NCBI GenBank assembly: GCA_900088475.1
Contig: FLMG01001983.1
Coordinates: 1 to 64,000 of the forward strand
Direction: 5' to 3'
DNA from: Hyphochytrium catenoides
Taxonomy: Eukaryota > Protista > Hyphochytriomycota
Length of the DNA: 64,000 nucleotides
Shown here: piece by piece, positions 1 to 64,000 of the stretch
Position numbering within the stretch: position 1 is the first letter of the stretch
How the letters are laid out: each line of letters begins with the position of its first letter
Made by a program: the position numbers and the translations under genes
The notes under the pieces: model-generated
What the model was told of the DNA's origin: nothing
Seen by the model: only the letters and a program-made list of their open reading frames with translations
Database searches by the model: none

Positions 1-1785
1 CTCTCGTTTGTCTCTCCTTGAATGTACGCCGCCCAACACAGCCGCCATAATAGATCCAGAACCATCTGCTAACAAATAAAGGACGGATCTCACAACACCA
101 GCCAGCCCTCGTTATTAGCTTACCCCGCCCCACCCTACTAATAGAGAGAAGAGGCAAAAGCTAATAACTCACTCTTGAAGACTTCATCGGCGCCTTCCTT
201 GTTCCCCTCTACATCAGCATAATCGCCGTCATCGTCAGAACAAAGCATACCAGACTTGGGTTTGAAGAAGAGATTTAGTCCACAGGTAATAAGGAGGCTA
301 TGCTAGTAGGCTTCCTCAAAATCTGGTGTTATTTCTCCTCGAAAATATGGGCAACAAGGAATTGCTAATAATGGGAAGGCAATTAGACGTGCATCATGCT
401 CCTCGCTGCTGCTCTTATAGTTAATCATCATCTCTCGTACATATCGCCACCAGCATCATCATCGTCATCGCTCGTCATCAGTTACTACTGCTAGTCCTAG
501 CGTTCATTTACAATGAGAGGAGTTTACCGACGACCAAGGTGGACGCAGCGTCTTCTCTTCGTACCACTTCGTTCCCCCTTCAGCGTGGTTCTCCTTACTA
601 CTACTGCCGCTATGGATATCAACGGTATTAGTGTTGATCAGTGACAGTGCGTTGCTGTTGGCCTCACAAATCTCGAGAAAGTCAACGGAGACCGAGATAT
701 TAAAGAAGAAAGAGGAAGAAATCCCATCAATAATAATAATCATTCTTCTTTGTTGTATGCCCGAGAGGCATGATGCACCAGCTCAGTGCATGACCCTATT
801 CCTAAATAATAAGGGAAAGTGCTCATGCATGCCGACGACAGCAGAACGAAAGCTTTTCTCTTCTTGGCGGAACTTTGTGCGACCCGCTACTCTTATAGTT
901 GCGTTGATATTATCTCTTCTTCTTGGAGCACATACTATTGACGGTAGCAATTAGCTAGTGAAGAAATGAAGACTTCAGCATCCGAATACTTTGGAGGAGG
1001 CCATTATGGCTTGCAAGGAGGAGGGATCCTACTTACTTCTCTCCTTTCTTCTCCACTTAAAACTGTACTATTGTTATGTTGCTCTCATCATCATCAGCCT
1101 GCATAGTAGTTAGACCTTATCATCATCATCGTCCTTGTACTTTGTCAGGTGAAGACCTCATTGTTATTTATGGGAAATAAACTTGAGATTAGGTGTGACG
1201 GACATTGTGAAGCACTATGGGACTGCAGACAGACAACACACACACAGACGCTTGGGTGTTGTGTCCTTCTCAGCAAGCGTACTACTAGTTCTGTCCCTGC
1301 CTCAAACAGCTAAACTCGCCATTCAATCTATTACTACTTCAGCTGCATCGTGCTCTATTTTGCCTTTTTTGAGGACGCTTCTCGGTGCTAGTTGGTAGTT
1401 AAAGCCTTATAACCTTTTCTAAAGGAGGCTCTAGTGCATTGTATCTACAACATAGATGAAGGTTGGGCGACAATCTCAGGTGACGCCTCCTTTGGCTGAT
1501 TGGCCCTGGGGGAGATCTGGTTCGCGGCCCGGTGAGGGAAAGGAGATCTGGATGAATTTCTGTAACAGAATAATCGGGAAATCTTCGACTGAAAAGCCGA
1601 TAACTGTGATCTCATAACTCCTTGGGAACAGACGCTGGGTAACCCGCCAAGCAATCTGCTGCAGAGCTTCCTCAAAAGGGCTGCCTTTCTATCTCACTGT
1701 TCTCGTTGTTCGAGGCTTTTTGACTGATTGACGGTGGACCAACTGCGGTTCGATCAGAGAACCGCGTTGCCCTTCGCCACCAAAC

Positions 1786-3184
1786 ATGGCACCTATCCTT
1801 GTAGACGACGTGAATCTTCACAATCAAGGTGAGGTCACTAATGTCAATGCTACCCTTTTTCCCCTTAAGTGAGGTTCTTCTGCTTCTCGGCTTTCTGTTA
1901 TCTAGCTATGCCCTCCTTTCCAATGGTGAGAAGCGCGTTCCATCTTGATCCGACTAGCTTTGTAGCTTTTTGCCCTCCTTTGTGGTGCTCTTTCCCTTCC
2001 TCTTAAACTTTAAGCATATCACAGGAGAGCTTAGTAGCTTTCTCCCTGTAGGCTGGGGAAATGTCCTCACAAGCATCTCGCCTTATGCCTGGGGGAATCT
2101 TGGAGTAGCATTCGGACTGGGCTTCTCTATCGTTGGGGCTGCCTGGTAACGATCACATGTCCCTGTCGCTTGACCATCTCTCATCACTTCGGTTATTGGC
2201 GTCTCTCAAGCTGCGTTGTCCTCTCACTGACAACATAGTTCCCATACTCTGCTCAATTCTTTCTTTGGCGTTAGGGGCATCTTCCTGACAGGCTCAAGCT
2301 TGTTAGGTGCCGCCGTTAAGGCGCCAAGAATCCGCTCAAAGAACCTCATTAGGTATCATTTACCCTACTCTCTTTCGCATAAAGAGCAGTTTGTTTTACT
2401 GTTCATTTGGCTTTATCTGCCTCCTTGTACGTGCCTTCATTTGGCTTATGCTAAAGGAGATCGTGGCATCTCTCCTTGAGTCTCGCCCTGTCTCTCCTCA
2501 GTCGACATACTGGTGCCAACATCCTCTGTCTCTTCTTTGGCCAGCGTTATCTTTTGCGAAGCCACTGCTATCTACGGCGTCATCATCGCAATCATTCTGA
2601 CCAACAAGATCCCGGCGTTGAAGGACAAGACCGGAGATTTCCCCGACGACTTTAACTGGGAGAAGTTCTACTTTGCAGGCTATTGCGTTTTTGCCGCAGG
2701 GCTCTCGGTGGGACTGACAAACCTTGGAAGCGGGTAAATAACCTCGTCTGGACCCTTGCATTGCCTCTCTCTTACCTAAGAGCTGCTCAATAGAAATGCC
2801 CATACCTTGCTATTCTCAATCTTCTCTCTTTCCTCTTCTGGCTCTCAGGCACTTCTAGATATGGTTTGATTTGCCCCGTAATTATCTCTTTTCTACATCC
2901 CTTCCTTGTGACGTCCCTCGAGAACCTCTTCTGATCTCTCGTCTCTCTCTTTGACATGCGGTTGGGCTTTGGTGTGTCTCCTCTGGCTTATTCAACTGTG
3001 TTTTCCCTCTTCGTCCTACAGCCTTTCTGTGGGCATTGCAGGCAGTAGCTGTGCGCTGGCAGATGCTCAGCTCCCTGAACTCTTCGTGAAGATCCTGATC
3101 GTGGAGATTTTCGCATCCGCCCTTGGCATTTTTGGGGTCATTGTGGGGATTATCATGTCAAACGCCGCCGACTTTCCCAACTAG
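1786..3184 (+). CDS. VMA16: V-type ATPase 21 kDa proteolipid subunit c'' (5 exons)
   Basis: The spliced exons read [89 protein letters not shown]...[52 protein letters not shown]. All junctions are GT-AG and keep frame. Confidence 0.96.
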
Positions 3185-3584
3185 CAGGCAATCCCTGTTG
3201 TCTCTCTCTTGGCACTCTTCTTCCTTTCGTTGGTCCTCACAAGAAGATATTATCATCTCCCACTTATCCTTTCCGTCACTCATTCCGTCTTTCCTGGCGT
3301 TCATACGTCTCTTGCCTCTCTCGTCTCTTCCCTTCTTTGCCTGCATTCGTCTGTTTTCCTCTCTACTAGTGATACAGACATATGACATCATGCATTAGCG
3401 TTAAATGGGATAACTCTGGCATCTGTGGCGCATACTTCTTTCTGCTCCTCCTTTTTACTTAGCCCCTAAGGTTAAGGGAAAGACATCAGATTGAGACACC
3501 AATAGAAAACAATTGGAGGTACAGACGAGATGAGATGAAGTTTGCTGCAGCAGGATTGTGGGGACTTTCCGCAAGTAAAACTTA

Positions 3585-6500
3585 TCAAGGGGCGCTAGAG
3601 GTTCCGGGCTTACCTCGGAAACCGTCTTTATCCCCTTTGCTTCCACCTCTAGCTGCTTCCGCCTCTAGCTTGGGTTGGCTCTGGCCATCACCCCAGGCTA
3701 CAGAGGCTCTTCTGCCCTTCTCAGATGATCGAGAACCACTACTTTTCTCTTCTACAGCTTCCTCTTTCTTCTCTCTTCCCTTATGTCTCTCTCCTGATTT
3801 AAATTCGGGTCTCAGGAACTCCTCAAAGTCTTCGTCTACTACAGGCTTCTTAGGCTTGGGCGGCTCCTTGAACCCCGCGTCTATCTCAACTTTCTTAACT
3901 GCCTCAGAAGGTAGAGAGTCTCTGCCAAAGCTCATTGGGTTGCCCTTCGCATCAAAGCGAGGACGGACGATAGAGCCCGAACGGACCCGATCAAACTCTT
4001 CGTCATCTATATAGAGATGCAGCGCAGACATGCATAGTCAAAAGAAAGCGTACAGTCTCACACTATTATCTGCTGCTTCTTTGCTCAAGCTTCAGAATCC
4101 TCTAGGAGTCCTTATCTTAGGTTGTCGTCCTTGATACGTGCCACTTACCAGATGACTCCATATCGTCGAAGGTGTTGCAAAGATCTTCTGCGTTCTCCAA
4201 CATGTGGTCAAGTTCCTATGCCGGAAAGAAGAAGTGGACAGGAACAGAGGACAAAGATTGGAAAAAACGACGCAAGAGACAGGGAGAACGAGAGAGGATG
4301 AGACAGAAGGCAAGGAAGAGGTGTTCGTTAGTGTGGGAAGCAGGAAGGGGCAGAGAGACCAATCTCTCGTCTAGCGATTACGCCCTACACTGACCTCTTT
4401 CATCAGCAGCGAGAGCTTCCTCAGATGTGCAAGAGAGACAGGCTGCTTCACTTCCCACTGCTTATCGCTAAAGAGAGAGGCAGACGGCTTATCATCTCCG
4501 TCCTTGATGGGTTGCGGCGGCGTGGGTTGAGCTTGTGTGCTAGGTTGGGTTTGACTATTACTCTGTGAATTATCCCGAAGAAGCTCCGCACTAAGTTTGT
4601 CCTGCTTCTCTGCTGACAGTATTGCTCCAGGCGGGGCTGCCTTGGGTTGAAGGCTAATGACCCGTCCCATGGACTGCTTCCGTGGGGAGCCTTCCCCTTT
4701 TATTGCAGCCTGCAGTTTGTCTGCCTTGCCAAAGGACTCAGGAGAGTTCTGGTGGAATGGGAAGGACTGATTGTACCTAACAAAGTGAGGAAGAAAAGGT
4801 TAGGAGGACGTGGGGAAGAGAGCTCTCTATGATCGAGACCCGCGAGAGATGAAGAAAAGGTGAAAGAATTAGGTATAATCATAAGAGACCACGAAGTCCT
4901 ATTCGAAGAGTGGGCCACCGGGAGTGAGAGAGAGAGAGAGATGAAGACGCAAAGACAGAGGAGTCGAGACTTTGTGAACAGGAACACAAACGCCAGAGTG
5001 TCTTCTGTTGGCAGGCGAAGAAGGAAAGACAGGCGCGAGTGGGTGTAGCAGCAAGAGTCAAATGATAATAAAGGTAGATGAACAGAGGTCTTCACTCTCC
5101 GATGTAAAGGGAGCAGTGAAGCTAGAAGATGGCAAAGTAAAAGTGATAGCTGAGAGAAAGAATCATATGTGACCCAGTAGCTATAAGTATGAGCGCGGAA
5201 GAGGGAGAAAGTCCCACGTTGGCCTTCCGAGCATCTCCAGGATATGGCCTCAACAAGGAGGAAGCAGCAGACGAATAGAAGCCAGAGAAAAGACTCAGAT
5301 TTCTTCTGTTATTACCTTCCGTACGGATTGTAGAGCGCCACCACGGTAGTCTGCACCACGAATAGTGCCAGGAGCTCCATACAAGTCAGAAACTTATTTC
5401 GTAAGTGTGGCGCCATTGTGGAGGCAAGCGCACAAGAGCAGGGTACCCAAAGGAACCACACGGCACCAGCCAGCATGAACTTGAAATAGAACCGTCGTTT
5501 GGAAGTATAATTCCTCAACGTCGTTGAGACAGAGTAGCAGAACCATGCAGCTGCCAGGCAGCGGATGAGGATGAGGATATAGCCAGGAGAGGTCTCGTAG
5601 AAGCTTCGAATAGCGACAGTGTTGTCTCCTCGAGCTGCGAGAGGAATATATGGAGGCAGGAACAGCAAGAGAAGAGTTAGAGGAACTGCGCATGTGAATG
5701 ACTGAGAAAGAGGGACAATTGAGACGGCAAGCCAGACAGGTGGGAGGTGTGAGAGCAAGGTGTGACGAAGGGTAGGAGTTCTGACAGTATGAGAAGGAAG
5801 ACATCGGCCCTTACCACTCCATAGCATCACTGCCCAGAACACAGTGTAATACACTGTCATGTACACAGCTACCTTTACCCTTCCATTGGCGCTGATCTTC
5901 CTCCTGACAATGGTCCACCCTTTCCCTATGAGAATCAAATGCAGGATCATCGTCATCTCACCAAAGCCAAAGAAAAATTTGCCTATAACTTGCATATAGT
6001 TGTACGAGGTTCGATGACCAGAGGAGCAATACGCTCCATAGTAACCTAGACCAAACTGCGATGGTTCGGCGAGAGAGAAAGAAGGAACCGTAAGAGAGAT
6101 CGACAACGCAACTTTGCCCATCACAGCGCAGACCAATAATGAGCGGAAGACCCGGTAAAGTAACAGGAAAGAACAAAGATTATGGAGACGTGACAGTATA
6201 GTGACGAGTCGAAGGAGATGGCAACCTCTACTATTGCCAAAGTGCCAGAGAAAGGAAAGAGACACGTTTCCAACTAAGGATAAACCCAGAGACATAACGC
6301 TGCCAGTGGGTTGAATGCACACGAAATGTCTATCTATTGGCTTGAGGAAGAGAGAGGATGCTGACTCACCAACACTGCAATGTATTGGAAGGCAATGGAG
6401 CCCACCACAAGCTGGAAGGTCTCGTGGAACTTGCCTCTTCGATGTAGCACTTTCGAAATCTTCACTGTGGCTAGCAGGAGAAGATTCTCCAGGACAAAGA

Positions 6501-7365
6501 ACGCTACAAATTGCTCCAGAATGCCAAGATCTTCCGCCGAGACTTGATTCACAAGGAAGTCCTCATTGGTGTTGGTCACCTCAATAATATACGAGAAGTT
6601 GAAGATTGGTCCCTAAGAGGAAACACGGGCAAGTACACATTGAGCTGCTAGGGATGGTTTGCTAGCTGTGGAATGATTAGTATAAGTAAGAGAAACGAGA
6701 AACAGATTGAGAGTGGGAATAGGACTTTAGTTTCTTGGCTGAGAGGAGCGGCCAGATCGCTAAAAGACAACCACTAGGCGTTGAACTTTGAGCTGACATA
6801 GTTGCGCAAAGCGTCAGAGGGGGCCGGAAGATAAGGAGGTAAGACCATGAACGAGCATGGCACGTACCTCGCACTCGCTCCCGTAGCAGCTCATATTGCA
6901 GTTCGCCAGCGCTAGGAGAACCCACTTGGCCGCCAAACTATTAGTCCTTGGCATCTGATAGGCACCCTTCGACTGCAGCATGCTTCCTGCCACAACGCTA
7001 TTTGCTGCTAGGTCTATCACGACATTGGCGTCTTTCCCCAAACCCGCGCAGGGGATGGCACCATAAAGGAGCTTATCTAGGCCAGAGACGTCGTCCACCC
7101 CGTACTCTGTGAGGAAGAATATGAGCAGGCTCGGGTGGGCGATCGGAGGGAAGGTAACATCGTATGTGATGGTGCCTGAGGACTCAGTAGCTGATGTAGT
7201 CTTATCAAAAGCGAAGCTATCGAGGAACACCGAGGACTGATACTGGATAATAGAACTCTCTGTTTTGAGGGCAAATGCTGGCCCCAGAACGCCAAACACA
7301 AAGAGAGAGACCAAGCTGAGAATAGAACTCAGCCTTTGGCTCTCTCCCTGATATAAAAGCCTCAT
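3585..7365 (-). CDS. TMEM145/GPR180-family 7TM membrane protein with long cytosolic C-tail (multi-exon)
   Basis: Signal-peptide-like N-terminus and a luminal domain (WVLLALANC). TM region has LILIGKGWTIVRRKIS, YETSPGY and KRRFYFKF. VALYNPYGR splices in frame to YNQSFPFHQ (TMEM145-type FPYH motif), which links the 4371-4670 and 3585-4031 ORFs as the tail. Confidence 0.8.
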
Positions 7366-7889
7366 TGTCGACTGTGGCAGGAGGCTGTGGCTTGCTGTAT
7401 CAAGGCTCGTCCATAGCGCACTATTCCACCAAGAGAGAGTTTGTCACGCCTTCGCACTCATTCATGACTTGTCCACCGTTGGCCTATAGGTGGCCTACTT
7501 TTTCAACGCTTCAATCTCGAGATCGCAGAACTTTAGCGGGAAGATGGCGCTAGTATAATTGCCCAACCCATGATCCCACTACCATCTACCACCCTCTCTC
7601 TTCGGTCAAACTTCCATCTCCCGAGCAGCCTGCTCCTTAGAAGACGCTGAAGAAAGGCGGGGAACCGGGATGCTAGGCGGAACAACTGACCAGACCTTGC
7701 ACTTCACGAAGCAAGAGGTCCATCATCCATCCCATCCCACCAGGACCTTGGACATCACGAGCCCACGTTGGCTAGTGAGACCGTCGACAGGCTTGCTAAC
7801 GGAGCCCAAGGTGCAGCCTGCCACCAACTGACCCAACACCTGGAAGAGCAACACAACAACGCGAAACGGACAATCCAGGTAGCGACCTA

Positions 7890-8370
7890 GTTATCAATTT
7901 TACCTTTCACTTGATTATCCTCAAAGGATCAGCCAAAGATCAAGAAGGATTTGATTCTTGTTGTGATCTGGTAACGGACGAAGGCCTCCCAAGGATGCAG
8001 ACTTCCTGAGATAAGTCCGAAAGGTAATTCTTTCAACTCCAGCAGCATGCACCAAGCCAGAGAAATAGGCTGGCACCTTCATCCGTGACTTACTAGCTAG
8101 CCAGCAGAGAAGAATGGTTTGCACCCTTGATCTCAATGATGCGCCTTGCTGGAGCATTTAGCTCTCACCCAGCCAAGCAGGAAGAATAGCGGGAAGGCGA
8201 GGAGGAGGAAATTTCCGTTTGAAAGACAGATCTCACAGGTGTCTCCCTCGCGATTTTGGGTGGAGGTGAACATGGTCTGTTCTAGGTTGTGACCATTAAT
8301 GAACGTGAAAGCCTTGGAAAGAACTCCGTCACAGTCCAGAATGGGACTTTGGTTGTCATTATAGGGTAGG
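7890..8370 (+). pseudogene. Decayed reverse-transcriptase relic, DIRS/Ngaro-like
   Basis: The frame from 8081 reads IRDLLASQQRRMVCTLDLNDAPCWSI*LSPSQ...NFRLKDRSHRCLPRDFGWR*. This resembles RT motifs A (xDLxDAY) and B (LPFG) but has in-frame stops. Boundaries are approximate. Confidence 0.45.
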
Positions 8371-8676
8371 TATGTAAAGTGGTGAGCCCATTCTGTGACA
8401 ATAGACCCGACACCGACCACGCACATGGACCTCTCGTGACGGGTTAGATCAGCCACTTAGATCTCTTTCCTAGGATCGAACGAATGCAAGCCCACACCTG
8501 CCCGAACCATTACGTCGATAACTCCTCGGTTGCTATTTCTCACTACAACGCTACTATTGACGGACTCGTAGGAAGAACACACCTTGCCTCTTCAAAAGGG
8601 AGACGTCTCAGCTGGACTGAAGCTGCGCAGAATGAAGGACAAATAGACTCTGTTCTTCTGCCTCACCTTCATCGAT

Positions 8677-10844
8677 TCATTCTTTAGACTTTCCCTTCTC
8701 CCGCCCTCGAGCTTCGGTGGTGATACCACCGTGCTCATCCCAGTTGGCTTCTTCCTCTTTCTTTTCCTGAACCCTAGCACTTTCCACCTCTCTACTTTCC
8801 AGGTTGATGAGCTTGTTGCTCTCCGCTGCTAGCTCAGCGATAGAAATCCTCCCTTTCCTATTGATAAAGCTAGCAACCTGCGGAGATCAGTAAGATAAAG
8901 ATTCGAAGGACGTTAGGATGGCCAGGGCTTGGTCCCGCGTTTCTCCCACCAATGCTTTCTATCTTCCAGTGTCATGATCATCAAGTCCTACCTCTTCTCC
9001 CACCCCTTTGCTCTCCTTCCGATAAGTCTCTCCCCTCTTTAGCTGCACTCGAACTTTTTGAGCTGCCTATTACTACGCTCTGTTTGATTTGCGTCCTCTT
9101 GATTATCCCCATATTACTTACCGCCAAGAGTTCTTCCTGCGTAATGTAGATGAACTTTCCTCTGTCGTCTATTACGCCGGTGATAATGTCCATGTCTAGT
9201 AAGCTCTTGATTCGATTAATTGCATCCTGAGGAGACAGCAAAGAGTGCGTACGGCCGCAATTGGACAAGTGAACATTGGAAGAGTGAAGTAGAAGTGGAG
9301 ACCTCTGTCCATGGCAGCCAAGAGGATGTTAAGAAAGGGCCTACCTGCGAAGTGAGGCCGAACTCTGCTGCTAACTCCTCTAACACCACAACCTTCTTCG
9401 CCTAAAGTTGACCAAAATGAGCCAAGAATAGCGTGTCTAAGCAGCTGAGATAGGCTAAACTGGAACCCTGCATACCTTAATATACTCTACAAATTGCTGC
9501 AGCCTTGCTTGGGACTCTTCAGAGGATTCCTCTTCTTTTGAGCCTTCTTCTTCGACCATAAAGTGGCTCTGTTTTGGTGGGATACATCTGAGCATATCGT
9601 TTCTCTATGACATGGAACGGAGCCTCGTCCCAATTCATTCCCCCGCTTCCTTCCATTCTGATCTATTAGAGCACCTGATAAGGTGCATTCTAGTAGCTCT
9701 GTCTTCCTTCCACGTCTATCTCTCTTTTGGTCCATTACACTTTGTCTGTTCTTTACCTTCCAATCATCGTATTCTTGAGCTTCCTTGGCTTCATGTTCGG
9801 CCTTCAGTCGGAGCTGTTCCTCCTCCTAAGGTGATACTCAGCATTCTGAGGCACGTCTACTTCTATATATCCTCTACCTTTGCCTTATCTTCCGCTTCTC
9901 TCTGTTTCTGCTTCTTTTTGTATGCCTGCACCCCACAGGAAGTAGGTGAATATGTCAGCTACAGCGTACGGGCGGCTAAAACAAACAGAAACCCCAAGGA
10001 AGCGGTGAAGCCAACCAGAAGGTAGTGCAAAAGAGTGCATGAGAGTCAATGAATGGCAGGAAAGGAGGAAACATGTACGTCGAAGCCCCGCCAGGGCAGG
10101 CAAGGACTTTCTTAGAGAACCGCACCTCATCCTTAGCGCTACGTCGCTTCTCTTTGTCTTCTCGTTGGGCATCGGTAAACTGTTACAATCAGAATCCATT
10201 TAGACCTCTCGAGGGAAGCGGTACAGAGATCTGCTTCCTACCCGACGATATTCCTCTCTTTCTTTCTTCTTCTGCTCTTTCAACACCTCCTTTCTGCTAA
10301 GCTTGGGCGCTTCTTTCTCTTCTTCATCCTTCACCTCTTCATCGCTCCGCTCTTGTTCTTTTTCCTCTTTTAGTTGATGGATTGGTAGCAGCAGAGGCAG
10401 CAAGAGGAAATGGCTGAGGAAGAAGCAATATGGAACAAAGGCATCATGGCTTACCCTCTTTTTCCTCCTCTTCAACCTGCTCCGCCCGTCGGTTCCTGCC
10501 TTTTCTTTTCCTTAGTCCTGCAAGACCTGCGTACCGACCGGAAAAGCTAAGTCTTGGAAGCTAAGGAGAGAAAACGACAAAGAGTGTCTTCTAACCTCCT
10601 GTTTTCTCTCTTTCTTTTTGCTTCGCCTTGTTTATTCTCGGGACATTCTTCTTTGACTTTTCCTCCTGTTTAAGTAAGTGGTGATGAGCTTGCTAGGCAT
10701 GCTCTCCGTTATTGGTATGACAGTGATTGACATTAAAACCTTTACCTCAGGCTCTGCTTTCCTTGTGATGTACCAGAGAATGCCTAAAATGATGGACAGT
10801 CCAAGGATGGAGACCACCAGGATGACAATATCCTCAGTCCTCAT
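8677..10844 (-). CDS. DDRGK1: DDRGK domain-containing protein 1 (UFM1 ligase adaptor UFBP1), multi-exon
   Basis: N-terminal TM anchor ([29 protein letters not shown]), Glu/Lys-rich coiled coil, [29 protein letters not shown], and last exon [26 protein letters not shown]. Confidence 0.93.
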
Positions 10845-11418
10845 CTTCGACCGAGCCCAAGAACTCACAGAGGTAAGGCAGTTTCTAGCAGCTTCCGGAG
10901 CTTCGGCGCTGCATTAGTGGAATCCTAACAAACAGCCAGCTAAACGCCACCGCCCTACACCCAGACACAGAGACACAATGCCTGCGCACGATAAGCTCTC
11001 TATTGTCTCTATCTCTGTGAACGCTCGGCCTCTGGAGCTCTCAATCAGAAGCTCAACAAGCACAGTTTGAAGACATCAACTTTCATCCGAAAGTATTCCG
11101 CGTAACCTATGCACAATAATGCCCTTCACGCTCGAAAATCCATATATTCGCCGCAAAAGCTCCTGGGGTTTATCTGAGGAGCCCCAATACTCGCCTTCGC
11201 TTCGAGAGTTTATGAAGCTCTGGCAGTTCTTCGAGCGGCATCTGTTATCGGCTCTGCTGGCAGGACAAGGAGGATGCAAAGCTCATACATAATAAGCGCT
11301 CTGTACTCAAACCCTGGTCATATCTGAAGCTTCAAACACTAGGTTTTGGTTGCGGTTTGTCTAAGTGTAGTGGGAGGAGGCAGTTGGATATCATCAGGCC
11401 TCACGAGAGACAGGGGAC

Positions 11419-14145
11419 ATGGATAAAAACAGGCGAAAGTTTAGGAGGAAGGATTCTTCTGACGAAGATGAGGGCAATGCGAAGAGGGAAGAACCGACGG
11501 TGCCTGCAGATGTGGCTCAGCGGAACATAACCAAGCGGCTCGTAAAAAGAGGAGGACCGCGGGGTCTCCGAAGACCTGCTCCTACCAATCGAAGCTCCAT
11601 CCCTAGCAGCGATGAAGAGGTAGAAGTTGGCGAAAGACAACAGAACCAGAATGCTCCATCTAGCAAAGGACAAAGTTCAGTTCGGCCTCCCTCTAATCAG
11701 CGCCAGGCAAAAAGAATACCCAGCAAATCAGGCGTGAACCTGAGCTTCGCCGACGATGCAGATGATCTTGCGGACGACATACCCAGCTCTCGACATCGCT
11801 TCCGACGTAACGTTATTCGTCTCACAGATTCAGAGCCTTCGGAACAGCCGCGATCTAAGGCTGCTGCGCCAGTGAAGAAGCCACAGGGAGGCGGAGAGTA
11901 TACAGCTGAGAGGTTGGAGGCGCTGCGTAAGGTAAACCAGGCGTCAAACCTCAGAGCTCCTCTTACAGCCGGAACGTTAGCGATAGACGAGATGGCCCAG
12001 ATGGCCCAGATGGCCCAGGCTATTGAGAACGTTAACAGAAGAGACGAAGGAGACGAAGAGGAGCTACCCGACACTTTAGACGCTGAGTCCATTCAGATGA
12101 TCAAGCAGTACAAAGAGCGCCAGCGGAGGCTAAAAGAGGGGGCAGAGACGGAGCCGGAGCAAGACAGAAAAGCGGATGAATTCATTCCTCTGAATAATGG
12201 TGAAGCTGAAGACAAGAAAGGCATATCAGGGCCGTCGATCGCTGCCAGAGTAGTGAAACTAGGTACTGCCGCACTGCGGCGCAAACTGCTAGAAGAAAAA
12301 AGAACAGATGAGGACGAGGTCGAGATGAAGGAGCTAGAGCAATGGGAGGTGGAAATGATGAAGCGAGGAGGGAAGCTGAGCGATAAGCTGGCCTCCTCTC
12401 TACCGAGGGGCGGAGGCGGGGCGGTGAATGGCACCGCTCGGCCCGCAGCACGAAGAAGCAAGCCCAGATCCCTTGTCGAGATTGAGCAAGCTCTGCAGAA
12501 GAGCTTTCTGGAGACACAAGCCGACAATGACAAGAACCAAAGGACCCTTTCCAAACTGAATGCTGATATCCAGGCGACAGAGAACGAGCTCACCAGTCTG
12601 CAGAAGGAGCTGACGACCATCAGCCAGCAGTTCGAGTTCTTTCAAGAAGCCAGAGATTATGTCAAGGACTTGTGTGCCTGCCTACGCTCTAAGGTACCGC
12701 TCATTAGAGAGGTGGAAGATGCGGTGGTTCACCTCCTGCGAGAGCACCAAGAGGCTCTATATGCTCGGCACAAGCAGGACGTGATTGATAGACTGGAAGA
12801 TGCCCGTAGGGCCGGTATCTCTTTCAAGCACAACTCGGAGGGCTTCAAAGGGCTCGAGAAAGGAGGAGAACAAGACACTTCACCTTCAGACCCTGATGAG
12901 GATTTTGCAGGTAGAGACAAGAGCTACTTTCTAGAGAGGCAACGAGGTATTAGGCAGCAGGAGAGATGGAAGCGCTACAGAGAGAGATCAGCGCGAGTCC
13001 TCCTCCGTTTAGGACTAGGAGATGGACATGAGCGCAAACTCTACTACGAGGCCTTCCAGGACGGCATGGAGACGGACGCAATGCCTGAAGAGACTGTCTC
13101 CACGCTAAGGACCCGCCTGGACAGGCTGAGAGAGGCGTCAGAGGTGATATTTGAAGACGTAGTGGAAGAGTTTTCTGAGCTCGAATACGTGGTGAAGCGC
13201 TTTGAGGAGTGGAAGAGAAAATTTCCCAAGAACTATGACGATGCTTTCTGCTCTCTCTCTCTTCCTGATATCCTTTCTCCCTATGTGCGGGTCCAGATGG
13301 TCCCGTGGCATCCATTCCTTCCATCGTCTCTGTCTTCTAGAGCTTCCTCTGCTGAGTACTTTGGAGAGTTTGAGAGATTCTCCTGGTTCAAGCTGCTCTT
13401 CAGCTATGCACAAGACATTGCAGTGGAGCCAGCCCACAGCAAGAATGACCAAGACGCAAATTTGGTACCCAATATACTGCAGAAGTCTGTGACTGATATC
13501 TTCTGCAACCATGTGAGGGAGGTCTGGGACCCATTTTCCTCGAGGCAGACAAAGCACGGTGTGGAGGTCTTCACAGAGCTCGTAGAGGTGTTCCAAGTGG
13601 CCTCAGACAGTGTGGACAAGGTTCTCGCGGCTGTCTTTGCCACGTTGCAAAGAACAGCCAAGCTCCTCGTTGTGCCTGTACCAGAGGCAGGGGCTCTGAG
13701 CTCTGAGTCCCAAGCCGCAGATGAGGAGATTATAGCTTTCAGTGCTCAGCAATATGCGCACTGTGTGAAGCATCAGAAGAGCACTGCTGCTTGGATTGCT
13801 GTCACGCCTGTCAGTCAATCCAAGTGGCTGGCTCTACTTGCGGCCCAGTTCTTGAAAATTTTAGTGGACCACCAGCTGCCATACCTTGGCCACTTAGTGG
13901 ATCTGCGAGAGCATCAGCTACTGCTTAAAAGAGGAAGTATGGGGGACAGTGACGAGCTGTTTCTCCTCTCTGCCGAGGAGCTTGTGAAGATGTTTCCCTC
14001 TCAAGGCATCAGTACACATGCCTCCCAGGCAGTGCAGAAGGTTCTTTCTCGGTTTGAAGGTTCACTCAGAAGGGGAAGCAGTGAGGATGCTAAGGCAGCA
14101 GAAAAGCTGGAGACAGTATTAGCGTTGATGACCTCTTTAAGATGA
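11419..14145 (+). CDS. GC-rich sequence DNA-binding factor (GCFC2/PAXBP1/NTR2-like spliceosome disassembly factor), intronless
   Basis: 908-aa ORF with LSFADD, EYTAERLEALR, WEVEMMKRG, IFEDVVEEFS...FEEWKRKFPKNYDDAFCSLSLP and WDPFSSRQT, typical of the GCFC domain. Confidence 0.88.
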   Translation: MDKNRRKFRRKDSSDEDEGNAKREEPTVPADVAQRNITKRLVKRGGPRGLRRPAPTNRSSIPSSDEEVEVGERQQNQNAPSSKGQSSVRPPSNQRQAKRIPSKSGVNLSFADDADDLADDIPSSRHRFRRNVIRLTDSEPSEQPRSKAAAPVKKPQGGGEYTAERLEALRKVNQASNLRAPLTAGTLAIDEMAQMAQMAQAIENVNRRDEGDEEELPDTLDAESIQMIKQYKERQRRLKEGAETEPEQDRKADEFIPLNNGEAEDKKGISGPSIAARVVKLGTAALRRKLLEEKRTDEDEVEMKELEQWEVEMMKRGGKLSDKLASSLPRGGGGAVNGTARPAARRSKPRSLVEIEQALQKSFLETQADNDKNQRTLSKLNADIQATENELTSLQKELTTISQQFEFFQEARDYVKDLCACLRSKVPLIREVEDAVVHLLREHQEALYARHKQDVIDRLEDARRAGISFKHNSEGFKGLEKGGEQDTSPSDPDEDFAGRDKSYFLERQRGIRQQERWKRYRERSARVLLRLGLGDGHERKLYYEAFQDGMETDAMPEETVSTLRTRLDRLREASEVIFEDVVEEFSELEYVVKRFEEWKRKFPKNYDDAFCSLSLPDILSPYVRVQMVPWHPFLPSSLSSRASSAEYFGEFERFSWFKLLFSYAQDIAVEPAHSKNDQDANLVPNILQKSVTDIFCNHVREVWDPFSSRQTKHGVEVFTELVEVFQVASDSVDKVLAAVFATLQRTAKLLVVPVPEAGALSSESQAADEEIIAFSAQQYAHCVKHQKSTAAWIAVTPVSQSKWLALLAAQFLKILVDHQLPYLGHLVDLREHQLLLKRGSMGDSDELFLLSAEELVKMFPSQGISTHASQAVQKVLSRFEGSLRRGSSEDAKAAEKLETVLALMTSLR

Positions 14146-14874
14146 ATTGATCACACTCTTATTAGAGAAGCAGCTCGCTAGCATTGGTCAATGATGCCTT
14201 GCCTTGCCTTGCCTTCGGCGGCACCTTCCGACATTTGTTAACCTTCGTGACTTTTTCGGCCTCTCTAGCTCAGCTCTACTCTTCCGTCTTCGTTCCAGCA
14301 TTTTAATGGGTCGACCCTACCCCTCATAATCTTCACTATCAGACTTTTCCAGCTTTTTTCCCGGAGTGTCCTGCGCAGGTAGCTACAATGCTTGGCCTCT
14401 CAGTGGCCGCCTTTTAGCCTTTAGCTGGCCTTCCTTGATGGAATATCAATCTCCTTATGCAGCACTAGCGCGCGTAGAAGGGATGAATCCTCGTTGTACC
14501 CTGCTGGCCTAACATTCCACAGACTGGCCTTGTCTAGAGAAGTGGGGAGAAGGACATTCCTCTGACCTGAAGGTCAGCGTCATATCAGAAGAGTCACTAC
14601 TGCAATGCCTGTAGGCGCCATCACATCTCATTGGATTGCCCCCACAGAATTGCTACACTGCTCGAAGTGGTGCGAGGTTCGCATGCTGATATACAAACCT
14701 GGAAGTGACATGGCGCTACGCACATTTTGATGGGTCAAGTGCGCATTGTGGCAAGGACTAGTGAGAAGCTAGGAGCGATGCTATAACAATTTTCTTCTTC
14801 TGTGCCGTGCAAGACTGGTAGCGCCATTGGGGTTACGCACAAATCTGATGGGACGGGTGCGCACTACAGCGATT

Positions 14875-14886
14875 TTTGGCGCGAAC
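14875..14886 (+). promoter_or_regulatory. E2F-type element TTTGGCGCGAA upstream of DONSON
   Basis: Matches the E2F consensus TTTSSCGC, about 400 bp upstream of a replication gene. Confidence 0.4.
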
Positions 14887-15293
14887 CTAAAGTGATACAA
14901 AATTGATGCTTCTTTTTTGGTGTCTTGCGCACTCACAGCTGCACTCACTCGGTCTCGCGCTCCATTACCTTCCCCGCCTCAAGTTCGATATCTCTATCTC
15001 CATCATATAGAAAGGCGGACCCGTTGAGCTCAAGCGCCTTGCCATTCATTGCCTCTCACAGTTCACCGCCCAGTTACAGCCCTCTTGTCAGCCTAAGAGG
15101 GGGCTCGATTGGCTCTTCAGTATATCTCTCTTTCAACGCCTTCTCTCCTCTACTTTTCTCTGTATATCTCGTCCTCTCTCGTTCTGCCTTTAGCACGCTG
15201 GGCAGTCCCAGAGGAAGGGTTGTTTCAACTCTTCTTTCTCCAAGACGCATCCCTTAGAGGTCTCTGGAAAATTGAGTCTTTGCCCTTCTCTCA

Positions 15294-18200
15294 ATGGGGC
15301 TTGAAGATCAGCAACCGTCACCTAATCTTCTGGAGGGGAGTGACTCCACCGGCAACGCCGAAGTGAAGCAGACTTTGCCGAGTCAACAAAGACTGCATGA
15401 CAAGCCGGTGGATCTCCAGGATGAGGAAAAGTCACCTGTTGCTGTTGGGGATTGCAGGTAAGGTCCATTCCCCCAATAAATAGCCTTGTAATAGAGGGTG
15501 GGAGAGCTCTTTACTCGCTTCAGTCAGATAGCGCTGTCTTAGATGGAGAGCAAGGGCAACAGAGACACAAGGAAAGAGCAGACGATGATGGGGAAAGCAA
15601 CATTAAGCGCACAGAGCAAGAAGGAAGGAACAAAGGAAGAAAGAAGGAGTGCAAGAAAAGCCAACTTTAAGAGGGCAAGGGAGCTAACCGTTCGCAATGT
15701 TAATAGGCAAAGAGACGGCAGGTTTCAGACGTTCCTTCCGAAGAACTTGCAGGCGGAGTCTTCAAGAGAGGTTGTGGAAGGCGACTGTCGCTCACAGTCG
15801 ACAGAGGCTTCTCACGTGTTCTCCTCGACTTCCTCAGCACTCTCCCTCTCTCGTCGACCTGCTTCACTGACTAAAGTTCTTGGATCAAGGCCCTCGGCAA
15901 AGCTGATGCCTCCGCCACGGCCAGAAGGGTAAGATTGTTACCCTCCACTGTTTCCCGTCCCATTTTTCTCTCAAGTTTCTCTTATTCTCTTCATCTTTCG
16001 CAGTGTTTGGGTCTCTTCATCTTTCTTCAGCCCCTTTTCACCCTGCCTAGCCCTCATATATCGACGGCTTTAGTCTGAGGCTAGTCTTGGTCGTAGGTCG
16101 TTGATTAGGAAGCGTCCTGGAGCTCCGGTACACCCTATCTCTAGCTCCATCTGTGCTTTCTTTGCCTACCTACGCTCCGTATTACAAAGCCTGCGGATTT
16201 CAAGCTTCTCCGTCTTCGTCTTGTTCCTCGCCTGTAATGGGTAGGCTGGCGGCTGTACTTCTTGTTTCCGACAATAGCTCGGCCTCACGAGCACTACCTC
16301 TCCCCAATGCTCAATGTCCTCTTCCCACAACCACGCTCACTCCACACTCTGCTCGTAACCATACAGGAGAAGGGAAGTTTGGCTGACAGACTTAGCAAGA
16401 TAACGAAGTTGCGGGTCAATGCCTTTCCCGGTAGTGCCTTTCGGTCGTCCTCTTCTAGGAGTGGAGCATCTTCCAAGGGTCCTCTAAGGGTCAAGGTGTG
16501 TAAGGGCCTCGTACCTGCCCTTGTCTGCTCCTATCAGTGCCCAGCTTCTCTTTCTTCTCCACCAGTCATACGTAATCATGTATCCTCCTCTCTGCCATAG
16601 CCGTGCACTATGCCTCTCGTCCTTCACTTATACGACTTTCACCCTTTCCATACGTAAAATCCTTGCCTCCTGGGTCCCACCTCCTGCCTTGACCCGCATG
16701 TTCTCTGATACTGACGACTTATCAATGGTGAACTCATCAGTATGGGAAAAGAAGATTGACTCCGGTGGACTGGAATCTCAAGACAGAGATGAAAATTGTG
16801 GCCACTGCCAAATTTCGTCTTCCGCCGCCCAGCTCGTCGTAAGTCTTGAGGATTCTGTCTTTTTGCATCTACAAGAAGACTTTTGCTCTGACAATCTCTT
16901 CGGTATGGATAACGACCTTACAGGCTATCAGAGCAAGGACAGGACTTCAGTAGCTTCTTTCGCCAGCTGCCACCCTACGGAAGCCGTCACGCAGTAGAAG
17001 CGCGGACGGATACAGCCTTGAGTAGTGAGGTGCGCAGGGTGTGCAGCCGTTGCCAGAGTTGTCTCAATAGTCGAGCTGCTAAATATTCTTTCTCTATCTC
17101 CTTCTCAAGAACGGAATGCACTTGCTGATTGATCCTTACTTTCTTAGTTTAGTTGTTTGACCTCCACTAATGTCTTGCTGAACTCTTCTCTACCTGTAAA
17201 GGTCCCGTGCCGTGAACTATGGGTCCAAGCTTCTTCCTACTGGTGCCACCCTCACGTTGATCTGCCAGACAGCATTCTAAGAGAGGGAAGAAGAGGAGGA
17301 GGAGGTATAAAAGGAGACTTGGCGGGAAGTCGTTGATCTCATGTTTCGTTAACCCCATCAGCTCTTATTCTATAAGATACTGCCAATCCCCTTCTTGCAG
17401 ATATCGAAGTGTGGAGTTCTACTAGCTCCGGAACCTTCTTTCTCTCTGTCATCCTGCGCCTTGCGTCTCACCAGTCTCTGCGTTTGCCGCCAATCACCTT
17501 TACCTTGATTAGCTGGCAGCTTTTTTGAAAAGCGCGTCGAGGAGTGGCAGAGAGCCTTTCAAAGCTTGTACTTCCTCTTCAGAAATCATAGGTAAGGAAC
17601 ACGACTTCATATCTCTTCTGGCGGTAAATGACGGACAGAGCCCTTCCATTCCGTTTCCTTCGCAGGGGATCTTACCGTTTGATGAAGACCCAGCTTGAGT
17701 CGTCTTTTTTGCCACCATGCCTTTCGTGCGAATGAGCTCATCTTTGCGCTTTCTCTTCTTTCGATTTTCTGCTGCTGACTTGCTTTGCAGTTGTCCATAC
17801 TTCTACGTTATCATGAAGCATCGGATTTTCTTTTTCACAAACGCCGCACCTTCGCCTTTCACGTCATCCACAAATGCCGAGGAAGGACACCCTTCTCAGT
17901 CAGGTAAGACCTCTCAGTGTGTCAGTCACGCTCCTTTCAAGTTCTCATCGGTCCGCAGGTCCATCACTTGCCGCCTTTGTATCAAGATCTTCCAGGGAAC
18001 TAAGAAAAGAGCTAAGGGCTTTAGGGGTCGAGTTTTCTATGCCTTTTGTTAGCAGAAGCCATAGGTATACCGATGACACGATAGTAGCAGCCCTCGCACA
18101 TGAAAATGCGGGCGATAGGAACGGTGGAAAGGAGAATGAGAGAAAGGACGAAGAGATCCTCGGGGAAGCTGCAGAGCTTCATAAGGATAACTCGAGCTCT

Positions 18201-19464
18201 GACCAGTACCATGGCCGGCAAGGAGTAGAAGTCTCTGGTATGTGAGCGCCTCTCACACTATGCTCCACTTCCTACCTCATTTTCCTAACACTCTCTCTCT
18301 GTTTTCTCCGGTCTCGCAACTTTCGCGTCATCTTTAGTGAGGTGGACTCTTAATGCTGCCAGTGCTCTGCTTACTGTGTCTGTTTAAGGGCTGTATCAAG
18401 AGATGTTGCTACCTTGCCTGACGCTATTCCCACCTCTTAGCCGTCTGTCAAAGTAGATATGTACCTAACGTATAACGTCGTCCCCCACAGGCAATGACAG
18501 TACACGGATAGCGCTCTCCGATCCGGATACCTTGCTTAGCTTCTATGGCCACCTCGAAGTTCATGGTCTTTATGACTATCTTCTCAATGCGCAAGGTTTG
18601 CCCTGGTTCCTCTTTCTTCCTTTCCTCGCCTTCCAATACTTCGGTACTTGAAGCTTTATCTGCCTGGTTTGCTCTCCTTCGGCGCTCAATGTACCAATGT
18701 ACTCTTCCAAAATGTTGGTTGACCTACCTTGAGCTGCTCTAACATTTCCGTGCTCTTAGAGTCTTCGGGTCATGACGTAGCACGAATCCTGTCTCCAGCG
18801 CCATTTCTAAACTCCTCGCACCGCACTTTAGACATAAGGAGCTCAGTGGTAAATTCCCAAGGAGATCAGCCCAGGCACATGTACGGTCCAGCCTCTATAG
18901 TTCAATATTACGTCTGTCACCTTATCTTGACTTATCTGGCTGGTCCTGGGAAGCTTTCTAGGGTCCCGTCCACTTTCCCTGATGCTGACCTTCATTATCT
19001 CCCTCCTCGCCCAATTTTCTATTTGGATGTGCGATCGCGCCTGATTACATGTCTGCCTTGAATCTGCGTCCCCTTTACACAGCCTTGAGGTGAAAGGCTA
19101 CCTCCTTCCTCACATGGTCACAGACATCATCACCTTATGTACTCCCTCCTCTGTCGATGAGCAAAGGAGACCAGCGACAGAAGGGAATTGGGATGCCAGA
19201 CAATCTGAAGATGATGGAGGTTTCAAGAAGCCAGCACGCCTTTCGACCTCTCCCCCATCTCACTCTATAAAGGTCTTCCTCAAGTCTCAGCTGCCTTCCA
19301 CTCGCCTGAATATTGCCGCACAATTGGAGGACATTTTGCCTGGCTTCTCCTCCCATGCTCCCAACCCCCGGGAGAGAGAAGAGCGGTTACGGCAGGGCAC
19401 AGTAGACACTATAGAGTGGTCAGCCAGCGCTGGATACGAACTCTACGTGGCCAAAGTGGCCTAG
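15294..19464 (+). CDS. DONSON: DONSON (downstream neighbour of SON) replication-initiation/fork-protection factor; many small exons, start uncertain
   Basis: The spliced exons give SSYWCHP; WQRAFQSLYFLFRNHS/CPYFYV; AFVSRSSRELRKELRALGVEFSMPF; LLSFYGHLEVHGLYDYLLN; ILSPAPFLNSSHRTLDIRS; LEVKGYLLPHMV. These are collinear with the DONSON motifs YWLHP, CPYFYV, TRGLREAMRNEGIEFSLP, LLSPVAF and LEITGPIMPH. Confidence 0.8.
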
Positions 19465-19733
19465 GTTGTCTAGGTTATTTCGGACATAAGGCTGTTTCTG
19501 CTTGAAGAACACGTGTTCTTAAGGCAGGAAGTGTAGGCCAGAAAGTGAGCGCGAGAGTTGGACGTAATAAGTACGACATAGCCGTGAATTTTACAAGCAA
19601 CGTCTGGGACGATAGGTGTTCCTAAGCGATGCTCATTTCCCAGACTCTGGGCATAGCCTCCCACTTCCTCTCCTTGTTTTGCCCTCTAACAAGCAGTTAA
19701 CTCCATGGAAGTCCAGCAAAACTCCTAGAGAGC

Positions 19734-22700
19734 TCATGTAAACCCTCCCGAAATCTGCGCTAACGCGGCCATCTGTGCAACTGCTGCCTCTCTGTAGCTT
19801 ATGAGTTCCCTAACCTCCTGCTCCGTCTTAGCATGTGCCACTGCTTTTTCGTACACTTCGAGTGCCTCTGGTACCTGACCCAGCTGCATCTGCAGTTGCG
19901 CAAGATGCACGTAGGCGACCTACAGAGAAGAGAAGCGGGCGAAGAGGTCCATTAGTACACACGCAGGTGCCCTCAGCGAGATCTAGGATACAGATGAATA
20001 ATACAAGAAAACGGGTCAAAGCAAGCAAGACATTGACTGAACTAAGAGGAAAGGGGCAGAGACGGAGAGCCAACTCTTTACCTGGCATGCTGGATCCATA
20101 TCTACTGCTGTTTTGAAAAGATCAATCGCTCCCTCAAAGTCATTCTTTGTCTGGATTAAGATTAGGCCCTTGTTGACGTAGGACAAGGGATAGGTCGGGT
20201 CAACCTGCATGAGGATAAGCCAAAGTCAATAGAGAGCAAAAGGATACAGCTCCACAGGAAGACCACTTAGAAGGTAGAACTTGGGGTTGTAGCTATGTTA
20301 TCGCTGGGCATTTAAGGCGAAGCGCCTCTCTTTTAGTTCATATTGTCATTTGTTCCATGCGCATGTCATACTGACCTTGATGGCATCCTCAAACTTGTCC
20401 AATGCCTCATCCATCCTTTCCATGTTCATCAGCATCTCGCCCAGGTATTGATGAACCTCCGGTGCACCAGGAAGAAGCTTTACAGCCTTCTTGCAGTGCC
20501 AAACAGCCTTCTCATGGGCGTCCTGGGTATAAGAGGAGGTTTACCAGAAGATGAGAATGACATACGGAGCCGAGAACACAATGGTTGAGGTGACTAAACG
20601 CTCAAACGCCCAGTGCGACTAGAAGAAGAGGCCTAAAGAAGAGAGAAAAGTAATAGAATAGACGGCCACAAGAAGGACGAGAGGGATACAGCTAAGGGCT
20701 GGGCGCCTGAGGTAGTGGGATCAGTTGATCACAGGATCTTCGAAGTTGAGGTGCACTCACTCTACGGAATTCACAGACACTAAGCTGTACATAAGCATTA
20801 GGAAAATTTGGTGCAAGCTCCAGACATTGTCTAAAATCTTTCTCTGCCTCGTCTAGTTGATCCATGATAAGATGCAGCTGAAGACAGGAAGGAGCAGCCG
20901 TGTAAGTACTAGGAACAGAGAGACTCGAGCATATACTGCACCTGGCAAGTAGAGGCTTTTGCCTGCTAGGGATTAGGCAGATCTGCTTGATTGCGACACA
21001 TCTGGCTACCCAGCCTCTCGCATAACGGTCCCTTTCTCTCTCTTCTTCCCTACCGTTAGTATGTTTCTCCCATGATCCCCATCCGACCCGGTTCGCCATT
21101 TCAACCTTCCCTTTACTTTCTATTTCTCCCTTCTCAGCTCTATAGACCTTCACGTTGGCCTTCTCACCTGTCCTCTGTGGAAAAGGATGTCTGGTGCGGT
21201 AGGATGCACCTTGCTGGCCCTGTTAAAGATTTCCATCGCCTGCTCCTTGTCGTCCTGGTCAAAGGCCAATCCCGCTAGTTTGATCCAGGGCAGGATACAG
21301 TCAGGATCCATCGCAACTGCCTTCTCGAAGCATTCTTTAGCCTTGGCATAGTTTCCCTACATAAGGAGATGTCATATAGGGCCCCACACCTAGCCAAGAC
21401 AAGTAAAATAAGAATAGAGCGTGATGGCACAGTGACAGATGTGGAGGCAGGAGCCCGGCTAAAAGGAACAAGTTGTTACCTTAAAGTGCTGAAAGGTCCC
21501 ATGCTCGTGCAAGGCCTTGGTATAGTACTTGTCACCCTCCTGTAGCAACTCTACTGCAGCTTCTAAGTCCTCCATTGCCTTGTAATACTTCTTATTCTTT
21601 CGCTCTAGAATCGCCCGCATATATAGAAGTTCCCCTCTGCGCGGTGACGGAAAAATTAAGGAGACTGACTTAACAAGAGAAGCGATCACCCAAAAGTTTA
21701 ATATGCGACAAATCTAGAGATGAGCGGTAGATTAAGATTAAAAAAGGGAAGCCAAGAGAGTAAGCAGTGACCTTTACCTCTGGGCTTTGTTTTCCTCTGG
21801 GTTTTTCTTAAGTTCTGCCAGCTTCTCATTGATGTCTAATACGTCAATGTCACCGGGCACCTCATCCTCTACAGCAACGCTGGGTCAGCACCAAGGTAAA
21901 GAGCCAAACTAGGAGATAAGGATTGGGACAGACATTAAGAGCGAACACAGCCCTACAAGATAGAGCACGGAATATCCACAAGAGGAACCGGCTAAAGGTC
22001 AATAGCGCCAGGTGGCAAACCAAGCCTGATAATGCGAGAAATACTCACCGTCCGCAATGAAAGACAAGTAGTAGGCGCTTAGGAAATAAGTGGGGGGCAA
22101 TTTTTGCTGTTTGGGCCTTGAAGCAAATATTTCAGCAGCTTGGGTCTTGCTAAGACTCTGAAGGAGTGTCTCGCTTCTCTTCTGGAGAGGGACAGAGAAT
22201 TGTCAGCAGACATGTATTCAGCATCTTCTAACCTTTGTCGGACTACTATTCTCTTTTGCACCCCTACCTGAACCTCTTCCAATTCACTATCTAGCTTGCC
22301 ATGTTGCTGGTAGATTGCCCAGACGGTAGTCAAGTCTGCCAACTCCGCTCTTTCGTCTCTCAACTGCTTGAAAGCATTCGCGCGGCGCTTCAGAACTTTC
22401 ACGTACGTGGGGTCCAGTTTTAGAGCTGGGGAATGGAAGAGACATAGGCCATTCAAGAGAACAAAGTGTCAACCTCGGGTCCCTGCTGCCTTAGTGACCA
22501 CTATCTGTATCACGCTTTCTCCCTTTTCTAACATCTTATGCTTATCCCCTTCAATAATGCGCATTTTTCTCGATCTTGCCGCATCCCCGTCTCCTCTTCT
22601 TACTCTCTAGAAAGGGTTCTCACAGCTGTATGCCGCTCATTCTTAGACCTTTCAACACCTAATACATGCCAGAACCCACCTTCAGTGCAGTCTTGGATGA

Positions 22701-23807
22701 CATCGTTCCAGTTCGCCTGAAGCATGCAGGTGGTTAAGGGGTTATGTGGAGTCATCAGATGCGTGTGGTAGAGCTAACAACTGACCAGCTTCTCGAAGGC
22801 AGCGCCTCTGTTGGAATAAAGAACCTTAAGGTCGTCCTTCTTCCCAAAGTTCTCTTTCGACTTCGTTATAGCCATACTATAGGCTTCAATGGCCTTGCGA
22901 TATTCACCTGCTTTGTAAAGCTTTGTGCCTCTACTTGAATCTGCCTCTCCACGATCCTGTGGCCAAGCAGACAGATTGAGCAGGGATGAGTAAGGTATCA
23001 TAAGAGAGAGTAATGAGAGGAAATTAGTGTCATGACGAAGACGAGAAAGGAGATAGGCCACGGAAGTGAGATGGAACGACCGGGTCGGCTAAGATGAAGA
23101 AAGAATTGCACAGAGCGCTGAGACGAGGTTCGAACAGATAATTAAGGTTGGTATAAATGGCAAGAGGGACACCACATGGCTGTGGACCACGTGGCTTTCT
23201 AGGGAACTCTGGAGATGGGCGAAAAATGGTGGAACTTGTAAATCGAGGGCCGTGCTATACACAAACCTTATCTACGGGGAAATGCTTGGAGGACTTTTTA
23301 GAGGGAGAAAGCGGCCCCTTTTCGGCTGCATCGGAGGTGGATCCCTCTCGGAAGTGCTTAAGAAACTCCTCAGTATTAGCTTCCAGAGTCTTGGAAATAT
23401 TGGCGACAGCTTCGATCTGATGCTGTTCCCTCAACTAAAGTTGACGTTGAGCAGAGAAAGTAGTCAGGACAACTATTGTCATAATTATAAGAGCCTGCAC
23501 CCGGTATAAAGACACGTACCCTTTCCTCATCGTCTGCAGATTTCTGGGCTGTCGAGTCTGTCGCAGCCTTCTTCTTCTTCCTCCTCTTCTTTTCAGCCTT
23601 TATACCTCCTTCCTTAGCAGGGCTCGAGGCGCTGCTATTCTGCGTCACTTCTTTCGAAGTAGATTCATCATCACCCTTGCCTGTCAGATTCCTTGCTTGG
23701 TTCTTCTGCTTCAGCACAATAACAGCAATTGTGCACACCGTGAAGGTTGCGAGGAGAGGCAGCCAGGTAGAGGCAGACGAATGTGTTGAACTTGAAGGTG
23801 GCGCCAT
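19734..23807 (-). CDS. TOM70: Mitochondrial import receptor Tom70 (TPR protein), multi-exon
   Basis: N-terminal TM anchor followed by a basic patch. Clamp TPRs GTKLYKAGEYRKAIEAYSMAI...LYSNRGAAFEKL and ALKLDPTYVKVLKRRANAF. C-terminal AYVHLAQLQMQLGQVPEALEVYEKAVAHAKTEQE resembles the Tom70 end. Confidence 0.85.
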
Positions 23808-24142
23808 CTTATGAAAGCAGTTACCCCTCCCGGACTAGATTAACGGACGACCCTTTTGCTAATATAGGTGGATCATGCTCCTGCTCTCAGCAGGTCACCA
23901 TGTAGAGGCTAATCTTCACAATGTCGGAGCTTCAGAAATTGAGTTGTCGCAGCTAGGAATGAAGATTTTTTGTAGATTTTCTTTGGATGGTGGCGGCCAA
24001 CAAGAATTGGATCAGCGCAGAAAAGAAAGGAAGGAAGGAAGGCGGTGAGGGGGGAGGAAGACAAGAAGAATCAATCACAAGAACCAGGATAAGATAATCA
24101 AATGTCATAAGCGGCTATCAGTCTTTACTCTGATCTTTTGCG

Positions 24143-24152
24143 TGGCGCGAAC
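24143..24152 (+). promoter_or_regulatory. E2F-like element TGGCGCGAAC in the TOM70/FAAP100 divergent promoter
   Basis: Identical 10-mer to 14877-14886. Confidence 0.3.
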
Positions 24153-24453
24153 GATGCGATGCGAACTCTATGAACTTTGGAGTTTTGAAGGAGCGATGAA
24201 CAAGGTGTTGAAAGCAAGCAAATGAATGGTTTGCTCATGTAGAGCTCGCGTGCCAAGGACAGGAAGGATACTATAAGGCTGATCCTCAACTGCTGAGGCG
24301 GAGAACTATGCGGTGGGCTTTAGTATGCAATGCGGGGTGCAAAACTACATCTCCGGGTGCCTATTGCCCAGGCATTATATCGAGCACCTTTCAGACAGAT
24401 TGCAGCGAGATCTGGCGGTAGTCAACCTCTAAGGGCGACAACCTCATAAGGCC

Positions 24454-27400
24454 ATGGAGCCTTCAACGCTGTTCGAGCTTGCTTTTGAAAATAAGCAGGA
24501 GTTGGGCCCACTAAAGGGTGCCGCAATCATCACTGAAGCTAGCGGCCTAGCCGCGATCCGTCATATCACTCTCGTCAGAACTCAGAGTTGCGTCCTAAAA
24601 GTCTTTGTTGAGGAATCCCTAGAGGTAGGAGCGCTCCAACGTATGGACATACGTGAAGCTTGAGCGTGAATGTATCTTTGCAGCGTGTCCTTAGGTTCCC
24701 GAGTGATGTTATTGCTATTGCCGCATCGCCTCCTTATGTGAGTGAGGAGCGCCATAGAATATGTGTCATTGCCACGAAGGATGGAGGCATCTGGATATTC
24801 AAGCTCTTAGACCTTCTAGAGAGTCAAAGCCCGTCCACGAGAACCGCAGTGGAGGAGCATCCACTGCTTGAGGATCACTCCTTTCTGTCCTCTCCGTCTG
24901 GTGGTACTCAACTCGTATTTCTCCCTGCCATTCATCTATTTTTAAGTGAAACTGAATAACAGGTACAGGCCGTCCGAGGAAGAGGAAGAGGGTAGTGAAG
25001 GGACACCAATATGGGGCTTTGAGCCTGCTTTGGGACCTATGGGAAGACAGGTGAGACCCATCTCTCTTGATAAGCAACTAGTCAGAAAGGGCCAGTCAGG
25101 GTCTAATCTAGCTACGTAGAAGGAATTGCCTCTTCTATCAGGCCGCAGTCCATAATCTGCACGTTTGTCAACCAAAAGCAGAAAGCGATGAGGCAGAGAT
25201 CTATCTCCTTAGCTTAACAGCTCCAACATGTCGAAGAATCTTCTCTATCGAAAAGGCAACTTTAGGTAAGACTTCTGTCTCGTTATTTCTGCCGCTCCTA
25301 ACCCTACTCCTTAAAATGCGTGCTCTTACCTCTCGATTCCTTGTCTCACTTCTTAACGACTCTCCGCGGCTTAGTTGGCGATGTCCAGTTCTTGCCCTTT
25401 GACGGTGAGCGATCGACATGTCTCACCACTATTGGCTGTGGGAAATATGCCGATCAGGCAGACTGGATTATTCCAAGACAGCTTTATGGAGCGCTATTTG
25501 GAGTTGACTCTGCACTGAAAGGGCAGTCAGTTATCCTCCAGGTACACAGTCGAAGCACAACTACGTGGATTCTCTCTGATTTTCATACTATTCCTCGTTC
25601 GGGCGGGACTCTACCACTTCTGTGCCTTAGACTCCTCTGGCCTAGATTTAACTGCCTTTGGGCTTACCTGCGAATTACCACGGGACGCTATTTCTCTGTT
25701 CGTCATCGTTTGAAACTTCAGGGAGACTCCGACGGCACTGTGAGGTACATACTACGCGGAGATGGGCAGCAACGTGTGCGTCAGCTTCTAGACATAGGAG
25801 ACTCGGTGGTGAAAATATTTACTGCAGGCAATGGAGAGAATACACCAGAAACGTAAGTTTAGACGTTCACGAAGAGTAAAGAAGGGGTAGGGATCCTAAG
25901 GTTCATGAGGAGACAGCTGCCGCTACCCTCATTGCAGCCGATTCCGCTTTTCTTTCCGTGTGTTCGTTGTGGCCGCTGGCCCGTACCAGTTCCTTATCTG
26001 TAGAAATATTCCTCCCTTACCAGGCACAGGCAAAGGTCTGAGGAGCCACGTTTATCTTCTCTTTGCTATCTCCCTCCTCACTGTCTGGCTCGGCATAGAG
26101 ATCCAGCGGGGACTGCCGTTTGTGTCGTTGGCTTCTCAGGGAAAGTGAAAGTTGTCAGTTATGATGGTGACAATGCTAAGAGTCACCTGCGCCTCCAAGA
26201 GCTTCAGCTACCTGGTCCAGTAAGGTCAGCCGTATCTTACAAGGGGCAGCTGGTGCACTGCTCAAAGGGTGTGATGTATACCACATCACTCAGTACCAGT
26301 GAAAAATCACTGACACATCGTACGCCATTCGCACGGGTAAGAGTTCTATCACACATATAAAAAGCCCTACATCCCCTCTGCTGTATGGTTACCATTCAAG
26401 GCGTAGGATGGCGGATCGTTGTCTCTTCTTGCCGTGATTTTTTGGTGGTCGAGTGTACCTGCTCCTCAATAGTTCTAACACCTGTGTTGCGGCAGAACAT
26501 TACCTATATTGCCTCGTCGCCGCGGTCGGTCTACGTCCTTGCTCATACCGGAACTCTCTATCGGCTGACTACAAGCAAAGTAAACAAAGGGGACCAAAAC
26601 GACAACCTTGAGTCAGGTAACTTAGGACCCTTGGTCATTATGATTGGCATGGCAAGACTAGAATGAAAACTGTTCGGCCGCTGGAGAAAGAGGGAAATAG
26701 CTCAAGCTCACAGGCTCAAGGAATGATGTCTGAAAGGGGCAGGGCGAACAACGCAACACCTGGTTGATCGCAAGTTGGCTGGTGGCAAACCACATGAAGC
26801 CGCCAATGTTACTCATCCTCTGACTTGGCATAGGTGGAGTCTGCTTGAGCAAGACCCAGGGAGAGCAGGTAGAAGAGGTGCTGGCGCAGCTTGGGCGGCA
26901 GTCCGAAGTCCAAGGGAAGTTGGTGAAAGAAAAAGACCAGTTAGACAACATCATCCGATTGTTGAACCAGGCTGTCCACTTCCTTATGAACGTGAGGAGG
27001 CAAGGTGAGAAGAAGACAGCTCTTCGTATGCAACTATAAGATGTAGGAGCTCACCTGCGGCATCTTCAGGTCTCTCCACCTTATTACAGCCTTCCCTTCA
27101 CCTCTCACTGATCCCGGACGCTCTAGAGGAAAAATCTGGACAACTTCAGATCGTTTTTGAGGTGCAGCTACGGGTACTGCAGAAGCTTCCAACCTTCATG
27201 GAACCGAATAACTGGTAACTAAAGACAAATAGAGGTAGAAGGGAAGGGAAAAGCATAGAAAGTGTAAGAGGGTCCCAGAGATGGTTGGAAAGTAATCTGA
27301 AGGAAGAGCAGAATAAATAGTAGTAGAGTTCTGCAAGACAATAGGTGGAATGTCGGTCCGGGGACTGAGGCAAAATGACGAGAAGTAGGAACTGGCAAGG

Positions 27401-29003
27401 CCGCTAATATAGCCTTGTCTACTATCTAGGGCCATCCTAATACGGTCCGTACAGCATCAGGGCGATGTCGAGTCCATCACGATCCCGCTTAGTAAGATGG
27501 CACGCAGAGCAGGTCTCTTCTCTGCCAAGGTAGAGTCCAAGCGAGAAGGCAATCAGCGCATCTCAACAGATCTCTGGCTGGTTTATGCGATTGAATCCGG
27601 CGGTCTAGCGGGAAGGCAGGATGACATCGAGGACTGCACAACCCGAGAGGGACGTGCTCGGACTCTTAGACAGCACTTGCAAAGTCTCACGTTCGATATC
27701 TTAGACCTCTGCACTCCTTTGGAGACTGTCCCTGCAAGCACTATTAGTATGCAGCAGAGACCTTCCCCCTCTTCAGCATACTCGTTAAACCGATGCAATT
27801 TCACATCTATCGAGCCTCGAGCCTCGCGTGATCTGATTCCTGCGGATCCCGTGTGGCACAATGCTGCGAAAGAAGCCTTAAATGCATTGGAGAGAAACGA
27901 AACAGGAGAGACTGGGGCTTCGAGGACGTACAGGGAAGGTACATAGCTGAAAGTTTCGCCGACAATTCTTAGTGCCCAGTAGTCTGTCTCCATTATACTT
28001 GCTACTGCCTTGTTTCACACTCTCATCCAACCGTCTGCGGTCCTATAGGCGAAGCTTCTTCGCTTACGGATGAGGCCACACAGAGCACATTTCTGGTCCT
28101 CTCTGTCACCGAACGTCATCGAGAGCTCTTCACAACATCGATCAATCTGCTCAGAACTCTTTTGGGTGAGAACAAGGCTTTGAAGTTAGACGAAAAGCTT
28201 TCAGCGGCCGGAGGCGTCACGAGGAGTGGCGGGCTAATAGTCATAAGGACCTCTCTAAAGAGAGGGAATAACGGCGAAAAGGTCGGCATCGCACCTGGTT
28301 TTCTCTCCACCTCCCTATTTGCAAGCTCCCTCTGCATAAGTTGGGATCACCCTTCTGACCGCGGAAGTATGCCTTCTATTCTGACACCAACGCTCTCGCT
28401 ATCTCAGGCTATAGAAGTTTCGATTGCAGTCTCGTCACCTAAAGATTTGAGCTTGGTAAGTCAGGGAGCTGGCCCGTACGGGACGGAAGCCCCGTGAAGC
28501 GACATCAATGCACGTTCGTGACCTTGTTGCTTTCAACTTCTGAAATATACTTTGTCTTTAGGTTCGCGGCGCACTGCTAAGGCGTCTGGAAGTGTTGGTT
28601 CAAAGCTGCAACGAAGGAGAGTTATCCACTGAGACTGTCTTAGCCGTTGCCAAGGCCATTTACCAGCGGAACGCCGCTTTCAGTGGGATAGGAGGCGACC
28701 TCATTGAGCTGCTGTGCCAACTGAGGGTAAGCTATTACTTATGCTGCGTCTATCTTTCCGCGATGCCTTTCGCTCGTCTTCTACGGCTATGGTTACCTCC
28801 TCTCACTTTCCTTATGTTATACTTTCTCCCGGACCCTATCCCAGTAGCTAAGCTCACTCTTTTCCTCTGTTTAGCTGCAGAGGGAAGACTATCAAGATAA
28901 GCGGCGCCTTGATGGACAACTCCAGGTCGACCGTCTGCGTACAGAGAACGAAATGCGGCGCCTGTATGAGTCCTTCAGGGCTTGTAGCATATTCTTCCTC
29001 TAG
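24454..29003 (+). CDS. FAAP100: Fanconi anemia core complex-associated protein 100-like, multi-exon
   Basis: Collinear motifs LYGALFGVDSALKGQSVILQ/GDSDGTV, LQLPGPVRSAV, GEQVEEVLAQLGRQSE...LDNIIRLLNQAV, IEVSIAVSSPKDL and C-terminal MRRLYESFRACSIFFL*. These parallel human FAAP100 LFGADATLLQSPVVLCGLPDG, LPGPVLCA, GQKIKELLSGIG and LLQVYRQLR...ILL*. Confidence 0.7.
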
Positions 29004-29381
29004 ACTGGCCCGTTAGCTCATCCATGTTATTTATTATCAAGTGCCGCCATCCTATGGTGGCCTTCCTAGTATACATTGGCTTCTCAGCCTTCTGTCTTCG
29101 CGTGCCCTATTCATTCTGCTTTTTGTATCGAAAGCAAGACTGCTAGTATCGGCCCGTTCTTTGGCACGTCTCCCTCCTTAGTCTTACCGACGCTCGTCTA
29201 TCCTATCTTCCCTTTGGCGAAAGAGTGTCCGAGGTAGCCTTAAGACAAAACCCTGTCCTCCAAAGATACCGGTACATGTATCTGTCTGGGTGACAAAGCA
29301 TCACATCCTAACTCTGCTCAGTTCATGGGGCAGCGATAGAGACGAAGAGACCATTTCGTCTAGAGATGGTCTTCTTCTGCA

Positions 29382-30510
29382 TTACATCTCTGGCTCAAGG
29401 GTGTCCCTGTGAACCTTCGCCATCTCCTCAACATCCTTCCTCATGTCGAAGTCCCCATCCTCATTAAGCTTGTTCTGGTACCACTCGTCCGCATCGGCCC
29501 ACACTAAAACAGAAAGACCATCGGTACATCAGATTGGCCGATGAGTACGGAAAGCGGACAAACCGGACAGGAGTGTGTGGATAGAGCGGAGACATAGGAG
29601 GCATGATGGATGAACCGAGAGACCTCACAATGCAGACAGTAGGATAACGGATGTCCACGGTGCTTGAGAGAAGAATGCGTCGCGCAAGCATACCAGACTG
29701 CTTAGAACCTAGCTTGTTCTTCATGGGCTTTGCAATGTTCACTTTAAGCACCCTTCCTAGCAGCTCAGCATCTAGATGTAGAGTGGAGAGAGTAGAGTAG
29801 ATGTAGAGAGGAGAAGAAGAAGCCGTCGCGTACAGTCAGAACTGAAGAGAAGAAAGCTCAAGTCAGCGGAAAGGGAAGGGAGCGGATAGGAGTCGAAGAC
29901 TAAGCCCAACATTCAAGCATAAGATGCAAGACTTGGAAGAAAGAATGCACCATGAGCCCACCTACCGTTCATGTTCTCTAAAGCTGCCGCAGCGTCTTCC
30001 TCCTCTTCAAACTCTACGAAGCCAAATCCCCTATTGCGCTCTGCATTTATAGGAGGTGTCGTAAGGCCCATAAGGTCTATCCTAGCTCGGCGCACTCTCC
30101 TTCGGTATGGACATGCCTCTATGCCTCGCTTCCGATTTATCTTTCTATAGTCCTTCTGCCAACGCAGCTGCCCAGGTCTGTCTCACTTTGTACTCCCGTG
30201 CTCGAGAACTAACCTAAGCTGCTGTCTTTCTTCTTCTGATCTCTGTCGCTCCTTCTCTTTAGCTCGTTGTGTCAAAGGTTCTCCTCTCTTTTCACTGCGA
30301 TCTATCGTTCTCTATCTGCTCGTTGTACCACCGCCTAGAAGGTGACCCATGTTGCGCTTTCGGCCTACCTGTGACATGATCCATGGGGATTTGAACCTCT
30401 CTGATCTCGCCAAATGGGATGAAGGCAGCATGAAGAATTGCATCGGTGACTTCTGTGTCCAATCCGCCAACGTAAAGAATTCTCTTCTTTCGCACAGCTA
30501 CTTCCGCCAT
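29382..30510 (-). CDS. RRM-only protein of the cyclophilin-33/PPIE RRM family (4 exons)
   Basis: [73 protein letters not shown] and [10 protein letters not shown] stop codon follows with no cyclophilin domain. Confidence 0.88.
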
Positions 30511-30979
30511 GGCGTACCAAAGACACCTTTCAACTCAGCCCTGAAGAGCTTTCAAGCCTTCACTACCTGCTTCTTCGATGATACGGCGGTCAGAATCGCT
30601 GCTGGAGCTTCGCAGGCAGATGAAGAATTTTGAAGACTATCATACCCAAAGATCAGCGTCTGCAAAGCTGCAGAAAAGCTTTTTCTGTCGATCATCGGCC
30701 CACCACCCTCGTACTAATGCGAAAGTATCTGGATTCTCTGCTGTTGGCAATTACTAATTCTTTGCATTTACAGGTAACTAAGACGCTACTTTTAAAACAG
30801 TGAACATGACCTACCCCGGACAAATAGAAAACCTTAGGATCTCAGTCCATGGCTTCATGCTCACCTAACGTTTCGACCAGAATGAGCTTTATTTTTAGGC
30901 TTGCTGGTTGGCAAGTGTATCTATCATCCTTCCTTCGCGCCTTGAGCGCAGGACAGCTCGATGTAGAATCGATAAGACC

Positions 30980-32359
30980 CTAGGCCTTGGAGCCTCTATG
31001 GGTCCGTGTCAAGCCCTCGTCTGCTAGAAGTGCCAGGGTCATCTTCTGATTTAGCGTAGCTTCGAAGAGCTCCTGCTGCCCAGACTCTCTGGCTGCCTCT
31101 CCATGTTCCTTTACATAGCTTTCCAGGTCCCGAAAGCTTCCGCTCCCAGCTAGAATGTCCCTGGCTAAAGGCTCTGACGACCAGGAGGAATAGCGCTTCG
31201 CAGTCATGGAGTCTAGAGTTCCGTCTTGAAGAATATATGCCGCATTACGCAGCCCTCTGGCAAAGGTATCCATGGCAGCAATATGCGCTATGAAGATATC
31301 AGCAGGGTTGATGGACTCTCTACGTACTTTGCAGTCAAAGTTAAGTCCTCCAGGGGCCATTCCTCCCATCTCTATTACCTTCTTCATAACCAGCGTTGCC
31401 TTCTTTTCGTCCATTAAGAACTGGTCCGTATCCCAGCCCAACATAGGATCTCCCGAATTGCAGTCTATCGAGCCTAACATGCCGTACTCCGCCGCCAGAA
31501 CAATATCATGCTCATATTCGTGCCCTGCAAGCGTCGTATGATTGGGCTCTATGTTCAGTTTGAAGTCCTTTTCCAACTTATAGTGATACAGAAAGGACAT
31601 CACTGTCTGTGCATCATAGTCGTACTGATGCTTGGTAGGCTCTCTGGGCTTGGGTTCGATAAGGAGCTGAAACGTAGCACCGATCTCCTTTTTGTGCTTG
31701 ACAGCCAGATGGAAGAATGCTGCAAGCTGGTCAAGCTCCGCCCTTGGACGAGTATTCAGAAGAGATTGGTAGCCCTCTCTTCCTCCCCAGAAAACATAGT
31801 TCTCTCCCCCCAACTTGTGAGTCACCTCCATTGCTTTTTTTACCTGAGCAGCTGCCCGGGCGAAGACTTTGAAATTGGGGTTCGTGGCAGCGCCGCACAT
31901 ATAGCGGGAATGAGAGAAAAGATTTGCCGTGCCCCACAGAAGTTTGACACCTGTCCTACAATGTGCCTTCAACATATGGTCAGTCACCTGTTCTAGAATC
32001 TGGTTCGTTTCCTCTAACGAGCTGCCCTCAGGAGCAACGTCACGGTCATGAAACGTATAGTAGACCACACCAAGCTTCTTGAATAGCTCAAAGGCAGCGT
32101 CAACACGTCGACAAGCGCCTTCGACGGTATGAGTATTTTCTTCCCACTTTCTTAAAAGGGTAGGCTCCCCGAATGGATCAGCCCCTGTCCCGCGAAAGGT
32201 GTGCCAGAAGCAGACGGAGAAGCGGCACCAGTCCCGCATCGGTCGGCCCAAAATGACTTCATCAGCGTTGTACTCCTTGAAGGACAATGGGTTGGACGAC
32301 TGGCGCCCCTCATAGCGAATGGTCGGGATCTCAGGAAAGTACTCGTCCGCAGTAGCCAT
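30980..32359 (-). CDS. xylA: Class II xylose isomerase, intronless
   Basis: ATG start MATADEYFPEIP. Motifs FWHTF, FHDRD, LWGTANLF, GGENYVFWGGREGY, IEPKPREPTKHQYD, NIEPNHTTLAGH, GWDTDQF and GGLNFD. Confidence 0.97.
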   Translation of the reverse strand: MATADEYFPEIPTIRYEGRQSSNPLSFKEYNADEVILGRPMRDWCRFSVCFWHTFRGTGADPFGEPTLLRKWEENTHTVEGACRRVDAAFELFKKLGVVYYTFHDRDVAPEGSSLEETNQILEQVTDHMLKAHCRTGVKLLWGTANLFSHSRYMCGAATNPNFKVFARAAAQVKKAMEVTHKLGGENYVFWGGREGYQSLLNTRPRAELDQLAAFFHLAVKHKKEIGATFQLLIEPKPREPTKHQYDYDAQTVMSFLYHYKLEKDFKLNIEPNHTTLAGHEYEHDIVLAAEYGMLGSIDCNSGDPMLGWDTDQFLMDEKKATLVMKKVIEMGGMAPGGLNFDCKVRRESINPADIFIAHIAAMDTFARGLRNAAYILQDGTLDSMTAKRYSSWSSEPLARDILAGSGSFRDLESYVKEHGEAARESGQQELFEATLNQKMTLALLADEGLTRTHRGSKA

Positions 32360-33012
32360 CTCCCCCAAAAGGTTGTTCCTCAACAATGCTTTCCCAAGCT
32401 TTGAAGCAGTGGGTGGACGCTCGTCTCTATCAATCACCCAGCTCGGCCCAGAGAACGTGATCAAGTGTCGGTCAGCACCGACGCTATCCTCTGACAATGT
32501 ACGCCTGTGCCTCACCTAATGCAGGCTTCTCCTATCCATGAGAGCTTCAGCTTATTAGCGTCTGTTGAAGATCTTTGCTCAGGTGTTTTGCATAGGAACA
32601 GAACTACAGACGTGCAAATAAGAAGCTTCAACCTGAGTGATCGCCCACCCATCCCGTTACAGTTAATGCTTTTTACATGAGAATCTACCCCGAAATGCCG
32701 CCCCACCCTACCCCATCATCTCTCAAAAACTCCAGAGTAGATGCGTAGGAAACTAAGATTTTGATCTAGAATTAGGTTATCAGTCCAAATGCAACTGTCC
32801 TGGAGTAGTACTGGACAAGACTTTTTTGAGTCTCGGAGCGCTGTGCCCACATCAGCTCCGCCCCGCTCCCTCGCGCGCTGATCATGATCAGAAGCCAGAG
32901 GGGAAGATGGACCTGCAGATTGAGATTGGGAATCGCTATCGCCAGCCAAGTCATGGAAGAGCCGAAGTAGGACACGGTACAAGAGCCACTGTCCGTTAAT
33001 AAGGAGCGTCAG

Positions 33013-36000
33013 ATGGAGCCAAACGCCGATGCGGCTGGCGGTACCGGCCCTCGGCAAGGACGAAGAGCTAATCGCGGGAAGAAGAAAGGATCAAGTGAAA
33101 GTGACAAGGGCCCAGAGATGCCTGTTGACAGAGATTCCTCGTTAACAGATCCTTCTGTGTCGTCATCGAGCCGCAAGGTGGGCGTTTGATCAATCTGTAT
33201 GATACTCGTCAAAGCATATACTCACGCGGTTGCTACATGTTAGAAGACAGCAAAAGCAGCCACGCTTAAGTCGGACCGTGACACGAGTAGACCCTCCAAA
33301 GATGGCAATGAGCCAAACAGAGAGCAATCTGGTCCTAATGTAAGCTCCGCAACCTCTGCTCACCGTAAGAAAACTGCTGGAGAGAAGGAAAAGCGATTGA
33401 GTGGAGATAAAGAGAAGGGCAGGAAACAAAGCCGACCGGGCTTTGAAGTCTATGTCCCGAGGGCCAGGGACGGGACTTCAGGACGTGGACAAACGAGAAC
33501 GATCACAGATTCTGAAAGAGAGACAGATACCGCAAACAGGAATGCTTCACCTGCTAAGCCAATCCGCGCTAGAAAGGCGAAATTGTCCCAGAGTCCAGCT
33601 AGGTCCGAGCACACCGCCACCAGGGAGTTGACTGAGGCAATGGAGCACATTCAGTTTATGGAGAAAGAGTTAGCCTATCGGCGGAGAGAGACGGAGAGAG
33701 AGAAGGAGAGAGAAAGGGAAAGACAGAGAGCTCATGCGGCTGCTGAGGAGAGAAGACAGCGAATAGAAGAAGAGAGAAGAGAAAGAGAGCGGAAGCTTCG
33801 GGAGGAAACCATCAAGAAGATTCAAGAACAAAATATTGAGAAATTGGCGCGAGCGGAGCTCATGTACTCTCTCCTGCAGAGTCACAAAGCCTCTACAGAG
33901 ACTGTAGAATATCCTGAGGCTGCTAGAATACCCAGCACTCAAAGAGGAAGGAGTGAGGCAGCGGGCAAAGACAGAGAAGCAGTGGAGGATACTCTCCCGG
34001 TGGCCTTCTCTGCAGCCGGAAAATCGGCGTCTTATCTTTGTGCTTGCGTGCAAAAGTGGGAGAATCGGTTAAGAGAGATGACTTCCGATATGCATGAGCT
34101 GAGGTATGTCCTTTCATTTCCATCACCGTTTGGTAGAGGATAGGAACGGCCTCTTGCAAATTTCTCTGTTATCTCGTATGTTCCCCTTGTCACCCTCTTG
34201 GGCCACAGCTGGCTCCTAACCCTACTTCGTTGTTGGGACTCACATCTGCCTTTGTCTCCTACCTCCTCTCGTTCCCTAGCGATGATCCTATGCAGGAACA
34301 GGCTACCTCTTGTCTTCGGACAGCTGTGCGAGAAGCCTATCGAGTATTGGTCACAGAATGGCTTCAATTCTCACATGAAAAGAACTTGGACCAGAAGCTG
34401 TGGGCGAATTGGTACAAGGAGATAGAGACATTGCAGAGAAAGCTCAAAGAGGCGAAGGACGTGGAGCAGAATCAGCGAAAGCTGACGGAGAAAGAAAGAG
34501 AAAGAGAGGCGGCCGCCCTCGGATTGACCGTGGGATTCTCCCTTCAGGAAAGCAGTCGTTTAAAGGATAGGCTTAGGGCAGTCATTAGTGGAGCCATAAC
34601 CTACTACTCCCGACTGGTCCAGTCCCTGGTGCACCTCTATCTCCAAAAGCGAGAACCCGAAGACAGGAAAACCCGCCTAGAAGATAGCAGCTCATCCTCG
34701 CCTTCAATGAAGGAAACAAGCGAGGATCTGCTGCCTTTAGCCAGGATAACCCTTCAGCGCACACTCATTGCGGTGGGAGATCTTTCTAGGTATAGCGAGC
34801 AATATAGCCCATCGGCTTCTAAGGACTGGACAATCGCTGAGCAGCACTATTGGAAGGCACTGTACCTGGGCCCAGGAAATGGAAAGGCGTTCAACCAGTT
34901 AGCCGTTATTGCGACATATAGAAGGGACCTACCCTCGGCCATGTACCTGTACTTTCGCGCTCTGGCGGCAACAAGCTCCTTTCCTGCGCGGGAAAATATT
35001 CTTTCTCTGGTTGAAAAGGCACGGCAGCAGCTTAAGAAGCTGCCTCCTCTGGGCAAGGGTGCATCTCTTGAGCAATGTCTCCAATACTTCGGTCTTCACG
35101 TCACAGCAACCGCTGGTGCTCTGTTTTCTCATATCGACGAAGAACACTTTGGGAAGCTTCTTTCTCGATGTCTTAGCACGAGCTCTCAGATGATACGAGC
35201 TTTGGAAGCTACACTATTAGACAGAGTGGACGCAGTACTCGTCAGCAGAGGATTGGAGTCTGCTCTTGGAAGGCGAAGTCAAGAGGTTACAGAAGGCAAT
35301 GAAAGTAGTGCTTTTCACGGCCTTCTAGCTCATGTCGCGCAGATCCTTCATCGTGTTCTCATCATTTCGATACTCCTGGTGCATAACTCTATTGTGAGTG
35401 CAGGCAGATGATTCGTTTGCTACTGTTCGTTGGCCTTTTCCGACACATTGCTGACATTGCAACCTATGTTCTTCGGTGGCGTGGCCTTCCTCACGATTCC
35501 CATTCTTTCTCCCTTCTCATTTCCTTCTTTCTTTCTGAGAGTATTATCTTAACATATCTCGGCTGCTCTTTCCGAACACTCTTCACCTGATTATGCTTAA
35601 GTCGTATGTTCCTTTCCAAATCACCGGTACTTGTCTGTGTTCCCATTAGGTCTTTGCAACATGTTCAGTAACCATCTCTTTCTCCTTTCATAGTCTGCCT
35701 TTGGCCTCCGCGAAGATGGAATGCAGCCTATAGTTTCCTCACTTCCTGCCGACTGGCAATCCGCTCCCCCGCTGGTGAACGCCCTGGTGATGGTCCTTTC
35801 TATATCGAACCGCATTCTTGAGGGGTGTGAGCACGCACTGCAAGCTCGCCGAGGCACGAAGGAAAGGGAGACCGGAGAGGATTATGCAAAGAGGCTCCTA
35901 GGCCCCGTCCTTACAGTATTTGACTGGCTTAGCATCAACTCTGAGCTTCTGTCGCTCGATCACCCTCAAATGACGACATTTAGGATGAAGTTAGTGGCTG

Positions 36001-37320
36001 TCCTCTCACTGATAAGAGATAACCCGGATGCTGATGGGAGAAGACGGACGGAAGGCGGTTTAGAGAATGGCAGTGAGGGAAAGAACCCTGCAGTTATCGT
36101 CGAAGAAGATTTGGAGATTGCTGGCTTGCTGCCTGTGGAGGCTGCCTTCAAAAAGAGGTATGAGAAGGAGTTTATGGAGGATCTTAAGCCTTCTCCTTCT
36201 CTTTCCGCCAAACAGCACGAGCGAGTTGTTCGGGCCCATAGATTTGCCTCATTTTGCGCCGAGAGGGGGCTCATCTACAGGGTAGACGGCAAAGAGCATG
36301 GGTATAGGGCCGAGCTGCTTCCCTCTGTCTCATCTTTAGGTCTGCTCGGTCTCTTAGAGCCATCGAAAGTGAACATTGCCACCGATAAAGTGGAAGAGAA
36401 GAATCCGCCTTCAACTTCTCCTCCTAACGCGGAAGATGAGAAAAAGAATGTGACGGATGAAGTGACGCAGGTTTGTCTGAGTAACCCTCCATTTCCTCTA
36501 GTCACTGCTTCTAAGTTTTGTCTCTTTTTGCCTTCTCTTTGGGTGTCAGGTTCTTGACAGCATCTTTCAGTCCTATCAATCTCCATCATCGCCTGTGAGA
36601 AAGCCTGAAGAGGAACTAGGGATAGAAGGCTCGAGGGAAGATTTGATGGTTCTTAATCCTGGAAATTCAGCTTCAGCACTGCAACACGCGGGCCCGCAAG
36701 GGCAGAGAACTAGAAAGACTTTTCCTTTGGCTTCTGAGAGGAAAAGCGTTCCTAGCTCATCTCTTGCTTCTTCAGCTCACTCTACCGCATCCTCTCCTTC
36801 GGTACAAGACCTCCTTCGTGCTCCCCAGGCACTTCCACTCATTGTCATCGACGCCCCAAACGTTGCGATGCGACATGGACTCAACAGTTTCTTCTCTTGT
36901 AAGGGCATTCTACTTGCGTTCTCCTACTATCGAAAGAGAGGACATAAAGTGGTCGGCTTTCTACCTGACTATTACACGCGATATGAGGAAGTGGGGAAGA
37001 TGAGAAGGATGGCCAAAGCAGGTTTTGACGTGGGGAAAGCCAGGATCCCGGACGATGTATCTCTTCTCCGATCCTTAGTGGAAGGTGGAGCAATCGTCGC
37101 CACTCCCTCTCAGGACTACGACGACTCTTACTGCATACAATATGCAAGGACTCATGAGGGCTGCGTAGTGACCAACGATCTTTATAGAGATCATTTGGAG
37201 AAGCAGGGAGGAAGAGAGGAGAAAGCGGCGCTGAGACAATGGCTAAAGACCCATGTTATTTCTTACACATGGGTCGGGGATGAGTTTCTTCCCAATCCAG
37301 ACTTCAGATTCCCGACGTAA
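33013..37320 (+). CDS. SMG6/EST1-like NMD factor with C-terminal Zc3h12a (Regnase/NYN)-type PIN ribonuclease (5 exons)
   Basis: EBM-like SRPGFEVYVPR. EST1/14-3-3-like NLDQKLW, LIAVGDLSRYSEQ and GNGKAFNQLAVIATYRRDLPSAMYLYFRALAA. The last exon has IVIDAPNVAMRHG...FSCKGILLA...DYDDSY...VVTNDLYRD. GT-AG introns near 33178, 34103, 35394 and 36470 join the ORFs in frame. Confidence 0.88.
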
Positions 37321-37937
37321 GAAACCGCGCGAGAGGAAGAGAGGACGAGAAGGATTAACAAGGAGTGAGAAAGCACGGTAAACGGCCTGGGGGCTCGCTA
37401 GCCGCTGTATGGCCCACGGAGGCCACACAGAAAAAGCTTGCCTCTTCGAAGAGGAAACTGAAGCTTTGAGTGTCACACGCTCCTTTAGGTATGCGCATCC
37501 CTTTCGCGCCTTGCCTCCTTCAATGATGATAGCAGCGAAGGGGTTGCAGCTTCACGCTGCTGAGCATACACAGGAATGCGTGGAGGAGCGAGAGCGAGGG
37601 ATAGGGCCATTCAGAAATAGAGGGCTGAACAAGGCCGATTTACCGATGAAGAGGTCGTCTCTCCACTTTCAAGTGGGAACCGGATGGAAGCAGGCTGGTT
37701 TGGTGACCGATCCTGAAGCTGAGAAGAGCGGTGTTCCGAAGAATGAAGGTTGTTTTGCGGAGGATCTGGGTGTCAGTGATTGAGGGGAAGTCTGTGTTGA
37801 GCTATGATACAAGATTATGAAACGAAGACGATTCAGTACTTCTAGAGGTACGATGAAAATTTGAGGAGGTTTGCTTATCTTGGTGAGGTTTGCATATAGG
37901 ACAAGAGAATGATGCTAGAGCTCTTGTACGTCAAAAT

Positions 37938-40900
37938 CTATGATGTCTCCCTTGGGAGACCCCATTCTGCTCTCAATCGCTCCTCGAGTTCTTTGCTAAT
38001 GTCCTCTGCGAGCTGGTGATACTCATCCTCATCTCCTATTGTGTCACCAATCTCGCCTCCCGTGCTTCCACCGCCCCCTCCGTGCAAATGTTGCGTCAGT
38101 GTTAAGCTCAAATCTTGAATAGAGGCCCGAAGGCCTTCCAGTGTTTGTCTAGACTCTATCTCTCCCCTTTCACATTCTTTACCTTTCTCTAAGGCCTCCA
38201 CAAGGTCATTCAGCCTTGTAACAGACTTCTCAAGTTCTTCTAATCTCTTCCTCTCGTCTAAAGAGAAGGAGAGAGAGGATAGAGGAAACATCACCGTCTC
38301 TGAACATCCAGATGGAAGTTCCGACGAAGGAAGAGTTTGAATGGCTTCCGGCGATAGTTCTGGCAAGCCCAGTATCTGAGAGCTATTGGGATGTGGAAAC
38401 CTATCATCAAAGAGTGTATCAGATCCAGAATCTGCGTCTTCTTCTCCTGGTTCTCCTGATCTCGATAAATCTGCCTTCAGCAGCGCCGCTACTTGGCCTC
38501 TCAGCGTTCTGTTCTCCTCCTAAAGAAAGCCCAGCATAGAGATATTACAAGTCATGGCATTTAGGGGCTGAAGGCAGTAGTGGCGCTCGAGGTGAAAGGG
38601 ACTTACTTGGATGGTCTTCATAGCCGCTTGAAGCTCTTTATTTTGAGTCTCCAGGCGTGCCACCTGAGCCTGAAGACTCTGAAGAAGTTACAGAGAAGGA
38701 CCGAAAGCAGGTCAAATCTCAACATCCCCCTAAGAGCCACTTTGATGGTGTTCTTACCAGGGAAAGAGGATCAACCTTCTTGGCCTTTCTTCCACCTTTG
38801 TCAAGAGGATATCGACGGGCAGGGGGAGCATAGGTCCAAAATGTACGGAGAGAATGACAAGGCACGTCAGCGGGAAGTTTACCTAGCTCACAGACAGCCA
38901 TTGGATATCACGTCAGCCCTATACCTGTGACGCCGGCTGCCCCAAAATCGGAAGGCGGAAGGCGAGAAGGTCCCAAATGTTTAGCGGAAGCCTTCAACTT
39001 CTTAACTGCTGTAGCTCCCGTTTGGACCATGGAATGAGCTTCAGTAGCTGAAATTGGGCCGGGCCTGGCTTTAGGCTTCGCCTTGCGTCCGAGTGCAGCA
39101 GTACGTGGTCGAGCTGGAGCCACCACCGATTTCGGGACACCGTTAGAGCTAAACCTTGTCGTAGCTTTAGCAGGCTTTGACGGAGGGAGTCTCGCAGATG
39201 CAGGGGTCAGCTTCTTTGATGATTTTTATGCAAAGATTAAAACGGTTAGGGAAGGGCAGGAGGAGAAGAGTTAGGGATTAGACTAACGAGGTTTCACTCC
39301 TCCATTCACGTGTCTCGTTATACCTGCTCTGTCATTTCACCTTCCCTCTTCTTCACGGCTTCAGAGCTAAGTTTGCTAGGCGTTGGTGCCTTCCCCTTGG
39401 TTGACAGGGTATTTGCAGAAGCCTTAGCTAGAGCCTGCTTTGTATCGTCCTGTTCTCGCACCATTCCTCGAAACTTTTCAGCACCATTAACGTCTTCCTT
39501 GTCTCTCTCGATCTTGGCGTGGCGTCCCTGTTTCCCCACCCAGTTGGCATCTGTTTCCAAGAACTCCTCCGTGATGCCCCAGAGAGCTAAGACTTCCCTT
39601 ATTCCGGGAACTCCCCCACAGGAACTCATTGCCTTCTTTATCTTTTTCTTTCTACGACAAACCATACTGCGGATAAACTTCGCTAGTCGGGGGTCTGATC
39701 GCGTAAAAGTGGGAAAAAATCGGCAACAGGAGTGGAGAGGAGATAGATATGATTGATTAGCTTCGGTATGCTTGTGATTAAGAAAAGTGATTGAGGAGCG
39801 GTCACACAGTGATCAGGCAAAACGGCAGCGAGCGTGCACGGGGTAGACCTCAAGAGTGTTCAAAGCAGCAGTGGTATCTGGTTCTGATGCATATAACCCA
39901 CCTGCCTCTCCATTTCCTTCAACATCACAAATGAGGAAGCTCTTATTCGTACGCATCATTTCCGCAATTTGTATCATCCCAGCATTCAATACCTTGTTGT
40001 TCAGAAGGAGGATCCCTGCGCAGTCGGTTGCGGAGTTGCTTTAGTGTTGATCCTCTGCCATGGTAGTTAGCATGAACCCATGGTGTTCCCATTGACAATC
40101 TGACCAATACTCCTCATTCTGTTTAGCTCCTCATGCAGCTCTACCTCTTTATCATCTTTGTTCCATGCAGGAGAGGACTAAAATTTACATAATTCATCCT
40201 GCCTCTATGATCAGACTAGGAGTCTCATACCGACTATCCATGCATCCTGGGCAAGGGTGGAACTTAGTTTTTTAGCAAAGAGCTCTCCTAGCCCATTCTG
40301 CGATAAGTCCAGAAGGACTAGTCCATAACCTCGAACATCTTTAGGAGATTCACCCCTTAGGCTCGAACTCCACTGTAGCTCATCTCTGCGGGCATCATGG
40401 GCCTATATTCAGAAAAAGGGCAAATGAGCTTGAGATAAAGGTATAGATTAGAGGTAAGGAGCCGACGCACCCAGCATCTATTGGGTTAACTGAGTTCTTG
40501 AGAGTGAGGCGCTAATAAGATTGTGGACTTCAAGGAAGTGAAAACTTGGAGACCACAGGTCGATGGGGAACAACAAGACCGTATAAGAACTGAGAGAGGT
40601 CTCGTTAGTGTGGTACCTTAATCATGCTTGTGATGGCGTGCGCACTTTCGTCGGTCAAACTGTTACCAGATAAATCCAGGATCGCCAAATTAGACGCATT
40701 CGTCAGGGCCGGAGACAGAGCTGCAAGTTAAGAAAGAGAGGAGATGAACTCAACACCAGGCCCATACTATCGAGTTGACATGTACATCTAATTGTCAGGA
40801 GCGAAACTCACTTCTCAATCCTGCATCTCCTAAACAACATCCTGATAGCGTCAAGCGCCGCAAGCTGGTGCACTTCGATATCCCCTAAGGAGGCACATGC

Positions 40901-42150
40901 AAGTCAAGTGATGGGATGGGCTAGTCTTCATTTGCGCCTTGCCTGCTCCTTCGATTGCAAACCACATCATTACTCGCTCATCCGCATTCTTATTAAAGGT
41001 GATACCCAATTCCTGTCACACCTAATAAAGGTTACTGTCACCGATCTCTTCTTCTCAGGCAGCAAAAACAGTCTCCCTCTTTGGACAACGAAAAAATAGC
41101 CGTTCTGGGATCTCCTTCTTCATTTACCTTGACCAGCAACTTCAATGACTTGGGCAGCAGCTTTACACCAGGAAGCTGTAAGGTTACCAGCGATGTCGTT
41201 ACTTCAAAGTTACGACCGAGTGCTCTGTGAAGTAAGGTATCGCTTCGTAAAACTGAGGTTGGAGGCTGGAAGAATAGGCCAGTCGTGTAGGAGGTGGAAA
41301 GGAGATTCTATTCTAGACAACTGATAGATACGAGAACTTTCAGGTGCTGGAAATGGCAAACGCACCTGCATAGAATAAGGTTCTCAGACGGATTGAATAT
41401 TGCTGCGCTCACTCCTCTCCGAGAGCGCCCTCCTATAGAGGCCCAGAGTCAAGAAAAGCACGAAGAGCCCGGTAAGCAAACGTACGACAGAGGTACAAGC
41501 TTAAAACAAGATATCTTGGTAAGTGAGAATTCATGAAATATTAAGTGCAACTGGGCATAGAGGATACAGATGGATTCAGGAACTAATGAAGAGGGAGCGG
41601 TGAGAAGGAAGCAATGATACTGTACAAACAGACGGGATTACGTTTCGAGCCACTTGTCTCGCCGCAGGAGAGCCTTATCTCCGTCAAGTTTGCAGCTACC
41701 TTCAGAACTCCCTCCAAGGCTTCCAACTGTCAGGAGACACAGGTAGGCAAGAGGGTAGATCGAGTTATAAAGAATTATGCCGCAGCTATTAGCGTAACCT
41801 TGCGAATGCGTGAACATGCATAGGTAGCAGGAAGCGATGAAGAGCTTCGAGAGAAGAAATATAGATGAGCCGTCTTACCTGCTGAACATCGTAGTCGTCC
41901 AGATGCCCCTGGACCTTATTGAGCCTCAATGACTGCAATATATCAGCATCAGGGGCAATCTGCCTTTTGGAGCAGAGCTTGGTGTACAGAGCCTACCACG
42001 TCAGCTTAGTATGAGAAAGGTCTTCGACTGACACGCCGATGAATGAAAAACCATAAAAAGTACTACCTGTTCTGGTGTGGAATTCCTGCTCCTCTCGACC
42101 GAAGAAGTGACGCTCCTTGCGTCCAAGGACCTTGCTCGAGCCGCCGGCAT
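37938..42150 (-). CDS. CEP78: CEP78-like leucine-rich-repeat centriolar protein, multi-exon
   Basis: ALYTKLCSKRQIAP; LRRs (LAILDLSGNSLTDESA); AHDARRDELQWSSSLR...GLVLLDLSQNGLG...LAQDAWIV (cf. CEP78 RRHEETWAESLR...LSEDLWL). It splices in frame into the 39318-39665 ORF and a C-terminal coiled coil. Confidence 0.72.
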
Positions 42151-42979
42151 TCTTAGATAGCGTCTCGGGTGCGGATCATCACGCTGCGGACCGCCTTTTT
42201 GTGCTTGCGGAGAAATCTTAGTTCGGGCTTATGAGGCTTAGACGCGTTCCAAGCGCCTGCATCCTCGGATGAGGTGTTGAAGAATGAGTTGTTCCAAGGG
42301 TAGCGGGCTGTCCTTTATAACTCCTTTCCGCAACAAATTGCCCACTGTGCCACAGAGCTTGCATCCACAGCCTCCTTGCTAAGTCCAGATTCTTTGTTTT
42401 GACCCAAGTCTATACGGCATAGTCTGTCCGCCTCGATCACTTCAATGCGAGCAATAACCAAATTTGAGTTTTCTTCAGAGAAGAGAGCGCTTGACGAGAT
42501 GACGAGTCTTTCTTTGGCTTGATTTCAATTTCTGAGATGAGAATTGAGCTTTCTAAATGATTTTCGGCTGCCTATTAGGAGCCTCATCAGTGGCTTTACA
42601 TGTTGTTGAAGTTCCCAACTGTAACGAGGGCATGAATTATTCAAAACAGAGGCCCAACAACATTACTGTTGTCTGTTGTACGACTGTATGGGCACTCTTC
42701 TGAAGCGTCACCGAGACATCCCCTTGGAGCTTGGTTCTGATCTGTGATTGAGCTCATGTTGAAGGATCTCTCGGTACAGATAGCTGTACGAATACGGATG
42801 TGCAGATGTGCTTCATTATTCATCCTTCGACCATGGCATTTTCCCCTTTGTTAGGAAGCAATGGAACGTCAAGGGGGAAGAGTAAGAGAGGCCTTTAGAG
42901 ATCAACCAGATATCGAGACCATTGGAAGGTACTTGAGCGTCATCACAGCTCAAGAGAGAACCGCGAAACTTTATTTGAG

Positions 42980-45900
42980 ATGCAGGGGGAACCAAAAGCA
43001 GCCAAACGTCTCAAGACCACTCAACCACCCCACAGTAAGGGTACCGAGGGTGGAAAGGCAGAGCTCCATAGGTTGCTGCGCTGGCTGGAGGAGAAGGGAG
43101 TAGACACAAGCAATTTTAGCGTTCGGACCTCTCAATGTAAACCCTTGCGCTGCCCTTCTCTGCAAATGTTAGGTTCTCTTGACACTATAGCACCCATGCC
43201 TCTGCTCTGTTCTTCCTCCATCTTTTGAGCAGATGGCGGCTATGGAGTCTTTAGCGAAAGAGATATATCTCCAGGGGTGGGCACACCTGTGCTTGAGATT
43301 CCGCAAACAGCCATTCTGGGGTTAGAGTATGCTCTCGATTCAAGCGTAGGCCATGCTGCAGTTAAGTTTGCCACGGAAGAAGGCATCCTTGACAAAGTCT
43401 GGCCGAAAGTGTACCTCTGGTTATACATGATCTATGCTCGAGAAAGTGATGAGTCTTACTTTGGACCCTATCTTCGCTCCATTCCCAGTGAGTACTCAGA
43501 CCCGCTATGGTACTCACCCGAGGAGCTCAAGGTGAGAATGTAGGGCCTTCCTAGAAGAAGTAGAGTGTTTTTGCAGTGTTCATCGCTACTGACCTGTGGC
43601 TCCTTCCCAGTCCCTTGGCTACTGCTTTCATCATATCCCTGACAAACTTATTTGTTAGTTCTTCGAAGGAACAACTTTGGAGAGCTCCCTCTCGAAGTAT
43701 ATCGGTGTCCTCGACGCGCAGTACAAGCTCTTCTTTCCAGCTCTATCAGAACGCCATCCAGAGCTCTTTCCTTCCTCTCGGTACACGTGGCAGAACTTCT
43801 TGTGGGCGCGGTCCGCTTACACCTCCAGAGGTAACCACCAGAATAAATACTAATGAGCCATGTGGGGTGGTGATTTCTTTGTTTTTCTTTGTAATGACGC
43901 TGTACTCTTTCCTGTCTACACTGTTACTGCGTTCTAGCGTAGCTTACAGCATTCTCTTCAGGGTTCTCCCATGCCGTACAGACCCTACAATCAAAGGACG
44001 CAAGTCGAGCTCCTGCCATAAGGTAGAGCTAGGCAGTTATTTGCCGTAAGTGCTTGATAAGCGCCTTGATCACAAGTGCTACTTTCGACCATAGGAGGAC
44101 GGGTGGCTTCTTACAGGAGGAAGGGGAGGGAAAGTGCGGGTGCATGTGCCCTCTACTGGACCTGTGCAACCATCGATATAGGCAAGAGGTTGTGTGGACT
44201 GTATCTTCTGAGTCTCTAGGCTTCGTATACCCCAAAGGGCTGAAACGTGGAGAAGAGATCTTCAATAACTACGGCGCCAAAAGAAGCGAAGGTATGTAAG
44301 TGGGATAGAACCGTGATGGGCCTAGAACTCATACGCCTGGTCCAGAAATGTTGCTAGCTTATGGGTTCTGCGAGGACAACAATCCAAAGGTGACGCCAGC
44401 CAAAAGTGCACTTTCTGTAACCCCGACACTGACCACCATCTACTGTCAATTATTGACTCTTGTCGTCCAGGACTCGGTGGCGGTGGTGGTCCGAATGGGC
44501 AACGAAGGCAGTCAGATTAGCCCTCATCGACACTTGCTCGAAAGGTACCTCAAAGCTGCCCCCTTCGTTACATCTTGATCTATGAGGCGGATTTGCTTAC
44601 TTCTTGTCCACAAAGGATACAGTGTCCAGATTCCTACTTTCTAACCAAGGACGAGATCCCTTGTGAGTTACTTCGCTGTCTGAGGATATGCGTCATGAAT
44701 GAGCATGAGCTGCACACGTTTGGCCTCGTCTCTCCTGAAGGACAAGGGCCAGTCGTCGATGGGCCCATAACCGCTAGGAATGAGTACGCTGCCCTTACGG
44801 CACTAAGTAACATGATCGCTACGCGGTTGGCCCGCCTTTCCGGCGGTTCTCCTGTAGAAGCAGATCTGACGGACAAAGAAGAACTAGACAAGCAGAAGTC
44901 CAATGGCAAGTGGAAAGCCGTCCATGCTCTAAGATATCGAATAAGTCAACGCCAGGTAAACGTAGAATATCTCTACTGCAAGCAAGGGATACATTAGGAA
45001 GAGCTTACCGGTGTCCGTATAGATTCTTATGGCATCCCTGAAGAGAGCTACTGAGCTCATGAGCTCCTTTCGGCGCGATCAGTATCGAATTCTTCAAACT
45101 CTGCCCAATGCAGAATGGCAGCAACCAATAGCAGGAGAAGACTGGTTCCTGCTTGAGAAGGATGTACCGTCGGGGCACGCTATCTTCACATTCGCTCAAG
45201 AATCCGTCTTGACTGCGGAACACCTGCGTATGGAGCTAGGTAGGCATTGGTTGCTTGTAGACAGTATACTAATAACAATGACAGGTCTCCGCAGTACCGG
45301 TACACTGACCAATGTGCTGTGTAGCTGAAGCCTTTGAGCAGATAGAGGGTTTAGAGCAAGAAGTGCTTCTCGCTCTTCTGCTTCTGCACGAGCTCAAGCG
45401 AGGAACAGAGCTTTGGTGTGGTCTCTTTAATGAGGAGTTACTTTATAGACGCTCTGCTTTGCTTTGGAACGACGAAGACTTCGCAGTCCTGGGACCTTGC
45501 AACGGAAGCTTGATGGAGCAATGCCGAGACCATGTGGGCTAAAAATCTCTCTTTATCCTTTTAGCCTATCGCCACTTCCTTCTCTCATACGAGCGATATT
45601 TGGGCCTCTTGAATCCTCAAGCCTTTAACTGACCTCGCTCCATTCGCAGAAAGAGGAGCTAGAAGAGGAGCACGAACAGCTGTTTCCGTTATTGTCCGAT
45701 ACGTGGCCTGCCCTCTTTCCCCCTTGCACGTTCGACAAATTTCTTAAAGCTGTAGCTTTTGTCAGACACAACGCGTTTCATGCAGTGGTTGCCGATTCAG
45801 GGGTCAGTCTGGTAAGCATCTACTGGCATCAAGACCCGGCATACTGAGTTACATTGGTTAATTGTGATCATTCTGCAGTACTGCCTTCTTCCACTGCCCC

Positions 45901-46589
45901 TCACGCGCACGATCCGGCGGAGTCCTGTGGCTCCGGTCTCTCTAGCTTGGGACAACGAGAAAGGCATATGTAGCCTCTTGGCTGAGGAACCATTACGCAT
46001 GGGAGAATGTCTGGTCCTTCCGCTGCCTCCACTCATGGAGGGAACGAATGACGAACAAGTGGAGCTCTTTGGCCAGGCCTGGAACCACAATCCCTACGAT
46101 TGGTGCGGTATTAGACCCCTCAAGGAGGAAAGCAAGGATAAGTCTAAAGCCTACTTTGAAGCTAGAAGGACTATCATGGAGCTGGTCGCGCTAGGCCCAG
46201 TATTGCGGCTCCTGCCCTTGAATCCACCGAAGGTCCTACCGCCAATTCTCCAGCTCGTAGCCGGGCTCTGCGTTGCCCCTGGCTCCGACCTACTTATGCT
46301 CTGCCAAGACCTCGACCCGCCTGCCAAACCGCCCCTTCTGCAAGCACAGTCCTTGTTGACGAAGGTAGGAAGTGTAAAGAGTCGTGAAGCAGCCGTTTTT
46401 CTGGTAAAGCACCTCGAAGAGCTGCTTGGGGCGCTGGATGAGGCTGCTGAGCCCTCAAGAAATATGCCGCGGAGTGCAAGCTGTTGGAAGCAGTATCGAA
46501 GCTCCAAGAGAGAAATCACGGGACAACACCTATCTTTGGCAAGATCGTGGCTGAAAGAGTTGCAGCCTCAGAGGGACCCTAATAATTGA
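42980..46589 (+). CDS. SETD3/SETD4/Rubisco-LSMT-class protein methyltransferase with a second degenerate SET module
   Basis: LLRWLEEKG, GGYGVF, SYFGPYLRSIP, PLLDLCNHR, GEEIFNNYG, MLLAYGF and an LSMT substrate-binding region. A second block follows (LLALLLLHELKRG...LLWNDED...EQLFPLL...GECLVL). Confidence 0.82.
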
Positions 46590-46607
46590 TCTGATAGAAA
46601 AAGTAAG

Positions 46608-47342
46608 CTATGTAGACGGCTCGGTACTGAATAGCCCTAGAATCTCTTCCCTCTTTCTTTTCTTTCTTGGCTGCCTTTCAGGATACTTGCAGCCTCCTTC
46701 AGCCAGGTCCTCAGGAGATGGCTCCGTAACCAAGTTTATGCTGTCCACTTTGAATGAAACATGCTTCTCTGAAGGGTGAAGCCCGTCTTGCATATGAATT
46801 GCTGTATCATCCTCTCTTTGAGAGCTGGTAGACTCACAGGGAGCCCCAGATTCAGTAGTCGCATCCGTGGGAGTAGGGCTGTTCTTCTGAGTAGTACCAG
46901 GGGTGACGTGCAGCCAGCCACCTGCAGTAGTCACCGGTTCCAATGGCTCCTCGTGTTCTGGTCTTTGATCACTGGCTGGTCTAGGTATGATGCTGACCTT
47001 ATGCGTCTTGTGGGTTACACGGGTTGAGCTCTCCGGGGCCCCATCAGGTTTACACGGCCCTAAAAATGTGGCTTCTTCAAGGTTGAGGACGTGAAGCGGC
47101 ATATCCAGGATCTCCAGATCTGCTGCCCAGGTCCGGGGATTGACACGATGGGACTCAATCTTTTTCCCTGGATCCTCTTCATCGTACAATATAATCAACC
47201 TCTCCTTACTGATGACGAGTAACCCATCCTGCCAGATTCTGTTCTTGTTCTTTCGTGCTTTATGTTTAGAATACATGCAGCTGTACTTCACTGCGGGACA
47301 ACTTTGCAGATAGTCGGCTGCTAAATCTGATAAGCTTGGCAT
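46608..47342 (-). CDS. DUF2439 (ZGRF1/Mte1 N-terminal domain) protein, 244 aa, intronless
   Basis: KYSCMYSKHKARKNKNRIWQDGLLVI...IILYDEE matches the DUF2439 pattern Y-x-x-LYT-x(3)-K-K-x-K-x-W-x-DG...LYD. The rest is low complexity. Confidence 0.75.
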   Translation of the reverse strand: MPSLSDLAADYLQSCPAVKYSCMYSKHKARKNKNRIWQDGLLVISKERLIILYDEEDPGKKIESHRVNPRTWAADLEILDMPLHVLNLEEATFLGPCKPDGAPESSTRVTHKTHKVSIIPRPASDQRPEHEEPLEPVTTAGGWLHVTPGTTQKNSPTPTDATTESGAPCESTSSQREDDTAIHMQDGLHPSEKHVSFKVDSINLVTEPSPEDLAEGGCKYPERQPRKKRKREEILGLFSTEPST

Positions 47343-47776
47343 CTTGACAGGTTCCGTTTAGCCGCTATCTGGCCATCACCTCGTGAAGCAGTTGCCGTCG
47401 CTGGGCGGGTAGGACCCGCTAACTAGACAAAGCCAATTGAGAACTGGAGACGACTTCCCAGGCCGACTCTTCACTTTCTTGCTTCTCCAAAACCGTCGGG
47501 GCCTAACAACTTTAATTCTGCTGCGGAAAGAGGAAAGTTCGGTTAAAAGTCGAGACTGCACGGAATTGGATAACGGCGCTTCTTATTAGCCTTCGAAGGC
47601 TGCGAAAATGCCGCTTTATTATGTTATCTTGCGGCCACAACCCCACCTCGTACTGCTTTGTGTCTGCTCCGGTCTCATTCATCCATTTCCAAGTCCTCAA
47701 GATGATGCCGGATTTGTTGTTCCTAGAGATCTCATTTTTGGGTTTTTGAGCCCTTTATTATAGAACGAAAGGAACC

Positions 47777-47879
47777 CCTGGGCTTGACCCTCTTGTGTTG
47801 GAGTTCTTGTAGAGATCCACGATCTTGAGGCCCACCCACGCTAGCTTTTTTTTATATTATAAAAAAGAATAGGTTAGAA
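47777..47879 (+). repeat. Diverged direct repeat, copy A (left island border)
   Basis: Exact 22-mer CTTGAGGCCCACCCACGCTAGC at 47824-47845, plus flanking blocks GGCTTGACC-TCTTGT, GATCCA and AAAGAATAGGTTAGAA, all shared with 59061-59132. Confidence 0.8.
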
Positions 47880-48919
47880 AACCTCGACACTGACCTTATG
47901 CGAGCTCTTATGCGTCGTGTGGTTCTCTCAGGAGAATGACCCTCGGAGCTATGAAGTGGCTGCCACTACTAAGGTACCGCTTGTTCTGTCTATTTGTTAG
48001 CAGTGAGATCAATGATAGCTTACCCCAAAATGCCAAAAATCCTCCGGTGCATGTATACGCTTTCACTCGTCCTCCTCCTGCTCCTCCTTCTCCTCCTCCT
48101 CTGAAAGGCTGCTTTTGGCGTTTCTCGTCTGCTTCAAGATGCGAATGCAAGGTCTTCGCTCTCTTGCGCTCTCTTTCTGTCGCTGTCTCGCTGCCTCTCT
48201 CTCCTCTCTCTCTCTCTGTATGTCTCTGCCGCTATCCTTGCCTCTGCCTGTGCCTCTATCACTATGTCACTGTCCATGTCTCTCTGCCGCTATTGCCTTT
48301 ACCTCTGGCTCTAGCATAGCGGAGAGCGCAAGGGATCCCTCCTTGCTCCAAGTGGCTCCTTGGTAATTGAGAGCAATAGATAATGTATGAGAACCTCCGA
48401 CTTGAATAGAACTCAGAGGAGAGGCTATCAGACCGTCACTCGCCTCTCGAGCAGCCTACCGCACAGTCTGCTGATAATAAGGACGGCCTTTATTCAAATT
48501 TCCTCCTCCTCCTCCCAAGACACTCTTCATCTCTCTCCCTACGTTACCTCGACCTCCTATAAGCTAATAACAGACAGGAGCCACAAGAGTGTCCGTTAGA
48601 AAGTAGGTCAGTCAGTCCAGTTCTTCTCATCGAGGAGCAGCACACCTTCACGCGAATGATATGAGTCACAACACATGATCTGATGACGTAGATGGTCATT
48701 AGTTTGTACTGCCTCATCGTTTGATCTCCACCACCACCTTCGTCATTGGCCGTAGAAGGCCGTGCGTTGGCCAAGCGGCATCACACTACTACTGTCACCG
48801 CGCTCTAGGTCGCAGGTGTACCGCTGTCAATAGAACCGCATCACGTATCTCTTCATCGTTCATTTAGAGGTTGCTTACGTGTAATACCATCGAAGCTGAC
48901 ACACTCAAATTGACAGGCT

Positions 48920-49672
48920 AACGCCTCATTCGCATCCCCAAACTAACGTCGCAGACCATGATTGCTGAGGAGACCAACCACATGGAGAGCAAACCAACGG
49001 TGATACGCTCGTTAGAGCGCCGTTCGACAGCTGCGCAATCTGTCAGCGCCTTCTTTGAAGCTGCATCCAGTGCAGAGCGCGTTTGGAGCAAAAGCCGACC
49101 TCCCAGTTGGGACTGGTACTGGGTGCGTCCAGTTTGTGAGCAAGAAGGGCAGATGCCAAATTCTGACGGCAGGATGTCCAAGTGGGAGGCTTAAAAAGAT
49201 GATGGTCCGGAGTGTCAACTTTGCTGCTCGTTACTCCAGCAATGATCGCTACGATATATATTCTACTCCGCCACCTCAATATATACCGCAGGTAACCTGG
49301 CTGGACAACCCGTCTCGTCGGATTTCAAACCAGCTTCGACCGATACTGAAAGACGGACTTTCACCATCGACAGGTACGTATCGCATAGCTGAAGCTGGCC
49401 TTCAGTACGTGGCAGCAAGTGTCATTCGTTCCGGGCGGCGGTAGCTACAGAGTGCTGATAAGGACTTCTGGCAACACGCTTCCGGCATCAGGATCGCTAG
49501 CAGCAGTCCCAGCAAGTAGATTATGGACCAAGTGTATCCACTCGGGAGACCTTGTTACCGCCGAATCGAAGTCGCCCAGAAGTTCGGAGCGTCTTTAGCC
49601 CTTGGCATCAAGTCTGTAGAATTGTTTGGGGACTTCTCTTTCCTTCCATTATCTGTCAAAGTAACACCTTAA
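48920..49672 (+). pseudogene. Decayed Ty3/Gypsy-like pol fragment (RT-associated RNase H plus a second RNase H-like block)
   Basis: TSQTMIAEETNH (cf. SRTLxxAExNY), DGRMSKWEA (cf. GRLARW), YDIYSTP, then ASGIRIASSSPSK*IMDQVYPLG...LALGIKSVELFGD (cf. LELGIxxVEVxGDS). Stops and frameshifts are present. Confidence 0.4.
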
Positions 49673-50533
49673 CAATAGTTTCCTTCTGCTCACCAAGATA
49701 AGCGTGAGAAAGCATGCAGATGAATGGTAAGCCTCTGGCTGGGGGAATCAAATGACGCTTGACATTACTAGCCTGGGAGCTCTCCTTGCCGCCTAGCTGG
49801 GTCAAGCGGAAGGAGGGGCTCTTGGCCCGTTAGTAATCGCCGACGTGTCCTAACTCTACGACTAACTCACAAGCACTAAGCTAACTAACAAGAACGTGTA
49901 CTCCTTACCGCCACGACTACAAATTAATTACGTACTCTCTCTTCTAACGTGTGTTAGGCGCAGCGAAGATAGGGCTGGCGGGGGGTTGACTGTTCCTGCT
50001 GCGCCGAATAGGTGCAGTCAGCTGTGCCTCCCCTCTCCATTGCCGCTGTGTCTAAGTCTGGGCAGGCGGCTGACCGAGCAAATCTGAGACTGAGGCCCGA
50101 TTTCAGCCCCATCCTCTAACCGCGCCAGGAAAACCTAATATCCCCCCCCCGGATATTCAATTTACTCTCCGTCGTCGATTGTTCTATCGTTGAAAAGCTG
50201 TTAGAAGAGTGTGTGCCCGTCGTGTATCTACCCTAAATGCACTACTGATGATATACACAGGATCACGTTACCAGTGGCGAGAGCCTTTCCTCTCGTTGAC
50301 AACACATATAGCGCAAGCGAGGCTGAGAGAAAGGAATAGGGAAGCCACGCGACTGTATCGCTCTGCCCACCCTGATGACCTGAAGGCGAGAGAGACACAG
50401 AGCTCTAATGAGCGAACAATGATGACAGCAGGTGAACACTACGAAGGGAAATTTTGTCTAATAACTCGGCGGTCAGTTAGGAGCCTCAAGCAAGCATCTC
50501 TGCTACCTCTCTCTACATACCACCAGCTGCCAA

Positions 50534-53500
50534 CTAATGCTCACAGAGTGAGTATGGCCTTTCCACCTCTTCATTCTGACTGTTGACAACGAACTTTCTC
50601 TCCTTCATCAACTGCAGCCGATGGGTGTGAGCGGCTTTCAGGCTCATCCCCGGAGGATGAGCAAACTCAGCGATACGAAGCAGCAAATCAATAGGCAGTG
50701 TCGCGGGTGCGGTGTCGGTTCTTGGCTCCGCCGCTCTGTCCCTTGCCGCCATTGTACGACACTTCACTTGCTGTTGTTGCTGCAGCACATCATCCAGCAA
50801 GAGGACGGTGGCTTCCCTCGTCCATTGTTGCTTCGGAATGTCAGCTGTAGACAGGATGTGGCGGTCAGGAGCTACCAGGAAGAAACAGATGATTCTCCTT
50901 TGACCAATGCCTTCGTCATCATTCTCTTGGCCGAGCGATGCCTGATATCTTTGCTCTTCCGTCCCCTCCTCCATCTTCTCCTTAATCGAGTGACCTTCTC
51001 TCTGAGGTTTGCTGGCGCTGTTGTTGGAGACTCCAAGTACCTTGTGCTGTGCATTGTTGGTGAATGCAAGCATTCTCCCTTGCGGTGTTGCCACGCTCCC
51101 AAGGTTGATATTCATGCTCAAGCTATCTTCGTCTTTGTTTGGATCATGACAAAACAGCTCCTCGTTGGTCGCAGGGTATTCCTCACCTTCTACCCTCTCG
51201 CGTCTAAAGCCCAGCCCTTTATCCGACAAGCATGGAGATGAAGAGCAATAGTAGATACCGCTGGCGACAATGTGCTCGTGCCACATTCCTTCGACGTGCC
51301 AGCTGCCTTCATAGCTCTGACCTGGCCGGAGCTCGTAGTCCGCTGCTTTGATGATTACTTGCAGATTCTTATTTCGAAGATTGTAGCTCCGTCTTATACT
51401 CTCTGCCTCATTGTCACCGTCTTCCTCTCCATCCTCCACCTCTGACGACGGCTTGATTTTGCCCAGCACCGCTTCAAACATGGGGACAAAGAGGGTGAAG
51501 AGCTTCTCCAGGGATCCAACGAGGTCTGGGTATTTGTCTCCATGCAAATTGTTTACGTAGGAGAGGAAGCGGGCTGTCCCATCAGCTTCCACAAAGACTT
51601 CCGACGGTAGCCACTGGTATCTGGAGGTGTCCTGTGGACACCAGACGCCGAAGAAGTTCTCGTCATTGCGTTCTTGCTGTCTTTTTCTCTCCAAGTCCTC
51701 AGACTGAGTTGGGACGCTGACGCCATCAATGAAAGAGTAAAGAGACGGGTGAACGAGGTCCAAGACTTTCCCCTCAGACCCTGGATGATAGTCCTTTGGA
51801 CCCGACCTTGCCATCCGTGTGAGGGACTCGGACAGCAGCTTGGAAAGGCCCGGAGGCACGCAGCCATCAGCTGTCGCGACTCCAATGTCGCTTGTGACTG
51901 TAAACTCTGCCTGCGACCCATCGTAATGATAGCCGCGGTACAGGTTGAAGACATCTTCTTCCTCATCATTGTCACCTGCATCCTGCACTGTCACTGCTTC
52001 TCTCCTGTCAAGCCGAGGGCGAGAATCGAGCTGGGAGGTTGGACGCTGCTGCCCACGATGCAAAATCAAAGACGAACGGATCTCTTCCACCGTTCAGGAT
52101 GACAGTGGTCTCGCCCGCGATACCAACTCCAAAGTGCGCGATCTCGAGTCCGCGGATAGGAACCGTGAAGAGAGCATCCACTTCATCATCGTCCACTTCC
52201 TTGTCAGCATCTTCTTGATCAGCATTCCTTTGACCCACCACCTTCATCACTTCACCATTCCTTGTAAGAAAAATGCAGCCTGCGGCAACATCGACTCCGA
52301 TGCCGACGATGTCACCAACATTCATAGCTCGCTCTGACGGGTTCTCGCAGCTGTCCGGGATGCCATTCAGCATGATTTGACCATCACTAGTGCATGAATG
52401 ACAAGGTAAGGAGGCGAAAGGAAGAGCGACAAGAGTGAAGCACCGATGGAGAGAGAGAGAGCCTACCTGTGAATACCTAGCGTTAAAGAGTCTCTAGTTT
52501 CAGTGTCCGCATCCTCTTCATATCCAAGGTGGAAATCCTCTGGAATGTCAACGTTTGCCAGACCCACGGAGATGAGAACTTTTCCATTTGCCTCTGAACC
52601 TGCGGACTCCGCGTCGCTTCCGTCCTCATCATCGTTTTCTTCTTCATCGTCGTCTCTCTCCTCGTCATCTTCTTCCATGTCCTCTTCATCTCTGTCGAGA
52701 TCGTCGTCTCCGTCCCTGGACCGTTGGGTCCTTCGGGAAGCGTCTCCTCTCGTGCTAACAGCTTTGCTGGTTCCGATCGCCTTGACTAGAACTTCGAAGT
52801 ATGCCCATCTTTGACCTCCTAGCTGCCGCGCTGGGGGATGAACCAGCCAGTCTCCAATAGTCGACCTGTCAAGCACGTTCAACACCTCGTTATTGGCCTT
52901 TTGGCCTCTCATCTCAGTAGCTTCACCTCGAATGTCCACAAAGCGCAGCGATTCAACGTTCTTCCAAGCACACCTCGATGAAGCAAGTTCCTCCTCTTCT
53001 GTTGACTGAACAGCACAATCTGCAGCCAGCTCTTCGCTGTTGCTGGCTGTTTTCGTGCGATACGTGACCCAGTCTGAGCGTTTGACCACGTGCAAGAGGT
53101 CTGGAATGGGGAACTCCATGGAGTCAGCCACCTTCCTGGCAGCTTCGGGCAGATTAATGGTAGAAAGCTCTTCCAACCACGCCTGGTCTACAAGCGCTTC
53201 TTCTACGGTCAACTTTCCCTCTGTTACGTCGTCTGCTGCACACAGAGAAGGTCTAGTTAGACAGCTAGTACCCCACCGATCAATAACAGAAGAGATTGAT
53301 TCGCTCTCAATAGCTCACCTGGAATTGTAGTGTCACTCTTCTTCTTCAGTAGCTGCTTAGCTTCCGCCTTCAGCTGCTCCACTGCGCATTTGATGAGGTC
53401 GATGTAAGACTCGTGGTCATCCTTAGTCCACAGAGTCGCTCCAGGTGGGAGCGGAAGACTCTCAGCCATTTCCTCCTTCTTTTCGTAATCTACTTGCGCG

Positions 53501-56500
53501 TTCTGCAACCGAATCAAGAGATTGTTGGCAGTCTCCAGCAGCTTATTCTCCTCCGCCACCGCTTCGTCCCTCTTTGCCTTCTTCTTCTTTCTCCCCTTCT
53601 TATGCTCCAGCTCCTTGCTTCTTCTTAGCTCCTGAACGCCGCGACGGACTTCGATGTATGCTCCGAGTCGAGTGAGGATGGCCTTGCTTGGGCTAAGAAG
53701 GAGTGTGAGCACTTCGTTGCCAGTGGCGGTGGTAGTATTAAAGGAAGTCACAGCTAGGTGGAGAAGCAAGAAGACGGCTTCGTGCAGAGCTTTGGAGTTT
53801 GTTGTCTCCAGAAAGCCTAGCAGTGCATCGACTATCTCTTCCCAGCGCTTACCGCCAATTATGCGTTCGAATCTAGAGAGAACGCCTACCTCTATCGGGT
53901 TGATGCTAGTGACCGAGTGAAGACTGGACTGTGCCTCCTCATTCTGAAGCGATGCCTCCATTACTCTGGCGAGGACGATGCTTGCCTCCGCAGCAACTCC
54001 GTCAGTATCAACCTCAGGCTTGTTGGGTTGAGATGCCACCGATGATGCCTCGCTGGTGGACACTGGGAGCTCCGGCAGTTTGGAGAAGATGAGAATGTTC
54101 AGTACCGTCAACAACTTCGCCAAGGCGTCCAATGGATCTACTGGGAGGTCATTCTCTTCTTGGTTACCGCGTCCACTTCTTGTCTCCCTACCAGTGTTCA
54201 TCTGCAGCAGTGTGCTCTCGCTTAAGGGACGCATCAATGGATCGCAGAGATGTAAAGCGATCTCATCCGTCATCAGCAGCTGTCTGGCTAGGCCCGAGTA
54301 AGATACAGTTGAAGAGAACTGCAGCAACTCTTTCAGTATGTCAATAGCTATGCAGTTGGACTCCCTCAGCGCACAGGCTGCCACCTTGTTAAGCAGAGGC
54401 GGATGCTTGGCCATTTCCGCCAGTACTACCATCGAATTCTTAGGGCCATCGGGCTTCACTGAGGAGACGCCTCCTCCTCGAATAGCTCCCCTGACAATCC
54501 ACAAAACTTCGTCATTCAAGCGACTACGGCGCGCATGCCCCGCCGCCTCCTCGCCATTCATCGCATGATGGACGGTGTCATCGATTGTGAGGAGTTCGGT
54601 AAAGCGCAGGGTCACTGGAGAGGGCTTCTGGTGTTGCGAGGTAGTAGTGGAAGACGAGATCCAGAGGTCTTGGAGAGAGGTATTTAGTTGAACTCTGTTG
54701 AGATGACCGCGGTACTCTCGCGGTGGTGCTGAAGCCTTCTTGCAAAGGACGTGCACCATCTTCGACACGTAATCAAGTGACATGTCCTCTTGGCCCCTGG
54801 GGGCGGCGTTAGTGTCATCATCGTCATCATCGGGCAAATAAGCTTGTTGAAAGATGTTCCGACATTTGTAAGCGAGGACGCTTGCGAGACTTTCAATGTC
54901 GCTCATCAGTGTGTGCTCCGTTGGATGAGCGAACTGAAGGTCAACAAACATCCTCAACACGTGAACCAAAGCATCGTCATGAACTCCGTCGGCTATCTTG
55001 AGATCGAATCTCACGCCATCCCATGGGTATAGATCAGACCACACGAAAAAATTTAGCCGCTCGGACAACTCGTTGGCAATGTCAATGGTGAGGCCCTCGG
55101 TTAGAAAAAGCTTCAGGTACTGTTGCAGATAATCGCTGTTCGTAAATACTTGCCGCAGATTCATGTCGCCATCTCCTAACGTCGCTAACAGTGATGACCA
55201 GGCGCCCAGGTATAACATTCCAGGCTGCGCTTGATCCAGACGTTGACGATCGGGGGGCAACAAGCTTTCGCCGCGTCGTGCGGCCGCCACAGCGCTCTTG
55301 ATCGCCGTGGTTGCCCAGCGAAGCAATATCGCCATCACATCGCTGGCTCTCAGTATCTCAAGAAAGTGTGGGTCGTGGTCTATTCTATCGTACTGTTGCC
55401 AATGGTGTTTAAACGGATAGAATAGCCATTGCAGAGCCCGGCCCATGTACAGAAGTCTATCCTCGGCTTCTTGTCTCCTACGGGCATACGTTGACTCGTC
55501 CTCCACATTCATATCTCTGTCTTGAGCAGCGACCTCTTCCTCGTCGATGGCCCGGACAAGAGAGACTGAGAGCTCAGCCAGCCCTCGGTCCAGAGAGGCT
55601 CTGAATTGCCTACTCCGTAAAACGTGTTGCCCTCCTCTGTTGTAGATCAACTGCCAGAAAATGGTCTCCAGGTCGTCCACCGTTCTAACGTCGTGTGTGC
55701 CGTCTCTTGACAGTCGCTGCGATGCCATTGCCCTCAGACAACGGAGCAAGGCGGGGCAAACGGAATCGCTAGCAAGGTAGTCTTGCACGGCATAGGGATG
55801 AGTATACAAGCCCGAGGACCATTTGTCACTCAGAACGCCGTCAAAGGCAATACGTGCAGCGTCGGCCCGATGCGCGGTAGTAAGGAGTTTCCTTTCATCT
55901 ACAATGATAGCAAAGAGAGAGAGCAGAAGCCTGCTGTTCTCCCCAACGAGGTCAAGCGTCACAAACCCTTGGAGCTTCCTTTCCATTTCAATAGGATCAC
56001 ATTTCTTCATCTCCTTCCTGCAGAAGCTTCCGACAGTCTCAGGGATCGCCAGCGGCCAATGCTCTAGCACTTCCCCAGAGATCGCTCTCCTCCACCTCTT
56101 CAGGTCTTCTCTCCGTGAAGGGATGGCGATAGAGACAATGTCGCCCAGGCTCATCTCTAAAAAGAAGGCCTTGAGCAGCGAGAGACATTGAGCAATTGTC
56201 GTCTCATGGCCCTCCTTGGCCATGCCTTGATGCTGCTGCTGGCTTGTTGTCAGCAGCAGAGAAGCGCGGTGAGTTCCGTCCCCCTCCTGAGTGCTCGCAG
56301 ACTGGAGTAGCTGCAATGCAGCCAGGGACTCATAGGCCTGCATCAGCAGCGTCGAAACGCTCTCAAGGGACTTGGGAGCCGCCGCTCCCCAAGTGTCATC
56401 CGCCTGCACTGTCTCATCTGCCCTCTCTCCTCCACCTCTCCTCCTCCCAAGCGATCCCTCCTGGTCGCCTCCTTCAGCAGCATCGCGGACGATGCGACCT

Positions 56501-56652
56501 TCAACCACCATTTGATCCTTTCCTCGCTCGATCGTATCAGCTCGCTCGACCTGAAAGCAAGGCACACACTGGTGCCAGTACCGCCTCCTGACAAATCCTC
56601 CGTGAGACTTTACGCAAGCAAACGAGCTTCTCAGGGAGGAAAAAAGCGGCAA
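50534..56652 (-). CDS. Large fusion protein: helical-repeat region + SPRY + DUF4246 (2OG-Fe(II) oxygenase-like); 5' end unresolved
   Basis: In-frame GT-AG introns at 53236-53318, 52387-52466 and 52005-52056 join four ORFs. SPRY motifs YFEVLV, ISVGLA, GIHSDG, GDIVGIGVD, IFLTRNG and PFVFD. DUF4246 motifs YHPGSEGKVLDLVHPSLY, YQWLPSEV, LQVIIKAA, GSWHVEG, QHKV and MKER. Confidence 0.75.
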
Positions 56653-56879
56653 TGGGATGATGGGGAAGCGGGAGGTTGCCGCCTGCTGCTGCTGCTGTCA
56701 AGAGGAAGAAGTACGCGATCTAGAGCGTCTCAGGGCCGTGAGACTGATCAGTGAGAGACGAAGGAAGATCATCTGCTGGGTCGCTCGGTCGGTCGGTGGG
56801 GCTTTAATCAAATTTTTGAGTCGTAGTTTTATTCCCCCTCCAGTCTCAGTTCTTAGGATGGACAGTATACGAGGTCAAT

Positions 56880-57140
56880 ACAGAGATAGAGGAGGAGGAG
56901 AGGAGAGGAGAGAGGAGTTTCGGGTTACTTCATCGGTAGGGCAGCGGAGAAGGAGATGCACAGGAGAGGAAGGGAGGGGAAACAGAGAGGAGGAGGAGCA
57001 AGGGGGGACAGGAGGGGGAAAGAGAGCGAGTAGAGCGCTGGGGANNNNNNNNNNNNNAGGGGAGGAGGTGTCGACAGCAAGCGGTGAGAGATAAGAGGAC
57101 ATGATGGGGAGAAGAAGAGGCGAGACGAGAAGAGAGCGAA
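56880..57140. repeat. GA-rich low-complexity tract containing a 13-N assembly gap (57045-57057)
   Basis: GGA/GAG runs around the N stretch. Confidence 0.9.
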
Positions 57141-57669
57141 GACAGATGTGATGTCATCACAGGTGGCTAGACTGCAGAAGATGCAGTTGCATGAAGAAGA
57201 GGAGGAGTGGACTGAGTGTGGCCCTGCTCCAGAGCGGGTGGGTTGATGATGGGGGTTGGCATTCTCACCTACCGTGATGATGCTGAGGACGAGGAGGACG
57301 AGGAAAATGAGGAGGAGTCTGGAGGAGGTAGAAGCAGTACTACGAGGGAGGAGAGGAGAAAGTAAAGCCTTTAGCAGGAGGAGGAGGTCGGACGACGAGA
57401 GAGAAAGAAGGCCCTTGTTTGGACACTTGGGTAAGACGCGCTCAGGCCATACATAACAACAGAGCATCGGAGACCCAGAGAGAAACAGGAGGTGAATAAA
57501 CTTGTCGTTAGCGGCTAGAAACGTTAAAGTACTACAGTACCCCACAGACAGTCAGTCACCTCTGAACAGAAAGGGGCCTTGCCTGGCGGCGAAGGGATCC
57601 CAGATAGCATCAAGAAGCTACTGGTTCATTTCTACTTCTATTGACCACTTTAGAAAGCATTTATAAAGC

Positions 57670-58030
57670 ATTAAAAAAGGAAGCGAAAAGAGAAAAAGAA
57701 GAAGAGGAAAAGAAGAAAGAAGAAGAAGAAGAATGACGAAGAAGTGCTGGAAGAGACCAGAGGAGACAACAAAGATTAGAATCAGAAAGACCAGAAGAAG
57801 GGAGAACGAGAGACGACAAGGAAGATGAAAGCAGAAGAAAAGGTAAAAGATAAGAAAAGAAGAAAAAGAAGAAAAGATAAGAACAAGAAGAGAAGACGAA
57901 GAAGAAGCGGAAGATCGCAGAGGAGACAACAAACACTAGGACCAGAAAAGAGGAAAATAGAGGATAGAAAGAGAGAAGCAATGAAAGTTGAAAGAAGAAG
58001 AAAGCAATGAAAGGCTGAAAGAGAAGAGGA
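57670..58030. repeat. Purine-rich (GAA/AAG) low-complexity tract
   Basis: Strongly A/G-biased plus strand with GAAGAAGAA runs. Confidence 0.85.
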
Positions 58031-59060
58031 GGTCCCTCCTGCGTTTTACTACTATTGTTTATATGGTGCTGCTGGCGCTTCTTTCCACCAAGCAAACCTA
58101 AAGAGACAGCTGCAGCCGCTGCTGGAGCTCCTGGTGCCTCATCCATTGGTCATGAATAGTAGCTGCAGTAGATTTGTGTAGGCATTGCAGATGGAGCACT
58201 TCATTTTGGTGCCAGGAGGTTTTGGGCCGCGTTTATTTGTTGTTGCCGCCCATATTTTATAATTAGCTGCTGCTGCTACTACTGGTTCTGGCAACAAGGG
58301 AGAGAGGAGGACCAGCCGCCAGCAACAATAGCGAACGTAGTATGGAGGTCCAGAAAACAGACCCAGCCGGGTCGGAAGAAGATGTACCTAAAGGAGTCGT
58401 CGTGGTCAGTCGGCGGTCTCTATTTTCAATTCCACTGCTACTAGCTGTATGTCGTAATGCTTGTCTACAGCTATGGGTACTCTTGGATTGCAGCTGCTGC
58501 TAGTATCTCACAAGAAGCAGCAAATGACTACTTCGGAAGCAAAGCGACGGTAGTTGTTAGAAGAAGACTAGGAAAAAGGGCGGCGGCGAGAAGAGGAGTG
58601 ATGAGAAGATTGAGAAGAGAAGAGGAAATGAGCGAGGAGGTGGTGGCGGGAAGCACCGTTCAAAGAAAGCGGGCCCGCTGGTGCTTTAATGGTGGGCGGA
58701 ATGAACTGGACTGGCTGAGAAGACTGTCACGCTTATTTACTTGCTCTTCTGATGCAATGACCTGGCAGCTTAAAGCCCTCAAAGTGTTCTTAACTACACT
58801 CATCCTTATTCCTAAACCTGTCATGCTGATATCTAATATGATCAGTACACAGTACGTAACACCACTTAAAGTCATACAGATCACAAACTGAGGCATGCTA
58901 ATTTGCAACTAGTGCAATTTATGGTTGATGTTCCCGACCTAATTCCTAATGCAGACCTAAGCCCCCTACCCTTTTAAAATAAGAAGCTTGCCGATTCCTG
59001 ATTATTTATGTTCGAGATTTTTTTTTTTGTGGTAAGTAAGTCCTTTTGGCTCCCGAAGTT

Positions 59061-59132
59061 CCTGGCTTGACCTTCTTGTAGATCCAGGGACTTGAGGCCC
59101 ACCCACGCTAGCACTAAAGGATAGGTTTAGAA
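59061..59132 (+). repeat. Diverged direct repeat, copy B (right island border)
   Basis: Same 22-mer at 59091-59112, with flanking similarity to copy A. Confidence 0.8.
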
Positions 59133-59385
59133 TGGGTGGGCTGGATATCGGCCAAACTACTGCTCGAAGCACTACTGATTGAGCCGCTGAAGCTGCAAGC
59201 TTCAAAAGACACACAGCTTGAGGCAGTCGTATTTGTCCCAAGCTGAAGCAGCTCGGAAGAATCTGCAGACGCAGTGCTTCAAGCACGAAGCAGATCTCAC
59301 TAAAGGTAGATCTCTCCGGTTGACATTGTCTTGGCCTAGTAGCCCCAGTAAGAGTCGCGCCAGCGAACTCGAAGCTCTCAAGAAG

Positions 59386-62300
59386 ATGTCAGGCAGTCAC
59401 TTGAGCCGTGATTTTTTTGACTTAGTGAAGGCTATTGGAGAGTCAAAGTCCAAACAGGTGAGCTGCTACCGCGCTCAATCTGGAATTGAGTTGGAAATAA
59501 ACCTGCTCTCTGTAGGAGGAGGACCGAATCATTATCAAGGAAGTTGCGCAGCTGAAGAAGCAGATGCAAGAGAAGGAGACCTCCAAGAAGCGACAGAAAG
59601 AGTTTGTCATCCGCTTGATGTATGTTGAGATGCTTGGGCATGATGCGTCCTTTGGCTACATTCGAGCAGTTGAGCTGACTGCAGCGACGAACCTCATTCA
59701 GAAGCGCGTCGCCTACCTATGCTGTGCGCAGTGCCTGTCCCCATCTCACGAGTTTAGGTTCATGATTGTCAACCAGCTTCAGCGTGATATGCAATCCTCT
59801 AATCATTTGGAGGTCACTGCAGCCTTGACCGCTGTCTGCAAGCTCGTGACAATTGAAATGATCCCAGCTGTGGCTCCAATTGTCACAGAACTACTCCGCC
59901 ATGAAACTGAGATTGTCAGAAAGAAGGCGGTGATGGCTCTGCAGCAATTTTCCCGCCTCAACCCGGACTCTGTCTCACATCTAGGCGATCAGATTCGACG
60001 AATTCTATGTGATCCCAGTCCAAGCGTCATGGGGGCCACCCTATGCATTCTTTATGACTTGGCTCAAGCCAATCCGGCGGCTTACAAGGATCTTGTGCCC
60101 AGTTATGTCAGCATTTTGAAGCAGATTACGGAACACCGGCTACCCAGGGAGTTCGATTACCATCGCATCCCTGCACCTTGGATTCAGATCCGCTTACTGA
60201 AGATCCTGGCCATACTGGGCCAAGCAGACCAACAGACCAGTGAGGGCATGTATGAAGTTCTTCATGACGTTATGCGCAGAGCAGATACGGGCATCAACGT
60301 GGGCTATGCAATCATCTACGAGTGTGTTAGGACCATCACAGCCATCTATCCCAATAGCACCTTACTGGACGCTGCTGCCTCCAGCATCTCCAGATTTATT
60401 AGCAGTGACAATCATAACCTCAAGTATCTGGGCGTCACAGGCCTAGCGGCTATAGTCAAAGACCACCCCAAATATGCTGCAGCACACCAAATGGCCGTCA
60501 TTGACTGTCTCGAAGACCCAGACGAGTCGCTTAAGCGGAAGACCTTGGATTTGTTGTACCGTATGACCAACCCTGTCAATGTGGAGTTTATCACAGAGAA
60601 ACTTACGCAATTTCTAAGGGAGACAAACGATGAGTTTCTGAAGAAAGAACTTGCGGAACGAATTACTCAGTGTGCAGAAAGATTTGCTCCTAGCAATGGG
60701 TGGTACATCCAGACGATGACCAACGTCTTCGAGCTTGGAGGAGGACTGGTGAAGGAAGAAGACGCCCATAATCTTATGAGGCTTATTGCTGAAGGCAGCG
60801 GAGAGGACGACGAAGCCGATGAGGAGCTGCGCAGGGATGCCACAGAAACGTATCTGGAACTTCTAGACAAGTCAGTACTACCTGACATTCTTTCCCAAGT
60901 GATGGCATGGACTCTGGGAGAGTACGGCTATTTATCAGAGACTATGTCCCTTGAGGAGATTGCTGAACGTCTTTGCGAGCTCCTGGGCCGCACTCACGAT
61001 GACCCTGCCAAAACACGAGGCTATATACTCGCCGCCTTAACGAAGATTACAGCCCAGCTAAGCAGGCGGCTTCCCTGCGTGGATGAGGTGATGGAGAAGT
61101 ATAGAGAAAGCCAGTACACAGACCTTCAGCAGCGCTGCTATGAGTACATCGCACTGGTCTCAAATCCACAGCTTATGCAACGAGTATTGCCAGTGGATGC
61201 CAGCTGCGAGGACATTGAGGTAGACCCCAACCTCGAGTTTCTTCGTGGCTTCGTGGAAGAGGCCGTTAGTCGCGGGGCTTCTCGATACAATCCTCCCGTT
61301 GATGAAGAGGACGATGAATATGGCGACACCAGGCATGTAAAGGGGACTCAGGGACTGAAGCTAGACGCCTATGAAAAACCATCTATCCCTACGGCCCCTA
61401 TTCCCCGGAGCAATCCTCCATACGAACCTCAGCCCTACGGCGGTGGTGCACCAGGATCCTATCCTACGACTCCTGCCGCGTATGGAGGTCCGGCTGGTGC
61501 AAGTCTTGCTGGTCCAGGTCTCGACTCCCTTAAAAGACAGGCAAAGCCAGTATGGGGACACCATCAATGGGGCGCCCCCGCGGCTCCTCCAGCACCAGAG
61601 CCACCCAAGCCAGGCTATCCACCTGCTCAACCCGACTATGGCAGAGCCCCCTCTGCCTCACCAGTCAGTCCTCAAGAAGAAGAGGTGGAGGAAGAGGAGG
61701 GGCCTCACGAGCTCAGTGAGAAGGAGCGCACGGCAGCGATGCTTTTTGGAGGAGTTCCTGGTGCACAGGGTGGTACATCGGCGAGAACGGGCTCGCAAAG
61801 GCCGTCGGGAAGGGCGTCGAGGACTGGGAGAACGCCAGCTACAAAAGCAAGTCCAGCCGCAACATCTACTGCCCCATTGGCTGGCGCTGCCGGTGCCATC
61901 CCCACAGGAAGGAGACCTCCAACCAAAGGGCCAGGTAGCCGCTCCAGCTCTAATCGTTCATTAGGTTCCGTAGCTGCAGCTGGAGAAGCCCAACAATCCG
62001 CCCCAATAATTGATCTTCTGGATATGTCCTTTGATGATACTCCTGCAGTCGGTGCAAGTGCTCCAAATGCTTCTCCTATTCTAGACCCTTTTCAAACAAC
62101 GGAGGCTTCTCCCTCTACAGCTCCTACCTCTTCCGCCCCTGTACCTCCGCAAGCTTCTCTTGACCCTTTCTCTTCTATGCCCTCTATGGCATCAACGCTT
62201 CCTACCACGATGTCGTTGCCCCCACAGCCCGCTGAAGTAGGGCTAAGCTTCAATGGCCATCCTTTGGAACCAGCGGTTATGAGGACCCCGGAATTCGGCA

Positions 62301-62584
62301 ACTTGTGGGGATCGCTAAAGGCAGAAACTAGTGTCAAGATCCCTTCCTCTGTCCGTTCGTTATCGGACTATGAGGGCCGAGTTCGGCCACTACAGCTCCA
62401 CGTAGTAGAGACCATTCAGGCCACAAATGAGGCGATCTCGGCTGCCAGACTGGCTGGCTCGGATGTCTTTGGCCTGGTACATGCGAAGATCCGATCTGCA
62501 GGCTTCCTACACCTTACAGTCAAGAGTCCAGATCCAAATTTCACACAGTACATTGCGCAGGCATTGCAGCAGAGTTTGAAATAA
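59386..62584 (+). CDS. AP4E1: AP-4 adaptor complex subunit epsilon (one intron, 59458-59515)
   Basis: MSGSHLSRDFFDLVKAIGESKSKQ/EEDRII, YVEMLGHDASFGYI, HRLPREFDYHRIPAPWIQI, AERFAPSN and VLPVDASCEDIEVD, followed by a Pro-rich hinge and an ear domain. Confidence 0.96.
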
Positions 62585-62858
62585 AGGATAGGCTAATGAT
62601 AATACTATTGGTGGTTACACCGCTGTAACGAGCGAACTGTACGTGGAGAACTCAACGCAAAGACCGTGATCAAGGCAAAGACCGTGATCCGAAAAAGGTT
62701 AGACTGACAGCGGGAGAGCATCTGAACATGCGACAGAGAGTGACATCACGGAAGTAATGAACAGACGAGATGAATAACAGACTAGGCTTAGGTGGAGAAG
62801 ACAGTCAGGACAAGCATCTCAAATGTTGACGGGAGAAGGGTACACTTCGCTTCAGGCC

Positions 62859-64000
62859 CTATGGCGATGAATTTGGGCAAGGGGCTTTCACCTTCTCTAG
62901 ATTGGCGACAATTTGCGCCACGAGGCGGCAGGTGGTGGAGATATTGTCCTTTCTTTGATGGTGAAGCTGTAGGATCGCGTCAGTACATAAGGCATATGTT
63001 AGTCAATCCACTGATTTCTGTCGTACCTGATGAAGGCACTCCAGCATCTCATGAGCAGAACCTTGGACCGCCTGTTCACTGCCAAACCCCAATGTGCCTC
63101 TGTGCATTAGAATCAACGCGACCGTCCACAGGGACTCCTCATTGCTCTCAGCTACTCTCTTCCACTTTAGCACTGTAATGAGGGCCCGAAAGAACCTATT
63201 CAACGACATCCGGAGACAGCAGTCAGCGCGGTCTGTTTGATGTACGAGAGATATGCTCACCTCTCATTGTATAGCTTCCTACTTAGTCTAGGTGGCAGGG
63301 GATCCTCTGTCAGAGCTTCCATGAGTAGCAAAGCGAACAGGGCCGCACCATAGGCTCTTCCTCTAAGCAAGCCAATTAGGATGTCCATTAACCCCAGTGC
63401 CAGGAGCTTCTCTTTCACGCCAGGACATAGAGAAAGGCTTGTCAACAGCTGCAGGGGAACAATGATCAGGCTCTCAGCCTATGGCATGGAAGGAGAGAGG
63501 ACGGGAAGGGCAACAGTCAGTTATCACATAATCGGTGAGACCTGCCGTGTAGCTAGCGCATTACCTCCATAAGAAAGTCTACTACTGATTCCAAGAAGGT
63601 ATCTGAGCTGCAGGCTAGCGCAGAAGCTAGCTTCCGATGGTCCCTAGGCATACGGAGTGGACCAGAAGGGAATCATGGGCTGTGTGAGGTAAGGCTGAGT
63701 AAGGAAGGTCATCAGGAGAACTCCTGACTGTCAGATATATACCCGACATCACGTGCTTACAGATAGAGAAAGCCTTCCAAGTACGCGGAGACACAAAGAG
63801 AGAGCAAGGAACAAGAACTCACGATGAACTCTGGCACTTGGCGAAGCATTCATTAAGCTCTTGGGCTAAATAGACTTTCTGAAAGGCTGGCACCTCCGCT
63901 GACCACTGTAGCACCAACAAAACGAACTCAAAAAGACCGTCATCATTATCCTATCTCAACGATAAAGTTGGGCACCTGGCGACACAGTTCTCGTCCTCTG
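62859..64000 (-). CDS. 3' part of an unidentified multi-exon helical/ARM-like protein (truncated by window edge; stop position tentative)
   Basis: GT-AG bounded exons such as WSAEVPAFQKVYLAQELNECFAK, LLTSLSLCPGVKEKLLALGLMDILIGLLRG and LNRFFRALITVLKW. Confidence 0.5.

What the first reader, a model, noticed from the sequence alone, without database searches (positions are those of the whole stretch)
33013..37320. SMG6-type NMD factor whose nuclease is a Regnase-1/Zc3h12a-type PIN rather than the canonical SMG6 PIN
Seen in sequence: one spliceable gene carries an EST1/14-3-3-like domain with SMG6-like motifs (LDQKLW, GDLSRY, NGKAFNQLA) and a C-terminal domain closely matching Regnase-1 (IVIDAPNVAMRHG..FSCKGILLA vs VVIDGSNVAMSHG..FSCRGILLA; YDD; TNDLYRD; SYTWVGDEFLP). 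All four catalytic aspartates are present. Known: animal SMG6 ends in a VapC-like PIN, Regnase-1 is a separate UPF1-dependent RNase, and a ciliate NMD nuclease (Smg6L) uses an NYN domain. Inference: this is a hybrid UPF1-recruited endonuclease that joins the two animal UPF1-dependent decay systems in one polypeptide, possibly the SAR-lineage NMD nuclease.
Basis: partly seen in the sequence, partly recalled or inferred. Interest (0 to 1): 0.8.

Follow-up and report, generated by a model that had tools for sequence, protein, structure and literature searches.

The report
NYN-type SMG6-like decay nuclease gene
This is a real five-exon gene for a protein that joins an SMG6/SMG7-type adaptor domain to a Regnase-type RNA-cutting domain, but this design is already known as Smg6L, the nonsense-mediated decay nuclease of ciliates, and is catalogued in many protists.

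Summary
Window 33013-37320 (+) splices through four GT-AG introns into a 1228-aa protein. It has EST1 and EST1_DNA_bind domains (a 14-3-3-like/TPR adaptor, closest solved relative human SMG6) and a C-terminal RNase_Zc3h12a NYN domain (100 bits). No PIN_4 match appears. All five Regnase-1 catalytic aspartates and Asn144 are present, and the fold model matches Regnase-1, ZC3H12B/C and KHNYN.

The "new hybrid" reading does not hold. Tian et al. 2017 (PMC5499736) described this architecture as Smg6L, with a nuclease that "resembles the NYN domain in Zc3h12a", and showed it is needed for Tetrahymena NMD. I found at least 60 public proteins with the same architecture. They come from oomycetes, ochrophytes, alveolates, Rhizaria, a haptophyte, Mesostigma and Rhodelphis, and several are complete transcript ORFs.

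No RNA run was listed, so the exon 4/5 junction rests on splice signals and conserved architecture.

Two points may be new. The protein has a lysine where SMG7 has Lys66 and SMG6 has Tyr649. It also has an N-terminal motif, SRPGFEVYVPRAR, that resembles the EJC-binding motif of UPF3B and animal SMG6, which Tetrahymena Smg6L lacks.

Verdict: a new member of a known kind, of modest interest.

The parts
33013..33177 (+). Exon 1 (aa 1-55), basic/Ser-rich N-terminus starting at the first ATG of the frame
   Evidence: Sequence reading and splice model: donor aag|GTGGGC, phase 0. This junction is not confirmed by homology. An upstream exon is needed, because the exon 2 frame is open and homologous upstream of its first Met (M188).
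33244..34103 (+). Exon 2 (aa 56-341): disordered basic region, EBM-like motif, Glu/Arg-rich coiled-coil-like stretch
   Evidence: Alignments to Saprolegniales homologues run across the exon 2/3 junction (for example q205-629 to P0182 and q127-402 to P0157).
33427..33474 (+). EBM-like short motif QSRPGFEVYVPRARDG (aa 117-132)
   Evidence: It resembles the UPF3B EJC-binding motif DRPAMQLYQPGARSR (PDB 2xb2) and the N-terminal motifs of animal SMG6. It is the best site in the whole protein with a BLOSUM profile of 11 animal motifs, reached by 6 of 1000 whole-protein shuffles and 0 of 1000 N-terminus shuffles. A sparser log-odds matrix did not pick it.
34280..35393 (+). Exon 3 (aa 342-713): 14-3-3-like domain and first TPR/helical hairpins (Pfam EST1 about 34386-34808, EST1_DNA_bind N-part about 34836-35129)
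   Evidence: Pfam. PDB: human SMG6/EST1A 4um2 at 5.4e-18 and SMG7 1ya0 at 2.5e-10.
34416..34418 (+). Lys388, equivalent of SMG7 Lys66 in the phosphoserine pocket (SMG6 has Tyr649 there)
   Evidence: Alignment to 1ya0; PMC4132714; the column is K or R in 30 of 30 NYN-type proteins.
34788..34793 (+). Arg512-Tyr513 of GDLSRY, equivalents of SMG7 Arg163-Tyr164
   Evidence: Alignment to 1ya0; invariant in all 137 aligned family members.
35694..36470 (+). Exon 4 (aa 714-972): rest of the helical-hairpin domain (EST1_DNA_bind C-part about 35784-36143) and start of the low-complexity linker
   Evidence: Pfam. Alignments to oomycete homologues run across the exon 3/4 junction (q481-899, q496-900, q499-865).
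36550..37320 (+). Exon 5 (aa 973-1228 plus stop): Ser/Pro-rich linker and NYN domain
   Evidence: Donor cag|GTTTGT at 36471, acceptor ...GGGTGTCAG| at 36549, phases match. An alternative acceptor gives an exon start at 36571. No homologue alignment spans this junction, because the linker is not conserved.
36838..37305 (+). RNase_Zc3h12a (NYN) endonuclease domain
   Evidence: Pfam 1.3e-28. PDB Regnase-1 3v32 at 4e-16. AlphaFold2 model pLDDT 93.6. The top 23 Foldseek hits are Regnase-1, ZC3H12B/C and KHNYN, and no SMG6 PIN is in the top 50.
36850..37191 (+). Span holding the catalytic residues D1073 (36850-52), N1076 (36859-61), D1163-D1164 (37120-25), D1182 (37177-79), D1186 (37189-91)
   Evidence: They align with Regnase-1 D141, N144, D225, D226, D244 and D248 (residue list from PMC5499597). 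They are invariant in the family alignment of 77 NYN-domain sequences (76 of 77 for the D244 column, where one row has a gap).

Best explanation
One five-exon gene encodes a 1228-aa member of the Smg6L family, the NYN-type counterpart of SMG6. Its N-terminus is disordered and carries an EJC-binding-motif-like peptide. The middle is a 14-3-3-like plus helical-hairpin (EST1/TPR) adaptor with a complete Lys-Arg-Tyr phosphoserine pocket. A low-complexity linker follows, and then a catalytically intact Zc3h12a-type NYN endoribonuclease at the extreme C-terminus. By analogy with Tetrahymena Smg6L and animal SMG6, the adaptor and N-terminus most likely dock the protein on UPF1, possibly on phospho-UPF1 and the EJC, at a premature stop codon. 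The NYN domain would then cut the mRNA with Mg2+, and exonucleases would finish the fragments. Shown here: the domains, the catalytic and pocket residues, the fold, and the conserved single-polypeptide architecture in relatives. Inferred: the exon 4/5 junction, UPF1 and EJC binding, and the role in NMD.
For: Domains were found by Pfam and PDB searches. The gene model has canonical GT-AG introns and matched phases. The model is colinear with Saprolegniales proteins, and alignments span the exon 2/3 and 3/4 junctions. EST1_DNA_bind plus RNase_Zc3h12a occurs in one protein in at least 60 public entries, including MMETSP transcript ORFs marked 'type:complete'. In Saprolegnia parasitica a single uninterrupted 429-aa genomic ORF holds the end of EST1_DNA_bind, the linker and the NYN domain. 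The catalytic residues are invariant in the 77-sequence family alignment (one row has a gap at the D244 column). The fold model matches Regnase-1 and its relatives. The Lys/Arg/Tyr pocket is kept. Tetrahymena Smg6L, with the same architecture, interacts with Upf1a and is needed for NMD, including through its NYN domain (PMC5499736).
Against: No RNA run was listed for this DNA, so no transcript shows exon 4 joined to exon 5, and the junction lies in an unconserved linker. The Tetrahymena sequence itself was not on hand, so orthology to it is indirect: it rests on Stylonychia, an unnamed EukProt entry and apicomplexan proteins of the same architecture. Ciliate adaptor domains are too diverged to align with this one. 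No function has been tested in any stramenopile. Human EST1A/SMG6 also acts at telomeres, so NMD need not be the only role.
Confidence: 0.8

Rival explanations
1. There are two adjacent genes. One encodes a nuclease-free SMG7/EST1-like adaptor that ends at the stop at 36555-36557. The other encodes a small stand-alone NYN RNase that starts at a Met near 36646.
For: The exon 4 frame does run into a stop at 36555-36557 if the intron is not removed. An in-frame ATG lies upstream of the NYN domain. No RNA data are available, and no homologue alignment crosses the junction.
Against: All close relatives carry both domains in one protein, including complete transcript ORFs and one uninterrupted genomic ORF in Saprolegnia. 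The intron has canonical signals and matching phase. The gap between the two putative genes would be under 100 bases. The linker length matches that of homologues.
Confidence: 0.05
2. It is a fused Smg6L-type protein, but its main job is not NMD. It could act at telomerase or telomeres like Est1/EST1A, or as a general, regulatory or antiviral mRNA endonuclease recruited by other partners.
For: The adaptor domain family also includes the telomerase factors Est1/EST1A (Pfam names). About half of the Upf1a-dependent targets in Tetrahymena do not depend on Smg6L. Zc3h12a-family enzymes act in regulated and antiviral decay.
Against: The only tested protein with this architecture works in NMD through its NYN domain. 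The phosphoserine pocket used by SMG5/6/7 to read phospho-UPF1 is intact. An EBM-like motif points to mRNP surveillance.
Confidence: 0.12
3. This is the first reader's version: a lineage-specific, newly formed hybrid of an animal-type SMG6 and an animal-type Regnase-1.
For: The best solved matches are human SMG6 for the adaptor and Regnase-1 for the nuclease.
Against: The architecture is ancient and widespread across stramenopiles, alveolates, Rhizaria, a haptophyte, Mesostigma and Rhodelphis, and it has been published as Smg6L. The NYN-type adaptors lie on their own side of a well supported split from the PIN-type SMG6 proteins. There is no CCCH zinc finger, and the pocket has the SMG7-type Lys rather than the SMG6 Tyr.
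Confidence: 0.03

Closest known systems
Smg6L of Tetrahymena thermophila and its ciliate/apicomplexan homologues (Tian et al. 2017, NAR, PMC5499736)
   Same: Both have an Est1 DNA/RNA-binding (14-3-3-like/TPR) domain followed by a C-terminal Zc3h12a-like NYN nuclease with conserved catalytic aspartates. Neither has a PIN_4 domain. The window's NYN domain scores 150-166 bits against proteins of this architecture from the ciliate Stylonychia and from an unnamed EukProt entry.
   Different: Tetrahymena Smg6L is reported to lack the key 14-3-3 pocket residues and the EJC-binding motif. The window protein keeps Lys388/Arg512/Tyr513 and has an EBM-like motif. It comes from a stramenopile-type genome, a group not discussed in that paper. 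The ciliate adaptor domains are too diverged to align here.
Uncharacterised oomycete and ochrophyte proteins annotated 'RNase NYN domain-containing protein', 'Telomerase-binding protein EST1A' or 'putative ribonuclease ZC3H12C' (for example Saprolegnia parasitica XP_012200129.1, Aphanomyces astaci XP_009839385.1, Tribonema minus KAG5177425.1)
   Same: They are colinear over the N-terminal charged region, the adaptor and the NYN domain. NYN identity is 60-66%. The Saprolegniaceae share a '[LV]YVP' N-terminal motif.
   Different: Identity in the adaptor is only about 34%. The window protein is longer (1228 aa against 800-1000 aa). None of these proteins has been studied experimentally.
Animal SMG6/EST1A
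   Same: The adaptor's best solved match is 4um2 at 5.4e-18. Both have a disordered N-terminus with an EBM-like motif. Both have a PIN-like-superfamily endonuclease at the C-terminus, so the expected mode of action is the same.
   Different: The nuclease is RNase_Zc3h12a (PRORP group), not PIN_4 (VapC group). The pocket has Lys where SMG6 has Tyr649. In the adaptor tree all ten PIN-type proteins fall on the other side of a well supported split. The five PIN-type proteins whose source was looked up are opisthokonts.
Regnase-1/ZC3H12A family
   Same: The fold is the same (TM about 0.74-0.80). The five catalytic Asp and Asn144 are the same.
   Different: Identity is about 30%. There is no CCCH zinc finger, since the protein ends 8 residues after the domain, and no other Regnase domain. 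Substrate targeting must come from the adaptor rather than from stem-loop recognition.

Membership tests
Smg6L (NYN-type SMG6-like NMD nuclease) | Est1 DNA/RNA-binding / 14-3-3-like TPR adaptor domain | tested here: met
   Pfam EST1 at 5.7e-12 and EST1_DNA_bind at 7.3e-16; PDB SMG6 at 5.4e-18 and SMG7 at 2.5e-10.
Smg6L (NYN-type SMG6-like NMD nuclease) | C-terminal Zc3h12a-like NYN domain with intact catalytic centre | tested here: met
   Pfam 100.1 bits. D1073, N1076, D1163, D1164, D1182 and D1186 align with D141, N144, D225, D226, D244 and D248. The fold search confirms it.
Smg6L (NYN-type SMG6-like NMD nuclease) | Both domains in one polypeptide | tested here: inconclusive
   This is met in at least 60 homologues, including complete transcript ORFs and an intron-free Saprolegnia ORF. 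In the window it rests on a canonical in-phase intron. No RNA run was listed.
Smg6L (NYN-type SMG6-like NMD nuclease) | Orthology with the tested Tetrahymena protein | tested here: inconclusive
   The Tetrahymena sequence and the paper's accession table were not available. Ciliate (Stylonychia), unnamed EukProt and apicomplexan/chromerid proteins of this architecture match the NYN domain at 150-207 bits, against 63 bits for Regnase-1.
Smg6L (NYN-type SMG6-like NMD nuclease) | Binds UPF1 and is needed for decay of PTC transcripts | not testable with these tools
   This needs pull-down and knockout experiments.
Canonical SMG6 | C-terminal PIN_4 (VapC-like) endonuclease domain | tested here: not met
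   No PIN_4 match at E<=1. No SMG6 PIN among the top 50 structural matches.
Canonical SMG6 | Tyr at the pocket position (human Tyr649) instead of the SMG7 Lys66 | tested here: not met
   Lys388 is at that position.
Canonical SMG6 | N-terminal EJC-binding motifs | tested here: inconclusive
   There is one EBM-like site at aa 117-132. It is significant with one profile but not picked by another. Binding has not been tested.
Regnase-1/ZC3H12 family | NYN domain followed directly by a CCCH zinc finger | tested here: not met
   The NYN domain is present, but the protein ends 8 residues after it, and Pfam finds no zinc-finger family.
SMG7 | 14-3-3-like pocket Lys66/Arg163/Tyr164 and no nuclease domain | tested here: not met
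   The pocket residues are present, but the protein carries an intact nuclease.

The most novel reading that the evidence does not exclude
Unlike Tetrahymena Smg6L, the stramenopile-type Smg6L keeps a functional EJC-binding motif and a full SMG7-type phosphoserine pocket. If so, the common ancestor of SMG6 and Smg6L was an adaptor that read both the EJC and phospho-UPF1. Different PIN-like nucleases would then have been attached or exchanged on it: PIN_4 in opisthokonts and NYN in SAR, haptophytes and basal Archaeplastida. NMD in these protists would be EJC-coupled endonucleolytic decay carried out by a Regnase-type enzyme.
Probability: 0.3. Interest if true: 0.55.

Novelty: new member of a known kind. 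Interest (0 to 1): 0.3.

Why it matters
The finding adds one more stramenopile-type genome, possibly a hyphochytrid, to the range of the NYN-type NMD nuclease. Together with the census made here, it shows that Smg6L is not a ciliate or apicomplexan peculiarity. It appears to be the usual SMG6 counterpart across much of Diaphoretickes, while the PIN-type proteins whose source was looked up were all opisthokonts. The retained phosphoserine pocket and the EBM-like motif give testable handles on how NMD targets are recognised in oomycetes and their relatives, where no NMD effector has been studied. It does not reveal a new kind of system.

Tried and rejected
- **RNA evidence:** The look-up of sequencing runs listed no run, so read laying could not be used.
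- **Close relative P0001** (108 aa, 74% identical): no encoding contig is on record.
- **Accessions from Tian et al.:** the supplementary tables are not held, and the Kashima 2010 and Buchwald 2010 EBM papers are not held either. I took the EBM sequence from PDB 2xb2 through a search with the Branchiostoma SMG6 N-terminus instead.
- **Window motif against PDB:** a direct search with the window's N-terminal motif did not find UPF3B.
- **Log-odds matrix:** a matrix built from 11 animal EBM-like sites, with little smoothing, did not rank the window site first. A BLOSUM-averaged profile did. Both results are reported.
- **Word search limits:** it cannot see full-length relatives of any stop-free piece of this gene (the longest is 424 aa). 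I therefore ran the representatives search first and then used a full-length hit as the query. The window's own protein did not appear there.
- **Earlier notes of the scan:** they hold nothing on SMG6, UPF1 or SMG1, so I could not check whether this genome also has SMG1, SMG7 or a PIN-type SMG6.
Full report
**What is there**

The + strand between 33013 and 37320 holds five open stretches in shifting frames. They join through four introns with canonical signals and matching phases:
- 33178-33243, donor aag|GTGGGC, acceptor TGTTAG|
- 34104-34279, donor gag|GTATGT, acceptor TCCCTAG|
- 35394-35693, donor att|GTGAGT, acceptor TTCATAG|
- 36471-36549, donor cag|GTTTGT, acceptor GTGTCAG|

The spliced reading frame is 3687 bases with a single terminal stop, giving 1228 aa. 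A second in-frame acceptor would start exon 5 at 36571, making the protein 7 aa shorter.

**Domains**

Pfam finds EST1 (5.7e-12) and EST1_DNA_bind (7.3e-16) in exon 3. It finds the C-terminal part of EST1_DNA_bind in exon 4 (0.004). It finds RNase_Zc3h12a in exon 5 at 1.3e-28 (100.1 bits against a cut-off of 23). The only other hit there is a weak PRORP match, and there is no PIN_4 match even at E<=1.

Against solved structures, the adaptor piece is closest to human SMG6/EST1A (4um2, 5.4e-18), then SMG7 (1ya0, 2.5e-10). The nuclease piece is closest to Regnase-1 (3v32, 4e-16), ZC3H12B/C and KHNYN.

An AlphaFold2 model of aa 1060-1228, built on 29 family sequences, has mean pLDDT 93.6. Its best 23 Foldseek matches in the PDB are all Regnase-1, ZC3H12B/C or KHNYN (TM 0.63-0.80; 0.70-0.80 for the first 22). 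PRORP follows, and no SMG6 PIN is among the first 50.

**Catalytic centre**

PMC5499597 lists five aspartates for Regnase-1: D141, D225, D226, D244 and D248. In the HMMER alignment to 3v32, whose numbering I checked against those residues, they correspond to D1073, D1163, D1164, D1182 and D1186. N144 corresponds to N1076. Five of these six columns are invariant in an alignment of 77 family NYN domains. The D244 column is Asp in 76 rows, with a gap in the remaining one. The protein ends 8 residues after the domain, so the CCCH zinc finger of the ZC3H12 family is absent.

**Is it one gene?**

No RNA run was listed for this DNA, so the direct test could not be made. The indirect evidence is strong.

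A search of 1.84 billion representatives with the exon 3 piece returned 1019 relatives. Among the best 150, eleven carry the same NYN domain at their extreme C-terminus, and Pfam confirmed EST1_DNA_bind plus RNase_Zc3h12a in the ten that I scanned.

A word search seeded with the NYN part of one full-length hit listed 81 proteins. About 60 of them have PF11977 and PF10373 together. Their sources are:
- Oomycetes: Phytophthora, Nothophytophthora, Pythium, Aphanomyces, Saprolegnia, Achlya
- Ochrophytes: Ectocarpus, Chrysoparadoxa, Tribonema, Mallomonas
- Alveolates: Vitrella
- Rhizaria: Amorphochlora
- Others: the haptophyte Prymnesium, Mesostigma and Rhodelphis

In Blastocystis, Cyclospora, Stylonychia and Bigelowiella, Pfam marks only the NYN domain. 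Several of the proteins with both domains are MMETSP transcript ORFs marked 'type:complete', meaning both domains sit on one mRNA.

In Saprolegnia parasitica a single uninterrupted 429-aa genomic ORF holds the end of EST1_DNA_bind, the linker and the NYN domain. That result does not depend on any splicing model.

The window model is colinear with Saprolegniales proteins. HMMER alignments run across the exon 2/3 junction (q205-629, q127-402) and the exon 3/4 junction (q481-899, q496-900). Only the exon 4/5 junction, which lies in an unconserved Ser/Pro-rich linker, is not spanned. I put the chance of two separate genes at about 5%.

**What is already known**

Tian et al. [quoted passage not shown] They found a C-terminal NYN domain to be common in ciliate and apicomplexan homologues. 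They showed an interaction with Upf1a. They also showed that knockout, NYN deletion and a D820A (Regnase D141-equivalent) mutation raise PTC-containing transcripts. A 2018 review repeats this (PMC6173133).

The window's NYN domain scores as follows:
- 150-250 bits against protist proteins with this architecture
- 166 bits against a Stylonychia protein
- 63 bits against human Regnase-1

It therefore belongs to the Smg6L-type subgroup rather than being especially Regnase-like.

**Place in the family**

I built a quick maximum-likelihood tree of the adaptor region (137 rows, 286 columns, LG+G4, SH-aLRT support only). One branch with 95% support separates 42 rows from 95 other rows. The 42 rows are all but one of the NYN-bearing proteins, including the window's, plus 12 rows that are mostly fragments or truncated. 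The 95 rows include all ten PIN_4-bearing proteins. The one remaining NYN-bearing row (P0195) is a long branch lying just outside the 95.

The five PIN-type proteins whose source I looked up are opisthokonts: Basidiobolus, Trichoplax, Branchiostoma, a sea cucumber and an annelid. The five nuclease-free proteins looked up include a plant (Welwitschia), a glaucophyte (Gloeochaete), a heterolobosean and two unnamed metagenome entries.

The tree is unrooted and quick, with several long branches. It shows that NYN-type adaptors are a group apart from PIN-type SMG6. It does not show which state is ancestral.

**Two details that go beyond the published description**

First, the phosphoserine pocket. 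From the alignment to SMG7 (1ya0), whose numbering I checked, Lys388, Arg512 and Tyr513 correspond to Lys66, Arg163 and Tyr164. According to PMC4132714, Lys66 of SMG7 is replaced by a conserved Tyr in SMG6 (Tyr649) and SMG5, and this goes with weaker phospho-binding. The window protein has the SMG7-type Lys. The column is K or R in 30 of 30 NYN-type proteins, and Arg-Tyr is invariant in all 137 rows. Tetrahymena Smg6L, in contrast, is reported to lack key pocket residues. SMG1 was found in 7 of 19 stramenopile genomes (PMC5709506). I could not check whether this genome has it.

Second, a possible EJC-binding motif. Residues 117-132, QSRPGFEVYVPRARDG, resemble the UPF3B EJC-binding motif DRPAMQLYQPGARSR. 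That peptide, in PDB 2xb2, was the only PDB match of the Branchiostoma SMG6 N-terminus. The window motif also resembles the '(R/K)P-x3-(I/L)Y-x-P' sites in the N-termini of animal SMG6-clade proteins.

The evidence for this motif is mixed:
- With a BLOSUM62-averaged profile of 11 such animal sites, this is the best site in the whole protein (19.4). It is reached by 6 of 1000 whole-protein shuffles and by 0 of 1000 shuffles of the N-terminus.
- A sparser log-odds matrix did not rank it first, so the evidence is moderate.
- A looser [ILVM]Y.P[GKRPA] motif occurs in the N-termini of 8 of 37 NYN-type proteins, against 0.32 expected (0 of 500 shuffles reach 8). These include Vitrella and chlorarachniophytes.
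- Phytophthora species carry 'LYRPK' near residue 50, outside the stretch that count took as the N-terminus, and the Saprolegniaceae share 'RLYVPEAAP'.
- The two ciliate-type proteins fetched show no such motif, which agrees with Tian et al.

Whether the peptide binds the EJC is untested.

**Mechanism proposed**

The following steps are inferred unless marked otherwise. UPF1 at a prematurely terminating ribosome, perhaps after phosphorylation, is read by the 14-3-3-like pocket and the disordered N-terminus. The EBM-like peptide may add a contact with a downstream EJC. The tethered NYN domain then cleaves the mRNA with Mg2+, using the five-Asp site (shown to be intact). Exonucleases remove the fragments.

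**Organism and surroundings**

Earlier notes of this scan call the genome stramenopile or oomycete-like, and one calls it hyphochytrid. These notes are unchecked. My results fit them: the best whole-protein matches are Saprolegniales, at only about 34% identity in the adaptor.

Upstream and divergent lies a 511-aa xylose-isomerase-like ORF at 30980-32515 on the minus strand.

**Verdict**

This is a new member of a known kind. Interest is modest: it lies in the breadth of the family shown here, and in the retained pocket and EBM-like motif.

Noticed in passing
window 30980-32515 (-): A 511-aa ORF with a xylose-isomerase-like TIM barrel (PF01261, 5.3e-8) lies divergent from the Smg6L gene, with about 500 bases between the two starts. 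This is probably a shared promoter region.
   Followed up: partly
window 36549-36571: There are two in-frame acceptor AGs, giving an exon 5 start at 36550 or 36571 and a difference of 7 aa (VLDSIFQ). This may be alternative splicing or a simple ambiguity.
   Followed up: no
P0218, P0220, P0223, P0227 (chlorarachniophytes); P0008, P0183, P0196 (Aphanomyces): The family has variants. Rhizarian members carry an added SPRY domain (PF00622). Aphanomyces members carry a UPF0547 zinc ribbon (PF10571) between the adaptor and the NYN domain.
   Followed up: no
P0237, P0239, P0243, P0246 (Pelomyxa, Acytostelium, Planoprotostelium, Cavenderia): Amoebozoan proteins of 700-950 aa end in a similar NYN domain (74-130 bits), but Pfam sees no EST1 domain in them. 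Planoprotostelium still has an N-terminal 'RIYRPK' motif. They may be very diverged Smg6L proteins outside Diaphoretickes.
   Followed up: partly
L001:4682-5971 (+), Saprolegnia parasitica KK583207.1: One uninterrupted 429-aa ORF contains the end of EST1_DNA_bind, the linker and the whole NYN domain.
   Followed up: yes
window 37938-38366 (-): A 142-aa ORF downstream on the opposite strand has no Pfam match. I did not examine it further.
   Followed up: no
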